This document shows, piece by piece, positions 1 to 64,000 of a stretch of 64,000 bases of DNA. A program made the position numbers and the translations under genes. The stretch comes from an uncultured Campylobacter sp. (GTDB lineage Bacteria; Campylobacterota; Campylobacteria; Campylobacterales; Campylobacteraceae): NCBI GenBank assembly GCA_963515555.1, contig CAUPXB010000005.1:29032-93031 (forward strand). Reading direction: 5' to 3'. Position 1 is the stretch's first letter, and each line of letters begins with the position of its first letter. The notes beneath the pieces were generated by a model that was not told where the DNA came from, did no database searches, and saw only the letters and a list, made by a program, of their open reading frames with translations.

Positions 1-1
1 T

Positions 2-904
2 TTTAGAGAGATTAAATTTGATATAGCCATAGTGGATGAAGCGGGTCGTGCAACATTGAGCGAGCTTTTAGTGCCGTGCATAAAGGCTAAAAAAATAATT
101 TTAGTAGGCGACCACAAGCAGCTAGCGCCAGTTATAGACGATGATATTATTGAAAAAATAGATGATAAAGATGAAGCTAAAACTTCATTTTTTCAAAGAC
201 TTTTTGAAAGGCTCGAACAAACGGATAGAGAAAATTTCAAACACACACTAACGCATAACTACCGTTCGGAAAGAAAAATTTGCGAACTTTACAGTAACGC
301 GTTCTACAACGGAGAGCTTATTGTCGATGAAGAGATAAATAAACAAAAACAGCACAAATTTCGATTTTTTAAATCAAGCGTAGTTTGGCTAGATACTGGA
401 AATTTAGAAAATAGAGAAGACGAACAAAAAGGAACGGGTAAAATAAATCGTTGTAGCGTAGAATATATTAGAAGGACGCTTTACAAATTATGCGAACAAA
501 TAAAAGAGCAAAATTTAGATTATAGCATCGGCGTTATCACTCCATATAAAGCGCAAAAAGAGTTATTGGAGCAAGAAATAAAGCCAAAAGATTTTGACGA
601 TTTTAAAATAGATATAGGCACAGTAGACAGCTTTCAAGGCAGCGATAGGGATATCATTGTTTATGATTGCGTCCGTTCATCAAAAGGCAAAAGAGGTGCG
701 AAGATAGATTTTATAGCTGATGAAAAACGACTAAACGTATCTCTATCAAGAGCAAAGAAGCTCTTGATAATAATCGGCGATATGGAATTTTTATTTAGAG
801 CGGGAACAAAAGAAAATAGCAACCCGTTTATGGATATTATTCAGTATATCAATAGAAATAAAAGCGAATACCAAATAATAAAACTAGGAACAAACAACCA
901 ATGA
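2..904 (+). CDS. 5'-truncated SF1B UPF1/DNA2-like helicase (AAA_11/AAA_12); MkoA-like candidate
   Basis: The frame is open from base 2 (FREIKFDIAIVDEAG). It carries the motifs DEAG, LVGDHKQL, NYRS, GVITPYKAQ, TVDSFQG and RLNVSLSRAK. The DNA is AT-rich. Confidence 0.9.
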   Translation, partial: FREIKFDIAIVDEAGRATLSELLVPCIKAKKIILVGDHKQLAPVIDDDIIEKIDDKDEAKTSFFQRLFERLEQTDRENFKHTLTHNYRSERKICELYSNAFYNGELIVDEEINKQKQHKFRFFKSSVVWLDTGNLENREDEQKGTGKINRCSVEYIRRTLYKLCEQIKEQNLDYSIGVITPYKAQKELLEQEIKPKDFDDFKIDIGTVDSFQGSDRDIIVYDCVRSSKGKRGAKIDFIADEKRLNVSLSRAKKLLIIIGDMEFLFRAGTKENSNPFMDIIQYINRNKSEYQIIKLGTNNQ

Positions 905-2268
905 AACAAAAAGCTGCAAAAGAAAAACAATTTAAACCAGATATAGATATGCTTGTGCATAAATATAGCGATTATTATGAAGATTTTGTTAATTACGATG
1001 CAAGAGAGATAGTATATCCCGTATATAAGACCAAGGTTGAATATATAATATCAAAGGAGCAAGAACTTCACCCGATAGTTATAGGAATCTTAAAAATCAT
1101 AGACTACCTGCAAAAAATAAAAATAGACGATAAGTATAAAATTTTAAAAGATATAACCCAAATGGACAACGAAATACTTGCTAGCATACTAGCTGAATTT
1201 AATACAAAAGGCTACTTGAAAGTAGATTCTATAGAACTTAGTCATAAAGGATTAGAAGCTCTAAAGAAAGAGAATGAAAAGATTAAAGAACGCACGATAT
1301 CTTATGTTGCTATCGACGGAGTTTTAGGAACGACTTTGGAAATAGCAAAGGATCAAAGACAAATAACATTAGATTATAAATCCGACAAGGATGCCTTCGA
1401 ATTCAAGCCAAATTTCAAGACAAGGCCTAGAACTGAAAATTTGGACGATATATTTATGTGCGATAAAACTTTGCGGCAAACTTTAATAGAATCATTAAAA
1501 GATTTTGACAAACAAGAAGAACAAAACGATAAAAATTTAAGCTATGAGATAGATGATATTTTATCTGTCGAACCTAAAAAATTTTTCAAAAAATATTTTT
1601 GTCTTTTTTATAAAAATAAAGACGAAGAGGAAAAAATTTTAGTCATAGATAAGAACTATAATGAGGATATAAATTCTACGAAGCTTTTTGATAGACTCTT
1701 AAACGAACAAAGATTTAGCGATAGTATTAATCAAAAGGCAAAAGAATGTGAAGAAAATGCAGAGAAATTTCAAGATTTAACATCGGAAAAGATCGAAGAA
1801 AAACTCGCAGTAAATCTTGAAGAAGGCAAAACGATAGAAACTGCGGAGCATAAAAAATATTTAAAATATATTTTAAAGAATGCGCAAAAAGAAATTTATA
1901 TACAATCGCCTTGGATACGATACGAAATTTTAAACATCTATAAAGACAAGATAGATGAGGCTTTAAAACGTGGCGTAAAAATAATTATAAAATACGGCTT
2001 GAAACCTAAAAACCGATTTGATAAAGCGGGAATCGACGATAAGTCTCAAGAATATTTTAATGGGCTAGATAAAAAATTATTTAAACTAAAGCAAGGTAAC
2101 GACCATAGTAAAATTCTAATTTGTGATGATGAATTTATGATAGTCGGGAGCTTTAACTGGCTAAGTTTTGGAGGAGAAAAGGATAGGGATGGCGACACTA
2201 GGGGCGAAACATCTACTATAAATAAAAATAAAAGCGAGATAGTCAAAACAAAAGAGAAATTTATATAG
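901..2268 (+). CDS. Protein with C-terminal phospholipase D-like (HKD) nuclease domain; MkoB-like candidate
   Basis: EIYIQSPWI plus a single HKD motif HSKILICD...GSFNW; ATGA overlap with the helicase stop; AT-rich. Confidence 0.85.
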   Translation: MKQKAAKEKQFKPDIDMLVHKYSDYYEDFVNYDAREIVYPVYKTKVEYIISKEQELHPIVIGILKIIDYLQKIKIDDKYKILKDITQMDNEILASILAEFNTKGYLKVDSIELSHKGLEALKKENEKIKERTISYVAIDGVLGTTLEIAKDQRQITLDYKSDKDAFEFKPNFKTRPRTENLDDIFMCDKTLRQTLIESLKDFDKQEEQNDKNLSYEIDDILSVEPKKFFKKYFCLFYKNKDEEEKILVIDKNYNEDINSTKLFDRLLNEQRFSDSINQKAKECEENAEKFQDLTSEKIEEKLAVNLEEGKTIETAEHKKYLKYILKNAQKEIYIQSPWIRYEILNIYKDKIDEALKRGVKIIIKYGLKPKNRFDKAGIDDKSQEYFNGLDKKLFKLKQGNDHSKILICDDEFMIVGSFNWLSFGGEKDRDGDTRGETSTINKNKSEIVKTKEKFI

Positions 2269-2269
2269 C

Positions 2270-3163
2270 CTACCTCTCCCTTGCTACGATTATTCCGCTG
2301 ATAACGACCAGCATTATACCAAAAAACGCCGCCGCATTAGGCAGCGTATCGCCCATAAAAAAGCCCACTACTAGCGAAAATACGACGTCCATGTAGCTTA
2401 TCGCGGCGACCGAGCCCGCCTTTTTGCTAGCCGCATACGCCTTCGTCATATAAAGCTGGAAAAAGTAGCCCGCAAGCCCCATTAGCACGATTAGGATTAC
2501 GCCTTTAAAATTCGGCGCCACAAACGGCGAAAGCAAGAAATCTAGAGGCTCAAATTTGACCCACTCCGCAATGCCCATCAAAAGCATCGGCAAAGCCGTT
2601 CCCCACGCCATAAAGCTAAGCACGATGACGCTCGTGTCGTAGCTTTTTCGCAGGGTTCTCACGCTAAGCATCGCAAGCGCCGCCCCCACGCCGCTCCAAA
2701 GCCCCAGCCAGTCGGTTTTGCTGATGCCTAAATTTGGCTGGATGATAAAAAGTATGCCGATAAAGCCCAGAAATATCGCGCCCCAGCCCTTTTTACTAAG
2801 CGCTTCTTTTAAAAAAATCGCCGCAAAAATCGCCGTGAAAATGGGGCTGGTTTTTTGAAAAGTATAGGCCGCGCCTAAATTTATATGAGCGATGTTGTAA
2901 AAAAGAGCAAAAAGCGCGATCGTGCCGATAAATCCGCGAAACATCAGCACCAAAAGCTGCCCGCCCTTTTGGTGCGTCGGCGGCCTTTTGCAAATCGCGT
3001 AAAGCACGATAGCAAGACCGACAGCGTTTCTGAAAAACACGACCTCGATACTAGACATCTGCTCGCTCAAAACCTTCGCAAAGCCCCCGACGGCAGCAAA
3101 AAACATACACGCGATGATCATATAATAAGCGCCCAAATGGTGCAAAACGTATCTACGAAACAA
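2270..3163 (-). CDS. DMT/EamA family transporter
   Basis: About 10 hydrophobic helices with EamA-like repeats (SPIFTAIFAAIFLKE). The likely TTG start at 3163 follows an AAAGGA RBS. Confidence 0.85.
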   Translation of the reverse strand: MFRRYVLHHLGAYYMIIACMFFAAVGGFAKVLSEQMSSIEVVFFRNAVGLAIVLYAICKRPPTHQKGGQLLVLMFRGFIGTIALFALFYNIAHINLGAAYTFQKTSPIFTAIFAAIFLKEALSKKGWGAIFLGFIGILFIIQPNLGISKTDWLGLWSGVGAALAMLSVRTLRKSYDTSVIVLSFMAWGTALPMLLMGIAEWVKFEPLDFLLSPFVAPNFKGVILIVLMGLAGYFFQLYMTKAYAASKKAGSVAAISYMDVVFSLVVGFFMGDTLPNAAAFFGIMLVVISGIIVARER

Positions 3164-3238
3164 AATTTTTCCTTTAAATTTAGGCGTATTGTAATGCAAA
3201 ACGGCTTAAATTTATAAACAATGTAAGCAAAAAATTTG

Positions 3239-3244
3239 TATAAT
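3239..3244 (+). promoter_or_regulatory. Candidate sigma70 -10 box for der-aroK
   Basis: TATAAT about 60 bp upstream of the der start in an AT-rich context. Confidence 0.55.
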
Positions 3245-3301
3245 CGGGATTTTAAGCGGCGAAGTCGGCCGCAAATTTAACGGGATTTTTAAGGGAAAAT
3301 T

Positions 3302-4705
3302 TTGCAAAAGATAATTTTAGTCGGCAAGCCAAACGTCGGCAAAAGCTCGCTCTTTAACCGCCTAGCCGGCAGACGTATAGCTATCACCAGCAACGTTAGC
3401 GGTACGACGCGAGATACAAATAAAACGATTATAGAAATTTACGGCAAAAGCTGCGTTTTGATCGACAGCGGCGGACTGGACGATAGTAGCGAGCTTTTTA
3501 AAAACGTCAAGGCAAAAACCCTAGCCGAAGCTAGAAGCTCGGATGCCATAATCTTTATGGTCGACGGCAAAATGATGCCTAGCGACGAGGACAAAGCCCT
3601 ATACTACGCGCTTTTAAAGCTAAATTTACCGACCGCGCTCGTAATCAATAAAGTCGATAGCAAAAAAGACGAGCTGCGAAGCTACGAGTTTGCAAATTTC
3701 GGCGCGAAAACGAGCTTTGCTATCTCGGTTAGCCACAACGCCGGCATAGACGAGCTAGCAGACTGGATCTACAAACAGCTAAAAGATGAGATCCGCCCCG
3801 ACGCAGGCGAGGATCTGGACGAGTTTTTAGAAAATTTCGGCGACGACGGCGAGGTGGTTAAAGAGCTATCTGCTCGCGAGGACTACGAGCGCAAAAATAT
3901 CCAAGTAGGCATCATCGGACGCGTAAACGTCGGCAAAAGCTCGCTGCTAAACGCACTCGTAAAAGAGTCGCGCGCGGTCGTGAGCGACATAGCCGGTACG
4001 ACGATAGACCCAGTAAACGAAACTTTCGTCTATGAGGATAGGGTTTTTGAGTTCGTCGATACGGCGGGTATCAGAAAACGCGGCAAGATAGAGGGCATCG
4101 AAAGATACGCGCTAAACCGTACGGAGTCTGCGCTAGAGCTAGCCGACATCGCGCTTTTGGTACTTGATAGCTCCGAGCCGCTAACCGAGCTTGACGAGCG
4201 CATCGCGGGCCTTGCGGCCAAATTTGAGCTCGGCGTCATAATCGTGCTAAACAAATGGGACAAAAGCGAGGAAGATTTTGATAAATTTAGCCGCGAGATC
4301 AGGGATAAATTTAAATTTCTAGCCTACGCGCCGATCATCAGCGTTAGCGCGCTCGGCGGCAAAAGAGTGCATAAAATTTACCCGCTGATATTAGAAGTTT
4401 ATAAAAACTACACGCAAAAAATCCAAACCGCAAGGCTAAACGAAGCTATCGAAGAGGCGGTAAAAGCGCACCCGATACCGCGCGAGAAAGGCAAAAGCGT
4501 GAAAATTTACTACGCGGTGCAGTTTGGTTTCGCACCGCCAAAAATCGCGCTCGTGATGAACCGTCCGCGCGCCCTGCACTTTAGTTACAAACGCTACCTA
4601 ACGAACAAGCTGCGCGAGAAATTCGAGCTATCAGGCACTCCAATCGTGCTGATCCCGAAAAATCGCAGCGGCTCGGACGAGGAAAACGAGGGAAAAAGTG
4701 AGTAA
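3302..4705 (+). CDS. der: Ribosome biogenesis GTPase Der (EngA)
   Basis: Two G domains (GKPNVGKSS and [13 protein letters not shown] and DTAG; NKVD and NKWD) and a C-terminal KH-like domain. Confidence 0.97.
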
Positions 4706-5213
4706 AAATTTAGTTTTTATCGGCTTTATGGGCGTTGGCAAAGGCACGGTAGCAAGGCATATCGCGAAAAAAACGGGTAAGCTGTTTTTGGATACCGACG
4801 AGCTGATCGAAAGCGAGCAAAATTTAAAAGTTAAAGAAATTTTCGAGAAAAAAGGCGAAGAGTATTTTAGAAAATGCGAGGCAAAACTCGCTAAAAAGCT
4901 AACCAAAAACGTAAAATCATCGGTGATAGCGGCCGGCGGCGGCTTTGCAAAGGTTAAAGGCCTTAAAAAAATCGGCAAAATCATCTATCTAAAATCAAGT
5001 TTCGAGGCGATTTTAAAACGAATCGACGAGAGCGGCGAAGCGCAGATGCACTACGCCAAACGCCCGCTTTTGCGCGATTTAAACGCGGCTAAAAAGCTTT
5101 TTAACGAGAGAAAAAAGATGTATAAAAACGTCGCCGATCTCGTAATCGACGTCGAAGGCAAAGGGCTAGAGCAAGTCGCGAAAGAGATTTTAGAAAAAAT
5201 AAAAAAGGATTAA
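4698..5213 (+). CDS. aroK: Shikimate kinase
   Basis: [10 protein letters not shown]-loop, DTD, GEEYFR, GGG and RPLL motifs. Confidence 0.95.
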
Positions 5214-5590
5214 GTAAAATTTGAGTTGAAATTTGAGCGTAAATTTTAAAATTTGCGGCTTTAAATTTCTATTTTTAAATTTGAGCGATTTAAATTTAAT
5301 ACGAAAGCGTTTGACCGTATCGGCATGAAAATTCGGCGCGGTTCGTATCGCTGAAATTTGAGTAGCGAACGTCGAATTTTTAAGCGAGTTAAAAATTTGA
5401 GTCTAAATTTGACGAATTGCAAAATTTAGCGCAAAAAAGATAAGTGAATTTTTAAAATTTAGCAGATTACAAATTTTGTATGATTTAATGCAAATTTTGA
5501 AGCGGCAGTATTTTGCGATGATTTTTTGTGGCTTTGAAGTTAAAATTTGACGAAGATAAGGCATGTAGCCTATCGAGTCAAATTTTAACG
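5214..5590. repeat. Intergenic cluster of RAATTY (mostly AAATTT) hexamers
   Basis: About 19 RAATTY sites in about 380 bp by manual count, often as AAATTTGAG or AAATTTGAC. Confidence 0.7.
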
Positions 5591-5644
5591 AAATCCGCAA
5601 AAAGCGCGCAAAAGACAACGCGTAGCAATAAGAAAGAGAGAAAA

Positions 5645-6610
5645 ATGAGAGTACTAACGGGTTTGCAACCAAGCGGCAAACTACACCTAGGCAACTACTT
5701 CGCCTCTATCAAACAAATGGTTGAGGCGCAGGGGCAAAACGAGATGTTTATGTTTATCGCAAACTACCACGCCATGACCTCGGTCGCCGACGCGGGGAAG
5801 CTAAAACAAAACACCTATGAGGCGGCGAGCGCGTTTTTGTCGCTGGGCATCGATCCGCAAAAGAGCGTATTTTGGGTGCAAAGCGACGTAAAAGAAGTTT
5901 TAGAGCTCTACTGGATACTGAGCCAATATACCCCGATGGGCCTACTCGAGCGCGCGCACAGCTACAAGGACAAGGTCGCAAAGGGCCTTACCTCGCATCA
6001 CGGGCTTTTTAGCTATCCCGTTTTGATGGCGGCCGATATCCTGTTATACGGCGCACAGGTCGTGCCAGTGGGCAAGGATCAGATCCAGCACGTCGAGATC
6101 GCGCGCGACATAGCGATCAAATTTAACAACGAGCACGGCGAGCTCTTTGTCCTGCCGGAGTACAAAGTCGATGAAAACGTCGCTACGGTGCCCGGCACAG
6201 ACGGCGCGAAAATGAGCAAAAGCTACGGCAACACGGTAGATATTTTCGCCGGCGCCAAAGAGCTAAAAAAACAAATTTCAAGCATCGTAACAACCTCGGA
6301 GCCGCTTGAAGAGCCTAAGCAGTGGCAAGACTGCAACATCTATAATATCGCTAAATTATTCCTAGACGAGGACGGACAGCGCGACTTACAGGCTAGGTAT
6401 GAGCGCGGCGGCGAAGGACACGGACACTTTAAGATGTATCTAAACGAGCTGGTTTGGGAGTATTTCGCGGATGCTAGGGAGAAATTTGATTATTATCTAA
6501 ACCACCCAGGCGAAGTGGATGAAATTTTGAACGAAGGCGCGAAAAGAGCGCGAGCCGTCGCAGCGCCGATAATGGAAAAAATACGCGCCGCAACCGGCAT
6601 TTATAAATAA
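5645..6610 (+). CDS. trpS: Tryptophan--tRNA ligase
   Basis: TGLQPSGKLHLGNY (HIGH-type), PVGKDQ and KMSKS motifs. The true start is MRVLTG at 5645. Confidence 0.96.
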   Translation: MRVLTGLQPSGKLHLGNYFASIKQMVEAQGQNEMFMFIANYHAMTSVADAGKLKQNTYEAASAFLSLGIDPQKSVFWVQSDVKEVLELYWILSQYTPMGLLERAHSYKDKVAKGLTSHHGLFSYPVLMAADILLYGAQVVPVGKDQIQHVEIARDIAIKFNNEHGELFVLPEYKVDENVATVPGTDGAKMSKSYGNTVDIFAGAKELKKQISSIVTTSEPLEEPKQWQDCNIYNIAKLFLDEDGQRDLQARYERGGEGHGHFKMYLNELVWEYFADAREKFDYYLNHPGEVDEILNEGAKRARAVAAPIMEKIRAATGIYK

Positions 6611-6625
6611 ATTTAAAGGAAAAAA

Positions 6626-7066
6626 GTGCAAGCAATCTACCCTTACGCGCAGCTTATTCACCTGATCTGCGCTATCGTTTTCGTCGGATTTTTATTTTTC
6701 GACGTGATTATTTTTTCAAGGGCTAAAAAGAAACTGCCCGCGGAAATAGCGCAAAAAGCGCAGCAGGCTATCACAAGCGTCGCGATAAAGATCATGCCGC
6801 TTTGCGTGCTGATTTTGATTTTAACGGGCGGCATGATGATGAGCAGCTGGGTCGGCTCTAAAGCAGGCGGATATTTCGCGTCAAATTTACAAACCGCCTT
6901 GATGATAAAAGTTATTTTAGCAATGCTGATATTTGCGGCGGTAGCGACCAATCTCACGTGCAAATTTATACTAAAGCGCCCTAGCCCGCTAGGCAACATC
7001 CACCCGTTTGCATTTGCGGCGGCTGCGGCCATCGTGATACTTGCTAAAGTTATGTTTATGGTTTAA
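6626..7066 (+). CDS. Four-TM membrane protein, CopD-like
   Basis: HLICAIVFVG and LILTGG helices; GTG start after an AAGGA RBS. The family assignment is tentative. Confidence 0.55.
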   Translation: MQAIYPYAQLIHLICAIVFVGFLFFDVIIFSRAKKKLPAEIAQKAQQAITSVAIKIMPLCVLILILTGGMMMSSWVGSKAGGYFASNLQTALMIKVILAMLIFAAVATNLTCKFILKRPSPLGNIHPFAFAAAAAIVILAKVMFMV

Positions 7067-7075
7067 GGAGAAGAC

Positions 7076-8320
7076 ATGATAAATTTAAAACTACTCGACA
7101 CTCGCTACGACGAGTTCGTAAAAAAATTACAAGGAAAAAACGTAAAAGCCGAGGTTTTAAACGAGCTTTTGACAACATTTAACGAGCTAAAAGCTAAGCG
7201 TCAAGCGCTAGAAAATTTCCAAGCGATCCAAAACGCCAAGAGCAAGGAGCTGGGCATAAAGGCTAGAAACGGCGAGAACACCGACGAGCTAAAAAACGAG
7301 TTAAATTTAAACAAAGCTGCGATGGGCGATGCCGCCGATATCGTGCGCGCATACGAGGAAAAGCTAGAAAACATCGCAAGCTGCGTGCCTAATATCACCG
7401 ACGACGACGTGCCGTTTGGCAAGGACGAGGAGGACAACGTATGCGTAAAAACCGTGCTTGAGCCGACTAAATTTGACTTCGCGCCAAAGGAGCACTGGGA
7501 GCTTGGCGAGAGCTTAGGCTGGCTTGATTTCGAGCGGGGCGTTAAGCTATCAGGCTCGCGCTTTTGCGTGCTAAAGGGCATGGGAGCACGCCTATCAAGA
7601 GCGCTAGTTAACTACATGATCGACTTTAACAACGCGCGCGGTTTTGAGCTGGTTAACGTGCCGTTTTTGGTAAATGCAAATACGCTTTACGGCACCGGAC
7701 AGTTGCCTAAATTTGAAGACGATCTATATAAGGCTCAGGGCGAGGACCTGTATCTAATCCCTACTAGTGAGGTGCCGGTGACGAATCTTTATAATGACGA
7801 AATTTTACCCGTAGAGAGCTTACCGATAAAGATGACTTGCTACTCGGCGTGCTTCCGTAAAGAAGCGGGCTCCGCCGGACGCGACACGCGCGGCATGATA
7901 CGCCAACATCAGTTTGAAAAGGTCGAGCTCGTAGCCATCACGACTCCAGAGCTTAGCGCACAGATGCTAGACGAGATGGTAGCGTGCGCCAGCGACTTAC
8001 TAACGAGCCTTGGATTGCCGCACCGCCACATGTTGCTTTGCAGCGGAGACCTTGGCTTTAGCGCGGCAAAGACGATAGACCTCGAGGTCTGGCTACCGGG
8101 GCAAAACAAATACCGCGAGATAAGCTCGGTGTCAAATACCCGCGACTTCCAAGCGCGCAGGGCTAAAATCCGCTACAAAGACGGCAAGAAAAACGCTCTG
8201 GTAAACACCCTAAACGGCTCGAGCCTAGCCGTAGGCAGAACGCTCATAGCGATAATGGAAAACTACCAAAAAGCAGACGGCAGCATCGAGATCCCGGAAA
8301 TTCTTAAAAGGTATATGTAG
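7076..8320 (+). CDS. serS: Serine--tRNA ligase
   Basis: N-terminal coiled coil; [25 protein letters not shown] and TLNGS motifs. Confidence 0.97.
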
Positions 8321-10704
8321 TGGCGCAAAACGACGATGAAAACGTAGTAATCCTCGAAGAGGCCGAGCCAAGCGATAAAGCACCTCGACCGGAAGAACAA
8401 GAAGGCAGCGAAAGCGACGAGCTGGTTTCGCTCGACGAGCTAGAACCAGTAGTCCCCGAACAACCCGCAGACGCGCAAGAAGACGCTAAAAAAAGCAAGA
8501 AAAAGCTTTTTATTATCGGCGGGGCGGCAGGTGCGTTCGTCATTATACTGGCAATAGTTTTATTTTTTGTTTTTAGAGGCGAAAAAAAGCCGCCGATAGA
8601 CGAAAAACAGATAGTAAAAGATATCGAGGAGCACTACGAGTCGCAAAAATTCGGTAGCTCAAAAATCGACGACATGATCGCTAAGGCAAATTTGCTCTAC
8701 GAAAAGGGCAATAAATTTGAGGCGCTGAAAATCTACGAAAACATCGCAGTTTATAACCAAAGTCTCTCAAACTATAATCTCGGCGTTTCACAGATGAGGC
8801 AGGGCAAATTTGAAGACGCGCTAAAAAGCTTTAAAAAAGCTATCGACAATAACGAAAACGTCGCCGTTAGCGCCATAAACGCCGCAGTTAGCTCACTTGA
8901 GCTAAAAAACGAGCAAAATTTTAACTACTATATAAATCTCGCAAGCTCGTTTTTATATAAAGAAGCAGACTCTCCGCTATACAACTACTACTACGCGCTC
9001 ATAAACTACTATAAAGGCCAATACGTCGAGGCTCTAGCGGCCCTCTCGCACGCCGAAAACGACTACTATAAAGATCGCTACGACTACCTAGCGGCTAAAA
9101 TTTTAAGCTTTATCGGCGACGACGCCGAAGCGATAAAAAAGCTAGAAGCTCAAAAAGAATTTGACGCAGATCTAGCTCTGGGCATGCTCTACGCAAGACT
9201 CGGGCAATATGAAAAGGCCAGAAATAGGCTAAATTTAGCACTCAACAAAGGCGGCGACTCAAATAAAATAAACTCGATGATAGCCATCATCAACCTAAAA
9301 GACGGCAATTTTGAAGCTGCGACCAATGAAATAAAAGCTGTTTTTCACGAAGATCCACTATTTTTAAATGCGAATTTCCCGATCAAAACGATCCTAAAAC
9401 CAGAGCTTTTCGACGTAAATTTAGCTCAGGCGCACTTTAGAAACGACCTGTTTTTCGACAAAACCAAACGCTACGAGACGCTATTTTACTTCGCGCCTTA
9501 TAAGGTTTTTGACCCTACTCAAACGATAAACTACATAAGAAAAGGCGGAGTGAGCCTATTTTTAGACGATGCAAGCGCTGCGGGTAACTACCTAAACGCT
9601 AGCGGCGCGCTCTCAAAGGTAAATTTAGAGCTATCCTCAGCCATTGCAAACGCCCTAAACTACAAGCTAAAGCAGGCCAACGCGCAGTTTGCCTCGCTCA
9701 TCTCGCTCTATCCCGAACACTCGGTTTTACACTACGACCTAGCGCTTAGCTACGCGCAGCTGGGCAACTTTAGCATGGCGGCAAAGCACTTTATCATGAG
9801 CTATCACCTAGACCCTACAAATCATCTAGCAGGCGTACTGGGCGCCATCGCAAACGACATAAATGCCGTAGATAACACCAAACTACTGCAAGAAATTTCT
9901 GAAAATCTCGACCACGACACAAGCTCAAAAGACGCGCCCGTAAGCCAAGCTCTAATGGCCCTCATCGCAAACAATAGCGGCGCTCTCATGCGCTGGCTAG
10001 AGCAAGAAAAGGAAGAGAGCGCGCTAAATTTGGCCTTTGACGCGATAATCGCAAAGATGACCGACAAGGGTGAGGAGTTTGCCAAAAAAACGCAAATTTT
10101 AAAAGCTAAGCTGCCTGATGATATCGTGGCGAACATTCTTGATTTTATCGCAAACTACAAGGATGAAGGCATCAAAAAATACGTCGAGCAGATACAAATT
10201 TACTTCCACGACAAGCGGCTAAACGACGCGGCGTTTTACCACGGCGCAAACATCATCAAAGAGCAATACATCAAGCTTTTGCAAATCTCGGGCCTACTAA
10301 ACTACGAGCGCGAGAAGATAAAGGCACTGCTAAAACAAGGCGCCAATAACGCCGACTTGCTCCAAACGCTAGCCTACATCGACATTTTCACGAACGATTT
10401 TGAGGAGAGCTATCAGATCTACAACCGCATAATCGATGAATTTAAGATAAACGACGCAGGCACGCTATTTCTAGCGGCCGTGGCCGCCATCGGCTCAAAC
10501 CACCCGCAAAATGCAACCGCGCTTTTGGAGCTATCTAAGCTCACTGATCCAAACGCGATGGAAAGCCGCGTGGCACTCGGGCACCTATATCAAGAGATCG
10601 ATAATATCGAAGCCGCGACGATACAATACGGGCTAATAAAAGATCCAAATTTTAAAAGCAAATTCGTTGATTTTATGATTGATTACGAGAAAGTGAAAAA
10701 GTAG
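8320..10704 (+). CDS. pflB: Single-TM TPR protein, flagellar motor disk protein PflB
   Basis: Acidic N-terminus, one TM helix and many TPR repeats; follows serS as Cj0390 does in C. jejuni. Confidence 0.8.
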   Translation: MAQNDDENVVILEEAEPSDKAPRPEEQEGSESDELVSLDELEPVVPEQPADAQEDAKKSKKKLFIIGGAAGAFVIILAIVLFFVFRGEKKPPIDEKQIVKDIEEHYESQKFGSSKIDDMIAKANLLYEKGNKFEALKIYENIAVYNQSLSNYNLGVSQMRQGKFEDALKSFKKAIDNNENVAVSAINAAVSSLELKNEQNFNYYINLASSFLYKEADSPLYNYYYALINYYKGQYVEALAALSHAENDYYKDRYDYLAAKILSFIGDDAEAIKKLEAQKEFDADLALGMLYARLGQYEKARNRLNLALNKGGDSNKINSMIAIINLKDGNFEAATNEIKAVFHEDPLFLNANFPIKTILKPELFDVNLAQAHFRNDLFFDKTKRYETLFYFAPYKVFDPTQTINYIRKGGVSLFLDDASAAGNYLNASGALSKVNLELSSAIANALNYKLKQANAQFASLISLYPEHSVLHYDLALSYAQLGNFSMAAKHFIMSYHLDPTNHLAGVLGAIANDINAVDNTKLLQEISENLDHDTSSKDAPVSQALMALIANNSGALMRWLEQEKEESALNLAFDAIIAKMTDKGEEFAKKTQILKAKLPDDIVANILDFIANYKDEGIKKYVEQIQIYFHDKRLNDAAFYHGANIIKEQYIKLLQISGLLNYEREKIKALLKQGANNADLLQTLAYIDIFTNDFEESYQIYNRIIDEFKINDAGTLFLAAVAAIGSNHPQNATALLELSKLTDPNAMESRVALGHLYQEIDNIEAATIQYGLIKDPNFKSKFVDFMIDYEKVKK

Positions 10705-10709
10705 GTTAT

Positions 10710-10758
10710 TTGGGCGATATGGCGATAAATTTATCGCGAAGTCGCCCGAATAATTTTT
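10710..10758 (+). terminator. Hairpin downstream of pflB
   Basis: GGGCGA...GCGATAA/TTATCGC...TCGCCC stem followed by TAATTTTT. Confidence 0.5.
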
Positions 10759-10933
10759 AATAGTTCTTGTATATTTACAGTGTCAAAGCAGTTTTGTCAA
10801 ATTTGACAAAAGCAAAAACAACTCGCCTCGTCAAATTTAACGCCCTACTTCGCCCTGCTCTATAACTCGCAGGTTAAAAAACAACCGCAAATTTAACCAA
10901 AGCACGGCGACAAGCCGCACTTCAAGTCAAATT

Positions 10934-11632
10934 TTACTTATCCTCAAGCACCTTTTCGCGCCACTTCGAGCTTGATTTTTTATCCATCGCCATATCTTTA
11001 GATATCTCGGCCGCAGCCTCAAAGTTTTTCTGCACGCCCTCGCTGCTGTTTTTGTATTTCACTGCGTTCGTACCCTTTATGCCTAGGCTCTGCGCCTCGC
11101 TAATCGCGTCGATATTCGCTCCCAAAAATATAAACTCCCAGTCGTATTTTTCCTGCTTATCGCTTATCATTTTTTTGATCTGCGCCTTTGAGTACTCTTT
11201 GCTCGAGTTCTCCTGCCCGTCGGTGATGATGACGAAAAGCACGGCTCTGTTTTTAGCGTAGATGTCCTCAACTTTTGAGATTTTGTTTATCGTATCGCCG
11301 ACCGCGTCTAGTAGCGCAGTATTGCCGCCTGCGACATAGTCCTTACTCGTTAGCTTCTCGACCTTTTTGATATCGGCTCTATCGTGCAGCGTCTTAAAAT
11401 TCGTATCAAAAAGCACCGTCGTTACCTTGGCATCCATGCCCGCTTCTTTTTGCTTGTCGATCATCGAGTTAAAGCCGCCGATAGTATCGCTTTCAAGCCC
11501 GCTCATCGAGCCTGATTTATCTAAGATAAGCACCATCTCAAGCTGCTTTGGTTCTGATTTTTGCGGCGCTTCTTCGCTTTTAGCAAATGCAAACGCCCCG
11601 ATAATCATCAACAAAAATGCGATTTTTTTCAT
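10934..11632 (-). CDS. Secreted von Willebrand factor A domain protein
   Basis: Signal peptide (MKKIAFLL...AFA); MIDAS motif DKSGSM, T in GNTALLDA and D in ITDGQEN. Confidence 0.85.
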   Translation of the reverse strand: MKKIAFLLMIIGAFAFAKSEEAPQKSEPKQLEMVLILDKSGSMSGLESDTIGGFNSMIDKQKEAGMDAKVTTVLFDTNFKTLHDRADIKKVEKLTSKDYVAGGNTALLDAVGDTINKISKVEDIYAKNRAVLFVIITDGQENSSKEYSKAQIKKMISDKQEKYDWEFIFLGANIDAISEAQSLGIKGTNAVKYKNSSEGVQKNFEAAAEISKDMAMDKKSSSKWREKVLEDK

Positions 11633-11658
11633 ATTTTCTCCTTTGAAAATTTGGTTTA

Positions 11659-11667
11659 ATTATAGCA
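11659..11667 (-). promoter_or_regulatory. Extended -10 promoter of the vWA gene
   Basis: TGCTATAAT on the minus strand about 27 bp upstream of the ATG. Confidence 0.65.
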
Positions 11668-11789
11668 AATTTTAATGGCGCGGCGGTAAATGCGAGGAAG
11701 GTTAAATTTGAGTTTTGTATTTTTATTTGCCCCAAAACACGGTCAAATTTACTTCAAAATTTGCGGCCGAATTTAAAGGCTAAATTTAG

Positions 11790-11821
11790 AAATTTAAGGC
11801 CCGAATCCGAGCCTTAAATTT
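11790..11821 (-). terminator. Inverted repeat downstream of leuA
   Basis: AAATTTAAGGC-N10-GCCTTAAATTT, a perfect 11-bp stem. Confidence 0.55.
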
Positions 11822-11851
11822 GCTAAGCGGCGCGGTCAAACCGATCAAATT

Positions 11852-13369
11852 TTACTTTGTAGCGGTGATTTTTACGTAGCTGTTTAGCGCGCCCACATAC
11901 GCTCTAGCGCTCGCCGTCATCGTATCGATATCAAGTCCGTGACCTATGATGGTTTTGCCGTCAAATTCGACCTTCACGACGACGTTTGCCAGCGCGTCCT
12001 TGCCCTGCGAAACTGCGCTAACCTTGTAATCCTTAAGCACGCCGTGGATACCACTTAGGCGGTCGATGACCTTAAATATTGCGTCCACCGTACCGTTGCC
12101 TAGCGCCGCATCGCTCTTGATCTCGTCGGCGTGACGAAGCGTGATCGCCGCGCTGCTTAGGCCTTTGTTGCAGCTGCTTTGCGTAAGCGTCAAGAACTCG
12201 AAAACCTCAGGGATCTTGATGATCTCGCTCGTAACCAGCGCGCGTAAATCGTCGTCAAATATCTCTTTTTTCTTATCCGCTAGCGCCTTAAATTTCTCAA
12301 ACGCCTCATTTAGCGCGCTATCTTCAAGCTCAAAGCCAAGGCTGATTAGCTTATCTTTAAAGGCGTGGCGACCCGAGTGTTTGCCGAGCACCAGCGAGTT
12401 TTTATCCAGTCCGATACTCTCGGCGCTGATGATCTCGTAGGTCTCTTTGTGCTTTAACACGCCGTCTTGATGGATGCCGCTTTCGTGAGCGAAGGCGTTT
12501 TTGCCGACGATAGCTTTGTTTGGCTGAGGCTCGATGCCGATGATGCCGGATAGTAGGCGCGAGCTGGGATAAATTTCTTTATATACTATGTCCGTGTAAA
12601 GCGGCGCGAATACGTCGCTACGCGTCTTTATCGCCATCACGATCTCTTCAAGCGCGGCATTTCCCGCACGCTCGCCGATACCGTTTAACGTACACTCGAC
12701 CTGCCTAGCGCCCGCTTTTATCGCGGCTAGCGAGTTTGCCGTAGCTAGGCCTAAGTCGTTATGATTATGCACGGAGACGACTGCGCGACCGTTTATAAAT
12801 TTAACCATTTCTCCTATACGAGCGGTAATCTCCTCGGGATATAGATACCCCACGGTGTCTGGGATGTTGATCGTCTTTGCTCCGGCGTTTATAGCGGCGT
12901 CGCAAATTTCTTTTAAAAAGCTCATCTCGCTCCTGCACGCGTCCTCGCAGCTAAACTCGACGTCCTCGCAGAAGGTTTTAGCATATTCCACGGCTCGCAC
13001 GGCGCGTCTAATCACTTCATCTGGAGACATTTTTAGCTTAAACTCCATATGGATCGGGCTCGTAGCGATAAAGGTGTGGATGCGCCTATTTTTTGCCGGA
13101 GCTATAGCTTCGCCCGCAGCCTTTATATCGCCGTCCACGGCACGGGCGAGCGAACAGATAGAAGCGTTTGAGGCTTGCTTGGCGATCTGATGTATCGCGT
13201 CGAAATCGCCCCTACTAGCCGCCGCAAAGCCGACCTCCATGACGTCTACGTTTAGGCGCTCTAGCTGGCGCGCGATACGGATTTTCTCCTCGGTATTCAT
13301 TGATGCGCCGGGGCTTTGCTCGCCGTCTCGTAAAGTCGTATCAAATATTATTATTTTATCATTGTTCAT
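11852..13369 (-). CDS. leuA: 2-isopropylmalate synthase
   Basis: [25 protein letters not shown] and HESGIHQDG motifs plus the C-terminal regulatory domain. Confidence 0.97.
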
Positions 13370-13439
13370 TTTTTATCCTTTTTGGGGTTTTTGTTTGTAT
13401 GGTTAAATTTTTATTATTAGGGTGTGAAAGAGTCGCTGC

Positions 13440-13496
13440 TTAGCGCAGCAGCAGAAGTAGAGAGAAAAATGCGTTAAATTTGACGTTGCCGTTCAT
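13440..13496 (-). CDS. Putative leuA leader peptide MNGNVKFNAFFSLLLLLR (18 aa)
   Basis: The ATG overlaps the pssA TGA and has an AAGGAG SD 5 nt upstream. Five consecutive Leu codons (CTA CTT CTG CTG CTG) precede CGC TAA, 70 nt upstream of leuA. Confidence 0.8.
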   Translation of the reverse strand: MNGNVKFNAFFSLLLLLR

Positions 13497-14272
13497 TCGC
13501 TCTCCTTTTGGTTTTTTTTGTTTTTACATCTCATAAAAACATAGCGGATTATACCGTAAGAAACATAAACGCTCATTAAAGCCGTAACCGCCTCGATCGG
13601 GTAGATATAAATAACCGAAAACGCGACCGTAAGGCCGACTAATATGCGTAAAAAATGGGCTTTTTTTAGATCGATTTTTTTAAAGCTAGGGTAGCGGATG
13701 TTGCTTACCATCAAAACGGAAAGCAAAATTTGCAAAAACAGCAAAAACCACTCGGCACTTCTAGTAAAATCATACTCCAAGCTCAGCCCAACCCAAAATG
13801 CAGACACAATGGCCGCCGTTGGTATCGGAAGGCCGATAAAAACAGACGGCTCGTAGGTGCCGGTCATTACGTTAAACCGAGCAAGTCTAATAGCACCAAA
13901 AACTACAAACAGTGCAGCGACTAGCGAACCCAAACGCCCAAAGCTGTGTCCGACCGTAAAGTAAAAAAGCATCGCGGGCGCGACGCCGAAAGCTATAATA
14001 TCGGCAAGACTGTCAAACTCCACGCCGAATTTTGACGTAGTTTTAGTTAGCCTCGCTACTCGCCCATCAAGTCCATCCAAAAATAGCGATAAAACTATGT
14101 AAACAATAGCCTTAAAAAAGTAGCCGTTAGCCTCCTCGACTAGTCCTGCGCTGGCCGCGATATAGCCGCGGACGGAAGCGATAATACTAATAATACCCAA
14201 AAACGCTGAAGCCGCCGTGAATAAATTCGGCAAAATATACATTAACTGAAGTTTATGCTGATTGTCTTGCAT
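13493..14272 (-). CDS. pssA: CDP-diacylglycerol--serine O-phosphatidyltransferase
   Basis: CDP-alcohol motif DGLDGRVAR...GVEFDSLAD; RLARFN; FIGLP. Confidence 0.95.
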   Translation of the reverse strand: MQDNQHKLQLMYILPNLFTAASAFLGIISIIASVRGYIAASAGLVEEANGYFFKAIVYIVLSLFLDGLDGRVARLTKTTSKFGVEFDSLADIIAFGVAPAMLFYFTVGHSFGRLGSLVAALFVVFGAIRLARFNVMTGTYEPSVFIGLPIPTAAIVSAFWVGLSLEYDFTRSAEWFLLFLQILLSVLMVSNIRYPSFKKIDLKKAHFLRILVGLTVAFSVIYIYPIEAVTALMSVYVSYGIIRYVFMRCKNKKNQKESE

Positions 14273-14897
14273 CTTTTTCCTCGTAGCTAAAAAACCCTAA
14301 AATGCCCGCGCTCGCGACCTTTTCGCCTACGCTGACGCTTATTCTCGTATTTGCGGGTAGTATCAAAATCGCCTCACCACTACTTAAAAAGCCAAATCTC
14401 CTGCCCGCTTTTAGTCGGCTAAAATTTTCAAAAGAAATACCCTTGCTAAGGGGTCCCACGACGACGCGGATCGCAAATTTATTATCCGAGTTTTTACAGA
14501 CAAACAAGGCACGCTCGTTTAAATTTTTAGAAGCTTCCATAGCGTTGCACAAAAACAGTCCGTGCCTTTGTTTGGCCTCTAAAAGCTCCATATCGCAAGG
14601 AGCTCTGAGTGCGCCCGCGTCAAATACGCCCTTGCGGATAGTTATGGCTACGCACTGCGTATCAAAATAGTAAATTTTATCTATGCTTTTTATCTTACCG
14701 TCGATCGGACTAAGTACGGCGTACGCATCATCGCTACCTAGTGCTCGCTCCGGGTTTCTAAACCAAAATACGCAAAGCGCAAAAAGCACGAAAAATAAAA
14801 TTTGACATACGCCCAAAACCAGCGCAAGCAAAAGCAAAAGCCCTAAAACGAAAACGTATTTGTAGCCCTGTTTTGCGATTAGCCCGATGTTTTGCAT
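14253..14897 (-). CDS. Phosphatidylserine decarboxylase-related protein (lacks the canonical GS cleavage site)
   Basis: WFRNPER, SPIDG and RAP motifs of short Psd proteins. The C-terminus reads GRRFGFLSSGE rather than ...FGS. Confidence 0.75.
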   Translation of the reverse strand: MQNIGLIAKQGYKYVFVLGLLLLLALVLGVCQILFFVLFALCVFWFRNPERALGSDDAYAVLSPIDGKIKSIDKIYYFDTQCVAITIRKGVFDAGALRAPCDMELLEAKQRHGLFLCNAMEASKNLNERALFVCKNSDNKFAIRVVVGPLSKGISFENFSRLKAGRRFGFLSSGEAILILPANTRISVSVGEKVASAGILGFFSYEEKDARQSA

Positions 14898-14901
14898 ATC
14901 T

Positions 14902-16830
14902 TTACGCTTGTTCCTCTTTGTTTTCTTCTAAATTTACGAGCCTACTAGGCATCCCGTGCTCTTTTTCGTAGTTTGCGATAATCTCTCTAACCTTCGCGCC
15001 CTCGATAGTTTCCTCTTCGTAAAGCGCCTCAACCATCTTTTCTATCGCATCGCCGTAAGTTCTTAGCGTCTCAAGCACGTGTTTATAGCGCTCATCAAGC
15101 GTTGTTTTGATAAATTCATCCACTTTTTCCGCCGTCTTGTCGCTATAGTCTCTATCGGCCTGACCGCCGGCCAGGAAAGTACTGCGGCGCTTTTCAAGCA
15201 CCATAAGTCCAGCGATATCACTCATGCCGTATATCGAGATCATCGAGCGAAGTATGTCGGTCGCGCGCTCTAGGTCGTTGCCCGCACCGGTTGAAATCTC
15301 TTTTATAAAGACCTCTTCCGCCGCGCGTCCGGCTAGAAGCACGTCCACTTCGGCCATAAGCTCGTGACGCTGCATCATAAATTTATTCTCTTCAGGCGTA
15401 TGGAGCGTGTATCCCAGTGCCGCAAGCCCGCGCGGTATGATCGATACTTTGGTGACTCTGTTTGCGCCTTTGGTGGTCTCTGCTATGAGTGCGTGTCCGC
15501 TCTCGTGATAGGCCACGATGCGTTTTTCTTTCGGATTTATGCGGCGAGATTTTTTCTCAAGACCAGCGATCGCTCTCTCAACGGCCTCGAGCAAATCAGC
15601 CTGCTCGACTTTGCCTTTTTCTTTTCTGCCCGCTAGTAGCGCGGCTTCGTTTATGATGTTTGCTAGATCCGCTCCCGCAAGGCCCGCCGTCATGCGCGCG
15701 ATATCCTCGATACTAACGCTATGATCAAGCTTAATATCTTTTATGTGCACACGTAAAATTTCGATCCTGCCTTTAAAATCAGGCTTATCGACAAGCACCT
15801 GCCTGTCGAATCTACCCGGCCTTAAAAGCGCTGCGTCAAGCACCTCCGGACGGTTCGTCGCGGCAAGCACGATAACGGGCGACGCATCCGAGCTAAAGCC
15901 GTCCATCTCGGCCAAAAGTTGGTTTAGCGTTTGCTCGCGCTCGTCGTTTCCGCCGATCATTCCGCTAGCTGCACGGCTTTTGCCGATGGCGTCGATCTCA
16001 TCTATAAAGACGATCGCCGGGGCTTCTTTTTTCGCATTTTCAAAAAGATCTCTCACGCGACTAGCGCCCACACCGACGAACATCTCGATAAAGCTTGATC
16101 CCGAAACCGAGAAAAACGGCACGTCCGCTTCGCCCGCGACGGCCTTTGCAAGTAGGGTTTTACCCGTACCCGGAGGTCCAACTAAAAGCACGCCTTTTGG
16201 GATTTTGGCGCCCAAATTTATATATCTATCCGGATGCTTTAGAAAATCCACAATCTCTTTAACTTCTTCTTTTGCTTCCTGTACGCCCGCTACGTCGGCA
16301 AATTTAACCTTCGGCTTTTCCGAATTTACTAGCTTTTTAGAGCTTCCCATTCCAAGGATACCGCCGCCCATGTTTCGCTGCATGCGGCTAGCTAAAAACA
16401 TCCAAATTCCAAAGAAAATAAAAATAGGGAGTACCCACGAAAAGAGCATTTCTGTAAACCAGTTCGTCTCGCTATACGCTCCATAAGGAATCTTTTGCTC
16501 TTCCAAGATCGGCACTAGCGTCGGGTCGTTTACTCTTTTAGCAAAGTACGTTCTGCCGCCGTTATCCACGGCTTTTATCGAGGTTTCGGAGATGCCCACC
16601 TGCGCTACTTGCTTGTTTTTTATCATCTCTTTTATCTCAGAGTACGAGGTGCTTTTCGAGCCGGCTGCGCTCTGCCCTAGCAGCGTGCCGTCCATATCGC
16701 CGCCTCCGAGCCCGCGAAATGCCACCACTATCACGATAGCAAAAATGGCGAAAATCAAAATCGGATTTTTATTAAAAAAATTATTTCCGCCGTTATTTAA
16801 ATTTTTATCATCGTTTTTTCTGTTGTCCAT
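14902..16830 (-). CDS. ftsH: ATP-dependent zinc metalloprotease FtsH
   Basis: Two TM helices, [12 protein letters not shown], the SRH motif and the HESGH zinc motif. Confidence 0.97.
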
Positions 16831-16848
16831 TATGTTCCTTAAATTATT

Positions 16849-17679
16849 TTACGCTTTTTGAAATACGAAGCTTTTCCACTCGTTTTTGGTTTGGTTTTCT
16901 ACCAGCTTAAGCGACGAAAAAGCCTCTAAAATTCGCGTTTCGTATTTATCCAAAACGCCTGCTAAAACGAGATACGAGCCCTCTTTTAGCAAATTTGTTA
17001 AATCATTTTTTAGCATTAGTATCACATCGGCGATGATGTTTGCGACGACGACATCGTATTTTTTATCCAAATTCGCTACAGAACCGGTCCAAATTTGATT
17101 AAATTTAACCCCGTTTAGCTCGGCGTTTTTCTGCGAGCTTTGCACGGCCTGCTCGTCGGTATCGCAGGCATCCGTGACGCAGCCTAGTTTTGCTAGAGCG
17201 ATGCTTAGTATCCCGCTTCCGCAGCCTACGTCAAGCGCACTCATACCGTTTGCGGCATATTTTTGCAGATACTCTATGCAAGCGCTCGTGCTCTCGTGGT
17301 GACCCGAGCCAAAGGCAAGCGCGGGATCGATGATGATGTTTTCAAACCCGTCTTTAGACTCTTCCCAACTTGGGTGGATGTAAAATTTACCGATTTCTAT
17401 CGGTCTTACGTTTTTTTTGTATTCGTTTAGCCAGTCTTTATTTTCTTTTTGGCTTTTTATTATCTTAAATTCGATCTCGCGGCCGAGCGCATTTTGCAGA
17501 GATTTTGCGTATTCTTGCAGGCCAAATTCCACTTCGTCTAGCTCGTCTTCATCACGCACGATAAACCCGCCCGCAGTCTCCTGCGTACAAGTGACGCCCA
17601 AAGAAAAAACGAGATCCTCGAAAAGCTCGCGAAGCTCCTGCGAGCAAAGAACTTCAAGCTCGTAAAATTTATCTTTCAA
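16849..17679 (-). CDS. prmA: 50S ribosomal protein L11 methyltransferase
   Basis: IDPALAFGSGHHEST, LDVGCGSGIL and ANI motifs. Confidence 0.95.
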   Translation of the reverse strand: MKDKFYELEVLCSQELRELFEDLVFSLGVTCTQETAGGFIVRDEDELDEVEFGLQEYAKSLQNALGREIEFKIIKSQKENKDWLNEYKKNVRPIEIGKFYIHPSWEESKDGFENIIIDPALAFGSGHHESTSACIEYLQKYAANGMSALDVGCGSGILSIALAKLGCVTDACDTDEQAVQSSQKNAELNGVKFNQIWTGSVANLDKKYDVVVANIIADVILMLKNDLTNLLKEGSYLVLAGVLDKYETRILEAFSSLKLVENQTKNEWKSFVFQKA

Positions 17680-17691
17680 ATTTACGCTCTT

Positions 17692-18057
17692 TTAGCCCAA
17701 AACGTCTTCAAGTTTTTCTTTCAAAACTTGCGGCGTAAACGGCTTTACGATGTAGTTATTGACGCCTGCTTTTAGCGCGGTGATGACCTCGGCTTTGCCG
17801 CCCTCGGTCGTTACCATAATGATAGGCATATCGACGTATTTTTGCTCGGCGCGGACCTTTTTTACGAGCTCAAGGCCGTTCATTTCAGGCATGTTCCAGT
17901 CGGTGATAAGCACGTTTATATCGCTGTGCTGGCCCAAAATTTGCCACGCTTCGACTCCGTGCTCGGCTTCTAAAATTTCCTGATGTCCGAGCCTTTGCAG
18001 GGTGTTTTTTATAATTCTTCTCATAGTAGAGCTGTCGTCGACTACTAGTATTTTCAC
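17692..18057 (-). CDS. cheY: Chemotaxis response regulator CheY
   Basis: Single receiver domain: VDD, TDWNMP, KPF. Confidence 0.93.
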   Translation of the reverse strand: MKILVVDDSSTMRRIIKNTLQRLGHQEILEAEHGVEAWQILGQHSDINVLITDWNMPEMNGLELVKKVRAEQKYVDMPIIMVTTEGGKAEVITALKAGVNNYIVKPFTPQVLKEKLEDVLG

Positions 18058-18085
18058 AATCGTATCCTTTTTTAAAAAATGTCCA

Positions 18086-18094
18086 ATTCTAGCA
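18086..18094 (-). promoter_or_regulatory. Extended -10 promoter upstream of cheY
   Basis: TGCTAGAAT on the minus strand about 30 bp upstream of the cheY start. Confidence 0.55.
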
Positions 18095-18123
18095 AATTTT
18101 ATATTTAAATTTACTTTAAAATT

Positions 18124-18834
18124 TTAGCGGCCCAGTTTAAAAGCCTCTTTTAGATCGAGCATCCCCTCGTAGTACGCCTTGCCTACTATCGCGCCGTAAA
18201 CGTCTCCAGCGCGCATTAGCGCCCGAATATCCTCTATATCTTTTACGCCGCCGCTTGCGATCGTATTTATACCGCTTGCTTTTGCGATTTGCGAAGTAAA
18301 CTCAACGTTTACGCCGCCAAGGGTGCCGTCTTTTGAGATGTCGGTGCAGATTACCGCTTCGACTCCGGCTCCGGCAAATTTGCTCGCTAGCTCGGTCGCC
18401 CTCATCTGCGACACCTCCGCCCAGCCCTGCACGGCGACGAAGCCCTCTTTGGCGTCTATGCCGACGGCGACGCGGTATTTTTGCGCCATTTCTTTAGTAA
18501 AATTCGGATCTTTTAGCGCCACCGAGCCCAAGATAACGCGCGTTATGCCGCTATCAAGGTAGCTTTTTATTCGCGCTTCGTCGCGTATCCCGCCGCCGAT
18601 TTGGATTTGTAAATTTGCGGCTTTTGCGATCTTTTCCACGGTTTTTAGATTTACCGCTTCGCCCGCAAACGCTCCGTCAAGATCGACGACGTGAAGCCAC
18701 TTTGCGCCCATATCTTCAAATCTTTTAGCTAGCTCCCACGGCGCGTCCGAGTAGATTTTTGCACTACTCATCTCGCCTTTAAAAAGCCGAACCGCCTTGC
18801 CCTCTTTTAAATCTATCGCAGGGAAAATTTCCAT
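18124..18834 (-). CDS. hisA: ProFAR isomerase
   Basis: [25 protein letters not shown] and ASGG motifs. Confidence 0.95.
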
Positions 18835-19445
18835 CACATCTCTCCGAAATTTCGTAAAATTGTTAGCCCCGTTTCATGGCTCTTTTCTGGGTGCGGCTGA
18901 AAACCGAAAATGTTATCTTTGTACACCGCGCTTACAAATTTATAGCCGTATTCGCTAAAGCCAAGCGCCGCATCATCCTCGCAAACTACGTGATAAGAGT
19001 GCACGAAATACAAATACTCGCTAGCCGCTAAATCTTTATTTATCGGCGTTTGCTTAGCAAAATTTATCGTATTCCACCCCGTGTGCGGCACCTTTAGCGG
19101 CGTATCAAATTTAGACGGGTCAAATTTGACCACTCGCCCTTTTACGAGCCCGAGCCCCTCGTTTACGCCAAACTCCTCGCTTTGCTCAAAAAGTAGCTGC
19201 ATACCCAGACAAATGCCTAAAAACGGCTTTCCGCCAACTACGGCTTCTTTTATAGCGGGGATAAAATCTCTATCTTTTAGCTTTTGCATCGCTTCGCCAA
19301 AAGCCCCGACGCCGGGTAAGATTATCTTGTCAAATTTACCCAGCTCCTCGCCGCGAACCGCTAGTCCTGCCTTTAAATTTAAACTCTCAAACGCGTTTAA
19401 CACGCTTCTTAAATTTCCCGCGCCGTAGTCGATAATGCCGATCAA
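18834..19445 (-). CDS. hisH: Imidazole glycerol phosphate synthase glutaminase subunit
   Basis: DYGAGN, PGVGAF, GICLGMQ, YFVHSY and HPEKS motifs. Confidence 0.95.
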
Positions 19446-20338
19446 TGCGAGCTCCTTTGCTTGGTAGCAAAAAGATAGACGCTAAGCGCGATCATCAATA
19501 TCGCGACGCCGCCTATGAGATAGATCGCATTTATGATGTGATCGGGCGCCGTGATGGCAAATTTAAACACGAGCATCAGCGCCTCGATCGCAAGCGCGAT
19601 GATGATCGATCCGATAAATCTAATCATCGTCTTGTTTTCCATATCCTCGCCGCGCTTGCTTTTACCAAGTACCTCTTCTTCAAATATCGCTTTAACCAGA
19701 TCAAAGATCGCAAGCGCCAGCGTCAGCACGATCGTGTGCTCAAACATCTTTTCGACTTCGATATTTAAAAGATCGTTAGCCAAAAGCCCCTTGAGCGCAT
19801 CGGCGAACAAAAACAGAGCTATGATAAAAAGCGCGACCGAAAACGCGGCGTAAACGACCTTTAGAAATTTGCCGAAGTAGCTCTCTAGCTTGCCGTGAGA
19901 GACTATGGCTAGGATATTTTCTAGCGAAACGTCGATACAAGCGACGAATTTTAGCTCTCCATTATCATCATATATCGGGGTGGACGCCGTCACGCACAGC
20001 TCGCCCGTTAGCGAGGACGGGTACGGGTCGCTTAACACGCAGCGCTTTTCGCGCACCGCGGTGTAATAATAAGACTTATTGCTGCAGTTTTCGCCGCCGC
20101 CGGCTTTATATTTTTCGTTTAGGCTTACGGCGTCGCCTATTTGCACGCCGTTTGCGTCAAGTACGTAAAACGCGTCAAAACCCTCTATCTCGTGCGCCAT
20201 TTTATCAAAGCCGCTTTTTATCGACTCGGCGTTTACCCCTGGTAGCCTGTTTGGTAAATTTTTACTAAAAAGATAGCATATATAGGCTCTAGCCTTGTAT
20301 CTTAACTCCGAAAACCTCTGTATATCTTGTAACGTCAA
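19442..20338 (-). CDS. pglG: Cache/PDC sensor-domain membrane protein PglG
   Basis: N-terminal Cache-like domain (LSDPYPS...CVTASTPIY) plus four C-terminal TM helices; lies downstream of pglF as Cj1119c does. Confidence 0.75.
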   Translation of the reverse strand: MTLQDIQRFSELRYKARAYICYLFSKNLPNRLPGVNAESIKSGFDKMAHEIEGFDAFYVLDANGVQIGDAVSLNEKYKAGGGENCSNKSYYYTAVREKRCVLSDPYPSSLTGELCVTASTPIYDDNGELKFVACIDVSLENILAIVSHGKLESYFGKFLKVVYAAFSVALFIIALFLFADALKGLLANDLLNIEVEKMFEHTIVLTLALAIFDLVKAIFEEEVLGKSKRGEDMENKTMIRFIGSIIIALAIEALMLVFKFAITAPDHIINAIYLIGGVAILMIALSVYLFATKQRSSH

Positions 20339-20340
20339 AT

Positions 20341-22119
20341 TTATTCCTTATTTAGCGCGTGATTAAACTCGGGCACGATCTCTTTAAGCGCCGCCGCGAC
20401 ATCGTCCGCGTGCGTTAAATTTTTAATTTGCTCGTTTAGTTTAGCTAGGTCGTATTCGCCCGAGTGCGTCACGAAAATAGACTGAAACTCGGTTTTTACG
20501 TCGTCTTTATTGATTAAAAGCTCCTCGTAAAGCTTCTCTCCAGGGCGAAGGCCGACGAATTCGACGCCCAGGTGCTCTTTGTTTGATAAAATCAGCATCT
20601 TTTTAGCTAGATCGGCGATCTTTATCGGCTCACCCATATCAAGCACGAAAAGCTCGCCGCCTTTTGCGATCGAGGCAGCCTGAAGCACGAGCTGACAGGC
20701 CTCGGAGACCAGCATAAAGTACCTCGTGATATCAGGATGTGTGACGGTTAGCGGTTTATTATTTTCGATTTGCTCTTTAAATTTCGGTATTACGCTGCCG
20801 CTTGAGCCTAGAACGTTACCGAAGCGCACTGCAACGATCTCGGTTTTAGCTGGCAAATTTGAGTTTAGCGCGTAAAGCTCGCACACGCGTTTAGTCGCGC
20901 CCATGATGTTTGTCGGGCGCACAGCTTTATCGGAGGATATCATCACGACCTTGCTAACGCCGTATTCGATAGATAAATCGATCAAAATTTTAGTGCCGAT
21001 TATGTTATTTACGACAGCTGCTTTCGGGTTTGCTTCGCAAAGCGGCACGTGCTTATAGGCTGCGGCGTGGATAGCGATCTGCGGCCTAAACTCCTCAAAT
21101 ACCGCGCGCAGATCATCCTCGTTTACGATATTTATCATCTTGCTCACGGTTTTGTCGCTGTGGGTTATCTCGCCGATTTTATAGAGATTAAACTCGCTAT
21201 GATCGATCATAATTAGCTTGCTAACGCCAAATTTAAGGCACTGCTTGCAAATTTCGCTACCGATACTGCCGCCGGCTCCCGTGACCAAAACGACCTTACC
21301 GCCTAAAAATTTCTCCACCGCGCTGCTATCTAGGTCTTTTGGCTTTCTAGCTAGCAGATCCTCGATCGAGATATCTTTGATCGCGTCCTTGCCGGTGCCA
21401 AACATCGAGAAGATCTTGATATCGCGGATACCGTAAGCCGTAAGCTCGTCAAAAAGCTCGGCTAGCTCGTCTTGACCGAGTGCTAGCGCGATGATAGCGG
21501 TTTTTACGTTGTATTCTTTGATCAAATTTGCAATTTCGCTCTTTGGCTGCACTAAAAATCCGTCGCAGTAAGTGCCGACTAGATCGCTCCTGCCGTCTAC
21601 CACGCCCACGGCATATAGATCGATATAGCCCTGCCTAAGCCCTTTTAAAACGTGAAGCGCCTTTGACGTAGCGCCGATAACTACGCAAGGCTCGCCCGTG
21701 TGCGGCTTTTTAGAAAAGTCTAAAAACATACGCTTGGCGATCCTTAAATTTCCGATTAGCAGGCACGAGATAACGGCGTCGATAAAAATCACGCTTCGCG
21801 GAAACGGATTAAAAAGACTAGGCGCCGCAAAATAAACGATCCAAAAGCAAACGATCGCGCAAAGATGAACGAGGAAAATTTTCCTCGCTTCGTTTAGTCC
21901 AAAAAATCTCCACGGCACCTTGTAAATTTTAAAAAGCCACATGAAAAATAGCTTTAAAACCACCATCGTAGCGCAGCCTGCGACCAGTCCGCCTCTAAAA
22001 TAATCAGGCAGCACGCCGCTAAATCTAAGCAAATACGCCAGATAAAACGACGCGACGAATATCGCGACGTCAAAGCCCAGAAAAAACGCAAGCCGCTTTA
22101 GCTTCGTCGCCTTAAACAT
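20341..22119 (-). CDS. pglF: UDP-GlcNAc 4,6-dehydratase
   Basis: N-terminal TM helices; [33 protein letters not shown] and RFGNVLGS motifs. Confidence 0.95.
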
Positions 22120-23217
<1,098 letters not shown>

Positions 23218-23233
23218 TTAAAGAAATTTACGC

Positions 23234-23242
23234 ATTGTAGCA
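23234..23242 (-). promoter_or_regulatory. Extended -10 promoter upstream of pglE
   Basis: TGCTACAAT on the minus strand about 26 bp upstream of the ATG. Confidence 0.55.
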
Positions 23243-23441
23243 CTTAAAATCTAAATATTTTTATAAAAACTCGTTTAAATTTGCTTTTAGGCCGTAGAAA
23301 ATGGGGATTTTGTTAAATTTTGCGTCAAAATGTATTTTGGAACTGCAAATTTGACGCAGCAAATGATATTTATATATTTTGCCTGTGCCGACTTTTGTCG
23401 CTACGGACGTAAATTTGACGAGCGATATTTTGCTCTCAAAT

Positions 23442-24047
23442 TTAGCTTAAATTTCGCCTAACTTTAGCGGGATTACCGTAGGCGACGCTACCGTCTGCGA
23501 TATCTCGTACTACGACGCTGCCCGCTCCGATTATACAGTTTGCGCCGATTTTTACGCACTGGATGATGCATGAACCTATGCCTACGTGCGTATTTGCGCC
23601 CACGATCACACCGCCTGCTAGCGCCGCATTTGGGCTAATGTGCGCAAAATCGCCGATCTCGCAGTCATGCTCGATGATCGCGCCCGTGTTTATTATCGCG
23701 CCCTCGCCTATCACCGCACGCGCATTTATGACGGCACTTGGCATCACGACCGCGCCCTCGCCTATTTGCGAGCTAGCGCTTACGACCGCGCTTGGATGGA
23801 TTAAATTTACTACGACAAAGCCCGCGTTTTTTACTCTTTCTTTCAGGATGCGTCTGATTTTATTATCTCCGATAGCCACGATCACATCCGCCTTTTCCAG
23901 ACTCGGGTCAAATTTGAGTACGTTTTTACCGTCAAATTTGGAGTCGTCCAAAAACACGACCTCGCCGTATCCGCACGCTCTTGCCACGTCCGCAACGACG
24001 GCTCCGTGCCCGCTAAAGCCGTAAACGTAAATTTTAGTTGCGGCCAT
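23442..24047 (-). CDS. pglD: UDP-bacillosamine N-acetyltransferase
   Basis: YGFSGHG, hexapeptide repeats and the EHD catalytic motif. Confidence 0.92.
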
Positions 24048-24639
24048 TAAATTTCTCCGTCGTAGCCATACCCTCTTTGCTCACGCCGCTTCGTTTTAAC
24101 ACCTTTTGCACCGTTGAAATCGCGATTTTCACGTCCAGCATGAAACTAAGCTCGCGGACGTATCTCGCGTCAAATTTAAACTTCTCCGCCCAGCTGATCG
24201 CGTTGCGGCCGTTTACCTGCGCTAGCCCCGTGATACCCGGTCTCACGTCGTGGCGTGTCGCCTGCTCGGCGTCATAAAGAGACAGGTACTCAACCAAAAG
24301 CGGACGCGGCCCGATGAAGCTCATATCGCCCTTTAGTACGTTAAAAAGCTGCGGTAGCTCATCAAGGCTGAGACTTCGGATAGTCTTGCCGATGCCGCTT
24401 AGACGCATCTCGTCGGGCAGTAGCTCGCCGTCCGCGCCGCGCTCGTCGCTCATAGTTTTAAATTTGTAAATTTTAAAAATTTTAGCGTGCAACCCCGGGC
24501 GCGCCTGCGTAAAAATGACGTCACGGCTAACCTTAAAATATATCAAAACCGCGACGACCGCCATGATCGGCAGCGTAAGCACGATCAAAAAAATCGCGCC
24601 GCAAATATCCAGTAATCTCTTAAAAAACGCCCTATACAT
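24034..24639 (-). CDS. pglC: Undecaprenyl-phosphate diNAcBac-1-phosphate transferase
   Basis: [28 protein letters not shown] and PGITGLAQV motifs. Confidence 0.94.
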
Positions 24640-25759
24640 CGATAAATTTCCTATAAATTTCTATATATTTCCTAGTGACCGCTCGCTCGTCAAACTCGCG
24701 CAGGGCGAGCTCTCGTCCGTTTCGGCTCATTTGCGCGGCCAAATTTTCGTCGTTTAGTAAAGTTTCTATCTTTGCGGCTAGGTCGGCGGAGTTTTTTACC
24801 TCGCAAAGCAGGCCGTTAAAGCCATTCGTCACGGCCTCGTTACATCCTGCCACATCGCTAGCAACGACCGGCCTGCCCATACTCATCGCCTCTAAAACCG
24901 TTCGCGGAAAGCCCTCTTTGTAGCTTGGAAGCGCAAGCAGATAGCTAGCCTTCAAAAGCTCAGGCACGTCGTCTCTAGCGCCCAGATACCGCACGGCGCC
25001 ACCCTTTAAAAACTTTGCGTCGGCCGTGCTTTTGTTTCCCTCAAACCCTTCGCCCGCAAATACAAACGCGCAGTCCTCGCGCCCGCGTAAAAGCTCGGCC
25101 GCCTCGTAAAACTCGCGAACGCCCTTGTGCCACATCGCGCGCGCTATCATCAGCACTATCTTTTTACCGCGCAGATCCTCGCCCAAATTTGCGGCCGGCA
25201 CGCTATTTTCGTCAAATTTGATCGTATCCACGCCAACGCTTTTTATCTTAAAAATTTTCTCCTGGGCTATCAAACCGCGGCTCAAAAAATACGCCGGATC
25301 AGCCTCATTTACAAACACGCAGCCGTCGCTCATATTTAGCGCTTTTTTATAAAGCGTCTCGATCGCGGCACGTACTAGACGGGTTTTTAAGTCGTTATCG
25401 ATATAAAAACTACCAAGCCCCTCGACCAAATTTATCACGCGCTTTATGCCTGCTTTTTTGGCCGCAAAGGTGCCAAACACGTTTGATTTGTGCGCCGAGG
25501 TTTGCAGCAGATCCAAATTTAACCCGCGTAAAATCTCGGCGAGCTTCTTTGAGTTTTCAAGCACGGTTAGAGGGTTTAAGCTCGCGCGGTCAAGCTCGTA
25601 CGTCACGCAGTTAAACTCGCCTTTTAGCCTATCCGTGTAGTCGCCCTTTGGCGCGATAGCGAACACCTCGTGACCGAGCCGCTTTAGCTCGCGCATGATC
25701 GGCGCACGAAAAAAGTAAATGCTCATATCGGCGTGACTCAAAAATCCAAATTTAGCCAT
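24632..25759 (-). CDS. pglA: GT4 alpha-1,3-HexNAc transferase PglA
   Basis: True start [18 protein letters not shown] at 25759; [12 protein letters not shown]4 motif; lies between pglB and pglC. Confidence 0.9.
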
Positions 25760-25880
25760 ACTATGCCACCTTTTCTGACTTTTTCGCCGATATTCGCTCA
25801 AGGTGGCTCGCCGAGTCGCGACGATAATTTGTATCGTCTCGGCCCACATCGGCGTGACTCAAAAATCCAAATTTAGCCAT
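25727..25880 (-). repeat. 33-bp direct repeat duplicating the first 11 codons of pglA, with an 88-bp spacer
   Basis: ATCGGCGTGACTCAAAAATCCAAATTTAGCCAT occurs at both 25727-25759 and 25848-25880. Confidence 0.95.
25761..25880 (-). CDS. 39-aa uORF ([39 protein letters not shown]) upstream of pglA
   Basis: Starts at the upstream repeat copy behind an AAAGGA RBS. Its TAG stop lies 1 nt before the pglA ATG. Confidence 0.6.
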   Translation of the reverse strand: MAKFGFLSHADVGRDDTNYRRDSASHLERISAKKSEKVA

Positions 25881-25910
25881 TTTTAAAAATATCCTTTAAA
25901 TTTTGCACCC

Positions 25911-28271
25911 TCATCTTAGCAGCCTATAAATTTTAACCGCGCCGTTTAAAACGACCGGCTCAAAGAGCTCTTTGTCGTAGTTTTCGAGTACGAAAAGCTG
26001 TATGTAGGCCGAGTTTAGCACCGCTTCGTCAAGCACCAAAAACCGCCTGTAATCCTTCATAAAAATGAGATAAATTTTACCGTCCGCGTTCATCTCGTGC
26101 TTTTTGACGACCAGCTTATCCTTTTCGTCGTAACTTGTTTCAAAGTACGTATTTACGGATATTTCGCGCTCGCCGATATAGACTTTAGACGCGTCGCCCG
26201 ATACGCTAAATCCTCCGCCGATATTTATCGTATCGCCGTCTACCGAGTAAGGTTTGCCTGGATAAAATATCGCTCCGTACTCCTCGCCGCTGTTTAGATC
26301 GAGGTTTGAAAAGCGCAAAACGGCGCTAAAGATATCAATCATGGAGTCCGGCAGATAGTAGTAAATCTCGCGCGTTTTTTGCGGCGGGCGGAAATCCTTG
26401 CTATTTAGCGAATACAAAAACGAATTTACGCTAGTGGCGTTGTAGTCTTTCATCATCTGGTTCAAATTTAACCCAAATCTCTCGCTGAAATTTCGCTCGG
26501 TGTACTCGACCTCCAGGCGCGCCATATTTGCCGACATGCGCTGGTTGCTAGCTAACGCGAAGCTCACGGCGAAGTTATCCCTGCCCAGGTGCTTGCCGCC
26601 GTCGATGAGAGTCTTGACGTCCGCGTAGTAGCGGATCGGATAGCCGTAGTCCCACCACGCCAGCACGTAGTCCTCGCGCCCCGCGATTTTGTGCAGTTTA
26701 TCTAGGCTCTCGACCTCGCTTTTGGCAAAGACCGTGCCGACTTTGTAGCCGTAAATATGCTCCAAGCACGGCATCAAGGATAGCGCGGCAATACAAAAGA
26801 CGCAAATTTTTTCTAAAAGGGCGTGTTTTTTGAGCGAGCTGAGGCCTGAGACCATAAAATAAGCCGCCCCGCAAACGAGCGCCGCCGCCGCAAGCGTGGC
26901 TAGATATACGCCAAAGCTCGCCTCGCCGTCAAAATTTGGCGCAAAAACGGGAGATTTGCCGTGCAAGAGGCTGTAATATTTATCAAAATACAAAAAGAAA
27001 AACACAAAAAACGCCGCTAAACAAACGGTGCAAAATTTGTCTAAAATTTTATCTTTTTTGAAAAAACTCACGCAAAGCGCCGCAAAATATCCAAATCCTA
27101 TCGCCATCACGGGCACGGAGTAGATCGTAAATCTAAGCCCGCCTTTTAGCGCTAAAAACCCAAGTAGCAGCATCGGAAGCGCAAGCAAAAATGAGCGAAA
27201 TTTAAGACAAAGCGCCGCGACTCCGACGAGCGATAAAGCAAAAGTAACGATATGCCCGCTGATACGCTTAGCAAAGGCGTTTATCGACTCGAACTCAAAC
27301 GAATAATCGCTCATTTCCATTATCGTTTTATTTACGTTATAAAAATGAAAAACCGGCTCACTACTCTCGGAAACCCCGCGAAATATGTAAAATTTAAGCT
27401 GAAATAAAATTTGATTTAACCCGCCGCTATAACCTAGAAGCGCGACGGCCAAAGCAAGACAAGCCGCGACAGCTAGTTTATCCCAGATCTGCGGACGAAA
27501 TCTCATCGCTAGATAAAGAGCGACGGCAAGCGCGCTTTTAGCGTAAAAATCGATATACGTAAGCGCGACTATCATCAAAATAGCCGCCTGGTAATTTAGC
27601 GCGTTTTTCCTATCAAAAACAAAAGTGTAGAGCAAAAATGCGCCCAGCATGGCAAAATTTAGCGAATAAGAGCTCGGATACCACCAGTCGTTTATCAGGA
27701 TAAAAATCGGGATAAAAATAAGATCGTTTGCGTTTTTTTTCTGCGCGAGGCGTATCATCGCCCAGACGCTAAACGCAGGCAGCACGATCGTGAGCATGTC
27801 GGTGTCGTAGTAGCCAGCCATCGTGCGGTTATAGTAGCTGTTTGCGATACTAGCTAGCAAGGCCGCCGCAAAGCCGACTCCTGGCATCTCGTACTCTTTA
27901 GCTATCAAAATCACGGGAATAACGATAAGCGAGCTAAAAAACACGCTCATATAAAGCAAAATGCTCTCGAAGCTAAAAGGCAAAATTTGATACAAAAAGT
28001 ACGTAAGCGTGGGCATCGACCGGCCGTAGTAGCTAAGGTCGTTTGGCTGATGAAAGCCCGCTATCATATCGCGCGCGCCCTCAGCAAAGGCGTAGCCGTC
28101 GTTCGTGCTGATCATGAGCTGATCGTTCCAGAAAAAGTGCTGATATTCGCCCGCCCAGTACACCCAGTACAGCCTACAAACCACGCTAAAAACAAATGCC
28201 GCAAGCATTAAAAAACAAGTTTGTTTTGAAAATTTAAATTTATCCAAGAGTCCCGAAATTTTACTCGCCAT
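25911..28271 (-). CDS. pglB: Oligosaccharyltransferase PglB (STT3 family)
   Basis: TNDGY, RTMAGYYDTD, WWDYG and DGGK motifs and the self-glycosylation sequon DYNAT. The likely start is ATG 28271. Confidence 0.97.
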   Translation of the reverse strand: MASKISGLLDKFKFSKQTCFLMLAAFVFSVVCRLYWVYWAGEYQHFFWNDQLMISTNDGYAFAEGARDMIAGFHQPNDLSYYGRSMPTLTYFLYQILPFSFESILLYMSVFFSSLIVIPVILIAKEYEMPGVGFAAALLASIANSYYNRTMAGYYDTDMLTIVLPAFSVWAMIRLAQKKNANDLIFIPIFILINDWWYPSSYSLNFAMLGAFLLYTFVFDRKNALNYQAAILMIVALTYIDFYAKSALAVALYLAMRFRPQIWDKLAVAACLALAVALLGYSGGLNQILFQLKFYIFRGVSESSEPVFHFYNVNKTIMEMSDYSFEFESINAFAKRISGHIVTFALSLVGVAALCLKFRSFLLALPMLLLGFLALKGGLRFTIYSVPVMAIGFGYFAALCVSFFKKDKILDKFCTVCLAAFFVFFFLYFDKYYSLLHGKSPVFAPNFDGEASFGVYLATLAAAALVCGAAYFMVSGLSSLKKHALLEKICVFCIAALSLMPCLEHIYGYKVGTVFAKSEVESLDKLHKIAGREDYVLAWWDYGYPIRYYADVKTLIDGGKHLGRDNFAVSFALASNQRMSANMARLEVEYTERNFSERFGLNLNQMMKDYNATSVNSFLYSLNSKDFRPPQKTREIYYYLPDSMIDIFSAVLRFSNLDLNSGEEYGAIFYPGKPYSVDGDTINIGGGFSVSGDASKVYIGEREISVNTYFETSYDEKDKLVVKKHEMNADGKIYLIFMKDYRRFLVLDEAVLNSAYIQLFVLENYDKELFEPVVLNGAVKIYRLLR

Positions 28272-29388
28272 TTTCACCCTCTAAGTATCCTATGAGTTGC
28301 GCCGCGACAGCATTTTTGTCAAATTTTATTACGCGGCCATAAGCCTTTTTTTCATAATCTCGCCTCAAATTTTCATCCTCAAGTGCGCGTCTCATCGCCT
28401 TCTCCATCGCTTTTTCGTCATCAACTGGCACGAGGATGCCGTATTTGTCATCACTCAGAAGCTCTCTAGCGCCGCTTTTGTGATCGGTGGAGATGATAAA
28501 TCTCTCGCAGGCAAGCGCCTCCAAAAGCACGTTTGAAAAGCCCTCAAACCTCGAAGCGCAGAGGAAACACTGCGCGTTTTTGATAAATTTAAACGGATTT
28601 TTATCCGTGCCTAGCAGCTTTACTCGCTCGCTCACGCCAAGCTCGTCGATCAAATTTTGAAGCTCACTCTGCAAAGGCCCCTTGCCCAAAATTCCAAGCG
28701 TCGCGCGCTCGTTGTTTAAATTTGCGATTATTCTTATTAACATCGCTTGATTTTTACCGCTATCAAGCCGCCCGATGTTTAGAAAAAACGGCTTAAATTT
28801 AGCCTCTAGCGGCTCGTTTGCGAGAGTTTTTATCGCAGCTAAATCGACCGCGTTATATAGCACCTTTGTATTTTTTGCGTCGCAGCCGAAATTTCGCACG
28901 AGATCATCGGCGTTTCCCTGCGCGTTAGCAAGGATAAGATCGGCTTTTGGATAAAGCGCCTTAACTAAAATTCTATTAGCCAGCCCGCTAAGGCCGCTTT
29001 TATAGATGACCGACGGACAGCTGCGTTCGCTTATAACCATCCGTCCTTTTACTCCGGCGATCCTTGCTAAAAGCGCGATGTAGCAAGGACGGTTCATTAA
29101 GACAAAATGCAGATCAATAGCCAAATCGTCGCAAAGTTTTTTATAGTTTAAGGCTAGAAACGGAAACAAAAGCCCCAAACGAAAAAGCTTTTTTACGCCG
29201 CTTTCATAGGGGTCCGAGCGCTCGAGAAAGTGAATTTTTACCGCGCTTGGTATCTCGTAGGCTACGACCTCGCTCATCAAAACTAGATGAACTTCGTATT
29301 TTTCGCACAAAGCCGGGAGCAAATTTGAAACCACGCGCTCCGCGCCGCCCGGCCCCATCGAGTATAGAAAAACGGCTAATTTTTTCAT
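28261..29388 (-). CDS. pglJ: GT4 glycosyltransferase PglJ
   Basis: MKKLAVFLYSMGPGGAERVV N-terminus; EGFSNVLLEA; immediately upstream of pglB. Confidence 0.88.
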   Translation of the reverse strand: MKKLAVFLYSMGPGGAERVVSNLLPALCEKYEVHLVLMSEVVAYEIPSAVKIHFLERSDPYESGVKKLFRLGLLFPFLALNYKKLCDDLAIDLHFVLMNRPCYIALLARIAGVKGRMVISERSCPSVIYKSGLSGLANRILVKALYPKADLILANAQGNADDLVRNFGCDAKNTKVLYNAVDLAAIKTLANEPLEAKFKPFFLNIGRLDSGKNQAMLIRIIANLNNERATLGILGKGPLQSELQNLIDELGVSERVKLLGTDKNPFKFIKNAQCFLCASRFEGFSNVLLEALACERFIISTDHKSGARELLSDDKYGILVPVDDEKAMEKAMRRALEDENLRRDYEKKAYGRVIKFDKNAVAAQLIGYLEGENGE

Positions 29389-30368
29389 TCGTCGTGCGTT
29401 TTTTTGTATATCCAAACGCGAATTTTAGTTAAAAATAAAATCATAGACTTTGGAAACGGGCTTAAGATCAGCATTGCAAGCGCTTCTTTTGTAAATTTAA
29501 ATTTGAGGCTTTTAAAAAGATATTCGTACATTTTTTTGTATTCGCCGCCAAATTTGGCATAGTACGCCGCCATTTTGTATAGGATCGCGATATGAGAGTC
29601 ATTTACGCGAAATTTTGGCTCGGCCAAATTTACCCCGTTTGCGCTAGCTTGAGCGTTTTTCTCGGCAATCTTTTGCAAAATGAGCTCCGCAGTCATCGCG
29701 TAGCCTTTCATTATGCAAAGTGGGCGCTTAAACGAGTTTATCGTGACGCTGTCGCTGCGGTGAAAGCGGTAAATACGCACTGCATCATGCAGATAGTAAG
29801 CAGGAAGGTCGAAAAGATAGATCCAAAGCGTATTTTCGCTACCGTAAAGCCCCTTTTCAAAGCGCCTATTTCCGATCGCGTCGCGGCGAAACATTATTAA
29901 AAACTCGCCCGTTATCTTGCCGTCGTAGTAGTCCTGCGGCGAAATTTCCCCGCTTTTATTTAGTCCAAATCCCGAAAATTTCGTCGTCCGCTCGCCGTCA
30001 ATCTCAAAATAACAGTTCGCCCAGACGCTAGCATACCCCTGTTCTAGCACGGCCGCCATCTTGCTTATGGCGCCTTCTATCAGAAGATCATCGTCGTCTA
30101 GTATCACGAAAGCATCGCCGCTAGCGTGATCGAAGCCGTTGTTTTTATTGCCGTTTGGACCGCGGTCGTAAGTTTGGTTTAGGACGTATTTTACGTTGTC
30201 AAATTTGGCGACGTAGCTTTGCGCTAGCTCGCGCGTGCCGTCGTTTGAGTTATCGTCGCTGATTATGATTTCTTTATTTTCGTAGTCTTGAGCCAGCGCG
30301 CTTTTTAGGGCGGCTTCAAAAAGCTCTTTGCGGTTGTAGGTTGGGATTATTATGCTTACTTTTAGCAT
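29385..30368 (-). CDS. GT2 glycosyltransferase (PglI-like branching enzyme)
   Basis: SIIIPTYNR, DDNSND and LDDDD motifs; occupies the pglI position. Confidence 0.8.
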   Translation of the reverse strand: MLKVSIIIPTYNRKELFEAALKSALAQDYENKEIIISDDNSNDGTRELAQSYVAKFDNVKYVLNQTYDRGPNGNKNNGFDHASGDAFVILDDDDLLIEGAISKMAAVLEQGYASVWANCYFEIDGERTTKFSGFGLNKSGEISPQDYYDGKITGEFLIMFRRDAIGNRRFEKGLYGSENTLWIYLFDLPAYYLHDAVRIYRFHRSDSVTINSFKRPLCIMKGYAMTAELILQKIAEKNAQASANGVNLAEPKFRVNDSHIAILYKMAAYYAKFGGEYKKMYEYLFKSLKFKFTKEALAMLILSPFPKSMILFLTKIRVWIYKKTHDE

Positions 30369-30369
30369 T

Positions 30370-31434
30370 TTAGCCCTTTATATTTTGCGTGATAAAATCC
30401 ATCCACTTTTGATAAATTTGATCGGTTTTAAAGGCGTTTTTGCGCTCGTTGGCGTTTTTTACCAGCTCTTGCCTAAGCTCCTCGTCGCGCATTAAAAGTT
30501 CGATTTTGCTTCCGAGCGCTTTTACGTCGTCTATCGGCACCAAAAATCCGTCCTTGCCGTCCTCAATAAGCTCTTTTGCGCCGCTTGTAGCAGTCGCCAC
30601 CCTGGCGCAGTTAAAAAATACGCTCTCGATTAAAACATTCGGCAAGCCCTCGGTTTTGGAGCTTGAGACTAAAATTTTAGACCTTTCGTAAAGCGAAGCT
30701 ACATCGCTCGTTTGCCCGATAAATTCGGCGTTTAGATGTAGTTGCTCGTGCGCGATAAGCTCTAGCCTTTGCCTCTCTTCGCCCGCACCCGCTATCACGA
30801 TTTTCCAGTCTTTTAAAAGCTCTTTATCGACTAGGCTCATGGCCTTTAAAAACACGTCGCAGCCCTTAAGCGAGATAAGGCGACCAACGAAAAGGATGAT
30901 ATTTTCCTTCGGCAAGCCCTGTTTTTTGGCTTCAAACATCGGATTATACATCACGGTTTTATTTTTTACGAAGCTATAGTACTCGTAGTCCTCTTTCGTA
31001 AGTACCGTGAGTCCGCTAGCTAGCGGATAGAGTATACGGCGCAAAAACAGCCAGCCGCGCCCTTTGAAAAAATCGGCGCTTGAATGCTCGCTGATAAAAA
31101 GCGGCTTACCGATAAATAAATTCGACAAAATCACGTTGATATTGGTGCTGTCCATCGAGGAGATAACGACGTCAAATCCGCCGTTTTTGATCAAATTTCG
31201 CTGATAAAAAAACTTTTTTACGCGCCTGATTAAATTTGCGAAAAAGCCCTTTTTCACCATCGGAAAAGGCAGATCTATCAGCTTTATCCTCTCGTCTAGC
31301 TCGTAAAACGGCGGTTTGGTGTCAAATTTTAAAAGCGTTACGTCGTGAAATTTCGCAAAATAGCTTGCCAGTAAGCTCATCACGCGCTCAGCGCCGCCTG
31401 CTTGCAGGGTCGAAATTATAAATAAAACCTTCAT
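30370..31434 (-). CDS. pglH: GT4 glycosyltransferase PglH-like
   Basis: FIISTLQAGGAERV, ISEH and EGLPNVLIES motifs. Confidence 0.78.
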   Translation of the reverse strand: MKVLFIISTLQAGGAERVMSLLASYFAKFHDVTLLKFDTKPPFYELDERIKLIDLPFPMVKKGFFANLIRRVKKFFYQRNLIKNGGFDVVISSMDSTNINVILSNLFIGKPLFISEHSSADFFKGRGWLFLRRILYPLASGLTVLTKEDYEYYSFVKNKTVMYNPMFEAKKQGLPKENIILFVGRLISLKGCDVFLKAMSLVDKELLKDWKIVIAGAGEERQRLELIAHEQLHLNAEFIGQTSDVASLYERSKILVSSSKTEGLPNVLIESVFFNCARVATATSGAKELIEDGKDGFLVPIDDVKALGSKIELLMRDEELRQELVKNANERKNAFKTDQIYQKWMDFITQNIKG

Positions 31435-31527
31435 TCTCTCTCCAAATTTTAATCGATGCGCGAAAATTTAATAAATCTTCAAAATTATTGATTTTATAAA
31501 TTTTGAGCTTTATAATCGCTTAGTTTC

Positions 31528-32283
31528 TTATCTTTTAAATATCCGCTCATAGCCTAAAATTGCCGCTTCAAAGCGCGTTGCGGCGACATATTTTAAGCTA
31601 TTTAGGCGAGCTAGCGGGGAGACTTTTACCTGCGCTCTTTGCACCCGCTCGGCTTGGATATTTGAGTCTGTTAAATCAGTCGGGTGCGCGAAGATATCGC
31701 TAAAATACATCTTTAAGCCGTTTTGCAAAAGCAAAATTCGCCAAAAATCAGCCACGCAAAGCGCCTTTTTGTGCGTTTGCAAAACCGTTTCCGCCGCGCG
31801 CCTATCAAGCACGTAAGCAGCCGCTCGGTAGATCGTGCCGTAAGATCGCTTTGAGACTAGCCAAAAATCCTCCTCTAGTTTTTTACCAAATGCGCTAAAT
31901 CGCCCATCTAACCCGTCCTGCGCGCCGCAGATGAGAGCCGAACCCTCGTGCATCTTTGCAGCCATTTCAAACGCCTTTTCCACGCCGTTTTCGTCTCCGA
32001 TAACGTCGTCTTCTAAAATGAGCGCAAATTTGGCATCGCTTTTTAAAAACTCCTCGTAAGCGCGCATGTGAGATAGCGAGCAGCCGACCTCGGACGGGCT
32101 TAACAGCCTACCGTAAGCCTCAAGGCTAGCCAGCGCGTAGCCATAGTATTCCTTTGCGCTCATAGCCCTTCCGTCGGTCGCCTCGACGAGTTTAAATTCG
32201 TCATAATTTTTAAACCGCTCTTTTAGCTTTTCTCGGCGCGCCTCGTCGTTTTTTAGCGAGATAACGAATACTAAATTTTTCAT
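31528..32283 (-). CDS. GT25 family glycosyltransferase (LgtB/Lex2B-like)
   Basis: VISL, EVGCSLSH, ALILEDD and AAAYVL motifs. Confidence 0.88.
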   Translation of the reverse strand: MKNLVFVISLKNDEARREKLKERFKNYDEFKLVEATDGRAMSAKEYYGYALASLEAYGRLLSPSEVGCSLSHMRAYEEFLKSDAKFALILEDDVIGDENGVEKAFEMAAKMHEGSALICGAQDGLDGRFSAFGKKLEEDFWLVSKRSYGTIYRAAAYVLDRRAAETVLQTHKKALCVADFWRILLLQNGLKMYFSDIFAHPTDLTDSNIQAERVQRAQVKVSPLARLNSLKYVAATRFEAAILGYERIFKR

Positions 32284-33794
32284 CTTTTAAACTTCGATTT
32301 GATTTTATTTATCACGATTAGTTGTTCTCTTTTATCAAATATCAAAAACAGGCTCGCAGCGTAACCGAGCGCAAGTAAAACCGCTGAATACGCTGCAAAT
32401 TCGCCCCAGCTTGAAATTTGCACAAAATTTCGCAGCCAAAAAAACAGTCCGCAAACGGCTGCGAAAACGGCTAAATTTTTAAAATAAACGCCGTAAAAAG
32501 TAGTAAGCGGCAGGCTCAAATTTAACGCAGCGTTTATGAGGTCAAATCCCAAAATGCGCACCGAATAAAGCGCGGCGCCGACGGCCGTCATACCGTAAAT
32601 GCCGTAAGGAGTAAATTTAAGCACGGCAACCTGCGCCAAAATCGTGCCTGCGCCCAAAATAGTGTTTGCTATCGCAGGACGTTTTAGTTTATTTGTCGCA
32701 CTGTCGAGATTAAAAAGCGAAAAAACATAGCTGATAAATATAATCGGCACTAGAGTTATCATCGAAAGATTATAGATTAGGCTTATCTCGTCCGCGCTTT
32801 TAAACGGCAACCAAAGTGTGTAAAATTCGCGCCCGAAAGCCACGAAAATGGCCGCCGGTACGCTCATGACAAAAGCCGTAACTCGCATCGAAAATTTAGC
32901 CTCCGCAACAAGCGCGGTCAAATTTGATTTGGAGTAGTGCTCGACGAATTTGGGCGCAAATATCGCGCTAAGCTGCGCCACGAAGCTCTCTAAAATGATC
33001 GGAGCCGCCTTTGAAACGGCTAAAATTCCAGTCGCGTTTGCGCTTAAAAATATGTTACAGATAAACAGATCCATACCGCTCATAAGCACGCGGTTTAGGG
33101 CGTTAAAGCTATTATAAACGCCTGATTTTAGCAGCTCTTTTATCCTCGTAAAGTCAAATTCTCGCGGGTTAAATTTAAGCTCCGGAGTAATGCGGCGCGA
33201 AACCCAAACGCTAGTAAAAAAAACAAATAGCGACGCGACTAGAGCTGAGATCGCGATATATGCGATCATCGGTCTGAAAAAATAGAAAAGCGCCACGATG
33301 AGAACGGCCAAAATGGCGCTAGATGCGGCGTTGCGAACGGAGATGATGTAGAGCTTGTTTTTGATAAACATCGAGACGCTGATGACGCCGTTAAAAAGTC
33401 CGACGCAAAAATTTATAAAATAAAACGCAAAAGTAAGCCGCACGTCGCCTAGCAGCGCGTCGCTAACGTTTAGCACGCTTTGTAAATTTAAGATAAAAAT
33501 GCCCGCGCCAAGCAAAATAAGAACGCAAAAAAAGATATTTACGACTAGAACCGACGAGTAGTAGGCGTTTGCCGCGCGGGTACCCCCTCTATGCCACTCG
33601 TACGCGACGAAGCGGCCGCTAACCGAGTTTATCGCCGCGGTTACGACTAAAGCATAGGCCACTATAGCGTTTGACAGTCCGACAAAGCCGTAGGCTTCGT
33701 TGCCTAGGCTCTTTAGGATGTAGGGCGTGAGGAAAAAATTTATCCCCATCGAGACGATAAAAACGACGATGGAGCTGATCAAATTTACGAGCAT
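32280..33794 (-). CDS. Wzx/MOP-family oligosaccharide flippase
   Basis: About 14 TM helices; LTPYILKSLGNEAYG Wzx-like N-terminus; no ABC domain. Confidence 0.85.
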   Translation of the reverse strand: MLVNLISSIVVFIVSMGINFFLTPYILKSLGNEAYGFVGLSNAIVAYALVVTAAINSVSGRFVAYEWHRGGTRAANAYYSSVLVVNIFFCVLILLGAGIFILNLQSVLNVSDALLGDVRLTFAFYFINFCVGLFNGVISVSMFIKNKLYIISVRNAASSAILAVLIVALFYFFRPMIAYIAISALVASLFVFFTSVWVSRRITPELKFNPREFDFTRIKELLKSGVYNSFNALNRVLMSGMDLFICNIFLSANATGILAVSKAAPIILESFVAQLSAIFAPKFVEHYSKSNLTALVAEAKFSMRVTAFVMSVPAAIFVAFGREFYTLWLPFKSADEISLIYNLSMITLVPIIFISYVFSLFNLDSATNKLKRPAIANTILGAGTILAQVAVLKFTPYGIYGMTAVGAALYSVRILGFDLINAALNLSLPLTTFYGVYFKNLAVFAAVCGLFFWLRNFVQISSWGEFAAYSAVLLALGYAASLFLIFDKREQLIVINKIKSKFKR

Positions 33795-35026
33795 TACAGC
33801 CTTGCGTCGGCGTTTTCGTAAACATTTTTGATGTCGTAAACGAGCGCTTTGCTAAATTTCAACCCTTTAAATTTATCGTGAGCGACGGCGATCACGACGC
33901 AGTCGTAGTCCGCCTCGTCAAAGCTTTTTAGAGGCGTCAAACCGTATTCGCGCTTCACCTCGGTTTCGTCCGCCCACGGATCGTAGACGTCCACGCTGCA
34001 ACCAAAATCCCTAAGCTCCTCGATCACGTCTATCACGCGCGAGTTGCGGATATCCGGGCAGTTTTCCTTAAACGTAAGACCAAGCACCAAAACGCGAGCC
34101 GAATTTATCAAAACGCCCCTTTTTATCATTAGTTTTACGACCTGGTCGGCGGCGTATTTGCCCATATTATCATTGATGCGGCGTCCGGCTAGGATCATCT
34201 CGGGATGAAAGCCAAGCTCCTGCGCCTTATGCGTGAGGTAATAAGGATCCACGCCGATGCAGTGGCCGCCCACTAGCCCAGGACGGAAATTTAAGAAATT
34301 CCACTTCGTGCCCGCCGCCTGCAAAACGGCGTTCGTGTCGATGTTCATCTTGTTAAATATCATCGCAAGCTCGTTCATAAAGGCGATATTTATATCGCGC
34401 TGAGTGTTTTCGATGACCTTTGCGGCCTCGGCGACCTTGATAGTAGGCGCTTTGTGCGTGCCAGCCGTGATGATCGAGCGGTAGACCTCGTCGACCTTGT
34501 CGGCGATTTCCGGCGTCGAGCCGCTAGTGATTTTTTTGATTTTAGTTACGGTGTGCTCTTTATCGCCCGGATTTATGCGCTCCGGCGAGTATCCGCAGAA
34601 AAAGTCCTCGTTAAATTTAAGCCCGCTTTGCTCAAGTAGCGGCACGCAAATCTCCTCCGTGACGCCAGGATACACGGTGCTTTCATACACGACGATATCG
34701 CCCTTTTTTAGCACCTTTGCGACGCTTTGCGTGGCTTTTACCACTGGCGTTAGATCTGGACGTTTGTTTTTATCGATCGGCGTCGGGACGGTCACGATAA
34801 AGAAGTTGCAATCCTTTATATCGTCCAAATTTAGGCTAAATTTCATACTGTTTTCTATCGCTTTTTTCATCTGTTCGCCGCTAAGCTCCAGTGTGCGGTC
34901 ATATCCGCTTTTTAGCTCCTCGATGCGGGCAGCGTTTACGTCAAAGCCCGTGACTTCGTATTTCTCGCTAAACGCCGCCGCCAAAGGCAGCCCGACGTAT
35001 CCTAGTCCGATAACGGCTATTTTCAT
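33794..35026 (-). CDS. UDP-HexNAc 6-dehydrogenase (TviB/WbpO-like)
   Basis: [28 protein letters not shown] and [12 protein letters not shown] motifs. Confidence 0.9.
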
Positions 35027-35469
35027 TTATTTTTCCTTTTTAATTTTTTTGGTTCTATCGTTTTTACGCGTTCATACATTCTTATTTCCGCGCCTACGCC
35101 TTGCGGAGTTATGATTTTAACGGGGCTAACGCCGGGTAAAATTTGAGTGAGCTCATAATAAACCCGCCTCTTTTTCTTTCTTCCGTCCTTGCAGAGCACC
35201 ATCGTCTGCGCTAGCTCGTCACCGCCGCTAAATTCGTAATAAATCCCGCTCGCATCCTCTTTTTCCTCGAGCTTTCCGCCGAGCAAAAAGGCAAAGTTGC
35301 AGTCGATTTGCATCTCTTTAAAAAACGTGACTTCGTATTTAAAATAATCAGGCGGCATCTTTGAGATAGGTAGCTCAAAAATATTTTCCTCGGTTTTTGC
35401 CGCATTTTCGCCAGCCAAAAGCGCAAATGGCAGCGCGCAAGCCGCGATAAAAAGTAAAATTTTCCTCAT
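35023..35469 (-). CDS. eco: Ecotin family serine protease inhibitor
   Basis: Signal peptide; the MQIDCN...LGGKLEEK...YY...QTMVLC pattern matches the ecotin disulfide and reactive loop. Confidence 0.8.
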
Positions 35470-36788
35470 GATTTCACTCCTATTTGGAAATACTTAAAGC
35501 CCAAATTTGCCAGATTTCTCGCGTCGTATTGATTGCGTCCGTCAAAGATCACGGCGTTTTTTAGCCGTTGTTTCATCTCTATAAAATCAGGCGACCTAAA
35601 CTCGCTCCACTCGGTAACAAGCGCGAGCGCGTCGGCGCCGTTTAGCGCGTCGTATTTGTTTGGGGCGAATTTTAAATTTGAGTTAGGTAGATATTTTTTA
35701 GCTTCGTTTGCGGCTTTTGGATCGTAGGCGACGACGTTTGCGCCGGCGTTTTCGAGTGCTTTTATGAGTACTAGCGAGCTAGCCTCGCGCATATCATCGG
35801 TATTTGGCTTAAACGCTAGCCCCCAAATCGCCACGGTTTTTCCGCTCAAATTTCCGCCGAAAAATGCTGAAATTTTTTCAAAAAGTACCGTTTTTTGCGC
35901 CGCATTTCTGGCCTCCACCGCGCTTAAAACCTGCGGTTCAAAGCCGTTTTGTCTGGCGGTGTAGATGAGCGCCTCGACATCCTTTGGAAAGCAGCTACCG
36001 CCGTATCCGCAGCCAGGATATATAAAGCTATAGCCGATGCGAGAGTCGCTGCCGATGCCTTTTCGCACCAAATTTACGTCCGCTCCCACGCGCTCGCAGA
36101 TACCTGCGATCTCGTTTATAAAGCTGATTTTAGTCGCTAGCATCGCGTTTGCGGCGTATTTGGTCATCTCGGCGGACTTTACGTCCATAGAGATAAATCT
36201 ATCGTGATTTTTCATAAAGGGCGCGTAAAGCTCGCGCATGACGCTTTGCCCCCACTCGCTGCTAGCGCCTACTACGACGCGATCGGGCTTTAAAAAGTCC
36301 TCGACCGCCGCGCCCTCTTTTAAAAACTCGGGGTTGGAGACGACCTCAAATTTGACGTCCAGGTTTCTCTTTTTTAGCTCGCCGGAGATCACCTCGCTAA
36401 CCTTTTCCGCCGTGCCCACGGGGACGGTTGATTTATCCACGACGATTAGCGGCGAGGTTAAATTTTGCCCGATGCTTTTTGCGACCTCTAGCACGTATCG
36501 CAGATCGGCCTGTCCGTCCGCGCCCATAGGCGTGCCCACCGCGATAAATAGCACTCTAGCGTGCGCCAAGGCTTCTTTTATATCGACGCTAAATTTGAGC
36601 GCGCCGTTTGCCCTGCACTCGGCCACGATCTCGCCAAGACCCGGCTCATAAATCGGTATGATGCCGTTATTTAGGGCGTTTATCTTGGCTTCGTCCACGT
36701 CCACGCATATGACGTCGTTGCCCATTTTAGCTAGGCACGCGCCGCTAACTAGCCCCACGTAGCCAGTGCCTACGACTGCGATCCTCAT
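35466..36788 (-). CDS. ugd: UDP-glucose 6-dehydrogenase
   Basis: GTGYVG, KSTVPVGT, NPEFLKEG and GYGGSCFPKD motifs. Confidence 0.93.
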   Translation of the reverse strand: MRIAVVGTGYVGLVSGACLAKMGNDVICVDVDEAKINALNNGIIPIYEPGLGEIVAECRANGALKFSVDIKEALAHARVLFIAVGTPMGADGQADLRYVLEVAKSIGQNLTSPLIVVDKSTVPVGTAEKVSEVISGELKKRNLDVKFEVVSNPEFLKEGAAVEDFLKPDRVVVGASSEWGQSVMRELYAPFMKNHDRFISMDVKSAEMTKYAANAMLATKISFINEIAGICERVGADVNLVRKGIGSDSRIGYSFIYPGCGYGGSCFPKDVEALIYTARQNGFEPQVLSAVEARNAAQKTVLFEKISAFFGGNLSGKTVAIWGLAFKPNTDDMREASSLVLIKALENAGANVVAYDPKAANEAKKYLPNSNLKFAPNKYDALNGADALALVTEWSEFRSPDFIEMKQRLKNAVIFDGRNQYDARNLANLGFKYFQIGVKS

Positions 36789-37771
36789 AGCCTTTTCTCC
36801 CACTCAAGCGCGGTTTTTATGATGAGCGATAAATCCTCTCTCTTAGGTCGCCAGTTAGTTAAATTTCTTATCTTTTCAGGCTTTGCGATGAGGCATGCAG
36901 GATCGCCATCTCTGCGAGGCGAGTTAATAACCTTAAAATCAATCCCGCTTACTTTTTTAGCCGTTTCTATAACCTCTTTTACGCTAAAGCCACGGCCGTA
37001 GCCGACGTTAAAGATTTCGCTTTTTTCATGCTCGTTTAGATACTCTAGCGCGCTTAGATGCGCGTCTGCTAGGTCGCTCACGTGGATGTAGTCTCTCACG
37101 CAGGTGCCGTCTGCGGTCGGATAGTCGCTACCGAAAATTCCCATGCTTTCGCGTTTACCTAGAGCCGTCTGTGTCGCGACTTTGATTAGGTGTGTGGCGT
37201 TTGGATAGTTTTGTCCGATGAGCCCCTCTTCGTCGGCGCCCGCAACGTTAAAGTACCGCAAAATCGCAAATTTGAAATTCTCATTTGAAGCGGCGTAGTC
37301 TTTGATGATCCACTCGCTCATTAGCTTGCTTCGGCCATACGGATTTATCGGATTTGCCGCGGTTTGCTCATCGACCTCTCCGATCTCTGGCTCGCCGTAA
37401 ACGGCTGCAGTGGAGCTAAATATAAATTTATTTACGCCGTACTCTTTGCAATAAGTCAAAATTTTAGCGACGTTTGCGGTGTTGTTTAGGTAGTATTTTA
37501 GCGGATCTTGCGTGCTTTCAAAAACCTCGATAAATGCGGCGAAATGGATAATCGCGTCAAATTTGCCCTCCGCAAAAATCCCGCTTAGATCATCTTCCAA
37601 ATTTGCCTTTACGAACTTAAATTTACCGATTTTCTCAAGCGCGTCAAGCGCCTTTGTAGTGCCTTTGCAGAGATTATCCACGACCGTTATCTCGTGTCCG
37701 CCTTGATTCAAAAGCGCCTTTAGCACGTGAGAGCCGATGTAGCCGGCTCCGCCTGTTATTAAAATTTTCAT
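36785..37771 (-). CDS. galE: UDP-glucose/UDP-GlcNAc 4-epimerase (GalE/Gne)
   Basis: TGGAGYIGSH, FSSTAAVYG, YGRSK, RYFNVAGA and RDYIHV motifs. Confidence 0.95.
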   Translation of the reverse strand: MKILITGGAGYIGSHVLKALLNQGGHEITVVDNLCKGTTKALDALEKIGKFKFVKANLEDDLSGIFAEGKFDAIIHFAAFIEVFESTQDPLKYYLNNTANVAKILTYCKEYGVNKFIFSSTAAVYGEPEIGEVDEQTAANPINPYGRSKLMSEWIIKDYAASNENFKFAILRYFNVAGADEEGLIGQNYPNATHLIKVATQTALGKRESMGIFGSDYPTADGTCVRDYIHVSDLADAHLSALEYLNEHEKSEIFNVGYGRGFSVKEVIETAKKVSGIDFKVINSPRRDGDPACLIAKPEKIRNLTNWRPKREDLSLIIKTALEWEKRL

Positions 37772-37801
37772 AAATTTACCTTTTGAAATTTAGATTTTCC
37801 G

Positions 37802-37810
37802 ATTTTATCA
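37802..37810 (-). promoter_or_regulatory. Extended -10 promoter upstream of galE
   Basis: TGATAAAAT on the minus strand about 30 bp upstream of the ATG. Confidence 0.5.
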
Positions 37811-37964
37811 TAAAAGATAAAAAGGTAAAATAAAAAATGAGGCACCGCCGAATCGCCGCGTCAAATTTAGCCGCTTTAGCCCGCGCCGAGAGCGAAATTT
37901 ATCAAATTTACGGCGCCCGACTCGTAAGGCAAGCGGTCAGCAAATTTATCCAAAACAGCCAAAT

Positions 37965-38876
37965 TTAATCCTCTCTAACCCGCAAAAATATCGGAAACCT
38001 CGGCACTCCTTTTGCGGTTAAATTTTGATATTTGTAGGTTATTATAGAGCCGATTTTAGGCGGGTTTGCGCGCTCTTCGTCGCTAAAGCCCGAGCCAATC
38101 TTAAATTTTACTCCACTAGCGATTTGCTCGTCCGTGTTTGAGCCCGCAGCGCTAAGCGCCTTGCATGTTACCGAGCCCATGAGTCCGGCGTATTTGCCCG
38201 TGCCCGCATTTATCGCCGTTACTTCGCACTCGGCGTCTTTAAATTTTTTATATTTCAGCGCATTTTTACTTCGTTTTCGCTCGTAGGGCGCGCTTGGCTC
38301 TCTCGCGACCGCACCCTCTCCGCCTTTTGCGACGATATGCTCAGCAAATGCCTCAAATTCGGCATTATCTTTTACTTTTACCTGCTTGATTATCTTTAAA
38401 TTTTGCCCGGCTTGCGGATTTTGCAAGATAAATTTTTCAAGCTCGCTAAGGCGCTCTAAAAGTCCGCCGCCGGCCCCAGGTACGTCAAAAACGTAAAATT
38501 TAATCTCGCTCCACGCCGTAACACTCGGCGTTTTGTCCATCACGATCGATTGGATTTTTTCAAATTCGCCCCGCGCCGTGTAAAGCTCGCCATCAAGCGC
38601 AAACGGCGGAAAATGCGCACTCCAAGCCTCTGGCGCGGCTAAAATTTTGCCGTTTCTAGATAGCAAATTTCGCCCATCCCAGTAGGCGCGTACGCCGTCA
38701 AGCTTCTCGCTAGCTAGCCAGCCGCCGACGTTTTGGCCTTTGTATTCGCTAAGTTTTAAAAGCTCAAATTTGGCTTTTTTAGCGGCATCTGTGCTAGCCG
38801 CGCTGCTTATATTTTCGCTCTGCGCCGCTAGAGCTAAATTTAAAAAGGCGGCGATCAAAAGCGCGAAAAATCTCAA
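37965..38876 (-). CDS. Minimal ATP-dependent DNA ligase with signal peptide (LigE type)
   Basis: Signal peptide; motif I EKLDGVR; LDGEL, FDVP, GEG, LKYK; OB domain FKIGSG...PRFP. Confidence 0.9.
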   Translation of the reverse strand: MRFFALLIAAFLNLALAAQSENISSAASTDAAKKAKFELLKLSEYKGQNVGGWLASEKLDGVRAYWDGRNLLSRNGKILAAPEAWSAHFPPFALDGELYTARGEFEKIQSIVMDKTPSVTAWSEIKFYVFDVPGAGGGLLERLSELEKFILQNPQAGQNLKIIKQVKVKDNAEFEAFAEHIVAKGGEGAVAREPSAPYERKRSKNALKYKKFKDAECEVTAINAGTGKYAGLMGSVTCKALSAAGSNTDEQIASGVKFKIGSGFSDEERANPPKIGSIITYKYQNLTAKGVPRFPIFLRVRED

Positions 38877-39931
38877 ATTTTAACCCCGTAAAACTCGCAG
38901 TACCACTCGATAAACCTAGCCACCCCGTCATTTACGCTAGTGTTTGGCTTGTAGTCAAAGTCTGCTACCAGATCGCCCACGTCCGCATAGGTCGCAGGCA
39001 CGTCGCCGGCTTGAAGCGGGAGGAAGTTTTTCTCTATCTCGCGGCCGATTTTTAGCTCGACGGCCTTGATGTAGTCCATGAGCTCGACGGGGCTATTATT
39101 GCCGATATTATAGACCTTAAACGGCGCGCTAGAGGTGGCGGGATCGGGATGCTTCGCGTCCCACGCGGGATTTGGTTTTGCCGGGTTGTCGATGCATTTT
39201 ATGATACCCTTTACGATGTCGTCCACGTAGGTAAAGTCGCGCTTCATCTTGCCGTAGTTAAAGACGTCGATTTTCCTGCCTTTTAGCGCGGCGTCGACAA
39301 ATAAAAACAGCGCCATATCAGGGCGTCCCCACGGACCGTAAACGGTGAAAAATCGCAGTCCCGTAGTCGGCACGCCAAAGAGATGCGAGTACGTGTGCGC
39401 CATCATTTCGTTGCTTTTTTTAGTCGCGGCGTAGAGGCTGATCGGGTGATTTACGCCCTCGTGCGTAGAAAACGGCATATTTTCGTTTAGGCCATAAACT
39501 GAGCTCGAGCTTGCATAGACTAGATTTTTAGTTTGGTTGTGGCGGCAGCACTCAAGGATGTTCATAAAGCCCGTAACGTTGCTGTCGATGTAGGCTTGCG
39601 GATTGATTAGCGAATATCTCACGCCCGCCTGCGCGGCCAAATTTACGACGCAGTCAAATTTCTCGCTCTCAAAAAGCTCTTTCATCGTCTCGCCGTCGGC
39701 TAGATCGGCTTTTATAAATTTTAAATTAGGCTGCGTTTTTGAGGTGGTAAGCTTGCCATAGTCTATCTCGCTCACGTCAAAACCGGCTGTTTTTAGGCGC
39801 GCGAACTTTAAATTTACGTCGTAGTAGTCGTTTATCACGTCGTATCCGACGACCTCGTCGCCTCTTTTTACGAGGGCATTTGCCAAATGAAATCCGATAA
39901 ATCCCGCCGTTCCGGTTACTAAAATTTTCAT
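38873..39931 (-). CDS. UDP-glucuronate 4-epimerase-like NAD-dependent epimerase (Uge/CapI)
   Basis: TGTAGFIG, LAAQAGVRYS, ASSSSVYG, YAATKK and RFFTVYGPWGRPDMA motifs. Confidence 0.9.
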   Translation of the reverse strand: MKILVTGTAGFIGFHLANALVKRGDEVVGYDVINDYYDVNLKFARLKTAGFDVSEIDYGKLTTSKTQPNLKFIKADLADGETMKELFESEKFDCVVNLAAQAGVRYSLINPQAYIDSNVTGFMNILECCRHNQTKNLVYASSSSVYGLNENMPFSTHEGVNHPISLYAATKKSNEMMAHTYSHLFGVPTTGLRFFTVYGPWGRPDMALFLFVDAALKGRKIDVFNYGKMKRDFTYVDDIVKGIIKCIDNPAKPNPAWDAKHPDPATSSAPFKVYNIGNNSPVELMDYIKAVELKIGREIEKNFLPLQAGDVPATYADVGDLVADFDYKPNTSVNDGVARFIEWYCEFYGVKI

Positions 39932-39982
39932 GTTTTTTCCTTTGTGATTTGACGCTATTTTAGCGTATTTTTGCGCCCGTTC

Positions 39983-40900
39983 TCACTGCTCGTCTAAATT
40001 TATCTCGGGCATATTTTCTTCGGTGTAGTATTCCTCTGCTCCGGCCTGTTCGCCCTCTTCATCAAGCTCCGGCTCATCCTCGTAGTTTTGCGTTTCAAGA
40101 CGCACGAGCTCGCGATCGACCGCCTCGCAAAACACCGGCGTATAGCCCATCTGCGCGCAGTTTGCCGCGAGCCACTCGCTCATCACCGAGATATCGTCCG
40201 CATAATCGTCCAGCGTCAAATTTCCACGCAAAAGCTCGTATTTTAGGAAAAGCCAGTATGTGTTTAGCACGTCGCTTTCGCAGTATTCGTTGATCTTGTC
40301 GATCTTGCCGTCAAAAAACAGCTCCATCACCTGATCGCCGTGCACGTCGTATTTGCCGGGCAAATTTAGGCTCGCACAGAGAGTATCTAGCTTTAGCCCG
40401 CGCACGGAGCCAAACTCGCTCACGTGATCGAGCAGATCAAAGTGAAATTTGCCGCTATATCGGTCGCGGTAGTTGCCATCCCATTTGCCTTTGCCAAGCT
40501 CCTTGTTTTCGACCTCATAAAAGCTCGGAAACGAGACGTTGTACCTCATCGCGCGCGTCAAAATCATCGGCAGATCAAAGCCCCGTCCGTTAAAGCTCAC
40601 CAGGCGCGGGTTGTGCGAGTTTACGAAGCCGATAAATTTATTTAGGATTTCGCGCTCGTTTGCCCCTTTCATCGTGCTTACGCGCAAAAATTTACCGTAC
40701 TCGTCCGCCATCACAGCTGAGATCGCCACGACGCGGTGAAACATCACGGGCAAAAACTCGCTTCCGCTTGCTGCTTTTTGCGCGGCAAACGCCTGCCTCG
40801 CCACCTCCGCATCGCTTCCCTCAAAGCCGTAAATTTTACGCAAAAGCGCGGTGTCTGGCACCGTTTCGCAGTCAAAAACGCAGATATAATTTTTAGCCAT
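39983..40900 (-). CDS. PolB-like 3'-5' exonuclease domain protein (WlaX/Cj1132c-like)
   Basis: DEDD motifs FDCET, FNGRGFDLP and YCESDV; acidic tail; divergent from waaC. Confidence 0.85.
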   Translation of the reverse strand: MAKNYICVFDCETVPDTALLRKIYGFEGSDAEVARQAFAAQKAASGSEFLPVMFHRVVAISAVMADEYGKFLRVSTMKGANEREILNKFIGFVNSHNPRLVSFNGRGFDLPMILTRAMRYNVSFPSFYEVENKELGKGKWDGNYRDRYSGKFHFDLLDHVSEFGSVRGLKLDTLCASLNLPGKYDVHGDQVMELFFDGKIDKINEYCESDVLNTYWLFLKYELLRGNLTLDDYADDISVMSEWLAANCAQMGYTPVFCEAVDRELVRLETQNYEDEPELDEEGEQAGAEEYYTEENMPEINLDEQ

Positions 40901-40963
40901 TTCAAACCTTTTTTAGCTATTTTTGCCTAAAATGATAGCTAAAAATCTTTATAAAAGCGGTAA

Positions 40964-41950
40964 ATGAGTAAAAATTTAAGCCCAAACATCGCCGTTATCA
41001 AGCTCTCCGCCCTGGGCGATATCGTCCATGCGGCGACCGTCTTGCAGTTTATCAAAAAGCACTTGCCGCAAGCCAAAATTACGTGGTTTGCCGACGCTAA
41101 ATTTAGCGAGATTTTGTTCCTTTGCCCGCAAATTTCGCGCGTCGTATCGCTACCGTTAAAAAACGGCGAATACAAAAAAAGTTTGGAGCTGATCGCCTCT
41201 GCTAAGCAAGAGGGCAAATTTGACTACGTCATCGACCTGCAAGGACTTCTCAAATCCGCCGTGGTTGCGAAGCTTCTTGGCAAAAATAGCTACGGATTTG
41301 ATAAATTTAGCGTCAAGGAACCGCTCGCGGCGCTGTTTTACGGGCATAAATTTAGCTGCGACTACGCCCAAAACATCATCTTGCGAAATTTAAAACTTAC
41401 GGCTTTTGCTTTGGGATTTAGCTTTAGCGAGGATGAAATTTTAGCCAAACAGCCTTGTTTTAGCGCCTCGCAAAGTAAATTTGAGAGCTCGAAAAAGAAA
41501 ATTTTGATAGCGCCCTTTGCTAGCGAGCCGAGTAAAATTTACGATAAATTTGGAGACGTTATCGCTCTGCTTGACGAGCCGCAAAATGAAATTTTCGTCT
41601 GCTTTAACGGCGAAAATGAGGAGAAAAAAGCCATAAATTTGATCAAAAACTCAAACGCAAAACCGCTAAGCTTAAGCCTAAAAGAGCTCGTAAACTTTAT
41701 CTCGTCCTGCGACCTTGTTATCGGCAACGATAGCGGCGTGACGCATATCGCCTGGGCGCAAAATCGCCCCTCTATCGCGCTTTTTGGCAACCGTCCCGCA
41801 GAGCGAAACGCCTTTGCTAGCCCCGTAAATTTAACGCTAGACGCGGGCAAAAAAATAGACGCGAAAAAGATAGATAAAAGCGACTTTTGCGTGCGAGATA
41901 TCGCGCCGCAGGCTATCGCAAATGCGGCAAAAAGGCTACTTGATGCGTGA
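40964..41950 (+). CDS. waaC: Heptosyltransferase I
   Basis: KLSALGDIVH, DLQGLLKSA and GNDSGVTH motifs. Confidence 0.92.
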   Translation: MSKNLSPNIAVIKLSALGDIVHAATVLQFIKKHLPQAKITWFADAKFSEILFLCPQISRVVSLPLKNGEYKKSLELIASAKQEGKFDYVIDLQGLLKSAVVAKLLGKNSYGFDKFSVKEPLAALFYGHKFSCDYAQNIILRNLKLTAFALGFSFSEDEILAKQPCFSASQSKFESSKKKILIAPFASEPSKIYDKFGDVIALLDEPQNEIFVCFNGENEEKKAINLIKNSNAKPLSLSLKELVNFISSCDLVIGNDSGVTHIAWAQNRPSIALFGNRPAERNAFASPVNLTLDAGKKIDAKKIDKSDFCVRDIAPQAIANAAKRLLDA

Positions 41951-42836
41951 TTTATTTTACCTTTGGCTTTATAGATTTTTTAAATTTATCTTTACCGTTA
42001 CGCCCGCGTTTTTGCTAAATCCTTTTTTAAATTTCATCGCGTTTTTGTTTTATAAATTTGACGCAAAGCACACCAAAATCATCAGAGCAAATCTAAATTT
42101 CGTCTACGCCGAGGAGCTCACGGCCGAGCAAAAAGAACAAATCATAAAAGACACATACCAAAACTTCGCCAAATTTGCGGTAAATTTTATAAAAAATCAA
42201 AACGCGAGCAAGGAAAAAATCCTAGAAAAAGTTGAATTTAAAAACGAGCAAATCCTGAAAAACGCGCTTGCATCGGGCCGCCCGATCATCGTACAAACCG
42301 CGCACTACGGGCAGTGGGAGCTCTTTTCGCTTGCGATGGCGGCAAAATTCGGCGGCGTTAGCATCGTCGGACGCGCGCTTGATAGCGCGGTTATGCAGCG
42401 CATTTTGGCGGCAAACCGCACCCGCTTTGACATCGAGCTCATCGACAAGATGGGCGGCGCAAAGCAAATCCTAAAAGCGGTCAAGGCGCGCAGGCTAGTC
42501 GGCATCCTAGTCGATCAAAACACCGCCAAAGACGAGGGCGTGGAGGTCAAATTTTTCGGACAAAAGGTTTTACATACGCCCGCAGTTAGCATTTTTGCGC
42601 AAAAAACGGACGCGCTCATCGTGCCCGCATTTATCCGCGAAAAAGGGGCAAACCTCAGCGAGATTTGCTTTTTTCCGCCGATTGACGTTAGGGATTTTGA
42701 CAAAGATGAGGCCGTGCTAAAGGCCACGCAAGCGCAATCAGACGCCACAGAGGCCGCCGTACGCGAGAAACCTAGCGAGTACTTTTGGTTTCACAAACGA
42801 TTTAAGCATTTTAACGAGGAAATTTATAAATGTTAA
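41943..42836 (+). CDS. htrB: Lipid A late acyltransferase (HtrB/LpxL)
   Basis: TAHYGQWE (HX4E), LVDQ and YFWFHKRFK motifs. Confidence 0.92.
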   Translation: MRDLFYLWLYRFFKFIFTVTPAFLLNPFLNFIAFLFYKFDAKHTKIIRANLNFVYAEELTAEQKEQIIKDTYQNFAKFAVNFIKNQNASKEKILEKVEFKNEQILKNALASGRPIIVQTAHYGQWELFSLAMAAKFGGVSIVGRALDSAVMQRILAANRTRFDIELIDKMGGAKQILKAVKARRLVGILVDQNTAKDEGVEVKFFGQKVLHTPAVSIFAQKTDALIVPAFIREKGANLSEICFFPPIDVRDFDKDEAVLKATQAQSDATEAAVREKPSEYFWFHKRFKHFNEEIYKC

Positions 42837-43594
42837 GCGTCGTTATCCTCACGCTTAATAGCGAAAAATACCTCGCCGAGGTGCTAAAAAGCTGCGAATT
42901 TGCAGATGAAGTCGTCGTGGTCGATAGCGGCTCTACCGACGCGACGGGACAAATTTGCGCAGGGTTTAAAAACGTCAAATTTCGTAAAGAAAAATGGCTG
43001 GGATTTAGCGCGCAAAAGCAGCTAGGCGTGGATCTAGCGCGCAATCGCTGGGTTTTCGTGCTAGATAGCGACGAGGTGATTTTAGAGCCGCTGAGAGAGG
43101 AAATTTTGCAGGTTTTACAGCGCCCAGAGTTTTGCGCATACGAGGTGGCTCGCGCAAATATCTTTTTCGGTAAAGAAGTGCGCACTATGGGGCTTTATCC
43201 GGACTGCACGATCAGGCTGTTTGACAAGACGCGGGCGGAATTTGACGGGCGCGAGATACACGAAAAGGTTGTTTTAAAAAGCGCAGCCAAAACGGATGAA
43301 CAAACTCCGGCAGGCGGCGCAAATTTAACCGCCGCCAAAAATCAAATCGGCAGGCTAAAAAACCACTTCAAACACTACGCCTACGACAGCATCGAGCAGT
43401 TTATCGCTAAGCAAAATCGCTACTCGAGCCTTGGCGCAAAGGGTGCAAAATCAAGTAAATTTAAGGCCGTTTTAAATCCCGCGTGGACGTTTTTTAAGCT
43501 ATTTTTCCTAAAAAGCGGCTGGCGCGAGGGCTGGCGCGGCTACGTGATAGCAAGGCTTTACGCGCAATACACATTTTGGAAGTACGTAAAATGA
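42830..43594 (+). CDS. GT2 core glucosyltransferase (WaaE/KdtX-like)
   Basis: LSVVILT, DSGSTD, LDSDE, IRLF and KQNRYS motifs, with a short (about 22 aa) insertion. Confidence 0.85.
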   Translation: MLSVVILTLNSEKYLAEVLKSCEFADEVVVVDSGSTDATGQICAGFKNVKFRKEKWLGFSAQKQLGVDLARNRWVFVLDSDEVILEPLREEILQVLQRPEFCAYEVARANIFFGKEVRTMGLYPDCTIRLFDKTRAEFDGREIHEKVVLKSAAKTDEQTPAGGANLTAAKNQIGRLKNHFKHYAYDSIEQFIAKQNRYSSLGAKGAKSSKFKAVLNPAWTFFKLFFLKSGWREGWRGYVIARLYAQYTFWKYVK

Positions 43595-44679
43595 AAGATA
43601 AAAAAATCAAAATCCTAGTTATGAAATTTAGAAACATCGGCGACGTGCTGCTCACGACTCCGCTCGTCGAAAACCTGCGCCGCATCTACCCTGACGCGCA
43701 GATAGATTTCGCGCTAAACAAGGGCACAGAAGCGATGATCGAAGGCAACCCGAACATCCAAAACATCCATATCTACGACCGCGCAAATATAAAAGAGGTT
43801 GGCTTTTTCAAGCGACTTTGGCGCGAGCTAAAGTTTATCCGCGCGATCAAAAAGCAAAAATACGACATCGCCGTGCAGACCACGACGGGCGACCGCGGTA
43901 TCATCGTCGCCAAATACGCCAAAATAAAAACCATCGTGGGATTTGAGGGCAAAAACAAGACCGTAAATAAAATAATAACGCACAAAGCACCTAGAATAGG
44001 CGGCCTGCGCCACACAGTGGATCGTAATCTAGACGCCCTAGCCGCGCTCGGGCTTGAGCCAAGCGGCAAAAAAGTGAGCGTGTATTTTGATCCAGAGTGT
44101 ATCAGTCATCTAAATTTGCCGCCCAAATTTATCCACGTGCATCTAACTAGCCGCTGGATGTTTAAGTGCGCGGACGACGAAACTATGGCGCATATCATCG
44201 ACTTTTGCGAGAGCCTTGGCGCACGAGTGGTGCTAACGGCCGATAACAACGACGCCGAGCTAAAAAAGCTGGACGACGTGCTGGCGCTGTGTTCCTCTGG
44301 CCCCGTAAATCTGGGCGGCAAACTCACCCTAAAACAAACCGCCGCACTCTCAAAGTGCTCTGCGATGTTCATCGGCGTGGATACGGCGATCATGCACCTA
44401 GCCGCGGCCAACGACGTGCCCGTGATCGCGCTGTTTGGGCCTAGCGGGGCGTTTGAGTGGGGTCCGTGGGATAACGATCTAAACGAAAACGGCTATACGC
44501 AGCGCAACGGCAACCAAACTATGGGCAAGCACGCGGTATTTCAAAAAGACTGGGACTTCGTGCCGTGTGACAAAGAGGGGATGATAAAGCACGGCGTGGA
44601 GCGAACGCTGATGAGATTTGAGGGCGAGGAGCTGGAGGCGATAAAGAGGAAAATAAGGGAAAATTTGAGCCAGAGCTAA
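43591..44679 (+). CDS. GT9 heptosyltransferase III (WaaQ/RfaQ-like)
   Basis: KFRNIGDVLLTTP, HLTSRWMFK, GVDTAIMHLAAA and WGPW motifs. Confidence 0.85.
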   Translation: MKDKKIKILVMKFRNIGDVLLTTPLVENLRRIYPDAQIDFALNKGTEAMIEGNPNIQNIHIYDRANIKEVGFFKRLWRELKFIRAIKKQKYDIAVQTTTGDRGIIVAKYAKIKTIVGFEGKNKTVNKIITHKAPRIGGLRHTVDRNLDALAALGLEPSGKKVSVYFDPECISHLNLPPKFIHVHLTSRWMFKCADDETMAHIIDFCESLGARVVLTADNNDAELKKLDDVLALCSSGPVNLGGKLTLKQTAALSKCSAMFIGVDTAIMHLAAANDVPVIALFGPSGAFEWGPWDNDLNENGYTQRNGNQTMGKHAVFQKDWDFVPCDKEGMIKHGVERTLMRFEGEELEAIKRKIRENLSQS

Positions 44680-44877
44680 GCAGGCTTTGTAAAATTAGGC
44701 CGCTTTGGTTAAATTTTACGAGCGAATTTGAGCCGCAAGCGGTAAATTTGGCTATTTTGGTCAAATTTGGCGATTAAATTTATCGGCTCGGATTTTGTAA
44801 GTTCAAATTTGGCTTGAACGCCGGCCGTCAAATTTGACCTTCTTGATTTTATAAATTTGGGCGCCTAAATTTGACGT

Positions 44878-45292
44878 CTAGACCTTCTTTTCATTAAACA
44901 TATACGAGATCACGAAAACGATCAGACAAACGGGCGCGAACGCAAACGCAAACGCCACGCTCCAGCCGGCGGCACGCTCGCCCCAAAAATACCCTGCTGC
45001 GAGGCATGCCAAAAACCCGCCGTAAAAAGCGCCGAGCGATAAATTTTCTACCGTAAAAAGCAGTAAACTAAGATTTGGATTTTTTTACAAACAGCTTGCT
45101 TGGCTTGAAATCTTTATACCTTTTGAGCAGATACCAAAGCAGCGCGCAAGCCAAAATCGCAAATATTGCGACAAAAACGACAATCCTTAGCGCGCCCTCA
45201 AAAGGCAAAACATCCAAAATCAAAGCTGCCGCCCGCTAATCGAGCAGATATCTAGCTGTCCTGTGAAATTTATACCTTTGCTCTGCATCCAT
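44878..45292 (-). pseudogene. Disrupted small membrane protein gene (about 137 aa when repaired)
   Basis: ATG at 45292 after an AAGGGA RBS; in-frame TAG at 45236-45238; one extra base in the T7 tract at 45080-45086. The repaired frame gives several TM helices ending ...MFNEKKV*. Confidence 0.65.
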
Positions 45293-45339
45293 CGGTCTTA
45301 ATTCCCTTAAATTTTTTAATAAAATTCATATTAGAGAAT

Positions 45340-46104
45340 TTAGCGCATCTCTATATCTCTACCGCCCAAATAATATTCTTCCAGCGGATAATTTATATTG
45401 CCGCAGTTATCAAATTTAAACCCTTTTCCAATACCGACTACGGCATTTTTTCTCTCTTTATAGTATTTCTTCACGATAATAAAATTTCCTCTCTCTCTCG
45501 TATCGCACAGATACTCCGAATGGTTAAATTGCATATAATTGCCGTTAAATATAGCGAATTTATCAAGGAACAAAGTGCCTGTGACTTCTTTCTCGCCACC
45601 GTCAACCATAACTATCGGTCTGTCAAATCCAACGCTCGTATCTTTCAAATTTATTTTTAGATATTTCTTTGGATCGGTTTTTTTAGCCTTTAACTCTTTC
45701 ATGAGTATCTGCTCGGTCGTTTTTCCCTCTTGGTAATATTTTTCTAATATTTCAAAACAATTTGATAAGTTTATATTTTCTAGTTCATAGTATGCAACCT
45801 CGTATCTACTGGACCAAAGACTACCAAAGGTTTTCAACCTATAATCATCAATCATCCAATATAGCTTTACATCATAGTCCAAATATGCCCCGGCTACTCT
45901 TTTATACAGCTCCTCTTTGGGCAAAATTCTGTTTTCTTTGAGGCAATAGCCCTGCTTGTATTTGTCGTAGTCGGAAAGAGAAACTATCACAAAGCCTCGC
46001 GAGGTGGAATAATCGGGGATTATACGGATAAATGCTGCGCAAAGTATAGCCACTAGAAGTATCACCGCGGCTAGTATTTTAAATTTATATTTGCGAAATT
46101 TCAT
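45340..46104 (-). CDS. Hypothetical membrane-anchored/exported protein, AT-rich
   Basis: Start MKFRKYKFKILAAVILL after an AAAGGA RBS; one N-terminal TM helix; lower GC than its neighbours. Confidence 0.75.
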   Translation of the reverse strand: MKFRKYKFKILAAVILLVAILCAAFIRIIPDYSTSRGFVIVSLSDYDKYKQGYCLKENRILPKEELYKRVAGAYLDYDVKLYWMIDDYRLKTFGSLWSSRYEVAYYELENINLSNCFEILEKYYQEGKTTEQILMKELKAKKTDPKKYLKINLKDTSVGFDRPIVMVDGGEKEVTGTLFLDKFAIFNGNYMQFNHSEYLCDTRERGNFIIVKKYYKERKNAVVGIGKGFKFDNCGNINYPLEEYYLGGRDIEMR

Positions 46105-46260
46105 AATGGGTCCTTTAAATGCCGCCAACGAAGCAAACGCACGACCCGCCGCCGTGCGAAATTACGCCCGCTACTTCACGCCTTTTAAATTTGAGCGATC
46201 TTACGCAGACCGAACCAAATCCGCCAAAATACCTAATTTTACTCAAATTTAGAGCAAATT

Positions 46261-47019
46261 TTACTTCTTTATCTTTGAGTATATCCCGCCCAAAATGTCG
46301 TTTTGATAGATAAAAAGCGTGCGTTTTAGCCACGCAGCGTCATTTTTAGCGGCGATGCGCTTGATAGCCGATAGGTCGCCGTCGGGCCTGTTTATGCCTC
46401 GCTGCGTCGTAAAAAACGCCTCGTAGCCCGCCTGTCTAGCTAGACGCATCAAATTTTCGTCGTATTTGCCGCGCGGCCAGCACAAAATTTTATCCTCGAC
46501 GCCCAAATTTTCGCGCATAAACTCGCGGCACCGAGCGAAATTTTCCTCAGGCGGGAACGCGCCGAAATACTCGTCAAAATGCGTATGCGTATGCGAGTGA
46601 AAGTCAAAAACGTCCTGCATCGCAGCTATCTCGTCAAGACTCAAAAATACGTCCTGCGGACGCTGGGGCGCTGCTTTTTTGTATTCGGAGTGAGTTAGCT
46701 CGATAAACTCGCCCTGCCGCATGCTCGCGCGCTCTATCCACTGCGTCACTAAAAATATCGTCGCCCGTAGCCCAAACTCGCGCAAGACCTGGTAGGCGTA
46801 GACGTAGTTGTCCTTCCAACCGTCGTCAAAGGTGATGAGGACGCTTTTTTTGGGCACGGCTAGCTCGCCCTTTTTATAGGCGATAAATTCGCTCATCGTG
46901 AGCGTTTTGTAGCCCGCCTCGGCGAGAAATCTCATCTGCGAGGCAAAATCCTCCGCACTAGAGGCGATAAATCCGCCCTTTTTTAAAACGTGATGATACA
47001 TCAAAACGCTAACGCTCAA
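46261..47019 (-). CDS. Polysaccharide deacetylase (NodB/CE4 family, WabN-like role)
   Basis: LMYHHV, ITFDDG, HSHTHTH and WPRG motifs. Confidence 0.9.
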   Translation of the reverse strand: MSVSVLMYHHVLKKGGFIASSAEDFASQMRFLAEAGYKTLTMSEFIAYKKGELAVPKKSVLITFDDGWKDNYVYAYQVLREFGLRATIFLVTQWIERASMRQGEFIELTHSEYKKAAPQRPQDVFLSLDEIAAMQDVFDFHSHTHTHFDEYFGAFPPEENFARCREFMRENLGVEDKILCWPRGKYDENLMRLARQAGYEAFFTTQRGINRPDGDLSAIKRIAAKNDAAWLKRTLFIYQNDILGGIYSKIKK

Positions 47020-48346
47020 CGCCGCCTCCTTTAGCTCCAGTCCGCGCGGCTAACAAGACGAAAAATCCAAGCATATAAAACATATAAATTATGCGTAAAT
47101 TTATCGCCTCAAACAGCCCGCGCACGCCGAAATAACACGCTAGCGAGATAAAAATCGCCGCAAAAAGCAGCTCGCGCGAGCGCAAAAAATGCCTAAACGC
47201 ATACGCCAAAAGCGAGACAAAACCGCCCAGTAGCAGCGCCATGCCGACCGCTCCGTAGTAGTAATAATGCCCGATAAAAAACGGCTCGTCGTTAAACCAG
47301 TACCGCTCGCCGTTTGGCCTCGTCTGCATCATCGAGATCTGCGCGCCCTTGTCCGCCTCGTCTCGCAAAAATGCGTCGTACTGCTCCTTGCCGTATCCAA
47401 GCCCCGTTAGCGCGCGCGGACTAGCAAAAAGCAGCGGCAAGCGCTCCTTTAAAATCAAATCGCGCCCCGAGCTAAAGCTAAGCCCCGCGATACGCTCTCT
47501 CATGCTCTCGTTTCCCAGATTTGCCTCGCTCACTAGCCCGATCTGGAAAAATTTATACATCGCCGTGGGCGAACTCAAAACCGCCGCCGACGCGCCCACG
47601 ACGCAAACGGCGAAAATAACGGCAAAGAGTTTAAATTTACGCTTCGCCTCGCCGCCTAAGATATACAAACAAAAACCAAACATAATAAAACAAGCCAGTA
47701 CCGCACCCCAGCTACCTCTAACGCCGCTCAAAATATCAAGCCCGACGGCCGCCAAACAAAGCGCGCCGCACGAAACTCGCGCCCAAACTCGCCTAAAGAT
47801 AAAAACTCCCGCCAGTGCAAAAGGCAAAAATCTATCCACGTAGTCCGCGTACGCTCGGCGCACGACCCGCGCGTCAAATTCGCCCGCGCTGCCAAGCCTC
47901 TCAAATTCGCTAAAAAGCGGCGCGGCGTAATAAACGCTAATGACCGCAAAGGCCGCTATCAGCGCGTAAAAAAATAATTTTGCTTGATCGGTCTCGCCGT
48001 TTGCCGCGACGTAGACGATGAGCAAAAAAGCAAATCCGCGCCCAAACTCGCCCGCAGCGTTGCCCAGCGAATCAAACTGCGGCGCGTAGGGAAAAGCCGA
48101 GATCAAAAACGCGTAAAAGGTAAATGCGATAAGGCAAAACGCAGGCGAGCGAGAAAGGCTAAAATTTACCCCGACCCTTGTGGCAAATCGCGCCCTATCG
48201 GTAAAATAAAGCCAGATCGCGCATACGAGCGCAAGGTAAAGCGAGATGTTTTTCGCCGCCGTCATACGCGGAACGTGCTCGCAAGCGATAAAAACGCAAA
48301 CGAGGTATAAAGCGGCGTTTTGTAGGCGGTTTTGTAGCTTCGTCAT
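47009..48346 (-). CDS. O-antigen ligase-like (WaaL/Wzy_C) membrane protein
   Basis: About 12 TM helices; SGVRGSW; periplasmic loop SSGR...TGLGYG; likely start 48346 after AAGGGAG. Confidence 0.75.
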   Translation of the reverse strand: MTKLQNRLQNAALYLVCVFIACEHVPRMTAAKNISLYLALVCAIWLYFTDRARFATRVGVNFSLSRSPAFCLIAFTFYAFLISAFPYAPQFDSLGNAAGEFGRGFAFLLIVYVAANGETDQAKLFFYALIAAFAVISVYYAAPLFSEFERLGSAGEFDARVVRRAYADYVDRFLPFALAGVFIFRRVWARVSCGALCLAAVGLDILSGVRGSWGAVLACFIMFGFCLYILGGEAKRKFKLFAVIFAVCVVGASAAVLSSPTAMYKFFQIGLVSEANLGNESMRERIAGLSFSSGRDLILKERLPLLFASPRALTGLGYGKEQYDAFLRDEADKGAQISMMQTRPNGERYWFNDEPFFIGHYYYYGAVGMALLLGGFVSLLAYAFRHFLRSRELLFAAIFISLACYFGVRGLFEAINLRIIYMFYMLGFFVLLAARTGAKGGGVER

Positions 48347-48508
48347 TTTCTCCCTTAAATTTAAAGCGCCCATTATAACGATAAAATCATTAAAATCCAG
48401 TAAGCGGTTTTTAGTCGAATTTTAGCCCGCGCGCTCTCAAAAATGTCCGTAAATTTATAGATTTATGCTAAATTTGGACTAAATTTTTACAGAATAAAGG
48501 CCTAAATT

Positions 48509-49798
48509 TTGATATATTTTCTCGTATATTTGCTGATTTACCCATATCTTTTTGCGATGAAAAAGCTAAAATTTAAAGGCGAAAAAGGCAAAATTTTACT
48601 CATACAAACCGCTAAAATCGGCGACTACGCAAACTCGGCCGTGATCTTTGACAGTCTTGGCAAATTTGACGTGCTAATCGACGAGATAAACCTAGCCTTC
48701 GCAAAGCACGACAGCCGAATAGAAAAAATATTTACGATAAACGATGTAAAACGCAAAAAAGCCTCCAAACTAGGGCTCGCGCTCGAGCTTTTTTCGCGCG
48801 GCTACAAGAGCGTCTACGTGCTGATGCCAAACAGTCTAAATCTCTTTTTGGCGCGCTGCACTCTGGCTAAAAATATCGTCGCCGTGCATCACTACGCGGC
48901 ATCTAGCGACTTTACCTTGCTGGCGCTTGGCATGAAAAAAGTGCCGCATACCCTGCAAGATCTAACGCTACTAACCTACCTAAAAATGCTCGGCATTAGC
49001 GAACTAAAATATGAAAAATGCTTGCAGCAACCGCTCTTTATCCCGCAAGAAAATCTCGTAAAAAGCAGCAAATTTAAGATCGGCGTGAGTCTGAGCGCGG
49101 GCAATAAAATGAAAACGCCGCCAAATCATACTTGGGAGAAAATCTTTGAAATTTTCGCTAAATTTGACTGCGAGGTTTACATTTTCGGCGTCGGCGAGGA
49201 GGCGGCGCTACTAAAAAACCTGCTTGCAGAAAATATGGACGAAAAGCAGACAGAAAAACATAGCAATGGACAAATTTGCGCGGATTTAGCCGGTAGCGAT
49301 ACGAGCGAAATTTACGGCGGTCCTGAAAGTGTAAACGACGAGCAACCAAAAGCTCAAATTTACAGCGACAGCGGCACCTGCGACGAGTCAAATTTGAGCT
49401 CACAAACTTGCGATACTTACGTAAAAAAATTCGGCGAAAACGAACTAAAAATCATCTCCTTAATCGATAAAATCAAGCTTGAGGAGTTGCCGTTTTATCT
49501 CTCGCAGATGCAGCTTTACGCGAGCTCAGACACAGGCAACTACTACGTCGCAGATAGCGTTCGCACACCGACGATCTGCCTGATGGGGCCTTGCTTTGCC
49601 AGCGAGCAAAGGGGCGTCGCCGACTCGCTCGTCATAAATTCACATTTACCGCCCATTAGCTCCGTATTTAAAACCGTGCACGATATCGACGCGAGCGCGT
49701 TTTTCGAGCTTAACGAGCAAAACCTCGCAGACATCGAGGCCTTCGTCAAAGTTCGCTATATATCCTATCTATCCCGCAAAGATAATTTTCTATGCTAA
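48509..49798 (+). CDS. GT9 family glycosyltransferase with a low-complexity insertion
   Basis: IQTAKIGD and SSDTGNYY GT9-like motifs; an insertion of about 65 aa near 49230-49440. Confidence 0.75.
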   Translation: MIYFLVYLLIYPYLFAMKKLKFKGEKGKILLIQTAKIGDYANSAVIFDSLGKFDVLIDEINLAFAKHDSRIEKIFTINDVKRKKASKLGLALELFSRGYKSVYVLMPNSLNLFLARCTLAKNIVAVHHYAASSDFTLLALGMKKVPHTLQDLTLLTYLKMLGISELKYEKCLQQPLFIPQENLVKSSKFKIGVSLSAGNKMKTPPNHTWEKIFEIFAKFDCEVYIFGVGEEAALLKNLLAENMDEKQTEKHSNGQICADLAGSDTSEIYGGPESVNDEQPKAQIYSDSGTCDESNLSSQTCDTYVKKFGENELKIISLIDKIKLEELPFYLSQMQLYASSDTGNYYVADSVRTPTICLMGPCFASEQRGVADSLVINSHLPPISSVFKTVHDIDASAFFELNEQNLADIEAFVKVRYISYLSRKDNFLC

Positions 49799-50933
49799 AT
49801 GCCTTTATAACGGCTTCGTCGGGGCTTTTTGAGGCTGGCTTACGCAAGCTATCAAAGCAGGCCAAAAGCGCGTCCGAGCTTCTTTGAACTATAAAAAAAT
49901 CTTGCTTTTTTGAGGAGATTTCATAAATCTCCCTTATGACGGCGATATCAGAGTACACCACGCCAAGCCCGCAGCCAAGCGCCTCGATCACGACTCTAGG
50001 TAGTCCCTCGTCGCTGGAAAATCCAAGCACGTAGTCGCACGCTGCGTAAATCTCGTCCATCTTGGAGACAAAGCCCAGATACTCGGCTTTGTCCGATTTT
50101 ATCAGTGCGTCAAATTTGGCTTTCGCGCCCGCCTTTAGCTCGCCTCCGCCTGCGAAATAAACCTTTATATCGCTTCTTTTTAGTCCCGCAAGCGCGTCAA
50201 AAACTAGCTCGTGCCCCTTTAGCGTCAAGAAATTTGCGGGCATTACGATATTTATTTTTTCGGCGTCAAATTTGGCTTTTAGGGTGGCGCTTTTATCGTC
50301 GCCGCTATTTTTTAAATTTGACCGAGAATGGCTCAAATTTTCATCCGTCTCAGACTTTTCCCGCCTTAAAACAGGCGCCTCCACGGGGTTATAAACAACG
50401 TTTTTGGTCATTTTTATCTGCGCGGCGTAAAATTCGTAAGTAGCATTTGAAACACAAACGGGCGTAAATTTTAGCCGCTTTAAAATTTCAAGCTTAAAGG
50501 GCTCGACGGCCGAGTTTTTGCGCAGATGTTGCACTGCCGCGATATTTAGGGCATTTGCGGCGGCGATGTAGGCGAGATTGGTTGAAAAGTGATTATTTAG
50601 ATGAAGGATATCGGGCTGCACCTGCCGTAGCAGGCAAAGCGCATAGTCGTAGTCTTTTTTATAGAGGTATTTTGCTAAAATTTGACCGCCCAGCGTGCGT
50701 AAAAGCTCTTTTTTTAGCTTTGAGGGCTGCTTTTTTAGCTCAAATTTTATAAATTTAGCCCCGGCTTCTTCTATGATTTGCGAGATTTTGCGTCCGCCCG
50801 CCTCGTAATCAGTCTCAAAAAACGCGCAAAGATCGTATTTTTGCTGTGCGGCAAGCCCACGCAAAAGATACAAAAAACTCTTCGTCCCGCCTCCGTATTC
50901 GCGCCCCGTATCGACGAACAAAATCTTTTTCAT
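49746..50933 (-). CDS. GT4 glycosyltransferase
   Basis: GGGTKS, KGH and EGLPRVVIEA motifs; short insertion. Confidence 0.85.
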   Translation of the reverse strand: MKKILFVDTGREYGGGTKSFLYLLRGLAAQQKYDLCAFFETDYEAGGRKISQIIEEAGAKFIKFELKKQPSKLKKELLRTLGGQILAKYLYKKDYDYALCLLRQVQPDILHLNNHFSTNLAYIAAANALNIAAVQHLRKNSAVEPFKLEILKRLKFTPVCVSNATYEFYAAQIKMTKNVVYNPVEAPVLRREKSETDENLSHSRSNLKNSGDDKSATLKAKFDAEKINIVMPANFLTLKGHELVFDALAGLKRSDIKVYFAGGGELKAGAKAKFDALIKSDKAEYLGFVSKMDEIYAACDYVLGFSSDEGLPRVVIEALGCGLGVVYSDIAVIREIYEISSKKQDFFIVQRSSDALLACFDSLRKPASKSPDEAVIKAFSIENYLCGIDRIYSEL

Positions 50934-52003
50934 ATCATTTCCTTTAGCATCTCCCAGACCTCATCCGCGCCTATTTGCAGCATGCACTCCTGAAATTTGC
51001 AGTTTTTACCGACGCAAGGAGAACAGGTGCGCGGCTTTTTGATAAATTTATGGATATTTTCGTCAAAATCGGGATTTGAGTTTACGGGCGAAGCGACTGC
51101 AAAAAGCCCGATCGTAGGCGTTTTTAGTGCGGCTGCGACGTGCAGCGGACCGGTGTCTGGCGTCACTAGCACATCAAGCCTAGCTATCAGCGCGGCAGCC
51201 TCCCTCAGGCTAAATTTGCCCGCCGCATCTATCACGTGCGCGCTTCTTAACTCCTCGTCTAACTGCGCGGTCATCGCTCGCTCGGCGGGGCTGCCCGTTA
51301 GCACGATGACGGCGTCCGTGCGCTCCAAAATAATCTCCGCCAGCTCCCGCCAACGCTGCCAAAACCACTGCCTGGAAACCGTGCTAGCCCCCATCTGAAA
51401 GCCGATAAATTTGCGTTTGCCGTCTTTTTTTAGCATTTCATCGACGCGGGCGAAATCCTCATCGCGCAGATATAAATTTAGCTTCGTATCGCGACTCTCG
51501 ATGCCTACAAATTTAAGCTGCTCGAGGCGGTTTAGCACGACGTATCGCTCATCTCCGTATGGTTCCGGCTCGTTTGAGTGAAAGGGGCTAAATTTACTGC
51601 CGGCATTTGGCAGCTTAAAGACGTATTTAGCCCCGCTTAAAACAGCTAGCGGCGTGGCCTCGGGCTCGTTTGAGTGCAGGATAAAAACTATGTCAGGTTT
51701 TATCTTTTTTAGCTGTGATAAAGCGCGCAAAAATCCGCCCTTTTTGCCGTCGTAAAGTAAAATTTCGTCAACATTCGGATCTGTTTTAAAAAGCGGTGCG
51801 GTAGATGGATTTAGCAGCGCGACGGTGCGTACGTGCGGGAAATTTTGCCGAAAAACGCGAAAAACGGGCGTGTTAAAAATCGTATCGCCAAGCGCGGTGT
51901 TGCTAAAAAAACAAACCGTTTGGACAGGCTGCGTAACCAGCTGCGTTTTGCGCACGCTTTTAAAGCGCAAAATGAGTCGCGCCACGCTCTCAAAGAGCCT
52001 CAT
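50930..52003 (-). CDS. GT9 family heptosyltransferase-like protein
   Basis: NTALGD, FQMGAS and TPDTGPLHVAAA motifs. Confidence 0.87.
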   Translation of the reverse strand: MRLFESVARLILRFKSVRKTQLVTQPVQTVCFFSNTALGDTIFNTPVFRVFRQNFPHVRTVALLNPSTAPLFKTDPNVDEILLYDGKKGGFLRALSQLKKIKPDIVFILHSNEPEATPLAVLSGAKYVFKLPNAGSKFSPFHSNEPEPYGDERYVVLNRLEQLKFVGIESRDTKLNLYLRDEDFARVDEMLKKDGKRKFIGFQMGASTVSRQWFWQRWRELAEIILERTDAVIVLTGSPAERAMTAQLDEELRSAHVIDAAGKFSLREAAALIARLDVLVTPDTGPLHVAAALKTPTIGLFAVASPVNSNPDFDENIHKFIKKPRTCSPCVGKNCKFQECMLQIGADEVWEMLKEMI

Positions 52004-53042
52004 ACATAGCTTCCGTCTGCGCGACCATCGTCTCTATCGAGAAGTTTCGCACGATAAATTCCCTCGCGTTCGCGCTAAATTTCGCCCGAAGCGCAGCGTC
52101 TTCTATCAGTGTTTTTAAGGCCGCTTTGAGCGATTCTTTATCGCCGTTTTTAAACAAAAGTCCAGTTTCGCCGCTATTTATAGCCTCGCCGATACCGCCC
52201 GCGTCGCTACCGATGCAAGGCACTCCGCACGACTGCGCCTCCAGTAGCGCCGTACCCAGCGCCTCCATCTTTGAGGGCAGCACGAAAACGTCAAAACTGC
52301 CCAAAAACTCGCTCACGTTGGTGCGAGAGCCTAGCATGTAGATATTTGGCGTTTTTATTTTTTTTAGATTTTCCTCCTGCGGACCGTCGCCGACCACGAC
52401 CAGAGCGGCATTTGGTAGATTTAGCTCGCTAAAAGCTTCAAATAATAGCTGATGATTTTTCGCCGCGCGCAAGACCGCTACGATACCCACTACAACGCAG
52501 TCCGCGCTCAAATTTAGCTCCGCTTTTATATCTTTGGTGAAATTTGGATTAAACCGCGCCGTATCCACGCCGGTATAGATAACGTCTATCAAATTTCCCC
52601 GCACGCCCTGCGAGACGAGCTGGGCTTTTACGGCGTTTGAGACGGCTACGATTTTATCGTTTACGTTGTAGCTAAATGCCGATCTGATCGGCGTTTGCAG
52701 GTGTCTAGTGCGCACGACCTTAGCGCCCGTTAGCTTTGCTACGATCGCGCCGATGTTGCCGTCCTTGCCCGAGTGCGTAGCGATGATCGAGATTTTCTTT
52801 TCGTACACAAAACGGCAAATTTTAAAAATTTCAAAAATATTATAGACCTTGCTTAGGTTAAATTCCACAAACTCACAATCAATAGGCTTTTCAAAGCTTT
52901 TTGAGCCGGGATTTAGCGCGTAAAATACCTTAAATTTATCCTTATTTAGCCCGTTTATGACGCGCTGCGTGCGGTGCTCCTGACCGCCGAAACCCAGCGA
53001 GCTTTCAAGCTCTAAGATATTTATTTTATCTGTTTTTTTCAT
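51990..53042 (-). CDS. GT4 glycosyltransferase
   Basis: GGQE, RTRH and EALGTALLEA motifs. Confidence 0.88.
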   Translation of the reverse strand: MKKTDKINILELESSLGFGGQEHRTQRVINGLNKDKFKVFYALNPGSKSFEKPIDCEFVEFNLSKVYNIFEIFKICRFVYEKKISIIATHSGKDGNIGAIVAKLTGAKVVRTRHLQTPIRSAFSYNVNDKIVAVSNAVKAQLVSQGVRGNLIDVIYTGVDTARFNPNFTKDIKAELNLSADCVVVGIVAVLRAAKNHQLLFEAFSELNLPNAALVVVGDGPQEENLKKIKTPNIYMLGSRTNVSEFLGSFDVFVLPSKMEALGTALLEAQSCGVPCIGSDAGGIGEAINSGETGLLFKNGDKESLKAALKTLIEDAALRAKFSANAREFIVRNFSIETMVAQTEAMYEAL

Positions 53043-53971
53043 ATATTTTTGACCGCCTCGTAGATTTCCTCGTCCGTCACGTCCTGCGCCCTTTTGCTAG
53101 CGCTTTGTAGTACCACGCACTCCGCTCCGCCGTAAATGGGAGCCCAGCGAGCGGCGTCCGTTTTACCAAGCGCCAGCACCGTTTTTACGCCAAGAGCCGG
53201 AGCTAGGTGCGCTACGCCGCCGTCAAGCGCGAGGACAAATTTAGCCGCCCAAATGTAGCCTGCAAGTTCATCTAGGCTCGCAGTCGAGGCAAACTCCACG
53301 CCCGCTTCTCGCGCTACTTTTTCGCCAAATTTTACGTCCTCCGCACTAACGGCGACGCGTCCGAAATTTTGCTTTAAAAATCCCAAAATCCGTAAAATTT
53401 TAGCCTCGTCCATACGGTTTTGCTCCACCCTCGAAGAGACGTGAAAAAATACGAAATCCTTAAATTTCTCGCTTTTAAAGCTCGGTACGTAAAGCGTCTT
53501 TTCCCCGTCAAATTTCGCTCCCAGCGGTGCGGCTAGCTCACAGCAAAGCAGCACCTCGTGAGGCGGCGGATTAAAGCTTAGTTTATGCGTTATTAATGAA
53601 TCGCCCTCGTTTTGCCTTGCTGCGCCTATCGTCGTTTTAGCTGCGGCAGCTCTAGCAAATATCGCGGCAGAGGGCGAATAAGCACTCCTAAAAATCACGG
53701 TCGCATCGTATTTTTCGCGGCGAATTTGAAGCAAAATTTTACATTTTCCCCAAAACGCCCGCACCTTTGCCGCCGCTCCTTTTACGTGCTTTGGTTTGGT
53801 GTAGATATAGATTTTATTTAAAAATGGATTGCCGCGAACGACGCATGCGTTTAGGCTATTTACCACGATATCGATCTGTGCGTTCGGATGAGCCTTTCGC
53901 AGCGCCTCAATCGCCGGCGTCGTACAGATGAGATCGCCGATGTTATCGTTTCTAACGAGCAAAATTTTCAC
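53039..53971 (-). CDS. GT9 family heptosyltransferase-like protein
   Basis: RNDNIGDLICTTP, DGGVAHLA and WAP motifs. Confidence 0.87.
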   Translation of the reverse strand: MKILLVRNDNIGDLICTTPAIEALRKAHPNAQIDIVVNSLNACVVRGNPFLNKIYIYTKPKHVKGAAAKVRAFWGKCKILLQIRREKYDATVIFRSAYSPSAAIFARAAAAKTTIGAARQNEGDSLITHKLSFNPPPHEVLLCCELAAPLGAKFDGEKTLYVPSFKSEKFKDFVFFHVSSRVEQNRMDEAKILRILGFLKQNFGRVAVSAEDVKFGEKVAREAGVEFASTASLDELAGYIWAAKFVLALDGGVAHLAPALGVKTVLALGKTDAARWAPIYGGAECVVLQSASKRAQDVTDEEIYEAVKNI

Positions 53972-54103
53972 GATTTTCCTTTTTTGCGCGATTATACCTA
54001 TTTTACACTTATACTTATTTACGCCCTCATCCCTCGCACGCCGGGCATAACCTAAAATTCATCAAAAAACTTATAAAATACCGCTAAATTTTAAAAGGCG
54101 AAC

Positions 54104-55135
54104 ATGAAAAAAATAGTATTTTTAAGGCTCGATCTAGACGCTATCGGCGGGGCGCAGAGATATCTCTCAAGGCTCGTCAAAGCTTTAAAAGACTCGGGCG
54201 TTGCGTGCGAAACGCGCGGATTTAACGGTAGCAAAAAGCTAAGCTCGTGGATCAAAGCCCTGCTTTTTAACTCGCAGGCAAAGCGGCAAAAGGGCGCGGA
54301 CGAGATTTATTTTAGCTTAGAGCGCATCACCTGCGCCGACATCTACCGCGCAGGCGACGGCGTGCATAAAGTCTATATGAAAACCAAGCCGTTTTGGTTT
54401 GTAAACCCCTTAAATTTCGTCATTCCATACCTTGAAAAGCGCACTTTTAAAAATGCTAAAAAAATCATCGCCAACTCAAATTTTATAAAGCGTCAAATTT
54501 GCGAGACCTACGGCATCGTCCCTGAAAAGATCGCAGTCGTCTATAACGGCGTAAATTTGCCTACTCGCGTACAAAAAGGTTCGGCAAAGCTCGCTCTTTG
54601 CGAGGAATTCGGACTTGATTTTCACCTACCGACGCTGCTGTTTGTGGGAAGCGGCTTTAAACGCAAGGGCCTGAGCGAGTTTTTACGCATCGCAGCTCGC
54701 CTAAAAACCCGCGTAAACTGCCTGATCGTCGGCCGCGACAAAAACGCCGCCCGCTATAAAAATCTAGCCAAGGAACTAGGCCTAAACGCCGTATTTACGG
54801 GCGCTCAAAAAAGCGCGGCGAGATTTTACGAAGGCAGCGAGCTGTTTTTGTTCCCGACGGCGTACGAGCCGTTTTCAAACGTCGTTTTAGAGGCGCTTAG
54901 CTACGGCTGCGTCGCTATCACGACCGCTCAAAACGGCGCCGCGGAGATACTACCGGGGGAGTTTGTGATGAGCTCGCCGCAAGACTACGACATCTGCGCT
55001 CTGATCGACGAGATCCTAAACGACGACAAGCGGCTAGCAGCGCTACAAGAGCGAAATTTAGCGCTTGCTAGCGAGTTTAGCATCGAAAAAAACGCGAGCG
55101 CGACGCTGGAGATAGTGCGTGCGAATCTTGATTGA
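54104..55135 (+). CDS. GT4 core glycosyltransferase, WabG-like (candidate GalA transferase)
   Basis: GGAQRY, SLERITCADIYRAGDGVH, GSGFKRKG and YEPFSNVVLEA motifs. Confidence 0.8.
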   Translation: MKKIVFLRLDLDAIGGAQRYLSRLVKALKDSGVACETRGFNGSKKLSSWIKALLFNSQAKRQKGADEIYFSLERITCADIYRAGDGVHKVYMKTKPFWFVNPLNFVIPYLEKRTFKNAKKIIANSNFIKRQICETYGIVPEKIAVVYNGVNLPTRVQKGSAKLALCEEFGLDFHLPTLLFVGSGFKRKGLSEFLRIAARLKTRVNCLIVGRDKNAARYKNLAKELGLNAVFTGAQKSAARFYEGSELFLFPTAYEPFSNVVLEALSYGCVAITTAQNGAAEILPGEFVMSSPQDYDICALIDEILNDDKRLAALQERNLALASEFSIEKNASATLEIVRANLD

Positions 55136-56291
55136 GCTGCCGACCTGGCTGGGCGACGCCGTGATGGCAAGCGCGGCAGTGGAGGCTATCGCAAAGCATG
55201 CGGCGTTTGGCGCGGGAAATTTGACGAGCAAATTTAATGGCTCGGGCGAGCAAGATTTTAGCTTTTCGTCGCAAAATTTCGGCTCGGTAACGCAAGAAAT
55301 TCAAATTTTTAAAAACGATACGCCAAATTTGGACGGTAAATTTGAAGCTGTCCGCGGCGAAAATTTGACGGCGAGCGAGCGAGAAAATCAAAATCTAGAA
55401 AATTTGACAGCCCAGTCCGTCAAAATCGTATTTTTCGGCTCGTTTGCGGCGTGCGAGCTTTTTAAGGCTCACCCAAACTGCGAATGCGCCATCATGGACG
55501 GCAGCAAAAAGGCTAAGTTTAGGCTCTGGCGGCTGTTTTGGCAGGCTAGAAATCTGGGCAAATTTGACGCAGCGTTTAGCTTTAGAAGCTCGTTTGCGAG
55601 TAAAATTTTGCTTTTCGGAGCGCGGGCGAGACGAAAATTTGCATTTAAAAAAAGCAATGACGACGCGCATCAGGTGCAAAAATACCTAAAATTCGTCAAA
55701 GCGGCGTTAAATTTAAAACGCGCAGACGACGAGCTGAAGCTTTACTTTGAGCCGCGTAAATTTGACGCTCCGGTGCTCGGGCTAAATCCGGGCGCTAGCT
55801 ACGGAAGCGCCAAACGCTGGTATCCGGCCTACTTCGCGCAGGTGGCGCTGCACTTTAAAGATAAATTTAAGATTATGATTTTTGGCGGCGCGGGCGAGCG
55901 CGATATGTGCGAGCAGATCGAGCGAATTTTACGCAAAAACGGCGCGGAGTGCGAAAATCTAGCGGGTAAAACGAGCGTGAGGGAGCTTTGCGAAAATATC
56001 GGCGGCATAGGGCAAAGCGGCGGGATATTTGTCACGAACGACAGCGGCCCGATGCATATCGCCGCAGCCTATAAAACGCCTACGGTCGCGCTTTTTGGGC
56101 CGACGAGATTTACGCAAACCTGTCCGTGGCGCAACGAAAACGCCCGCATCCTACACCTAAATCTAGAGTGCATGCCGTGTATGAAGCGCGTCTGTCCGCT
56201 AAAAACCCACGCCTGCATGAAAGACCTCTCGCCGCAAGCCGTCATCCAAACGATCGAGCGAGAATTCCTCTCCGAAGCGGCAAAAAACTAG
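55119..56291 (+). CDS. waaF: Heptosyltransferase II with an N-terminal insertion
   Basis: LPTWLGDAVMA, LNPGASYGSAKRW, TNDSGPMHIAAA and CMPC motifs. Confidence 0.92.
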   Translation: MRILIELPTWLGDAVMASAAVEAIAKHAAFGAGNLTSKFNGSGEQDFSFSSQNFGSVTQEIQIFKNDTPNLDGKFEAVRGENLTASERENQNLENLTAQSVKIVFFGSFAACELFKAHPNCECAIMDGSKKAKFRLWRLFWQARNLGKFDAAFSFRSSFASKILLFGARARRKFAFKKSNDDAHQVQKYLKFVKAALNLKRADDELKLYFEPRKFDAPVLGLNPGASYGSAKRWYPAYFAQVALHFKDKFKIMIFGGAGERDMCEQIERILRKNGAECENLAGKTSVRELCENIGGIGQSGGIFVTNDSGPMHIAAAYKTPTVALFGPTRFTQTCPWRNENARILHLNLECMPCMKRVCPLKTHACMKDLSPQAVIQTIEREFLSEAAKN

Positions 56292-56557
56292 AAATTTGAG
56301 CACGCGGATTTTCTCAAACGGCCGGAAATCAGCAAAATCCCCGTCGCGCATAATATTTTTAAAACGGCGCGCAACCAAATTTAACGTACGCAAAGCCTGT
56401 ATTTGAGATAGCGCAAAGCCGCTCAAGCAAGATAAGTTTTACTCTACCTATTTTTAACGCGACTAAGATTTCACCGCATTTTTCAGCCGTCAAGAAAAGT
56501 GCAGTCAAAGTAAAATTTGTGCCGTACATATCATCTCGCACGCCGCAAAAGCCGCCG

Positions 56558-56875
56558 TCACAAAACAACCTCAACCGCATAAATATCGTCAAATTTGACC
56601 CTCGTTTTTACTACGGTTAGGCTTTTATCCATCAAATTTACGTTTGAGACCAGCCCTTCTATGCTAACGTAGCCTTGCCCGTCGTAGTATGTGATTTTTA
56701 CCTTGTCGGCTGGCTTTAGTTTGCTTATTTTGTTTAGGATTTCTTCTATCTTTGGTTCGTCTAGCTCTAGCTTTTCGCTCTTTTCTCGCTCCTGCGCTTT
56801 TAGGGCTTTTTCTAGGGTCGAGAGGGGATTAAACGAGCTAAATATCTTTGCTCTATCTTTTACTTTATCTTTCAT
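56558..56875 (-). CDS. YolD-like protein
   Basis: RAKIFSSFNPL N-terminus and KITYY...G.V motif; ATGA-coupled to the upstream Y-family polymerase. Confidence 0.75.
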   Translation of the reverse strand: MKDKVKDRAKIFSSFNPLSTLEKALKAQEREKSEKLELDEPKIEEILNKISKLKPADKVKITYYDGQGYVSIEGLVSNVNLMDKSLTVVKTRVKFDDIYAVEVVL

Positions 56876-58134
56876 TCACCGCTTTTGTGCCCTCCTATCT
56901 TTTTGTTTCTATCTCGGCCGGTGGCTTCTGGCAATAGGTCGATAGCCCTTAGGATGGAGTTTTTGCCGTATTTTTCTTTTATCTGATTTAGGGTTTTTAG
57001 CACCGTTTTTTCTTTTGCGTTTTCTTCTTCAAAGAGGCTTTTTTCGGTTTTGCTTTCCTTTACGACGTCGTTTGCCGATATGCCGATTTGCCTGATGAGG
57101 CCTGCGTTTTTTATCTTTTTTAGATATAGCTCTTGTGCTGCATCCATGAGTACGCTAGCAATATTGCTCGGTGTTTTAAACCTTACCGTGGCTCTTTGCG
57201 CGGGTTCGTTTTTATCGGCGAATTTGATATTTATCGTGAGTCCGCTAGCCCGCACTTCCTCGTTTATCATCTTTAGAGCTAGCCTATCGGTCATCTCTTT
57301 TAGTACGATTAGAGCTTCTAGCCTCTCGTAGTCTCTAGGTAAAATTTCCGAGCTAAAGTATGACCTAGTCGAGGGTTTATAGGCCTTGATGTCGGCTATA
57401 GTGGTGGGCTCGATGCCGTTTGCGTGATCTAGCGCGATGTACGCGTCGATACCAAAAACTCTCTCAAGCAGACTAAAAGGAGCGTTTGCCATATCCTTCA
57501 TGCAAAATATCCCGTATCGCTCAAGCTTTGCCCTGGTTTGCTTGCCTATACGCCAAAAATCATTTAGCGGCTGGTGCGTCCAGAGCTTTTCTTTATAGAG
57601 CGTTTCGTCTAAAAAAGCGATATTGTCCTCGCTGTGCTTAGCTAGGATGTCAAGGGCGATTTTGGCTAGATATAGATTCGTCCCCATGCCGCAGGTCGGC
57701 GTTACGCCCGTAGTTTTTAGGATGTCGTCCATTATCATCTTTGCCATGGCTCTAGCTTCTAGTTTGTAAAATTCTAGATACGAGGTGAGGTCGATAAACG
57801 CCTCATCGATGGAGTAGACGTAGATGTCCTCTTTGGCGACGTATTTTAGGTAGATGCCGTAAATTTTAGCCGCGTAGTCTATGTAAAACTGCATCCTGGG
57901 CGGCGCGATTATATATTTTATATTTTTAGGTATTTCAAATAGCCTGCATCTGTTTTTTACACCAAGCGCCTTTAGCGCGGGACTAACGGCCAGGCACACG
58001 CTGCCCTCGCCTCTAGTGGCGTCGGCGACGACTAAATTTGTCTCAAATGGATCAAGTCCTCGCTCCACGCACTCGACCGAGGCGTAGAATGATTTTAGAT
58101 CGATGACGGCGTAGGCTGGAGTTTTGGTTTTCAT
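56872..58134 (-). CDS. Y-family DNA polymerase (UmuC/UvrX type)
   Basis: IDLKSFYASVEC, PPRM, YSIDEAFID, GTNLYLAK and the C-terminal IGGHKS. Confidence 0.92.
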   Translation of the reverse strand: MKTKTPAYAVIDLKSFYASVECVERGLDPFETNLVVADATRGEGSVCLAVSPALKALGVKNRCRLFEIPKNIKYIIAPPRMQFYIDYAAKIYGIYLKYVAKEDIYVYSIDEAFIDLTSYLEFYKLEARAMAKMIMDDILKTTGVTPTCGMGTNLYLAKIALDILAKHSEDNIAFLDETLYKEKLWTHQPLNDFWRIGKQTRAKLERYGIFCMKDMANAPFSLLERVFGIDAYIALDHANGIEPTTIADIKAYKPSTRSYFSSEILPRDYERLEALIVLKEMTDRLALKMINEEVRASGLTINIKFADKNEPAQRATVRFKTPSNIASVLMDAAQELYLKKIKNAGLIRQIGISANDVVKESKTEKSLFEEENAKEKTVLKTLNQIKEKYGKNSILRAIDLLPEATGRDRNKKIGGHKSGE

Positions 58135-58228
58135 GGGTGATTAAATTTGCTTGCGCTCTAGGCGGCGTTAAAGAGCGGCGAGGCGAGCCAAATTTGACTC
58201 AGCCGCTGCAAATGCTTTTAAATTTAGC

Positions 58229-58795
58229 CTAAAACGCATCGTCGATAGCTTGGCAGATGATATGCCCTATCATTATGTGCATCTCTTGGATGCGCGGCGT
58301 GTCGTTTGACGGCACGACCAAATTTAGCTCGCAAAGCTCGTTCATAGCACCCCCCGTGCGGCCGCTTAGACCGATCGTTTTGATACCGATTTTTCGCGCT
58401 AGCTCGAGCGCTTTTACGACGTTGCCGCTGTTTCCGCTAGTAGAGATAGCGATGAGCAGATCGCCCTCGCGGCCCAGAGCCTCCAGCTGACGCGAGAAAA
58501 CAAACTCATATCCGTAGTCGTTGCCGATCGCCGTGAGCGCAGACGTATCGGTCGTTAGAGCTATGCCAGCTAGCGCGCCGCGCTCGGTTTTGTAGCGGCC
58601 CGTTAACTCGGCTGCGATATGCTGCGCGTCTGCAGCGCTTCCGCCGTTTCCGCAAAGTAAAATTTTACCGCCCGCCTTTAGCGTCGCTACCGCCGTTTCG
58701 CAGGCTTTTTTGATATCCGCTTCTAGCGCAAAGGTCGCCTGTATCGTTGCCAGATGTCCCTCTAGCTCGCTTTTTATCATCTCAAGAGTCTTCAT
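58229..58795 (-). CDS. gmhA: Sedoheptulose-7-phosphate isomerase
   Basis: [22 protein letters not shown] and RIQEMH motifs. Confidence 0.96.
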
Positions 58796-60188
58796 TTTTT
58801 ATCCTTTTTATCGTCGCGCTCGTGCTTTTGCCCGCTACGAACTCCACCAGCCGCACGTCTTTTACGACGCTGCTTCCCACAACCTCTTTACCTTCGTAGT
58901 CCGCACCCTTTACGAGTACGTCGGGGCGCAGTTTTTCGATCAAATTTAGAGGCGTGAGCTCGTCAAATATCGTAACGTAATCAACCGCCCCAAGCGCCGC
59001 CAGCACGGTAGCGCGGTCGGCCTGCGCGTTTACGGGGCGAGTGTCGCCTTTTAGCGCGCGCACCGAGGCGTCCGAGTTTAGCCCGACGACCAGTATATCG
59101 CCGAATTCCCGCGCCTTAGCCAGATAGCTCACGTGTCCCGCATGCAGGATATCAAAGCAGCCGTTTGTAAAAACCAGCCGCTTTTCGCCGCGGTTTGCTA
59201 GCATCACGGCTAGATCATCCGCGCTTTTGATTTTCTCCTCGAAGCCGGCCGCGTTTTTACGGCGCACGAGCTCGTTTATCTCCTCGAAGCTTGCCGTTGC
59301 CGAGCCGACCTTAGCCACGACGACTGCGGCGGCTAAATTTGCCGTCTCGATCGCTTTTTTGATGCCTTCGCCGGCACCCAGCATCACGCCAAGCGTCGCT
59401 AGCACCGTATCCCCCGCACCAGTTACGTCAAAGACCTCTTTTGCCAGAGCCGGAAATTTAACCGCTCGTCCGTCCTCTAAAAGCGCAATGCCTTCCTCTG
59501 AAATCGTGATCAGCGAATGGGTCAAATTTAGCTCGTTTTTTAGCAAATTTAGCGCCGTAAAAAGCTGCTCGTCGTTTTCTATTTTAAAGCCCACGGCCTC
59601 GCCCGCTTCTTTTTTATTCGGCGTTAGTAGCGTGGCACCCTTGTACTTCGAGTAGTCTGTGCCCTTTGGATCGATTAGCACGGGTTTGCCGGCATCTGCG
59701 CAGGCTTTTATGAGCTTTTGGCACAGCGCCTGAGTCAGCACGCCCTTACCGTAATCAGATAGCAGCGCGACGTCGTAGCCCTTCAGCGCGCGAGCGAAAT
59801 TTGCCGCCAGCTCGTCCTCGCACGTTACGGCTTCGACGCTTTCTTTGTCTATGCGCACGACTTGCTGATGCGTCGCCATCACGCGGCTTTTTATCGAGCT
59901 CGTGCGCCCTTTTTCTCTTTTTATAAACTCAGACCTAGCTCCCTGCTCGCACAATATCCGCTCTATCTCGTCACCCGTCTCGTCGTCGCCTAGCACGCTC
60001 ATGACACCCACTTTCGCGCCCAATGATAGCAAATTTAGCACCACGTTGCCCGCTCCGCCTAGACGTTTGGTTTCGTTTTTTATCTTTACCACCTGCACGG
60101 GAGCCTCAGGCGAGATACGCTCGCAGCTGCCCCAGATGTAGTGATCGAGCATCAGATCGCCAACGACTAAAGCACGTACTTCACGCAT
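58782..60188 (-). CDS. hldE: Bifunctional heptose-7-phosphate kinase / heptose-1-phosphate adenylyltransferase
   Basis: PfkB domain ([15 protein letters not shown]) plus [12 protein letters not shown] cytidylyltransferase-like domain. Confidence 0.96.
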
Positions 60189-61167
60189 TTATCTCTTCCT
60201 CGTATATCCTTTTTATCTCGGCCGCGTAGTCTTTTATGCCCTCTTCTAGGCTAAATTTAGGCTCGTATCCCAGCGCCTTTTTGGTCGGCTCGATGTCGGC
60301 TTGCGTATGAAACTGATATGAGCGCGCATACGGGTTTGGGATGTATTCGCAAGGCAAATTTGACCCTAGCTCGCGCTGCAAAATATCCACGATCTCTTGG
60401 AAGCTTCTTGCCGTGCCGGTAGCCGCGTTATACACGCCGCTAGCAGCGTTTAGAGCGAGCAGGTTTGCCTGCACGATGTCTTTTATATAGACGAAGTCAC
60501 GCTTGATTTTGTCGCTACCCTCAAAGAGGCGCGGATTTTCCCCGCTTAAAATTTGCAGACCAAACTGCAGCACCATCGAGGCGGTTTTGTTTTTATAAAA
60601 CTCCCTTGCGCCGTAGACGTTAAAGTATCTCAGCCCCACTACCGCTACGCCTTTTTTAGCATATTTTCGGCCCAGATCGTCCATTTTTAGCTTTGAAAAG
60701 CCGTAGACGTTATTTGGCGCTTCGCATTCGCCGACTCTTTGCGGACTTTTTGCGTTACCGTACGTGGCACCCGAGCTCGCGTATATCATGCGCGCGCCCG
60801 TTTTTTCGCAGATATCCAGCAGATCTTTAAAGCTATTTAGATTTGTCCTTACTAGCTCGCCCTGCTCGGTTACCGTGGTATCCGAGATCGCCGCCTCGTG
60901 AAAGATTGCGCCCGGGGCAAATTTCTCGATCATGGCTAGCGTCTTTGCGCAGTTTATGTCGCCCTCGTAAATTTCGCCCGAAAAGCCGAGCAAATTTTTA
61001 AAATGCCCGAAGCTTTTGAGGTTTCCGTTGCTAAATTTCTCGTCGCTTCTAAATTTATCCACGGCGAGCACTTCTACGTCTTTTAAATTTTCGTCAAAAT
61101 AATGCGCCAAATTTGAGCCGATGAAGCCCGCAGCGCCCGTGATTACGACTCTTTTTATATCTTTCAT
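60181..61167 (-). CDS. hldD: ADP-L-glycero-D-manno-heptose 6-epimerase
   Basis: [30 protein letters not shown] and YQFHTQAD motifs. Confidence 0.93.
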
Positions 61168-61688
61168 ATTTTTCCTTCTTTTTTTAAAAACTCTAGCGCC
61201 TCAGCCACGCTTTTTAGACGGTCGTCCAGCTTTAAATTCACCCCGACGCCGGCACTCTGTCCCGCCCGCACGTCGCTATCCTTGTCGCCTATCATTATTG
61301 AGCGCGCAAGGTCGATGTTTAGCTCGTTTGCGGCCTTTAGTAGCATGCCTGGCTCCGGTTTACGGCAACCGCAAAGAGCCTCCGGCGCATGCGGACAAAA
61401 GTAAATTTTCTCTATCTTCACGCCCTCTTTTTCAAACTCGCTCAGCATAAACCTGCAAAGCTCATCAAACTGCTCTAGCGTGTAGTAGCCTCGTCCGATG
61501 CCTGATTGATTCGTCACCACGACTAGCGCGTAGCCTGCCTGCGCAAATTTGCGTAAGGCTTCAAAAATGCCATCTTTAAAAACGAAATCCTCGCGTCTAT
61601 AAACATAGCCCGCATCCTCGTTTATCACGCCGTCGCGATCAAGAAATAGCGCCTTTTTGGGCACCGCTTTAAACACTGTTTTATCCAT
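61164..61688 (-). CDS. gmhB: Heptose-1,7-bisphosphate phosphatase
   Basis: [21 protein letters not shown]...C.CRKP and GDKDSD motifs. Confidence 0.95.
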
Positions 61689-61791
61689 GGCGAAAATTAT
61701 ACAAAAAAAATCTAAATTTAACCGAAAATCGCCGCCAGCGCCGCGCTAGAAACTAATGTAAAAAAATAATGTAAAATTTAGCTTTTAAGAC

Positions 61792-61797
61792 TATAAT
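61792..61797 (+). promoter_or_regulatory. -10 box of the first cytochrome c gene
   Basis: TATAAT about 32 bp upstream of the ATG; paralogous to the box at 62239-62244. Confidence 0.6.
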
Positions 61798-61828
61798 ACG
61801 CCTACAATTTTATCAAAAAGGATTGAAA

Positions 61829-62134
61829 ATGAAAAAGCTTATCATTGTTTCAGGAGCTGCCGCATTGCTAGCGGGTAGCCTATTTGCCGCTGACGGCGCG
61901 ACTCTTTACAAAAAATGCGCAGCCTGTCACGGACCGAAAGCCGAAAAAGTGTATCTAAATAAAGTTCCTGCGCTTAACACGCTTTCAAAAGAAGAGATCG
62001 CCGAGAGCCTAAAAGGCTATAAAGCAGGCACTCTAGATAAATTTAAAAGCGCAGCCATGATGAAACCTATCGCAAAACCACTTAGCGACGATGACATCGC
62101 GGCTCTATCAGAGTACATCCCTACTCTAAAATAA
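61829..62134 (+). CDS. Periplasmic monoheme cytochrome c553
   Basis: Signal peptide, CAACH heme motif and distal Met. Confidence 0.92.
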   Translation: MKKLIIVSGAAALLAGSLFAADGATLYKKCAACHGPKAEKVYLNKVPALNTLSKEEIAESLKGYKAGTLDKFKSAAMMKPIAKPLSDDDIAALSEYIPTLK

Positions 62135-62140
62135 CCCTTT

Positions 62141-62166
62141 TCGGCGGAGTTTTTCCGCCGATTTTT
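62141..62166 (+). terminator. Rho-independent terminator
   Basis: TCGGCGGA-loop-TCCGCCGA stem followed by TTTTT. Confidence 0.8.
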
Positions 62167-62238
62167 CTCTGCTTTTTATTTCGCGCTTCATTTTAGTAAC
62201 TTTTTTATAAAATTTCTTTTCTTTTAAGCTTTTAGGGC

Positions 62239-62244
62239 TATAAT
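62239..62244 (+). promoter_or_regulatory. -10 box of the second cytochrome c gene
   Basis: TATAAT about 33 bp upstream of the ATG, after the terminator of the first gene. Confidence 0.6.
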
Positions 62245-62276
62245 CTCGTCTAAATTTCTATCAAAAAGGATGAAAG

Positions 62277-62579
62277 ATGAAAATCTATCACATTGCAACC
62301 ACCGTTTTGGCGCTAAATTTATCTCTGCTTGCGGCTGACGGCGCAGCTATTTACAAAAAATGCTCAGCCTGTCACGGCGAAAAAGCGGACGCAAAATACG
62401 CAAACAAAGTGCCTGCGCTAACTAGCATCAGCAAAGAAGACCGCATAAAAGCGCTACAAAGCTACAAAGACGGCTCGAACAACGCCTTTGGCATGGGCAA
62501 GGTCATGCAACTGCACGCCAAAAATCTAAGCGACGAGGATATGGCGGCGGTTAGCGAGTATATCGATAGCTTGAAATAA
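62277..62579 (+). CDS. Periplasmic monoheme cytochrome c553 paralog
   Basis: Signal peptide and CSACH motif; clearly homologous to the upstream gene (ADGA..YKKC.ACHG.KA...Y.NKVPAL). Confidence 0.92.
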   Translation: MKIYHIATTVLALNLSLLAADGAAIYKKCSACHGEKADAKYANKVPALTSISKEDRIKALQSYKDGSNNAFGMGKVMQLHAKNLSDEDMAAVSEYIDSLK

Positions 62580-62800
62580 TACCTGCGATTTTAACATAAA
62601 AAATATCGGCGGTCGACGAGATGAACTACGAAGCGACCGCGTCAATCTTGCACATAGACTTTACTCGTTCGCAATGCCTAAATCATACTTTGAGCGCGGC
62701 GATTTCGAGCAAAATTATTATATACGCCAGCGCCGACTCGCTAAAAACCGGGCTGGCGGCTTCACTTAAAATCACGAGCTTATAACTGCAGGCGGCAAAA

Positions 62801-63349
62801 CTAAATTTGATACTCGTTAGGACTTAGCTCTCCTCGTAAAAGCTTACCGAAGCGCGCGGCTGCGGCATCTACGGCATCGTCGCCAAACTCGCCCGGCTCA
62901 AATCCGCTGTTGACAAACGGCACGGCAAAGTCCATCCCACAGTAGTTTGCCGCGATCTTAAGCGGCGTTAAAATCTCATCCAAGCTAAAGCCGATCGCGC
63001 CTTGTTTAGAGTATTCGCTAAGCGGCGTACTGACGCTTAGCGCAAGCTGCAAGGCCTTGCCTTTAAGCGCGCCGGAACCCACCAGCTCGTGCGAAAAGAC
63101 GATATCGATATAGGCTTTTAGCATAGGCGGCACGTTTAGCCAGTGCATCGGGTACAAAAATACGATGCGCTCGGCAGCCGCTAACGCGTCTTGCTCTGAG
63201 CTGGCGTCTATACGGGCGATATCTAAGCCGTAAAGCCCCTCCAAATGGCGCACTTCGACGTCCGCAGCAGCCTTTGCTACCTGTGACAAGGCTTTGTTTA
63301 CGCGCGATGCGGCGAGATTTGGGTGCGATAAGATAACTAGCGTTTTCAT
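62801..63349 (-). CDS. Flavodoxin-fold NAD(P)H-dependent oxidoreductase (KefF/KefG/MdaB family)
   Basis: LVILSHP, SRVN, YPMHWLNVPPMLKAYID and LKGK motifs. Confidence 0.88.
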   Translation of the reverse strand: MKTLVILSHPNLAASRVNKALSQVAKAAADVEVRHLEGLYGLDIARIDASSEQDALAAAERIVFLYPMHWLNVPPMLKAYIDIVFSHELVGSGALKGKALQLALSVSTPLSEYSKQGAIGFSLDEILTPLKIAANYCGMDFAVPFVNSGFEPGEFGDDAVDAAAARFGKLLRGELSPNEYQI

Positions 63350-63968
63350 GTTGTTTCCTTTGTTAAAATTTGCGGAATCATATCGCTAAAAAGCTAAAAG
63401 TAGATTAAAAATGCTTGCCAGAGCGAAGCTTTTACAAGCAAGAAAGCAAAAAATTATTAGGACTAAGCCACGCCCGCTCGGCGATTGCAGCGATTAAATT
63501 TAAAACGGCTCCAAGCCGCCTAAACTCCAAGCAGGCGGCATACCCGGCTGGTGCGTCAAGCGACGATCTTGATGTGATTGCGTGGCATTGCTAGACTGAG
63601 TAAATTTGGCCGACGAGAGTCTAAATTTACTGGCGACCCACTTGCTAGCAAAAGGCAACCGATTTTTACTCTGCCAGATTACACTTGCGCGCTTTTGCTA
63701 TTTTGCACGGTAAATTTGCCGTCCAAGACGCCAAAATCCAATGCTCAAATTTTTGCCCGTCATTATGCCGTAGTTAGTCGAAATTTAACGACGAATTTAA
63801 CCGCAACGGATTAAATTTACGGTCCGATTTTGACTCCAAAATCCTCGCCATTAAATTTAAAACGCAAATGTCACCCACACTCAAAATCAAATTTCGCGGC
63901 AAATTTTACGACCCAAAATAACCAAATTTTGGCGGCAAAGACGAGTCAAATAAGTGCGTAAATTCACC

Positions 63969-64000
63969 TCAATCAGGCGGCTTATATCCCTTTTCTTTGC
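63969..64000 (-). CDS. Possible 3' end of a gene entering from the right (...KEKGYKPPD*), possibly CcoS-like
   Basis: Only about 10 codons are visible. The guess rests on the C. jejuni synteny of gmhB, cytochrome c553 and ccoS. Confidence 0.3.
   Translation of the reverse strand, partial: KEKGYKPPD

Follow-up and report, generated by a model that had tools for sequence, protein, structure and literature searches.

Leader peptides named LeuL, TrpL and MetL have been proposed in C. jejuni (Porcelli 2013, PMC3847290), and Table S12 of that paper lists LeuL for most Epsilonproteobacteria that have leu genes. In C. jejuni, leuL has a start site of its own, the leader RNAs end shortly past the stop codon, and promoters follow the consensus gnTAnaAT with the -35 box absent, as described in the available text of the same paper. 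Ribosome profiling later recorded strong translation-initiation peaks at C. jejuni leuL, CJsORF41 (Froschauer 2025, PMC11955535). Regulation by ribosomes on upstream open reading frames (uORFs) has been described elsewhere: masking of a Rut site by the uORF ribosome is established for tnaC, speFL and cruR, and the accessible portions of that work give the Rut profile as 60-90 nt with C>G and little structure, while calling Rut prediction difficult (PMC12360218). Rho has also been suggested for actinobacterial cys leaders, which carry cognate codons and no terminator, and an actinobacterial LEU element before leuA has been described in which the Leu run is proposed to pair with the leuA Shine-Dalgarno (SD) sequence; a similar-looking Streptomyces leuA leader does not behave as a classical attenuator (PMC1262725, in the part available). 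No mechanistic study or leucine-dependence test of Campylobacterota leader peptides was found in the literature searched, a scope that leaves out most subscription journals. A 2010 comparative attenuation survey by the Lyubetsky group may cover both Campylobacterota and Rho.

The locus described here lies in a 64,000-nucleotide stretch of DNA from an uncultured Campylobacter sp. (the window), where a short ORF stands between pssA and leuA on the minus strand (Table 1). Translation of minus-strand positions 13496..13440 gives MNGNVKFNAFFSLLLLLR-stop, letter for letter the LeuL that PMC3847290 (Table S12, Fig. S7) predicted in 2013 for C. rectus and C. showae, so the leader element is already known. 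The view of the earlier note that no leucine attenuator had been described in Campylobacter falls because this same peptide is already in print as a predicted LeuL, and an initiation peak has been reported for C. jejuni LeuL (PMC11955535). For C. rectus and C. showae, the available text of PMC3847290 gives only the peptides, with the pssA overlap, an embedded -10 box, a hairpin and Rho absent from it, and the word pssA has no occurrence in its main text. The leader itself is therefore not new, and the interest lies in how leuL works; to this we add a putative embedded promoter, an apparent synonymous bias toward C and a proposed role for Rho, none of which was found in the cited papers.

Table 1. 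Features of the pssA-leuL-leuA locus (positions are those of the window)
Feature	Position	Strand	Basis or remark
pssA, CDP-diacylglycerol-serine O-phosphatidyltransferase	13493..14272	-	TIGR00473, 150 bits against a cut-off of 107
Putative sigma70 -10 box TATAAT, preceded by GG	13548..13553	-	gnTAnaAT consensus, 4-8 nt spacing (PMC3847290, available text)
SD of the leader ORF, AAGGAG	13502..13507	-	Sequence; within the last pssA codons
leuL leader ORF, 18 aa	13440..13496	-	ATG overlaps the pssA stop; identical to C. rectus/C. showae LeuL (PMC3847290, Table S12)
Five tandem Leu control codons CTA CTT CTG CTG CTG, all CUN	13446..13460	-	Sequence
Short hairpin, 5-7 bp, ~-9 kcal/mol	13435..13452	-	Last Leu codons plus stop; U-tract absent
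C-rich, G-free unstructured spacer, 14 C and 0 G in 48 nt	13384..13431	-	Candidate site of Rho loading, jointly with the C-rich control codons
SD of leuA, AAGGA	13376..13380	-	Sequence
leuA, 2-isopropylmalate synthase	11852..13369	-	TIGR00973, 694 bits against a cut-off of 599

Most of what the earlier note had read from the letters proved exact. The 18-codon uORF with its Leu run is there as claimed, the overlap of its ATG with the pssA stop agrees with the pssA ORF (14272..13493), the AAGGAG in the final pssA codons was located at 13507..13502, and the distance from the leader stop to the leuA ATG (13369) is 70 nt. The five tandem Leu codons are also present, but they do not stand directly before the stop, as one Arg codon separates the run from it. 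An AG-rich motif like the leader's SD is visible upstream of the leader in relatives. Among the gene names offered, LeuA, PssA and PrmA passed their NCBIfam cut-offs (TIGR00973, TIGR00473 and TIGR00406), while the best matches of Psd and CheY fall below theirs.

The rarity of this arrangement was gauged with a genome-wide scan, based on our own ORF calls, for SD-led uORFs of 12-40 aa upstream of 1410 long ORFs. An amino-acid run was found in 6 of 207 SD-led uORFs, two of the six being Leu runs, and the window leader is the only one of the six that precedes a matching biosynthetic gene, as judged by eye from N-terminal sequences. The other short ORF with an SD and five Leu in a row, on the minus strand of contig C22 (genome G000), is 183 nt upstream of a probable outer-membrane or secreted protein gene, and may be due to chance or be the end of an unrecognised gene. 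No further leu gene follows leuA; leuB is on contig C8 and leuC on C29. Inspection by eye of ~260-300 nt upstream of leuC and of the leuD-leuB pair revealed no obvious leader, and the uORF scan flagged none there. On the 3' side of leuA (11633-11851, minus strand), an inverted repeat of ~11 bp is seen around 11790-11820, and a separate TATAAT occurs near 11680-11660, upstream of a 232-aa ORF (10934..11632) that has no NCBIfam match and that we take to resemble a protein with a signal peptide and a von Willebrand A domain.

A search for LeuA gave relatives in 137 of 142 genomes of the genus; in the phylum, where the query was N-terminal, 181 of 301 genomes had one. We examined 150 loci: 70 from the same genus (the 30 best matches and 40 taken to broaden the sample) and, out of the 150 matches listed, 80 from other genera. 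A leader was called where an SD-led ORF of 12-40 codons had at least three Leu in its last ten. Leaders were called at 123 of the 150 leuA loci across the phylum, a count that describes spread among genomes that are kin and not independent trials; two of the calls (L116 and L142) are doubtful and were left out of the spacer, hairpin, folding and pairing counts, of those on the 58 distinct C-terminal peptides and on the pssA overlap, and of the promoter count with one leader per peptide. The conservation of a Leu-rich uORF before leuA across Campylobacterota, which the earlier note had singled out for checking, was thus borne out. The leader is present at 68 of 70 loci in the genus (f1g1), 10 of 10 in f11, 9 of 10 in f6, 8 of 8 in f2, 8 of 11 in f3 and 5 of 6 in f8; it is scarce in f1g5 (3 of 8) and was called at none of the loci of f4 (0 of 7), f9 (0 of 2) and f1g4 (0 of 2). 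A few of the loci scored negative have two-Leu leaders. Many lineages keep the Leu run while the 5' part of their peptide varies.

Several loci depart from this pattern. The leader has apparently been lost in L042, L080 and L089, where pssA overlaps or abuts leuA (L089 as judged by eye), and in L040, where another gene lies upstream of leuA. None of the seven f4 loci has a leader; in most of them, pssA and leuA are separated by a promoter of TTGACA type. At L108 (f2), no pssA match was found upstream, and the C-terminal codons and hairpin are nearly those of the window genus. Eight further loci of the same genus (L154-L161, from G290, G246, G229, G334, G254, G316, G216 and G213; 8 of 31 genomes) carry a LeuA of the E. 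coli-type subfamily, and all eight have a Campylobacterota-style leader ending in LLQLSL, like the f11 and f6 leaders. One of the eight C. jejuni-type leaders is identical to C. jejuni LeuL, and the LeuA enzyme may have been replaced beneath a retained leader at these loci. A peptide motif, LP[KQ]I[EK]I[KR]N, was found at 40 loci in four families (24 in f1g1, 9 in f11, 4 in f8 and 3 in f12), ending 0-1 residues ahead of the Leu run (for example L036, L123, L138 and L146). Its 23 DNA versions vary freely at synonymous positions, indicating that it is conserved as protein, and it would occupy the ribosome tunnel during a stall. The window peptide does not have this motif. Peptides that bear it appear in the PMC3847290 table, without comment on the motif in the available text.

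The control codons themselves carry a strong signature. Leu codons of the control region are CUN in 404 of 427 cases (95%; 93 distinct leaders) as compared to 57% in flanking genes, and in family f6 UUR codons make up 5 of 44 in the leaders versus 51 of 52 in leuA. Over 58 distinct C-terminal peptides, the CUC:CUU ratio is 78:49 (72:461 in genes), two-fold codons end in C in 57% of cases (20% in genes), and Ser is spelled UCN in 82% (51% in genes). The bias toward C is much weaker in the 5' part of the leaders. Since the preference extends to synonymous codons that do not change the tRNA, it goes beyond tRNA choice. In the window genome, ARAGORN found tRNA-Leu with the anticodons CAA, GAG, UAA and UAG and did not find CAG, so that four of the control codons (CUA and the three CUG) would be read by tRNA-Leu(UAG). 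CUA is the most frequent Leu codon of this genome (28.8%), and the rare-codon argument made for C. jejuni is therefore not transferable here; as an explanation of the Leu run in the window genome it was rejected. The preference for C could in part reflect base pairing to the SD of the leader itself, for which the control region beats shuffles in 16 of the 58 leaders (mean z of -1.04); at the window locus the pairing is not above shuffles (z +1.25), though the fold shows a helix at ~0.7. Our reading is that the leader is the Campylobacterota LeuL, through which the ribosome gauges tRNA-Leu charging and controls leuA; leucine sensing by the leader is held to be very probable.

How the leader is transcribed is a separate matter. 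The earlier note had placed leuA on a cheY-prmA-ftsH-psd-pssA transcript and had coupled the leader to translation of pssA. The putative -10 box (Table 1) lies inside pssA, 57 nt upstream of the leader ATG, and would set the leuL start site near 13544-13540; the last ~20 codons of pssA putatively double as promoter, 5' UTR and SD of the leader. A promoter and terminator scan of 13300-13900 returned no promoter on the minus strand, as it requires the -35 box that is absent from Campylobacter promoters, and a test of the -10 box alone was therefore used (L022 was left out of the promoter tests, its pssA end being mis-called). An exact TATAAT precedes the leader by 20-80 nt in 40 of the 51 distinct DNA sequences of overlapping leaders, as compared to 7 of 408 pssA control windows. 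With one leader per distinct peptide, TAnAAT at -80..-20 was found in 28 of 36 overlapping leaders versus 30 of 288 control windows. The box is encoded by differing pssA codons in different lineages (Gly-Ile-Ile, x-Ile-Met or Tyr-Asn), and in the window genome only 10 of 162 Gly-Ile-Ile tripeptides are spelled with TATAAT. From these counts, leuL-leuA is probably driven by a promoter of its own inside the pssA tail.

The opposite reading is that leuA has no promoter and that its leader is loaded mainly by ribosomes finishing pssA, which would tie leucine control to a housekeeping operon. It would fit the position of pssA before leuA at 122 of 150 loci and the overlap of leader start and pssA stop at every leader-positive locus of f1g1 (68 of 68), f1g3 (8 of 8) and f8 (4 of 4), and 8 of the 36 overlapping leaders are without a strict TAnAAT at -80..-20. 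The enrichment of a -10 box spelled by different codons argues against it, as does the leader's own SD. The leader is also separated from pssA by a gap in f11 (10 of 10), f2 (7 of 8) and f12 (2 of 3), is without overlap in f3, and has no pssA match upstream in f6, and in C. jejuni a separate start site serves leuL (PMC3847290). Because pssA overlaps leuA directly where the leader has been lost (L042 and L080), the overlap suggests mostly ordinary gene packing. We regard this reading as decidedly unlikely, and both the dependence on the upstream transcript and the coupling to pssA translation as doubtful; the other part of the proposal in the earlier note, a leuA gated by a Leu-sensing uORF, stands as a conserved leader of Leu-sensing type (codon bias; 123 of 150 loci). 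Read-through from pssA into leuL probably also occurs, since the scan of 13300-13900 gave nothing terminator-like by the pssA stop and a single weak match inside pssA.

The last Leu codons can pair with the sequence after the stop, as the earlier note had seen, and folding gives the resulting hairpin a pair probability of ~0.9. Its core stem recurs in the genus, at 67 of the 68 loci that have a leader; one of its pairs is G-C in 42 loci and A-U in 25 and has no mismatched form, a compensatory change that probably reflects one or a few events. This hairpin could be a weak intrinsic terminator whose 5' arm lies in the Leu codons, so that a stalled ribosome would block it directly with no antiterminator. 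Such a role would agree with the conserved stem and its compensatory pair, with the same hairpin at the f2 locus L108, and with genus tails holding 2-5 U in 8 nt (the hairpin listing left out most near-identical loci among L001-L030). Against it, the window tail starts G-A-C and has 4 U in 8 nt, the scan made no terminator-like call at the site, and a comparable hairpin is missing from most leaders of f1g3, f6, f8, f11 and f12. A ribosome arriving at the run would, moreover, mask the 5' arm whether stalled or not, and the compensatory pair probably stems from one or a few events. A terminator function is therefore unlikely.

Nor was a classical switch found. No GC-rich hairpin with a clear U-tract occurs in the leaders examined or in the eight C. 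jejuni-type leaders. At the window locus, no antiterminator helix competing for the 3' arm of the hairpin reaches a pair probability >0.3, and the spacer has no G to pair. A scan of 13000-13900 against Rfam gave three chance-level matches, none near its gathering score, even at E<=10, and the folding z-score of the whole region (-1.25) is not significant. The leader thus appears to work like an amino-acid attenuator but fails the classical terminator/antiterminator tests.

The region beyond the leader stop points toward another effector. By C-G excess, the spacer ranks first among 1005 upstream regions of the window genome, a set built from our own ORF calls that may include unrecognised coding DNA, and it folds at only -0.6 kcal/mol. 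The most C>G of the 1005 and unstructured, the spacer matches the described Rut profile. Spacers are C>G in all 39 distinct genus leaders (22.5% C, 1.0% G), as compared to 10.5% C and 7.5% G in 14 leader-negative intergenic regions. A 78-nt window over the run and stop has a C-G excess of at least 8 in 51 of 58 leaders versus 1 of 161 windows of leuA coding sequence, a lenient control for this skew. A rho gene is present in the genome, above cut-off. C. jejuni leader RNAs are reported to end soon after the stop codon (PMC3847290), yet no classical terminator is seen, which favors Rho. In other groups the signal is weaker: spacers are C>G in just 4 of 8 f2 leaders, the skew of f6 is mild, and all eight C. 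jejuni-type spacers are U-rich, with 2-3 C versus 3-5 G. Only the control codons are therefore C-rich in the C. jejuni type, which counts against Rho. On balance, the case for Rho as the effector of leuL attenuation is about evenly poised.

We propose the following sequence of events. Most leuL-leuA RNA would start at the promoter in the pssA tail, and a portion would come from the operon upstream by read-through. When leucine is plentiful, the ribosome would complete leuL and depart, exposing ~80 nt of C-rich, weakly structured RNA made up of the control codons and the spacer; Rho would load on this RNA and halt transcription before leuA or early in it. When leucine is scarce, the ribosome would stall on the CUN run and shield the upstream part of the Rho site, and RNA polymerase would enter leuA. 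Judging from the size of its footprint, a stalled ribosome would cover just part of the C-rich tract and leave ~50 nt of spacer free. The hairpin would be an accessory at the level of the genus, as a pause signal or a protection of 3' ends, and not the switch. As a whole, Rho-dependent attenuation of leuL from a promoter embedded in pssA is the best supported of the mechanisms weighed, with about an even chance of being correct.

Two further explanations were weighed against Rho-dependent attenuation. In the first, control is translational in the manner of the LEU element: the leuA SD is held in pairing with the Leu codons until a stalled ribosome releases it. Modelled SD accessibility does rise slightly when the run is blocked, from 0.55 to 0.63 at the window locus and from 0.43 to 0.51 over 76 leaders, 28 of which have more than 0.3 of SD pairing directed to the run and stop region (besides the doubtful calls, this folding sample is without four loci lacking a scorable SD and most of the near-identical loci among L001-L030). 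The control region, by contrast, does not pair with the leuA SD any better than dinucleotide shuffles do, with a mean z of 0.07 and 4 of 58 leaders at p<=0.05. With pairing at shuffle level, sequestration of the leuA SD of the LEU-element type was rejected, and we consider it very unlikely. In the second, the stalled ribosome controls mRNA stability by shielding a site of nuclease entry, or the leader is a small peptide that is not regulatory. The spacer, A/U-rich and single-stranded, might be open to a nuclease, and the short leader RNAs of C. jejuni might arise by processing, but this leaves the synonymous C bias and the near-absence of G from the spacer unexplained, and the Leu run is kept in many lineages in which the 5' part of the peptide varies. 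Little probability is given to either form of it.

If Rho is the effector, this biosynthetic attenuator would sense tRNA charging but act through Rho masking instead of terminator/antiterminator switching, and would represent a compact case of attenuation in terminator-poor bacteria. A broader and more tentative proposal, to which we give somewhat less than even weight, is a phylum-wide terminator-free attenuator whose Leu codons are the core of the Rho site. In the genus, this attenuator would be driven from a promoter written in pssA codons and may also mark the 3' boundary of the upstream housekeeping operon; in four families, the conserved protein motif ahead of the Leu run may tune the stall from within the ribosome tunnel. 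The choice of CUN and C-ending codons even in very AT-rich genomes would follow, because the Leu codons would double as the Rho-site core.

Among described systems, the enterobacterial leuL, trpL and hisL leaders share with this locus the tandem cognate codons before a biosynthetic gene and the same expected logic. The window leader differs from them in having no Rfam match, no U-tailed terminator and no antiterminator helix, so the likeness to E. coli leuL drawn in the earlier note is a functional one only. The actinobacterial cys leaders and LEU element are likewise cognate-codon leaders without a terminator, and the LEU element also precedes leuA; the pairing of Leu run and leuA SD proposed there is unsupported in the window leader, in folding that models no pseudoknots (PMC1262725, available text). 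The likeness to tnaC, speFL and cruR lies in the proposed masking, by a ribosome, of a site at or just past the uORF that is C>G and has little structure, and the genome has both a rho gene and, in the genus, such a site of 60-90 nt, which is weaker or absent in C. jejuni-type spacers. Those three leaders stall through the nascent peptide and a free ligand, and their use of Rho has been shown; the window leader is proposed to stall through uncharged tRNA, with Rho as its inferred partner (PMC12360218, in the portions available). C. jejuni LeuL differs in its downstream leuABCD operon, in a LeuA of the other subfamily and in its U-rich spacer, and translation has been seen for C. jejuni only. 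With Epsilonproteobacterial LeuL as a class, the window leader shares an identical peptide, a position as an SD-led ORF directly before leuA, a C-terminal run of CUN Leu codons and conservation in relatives.
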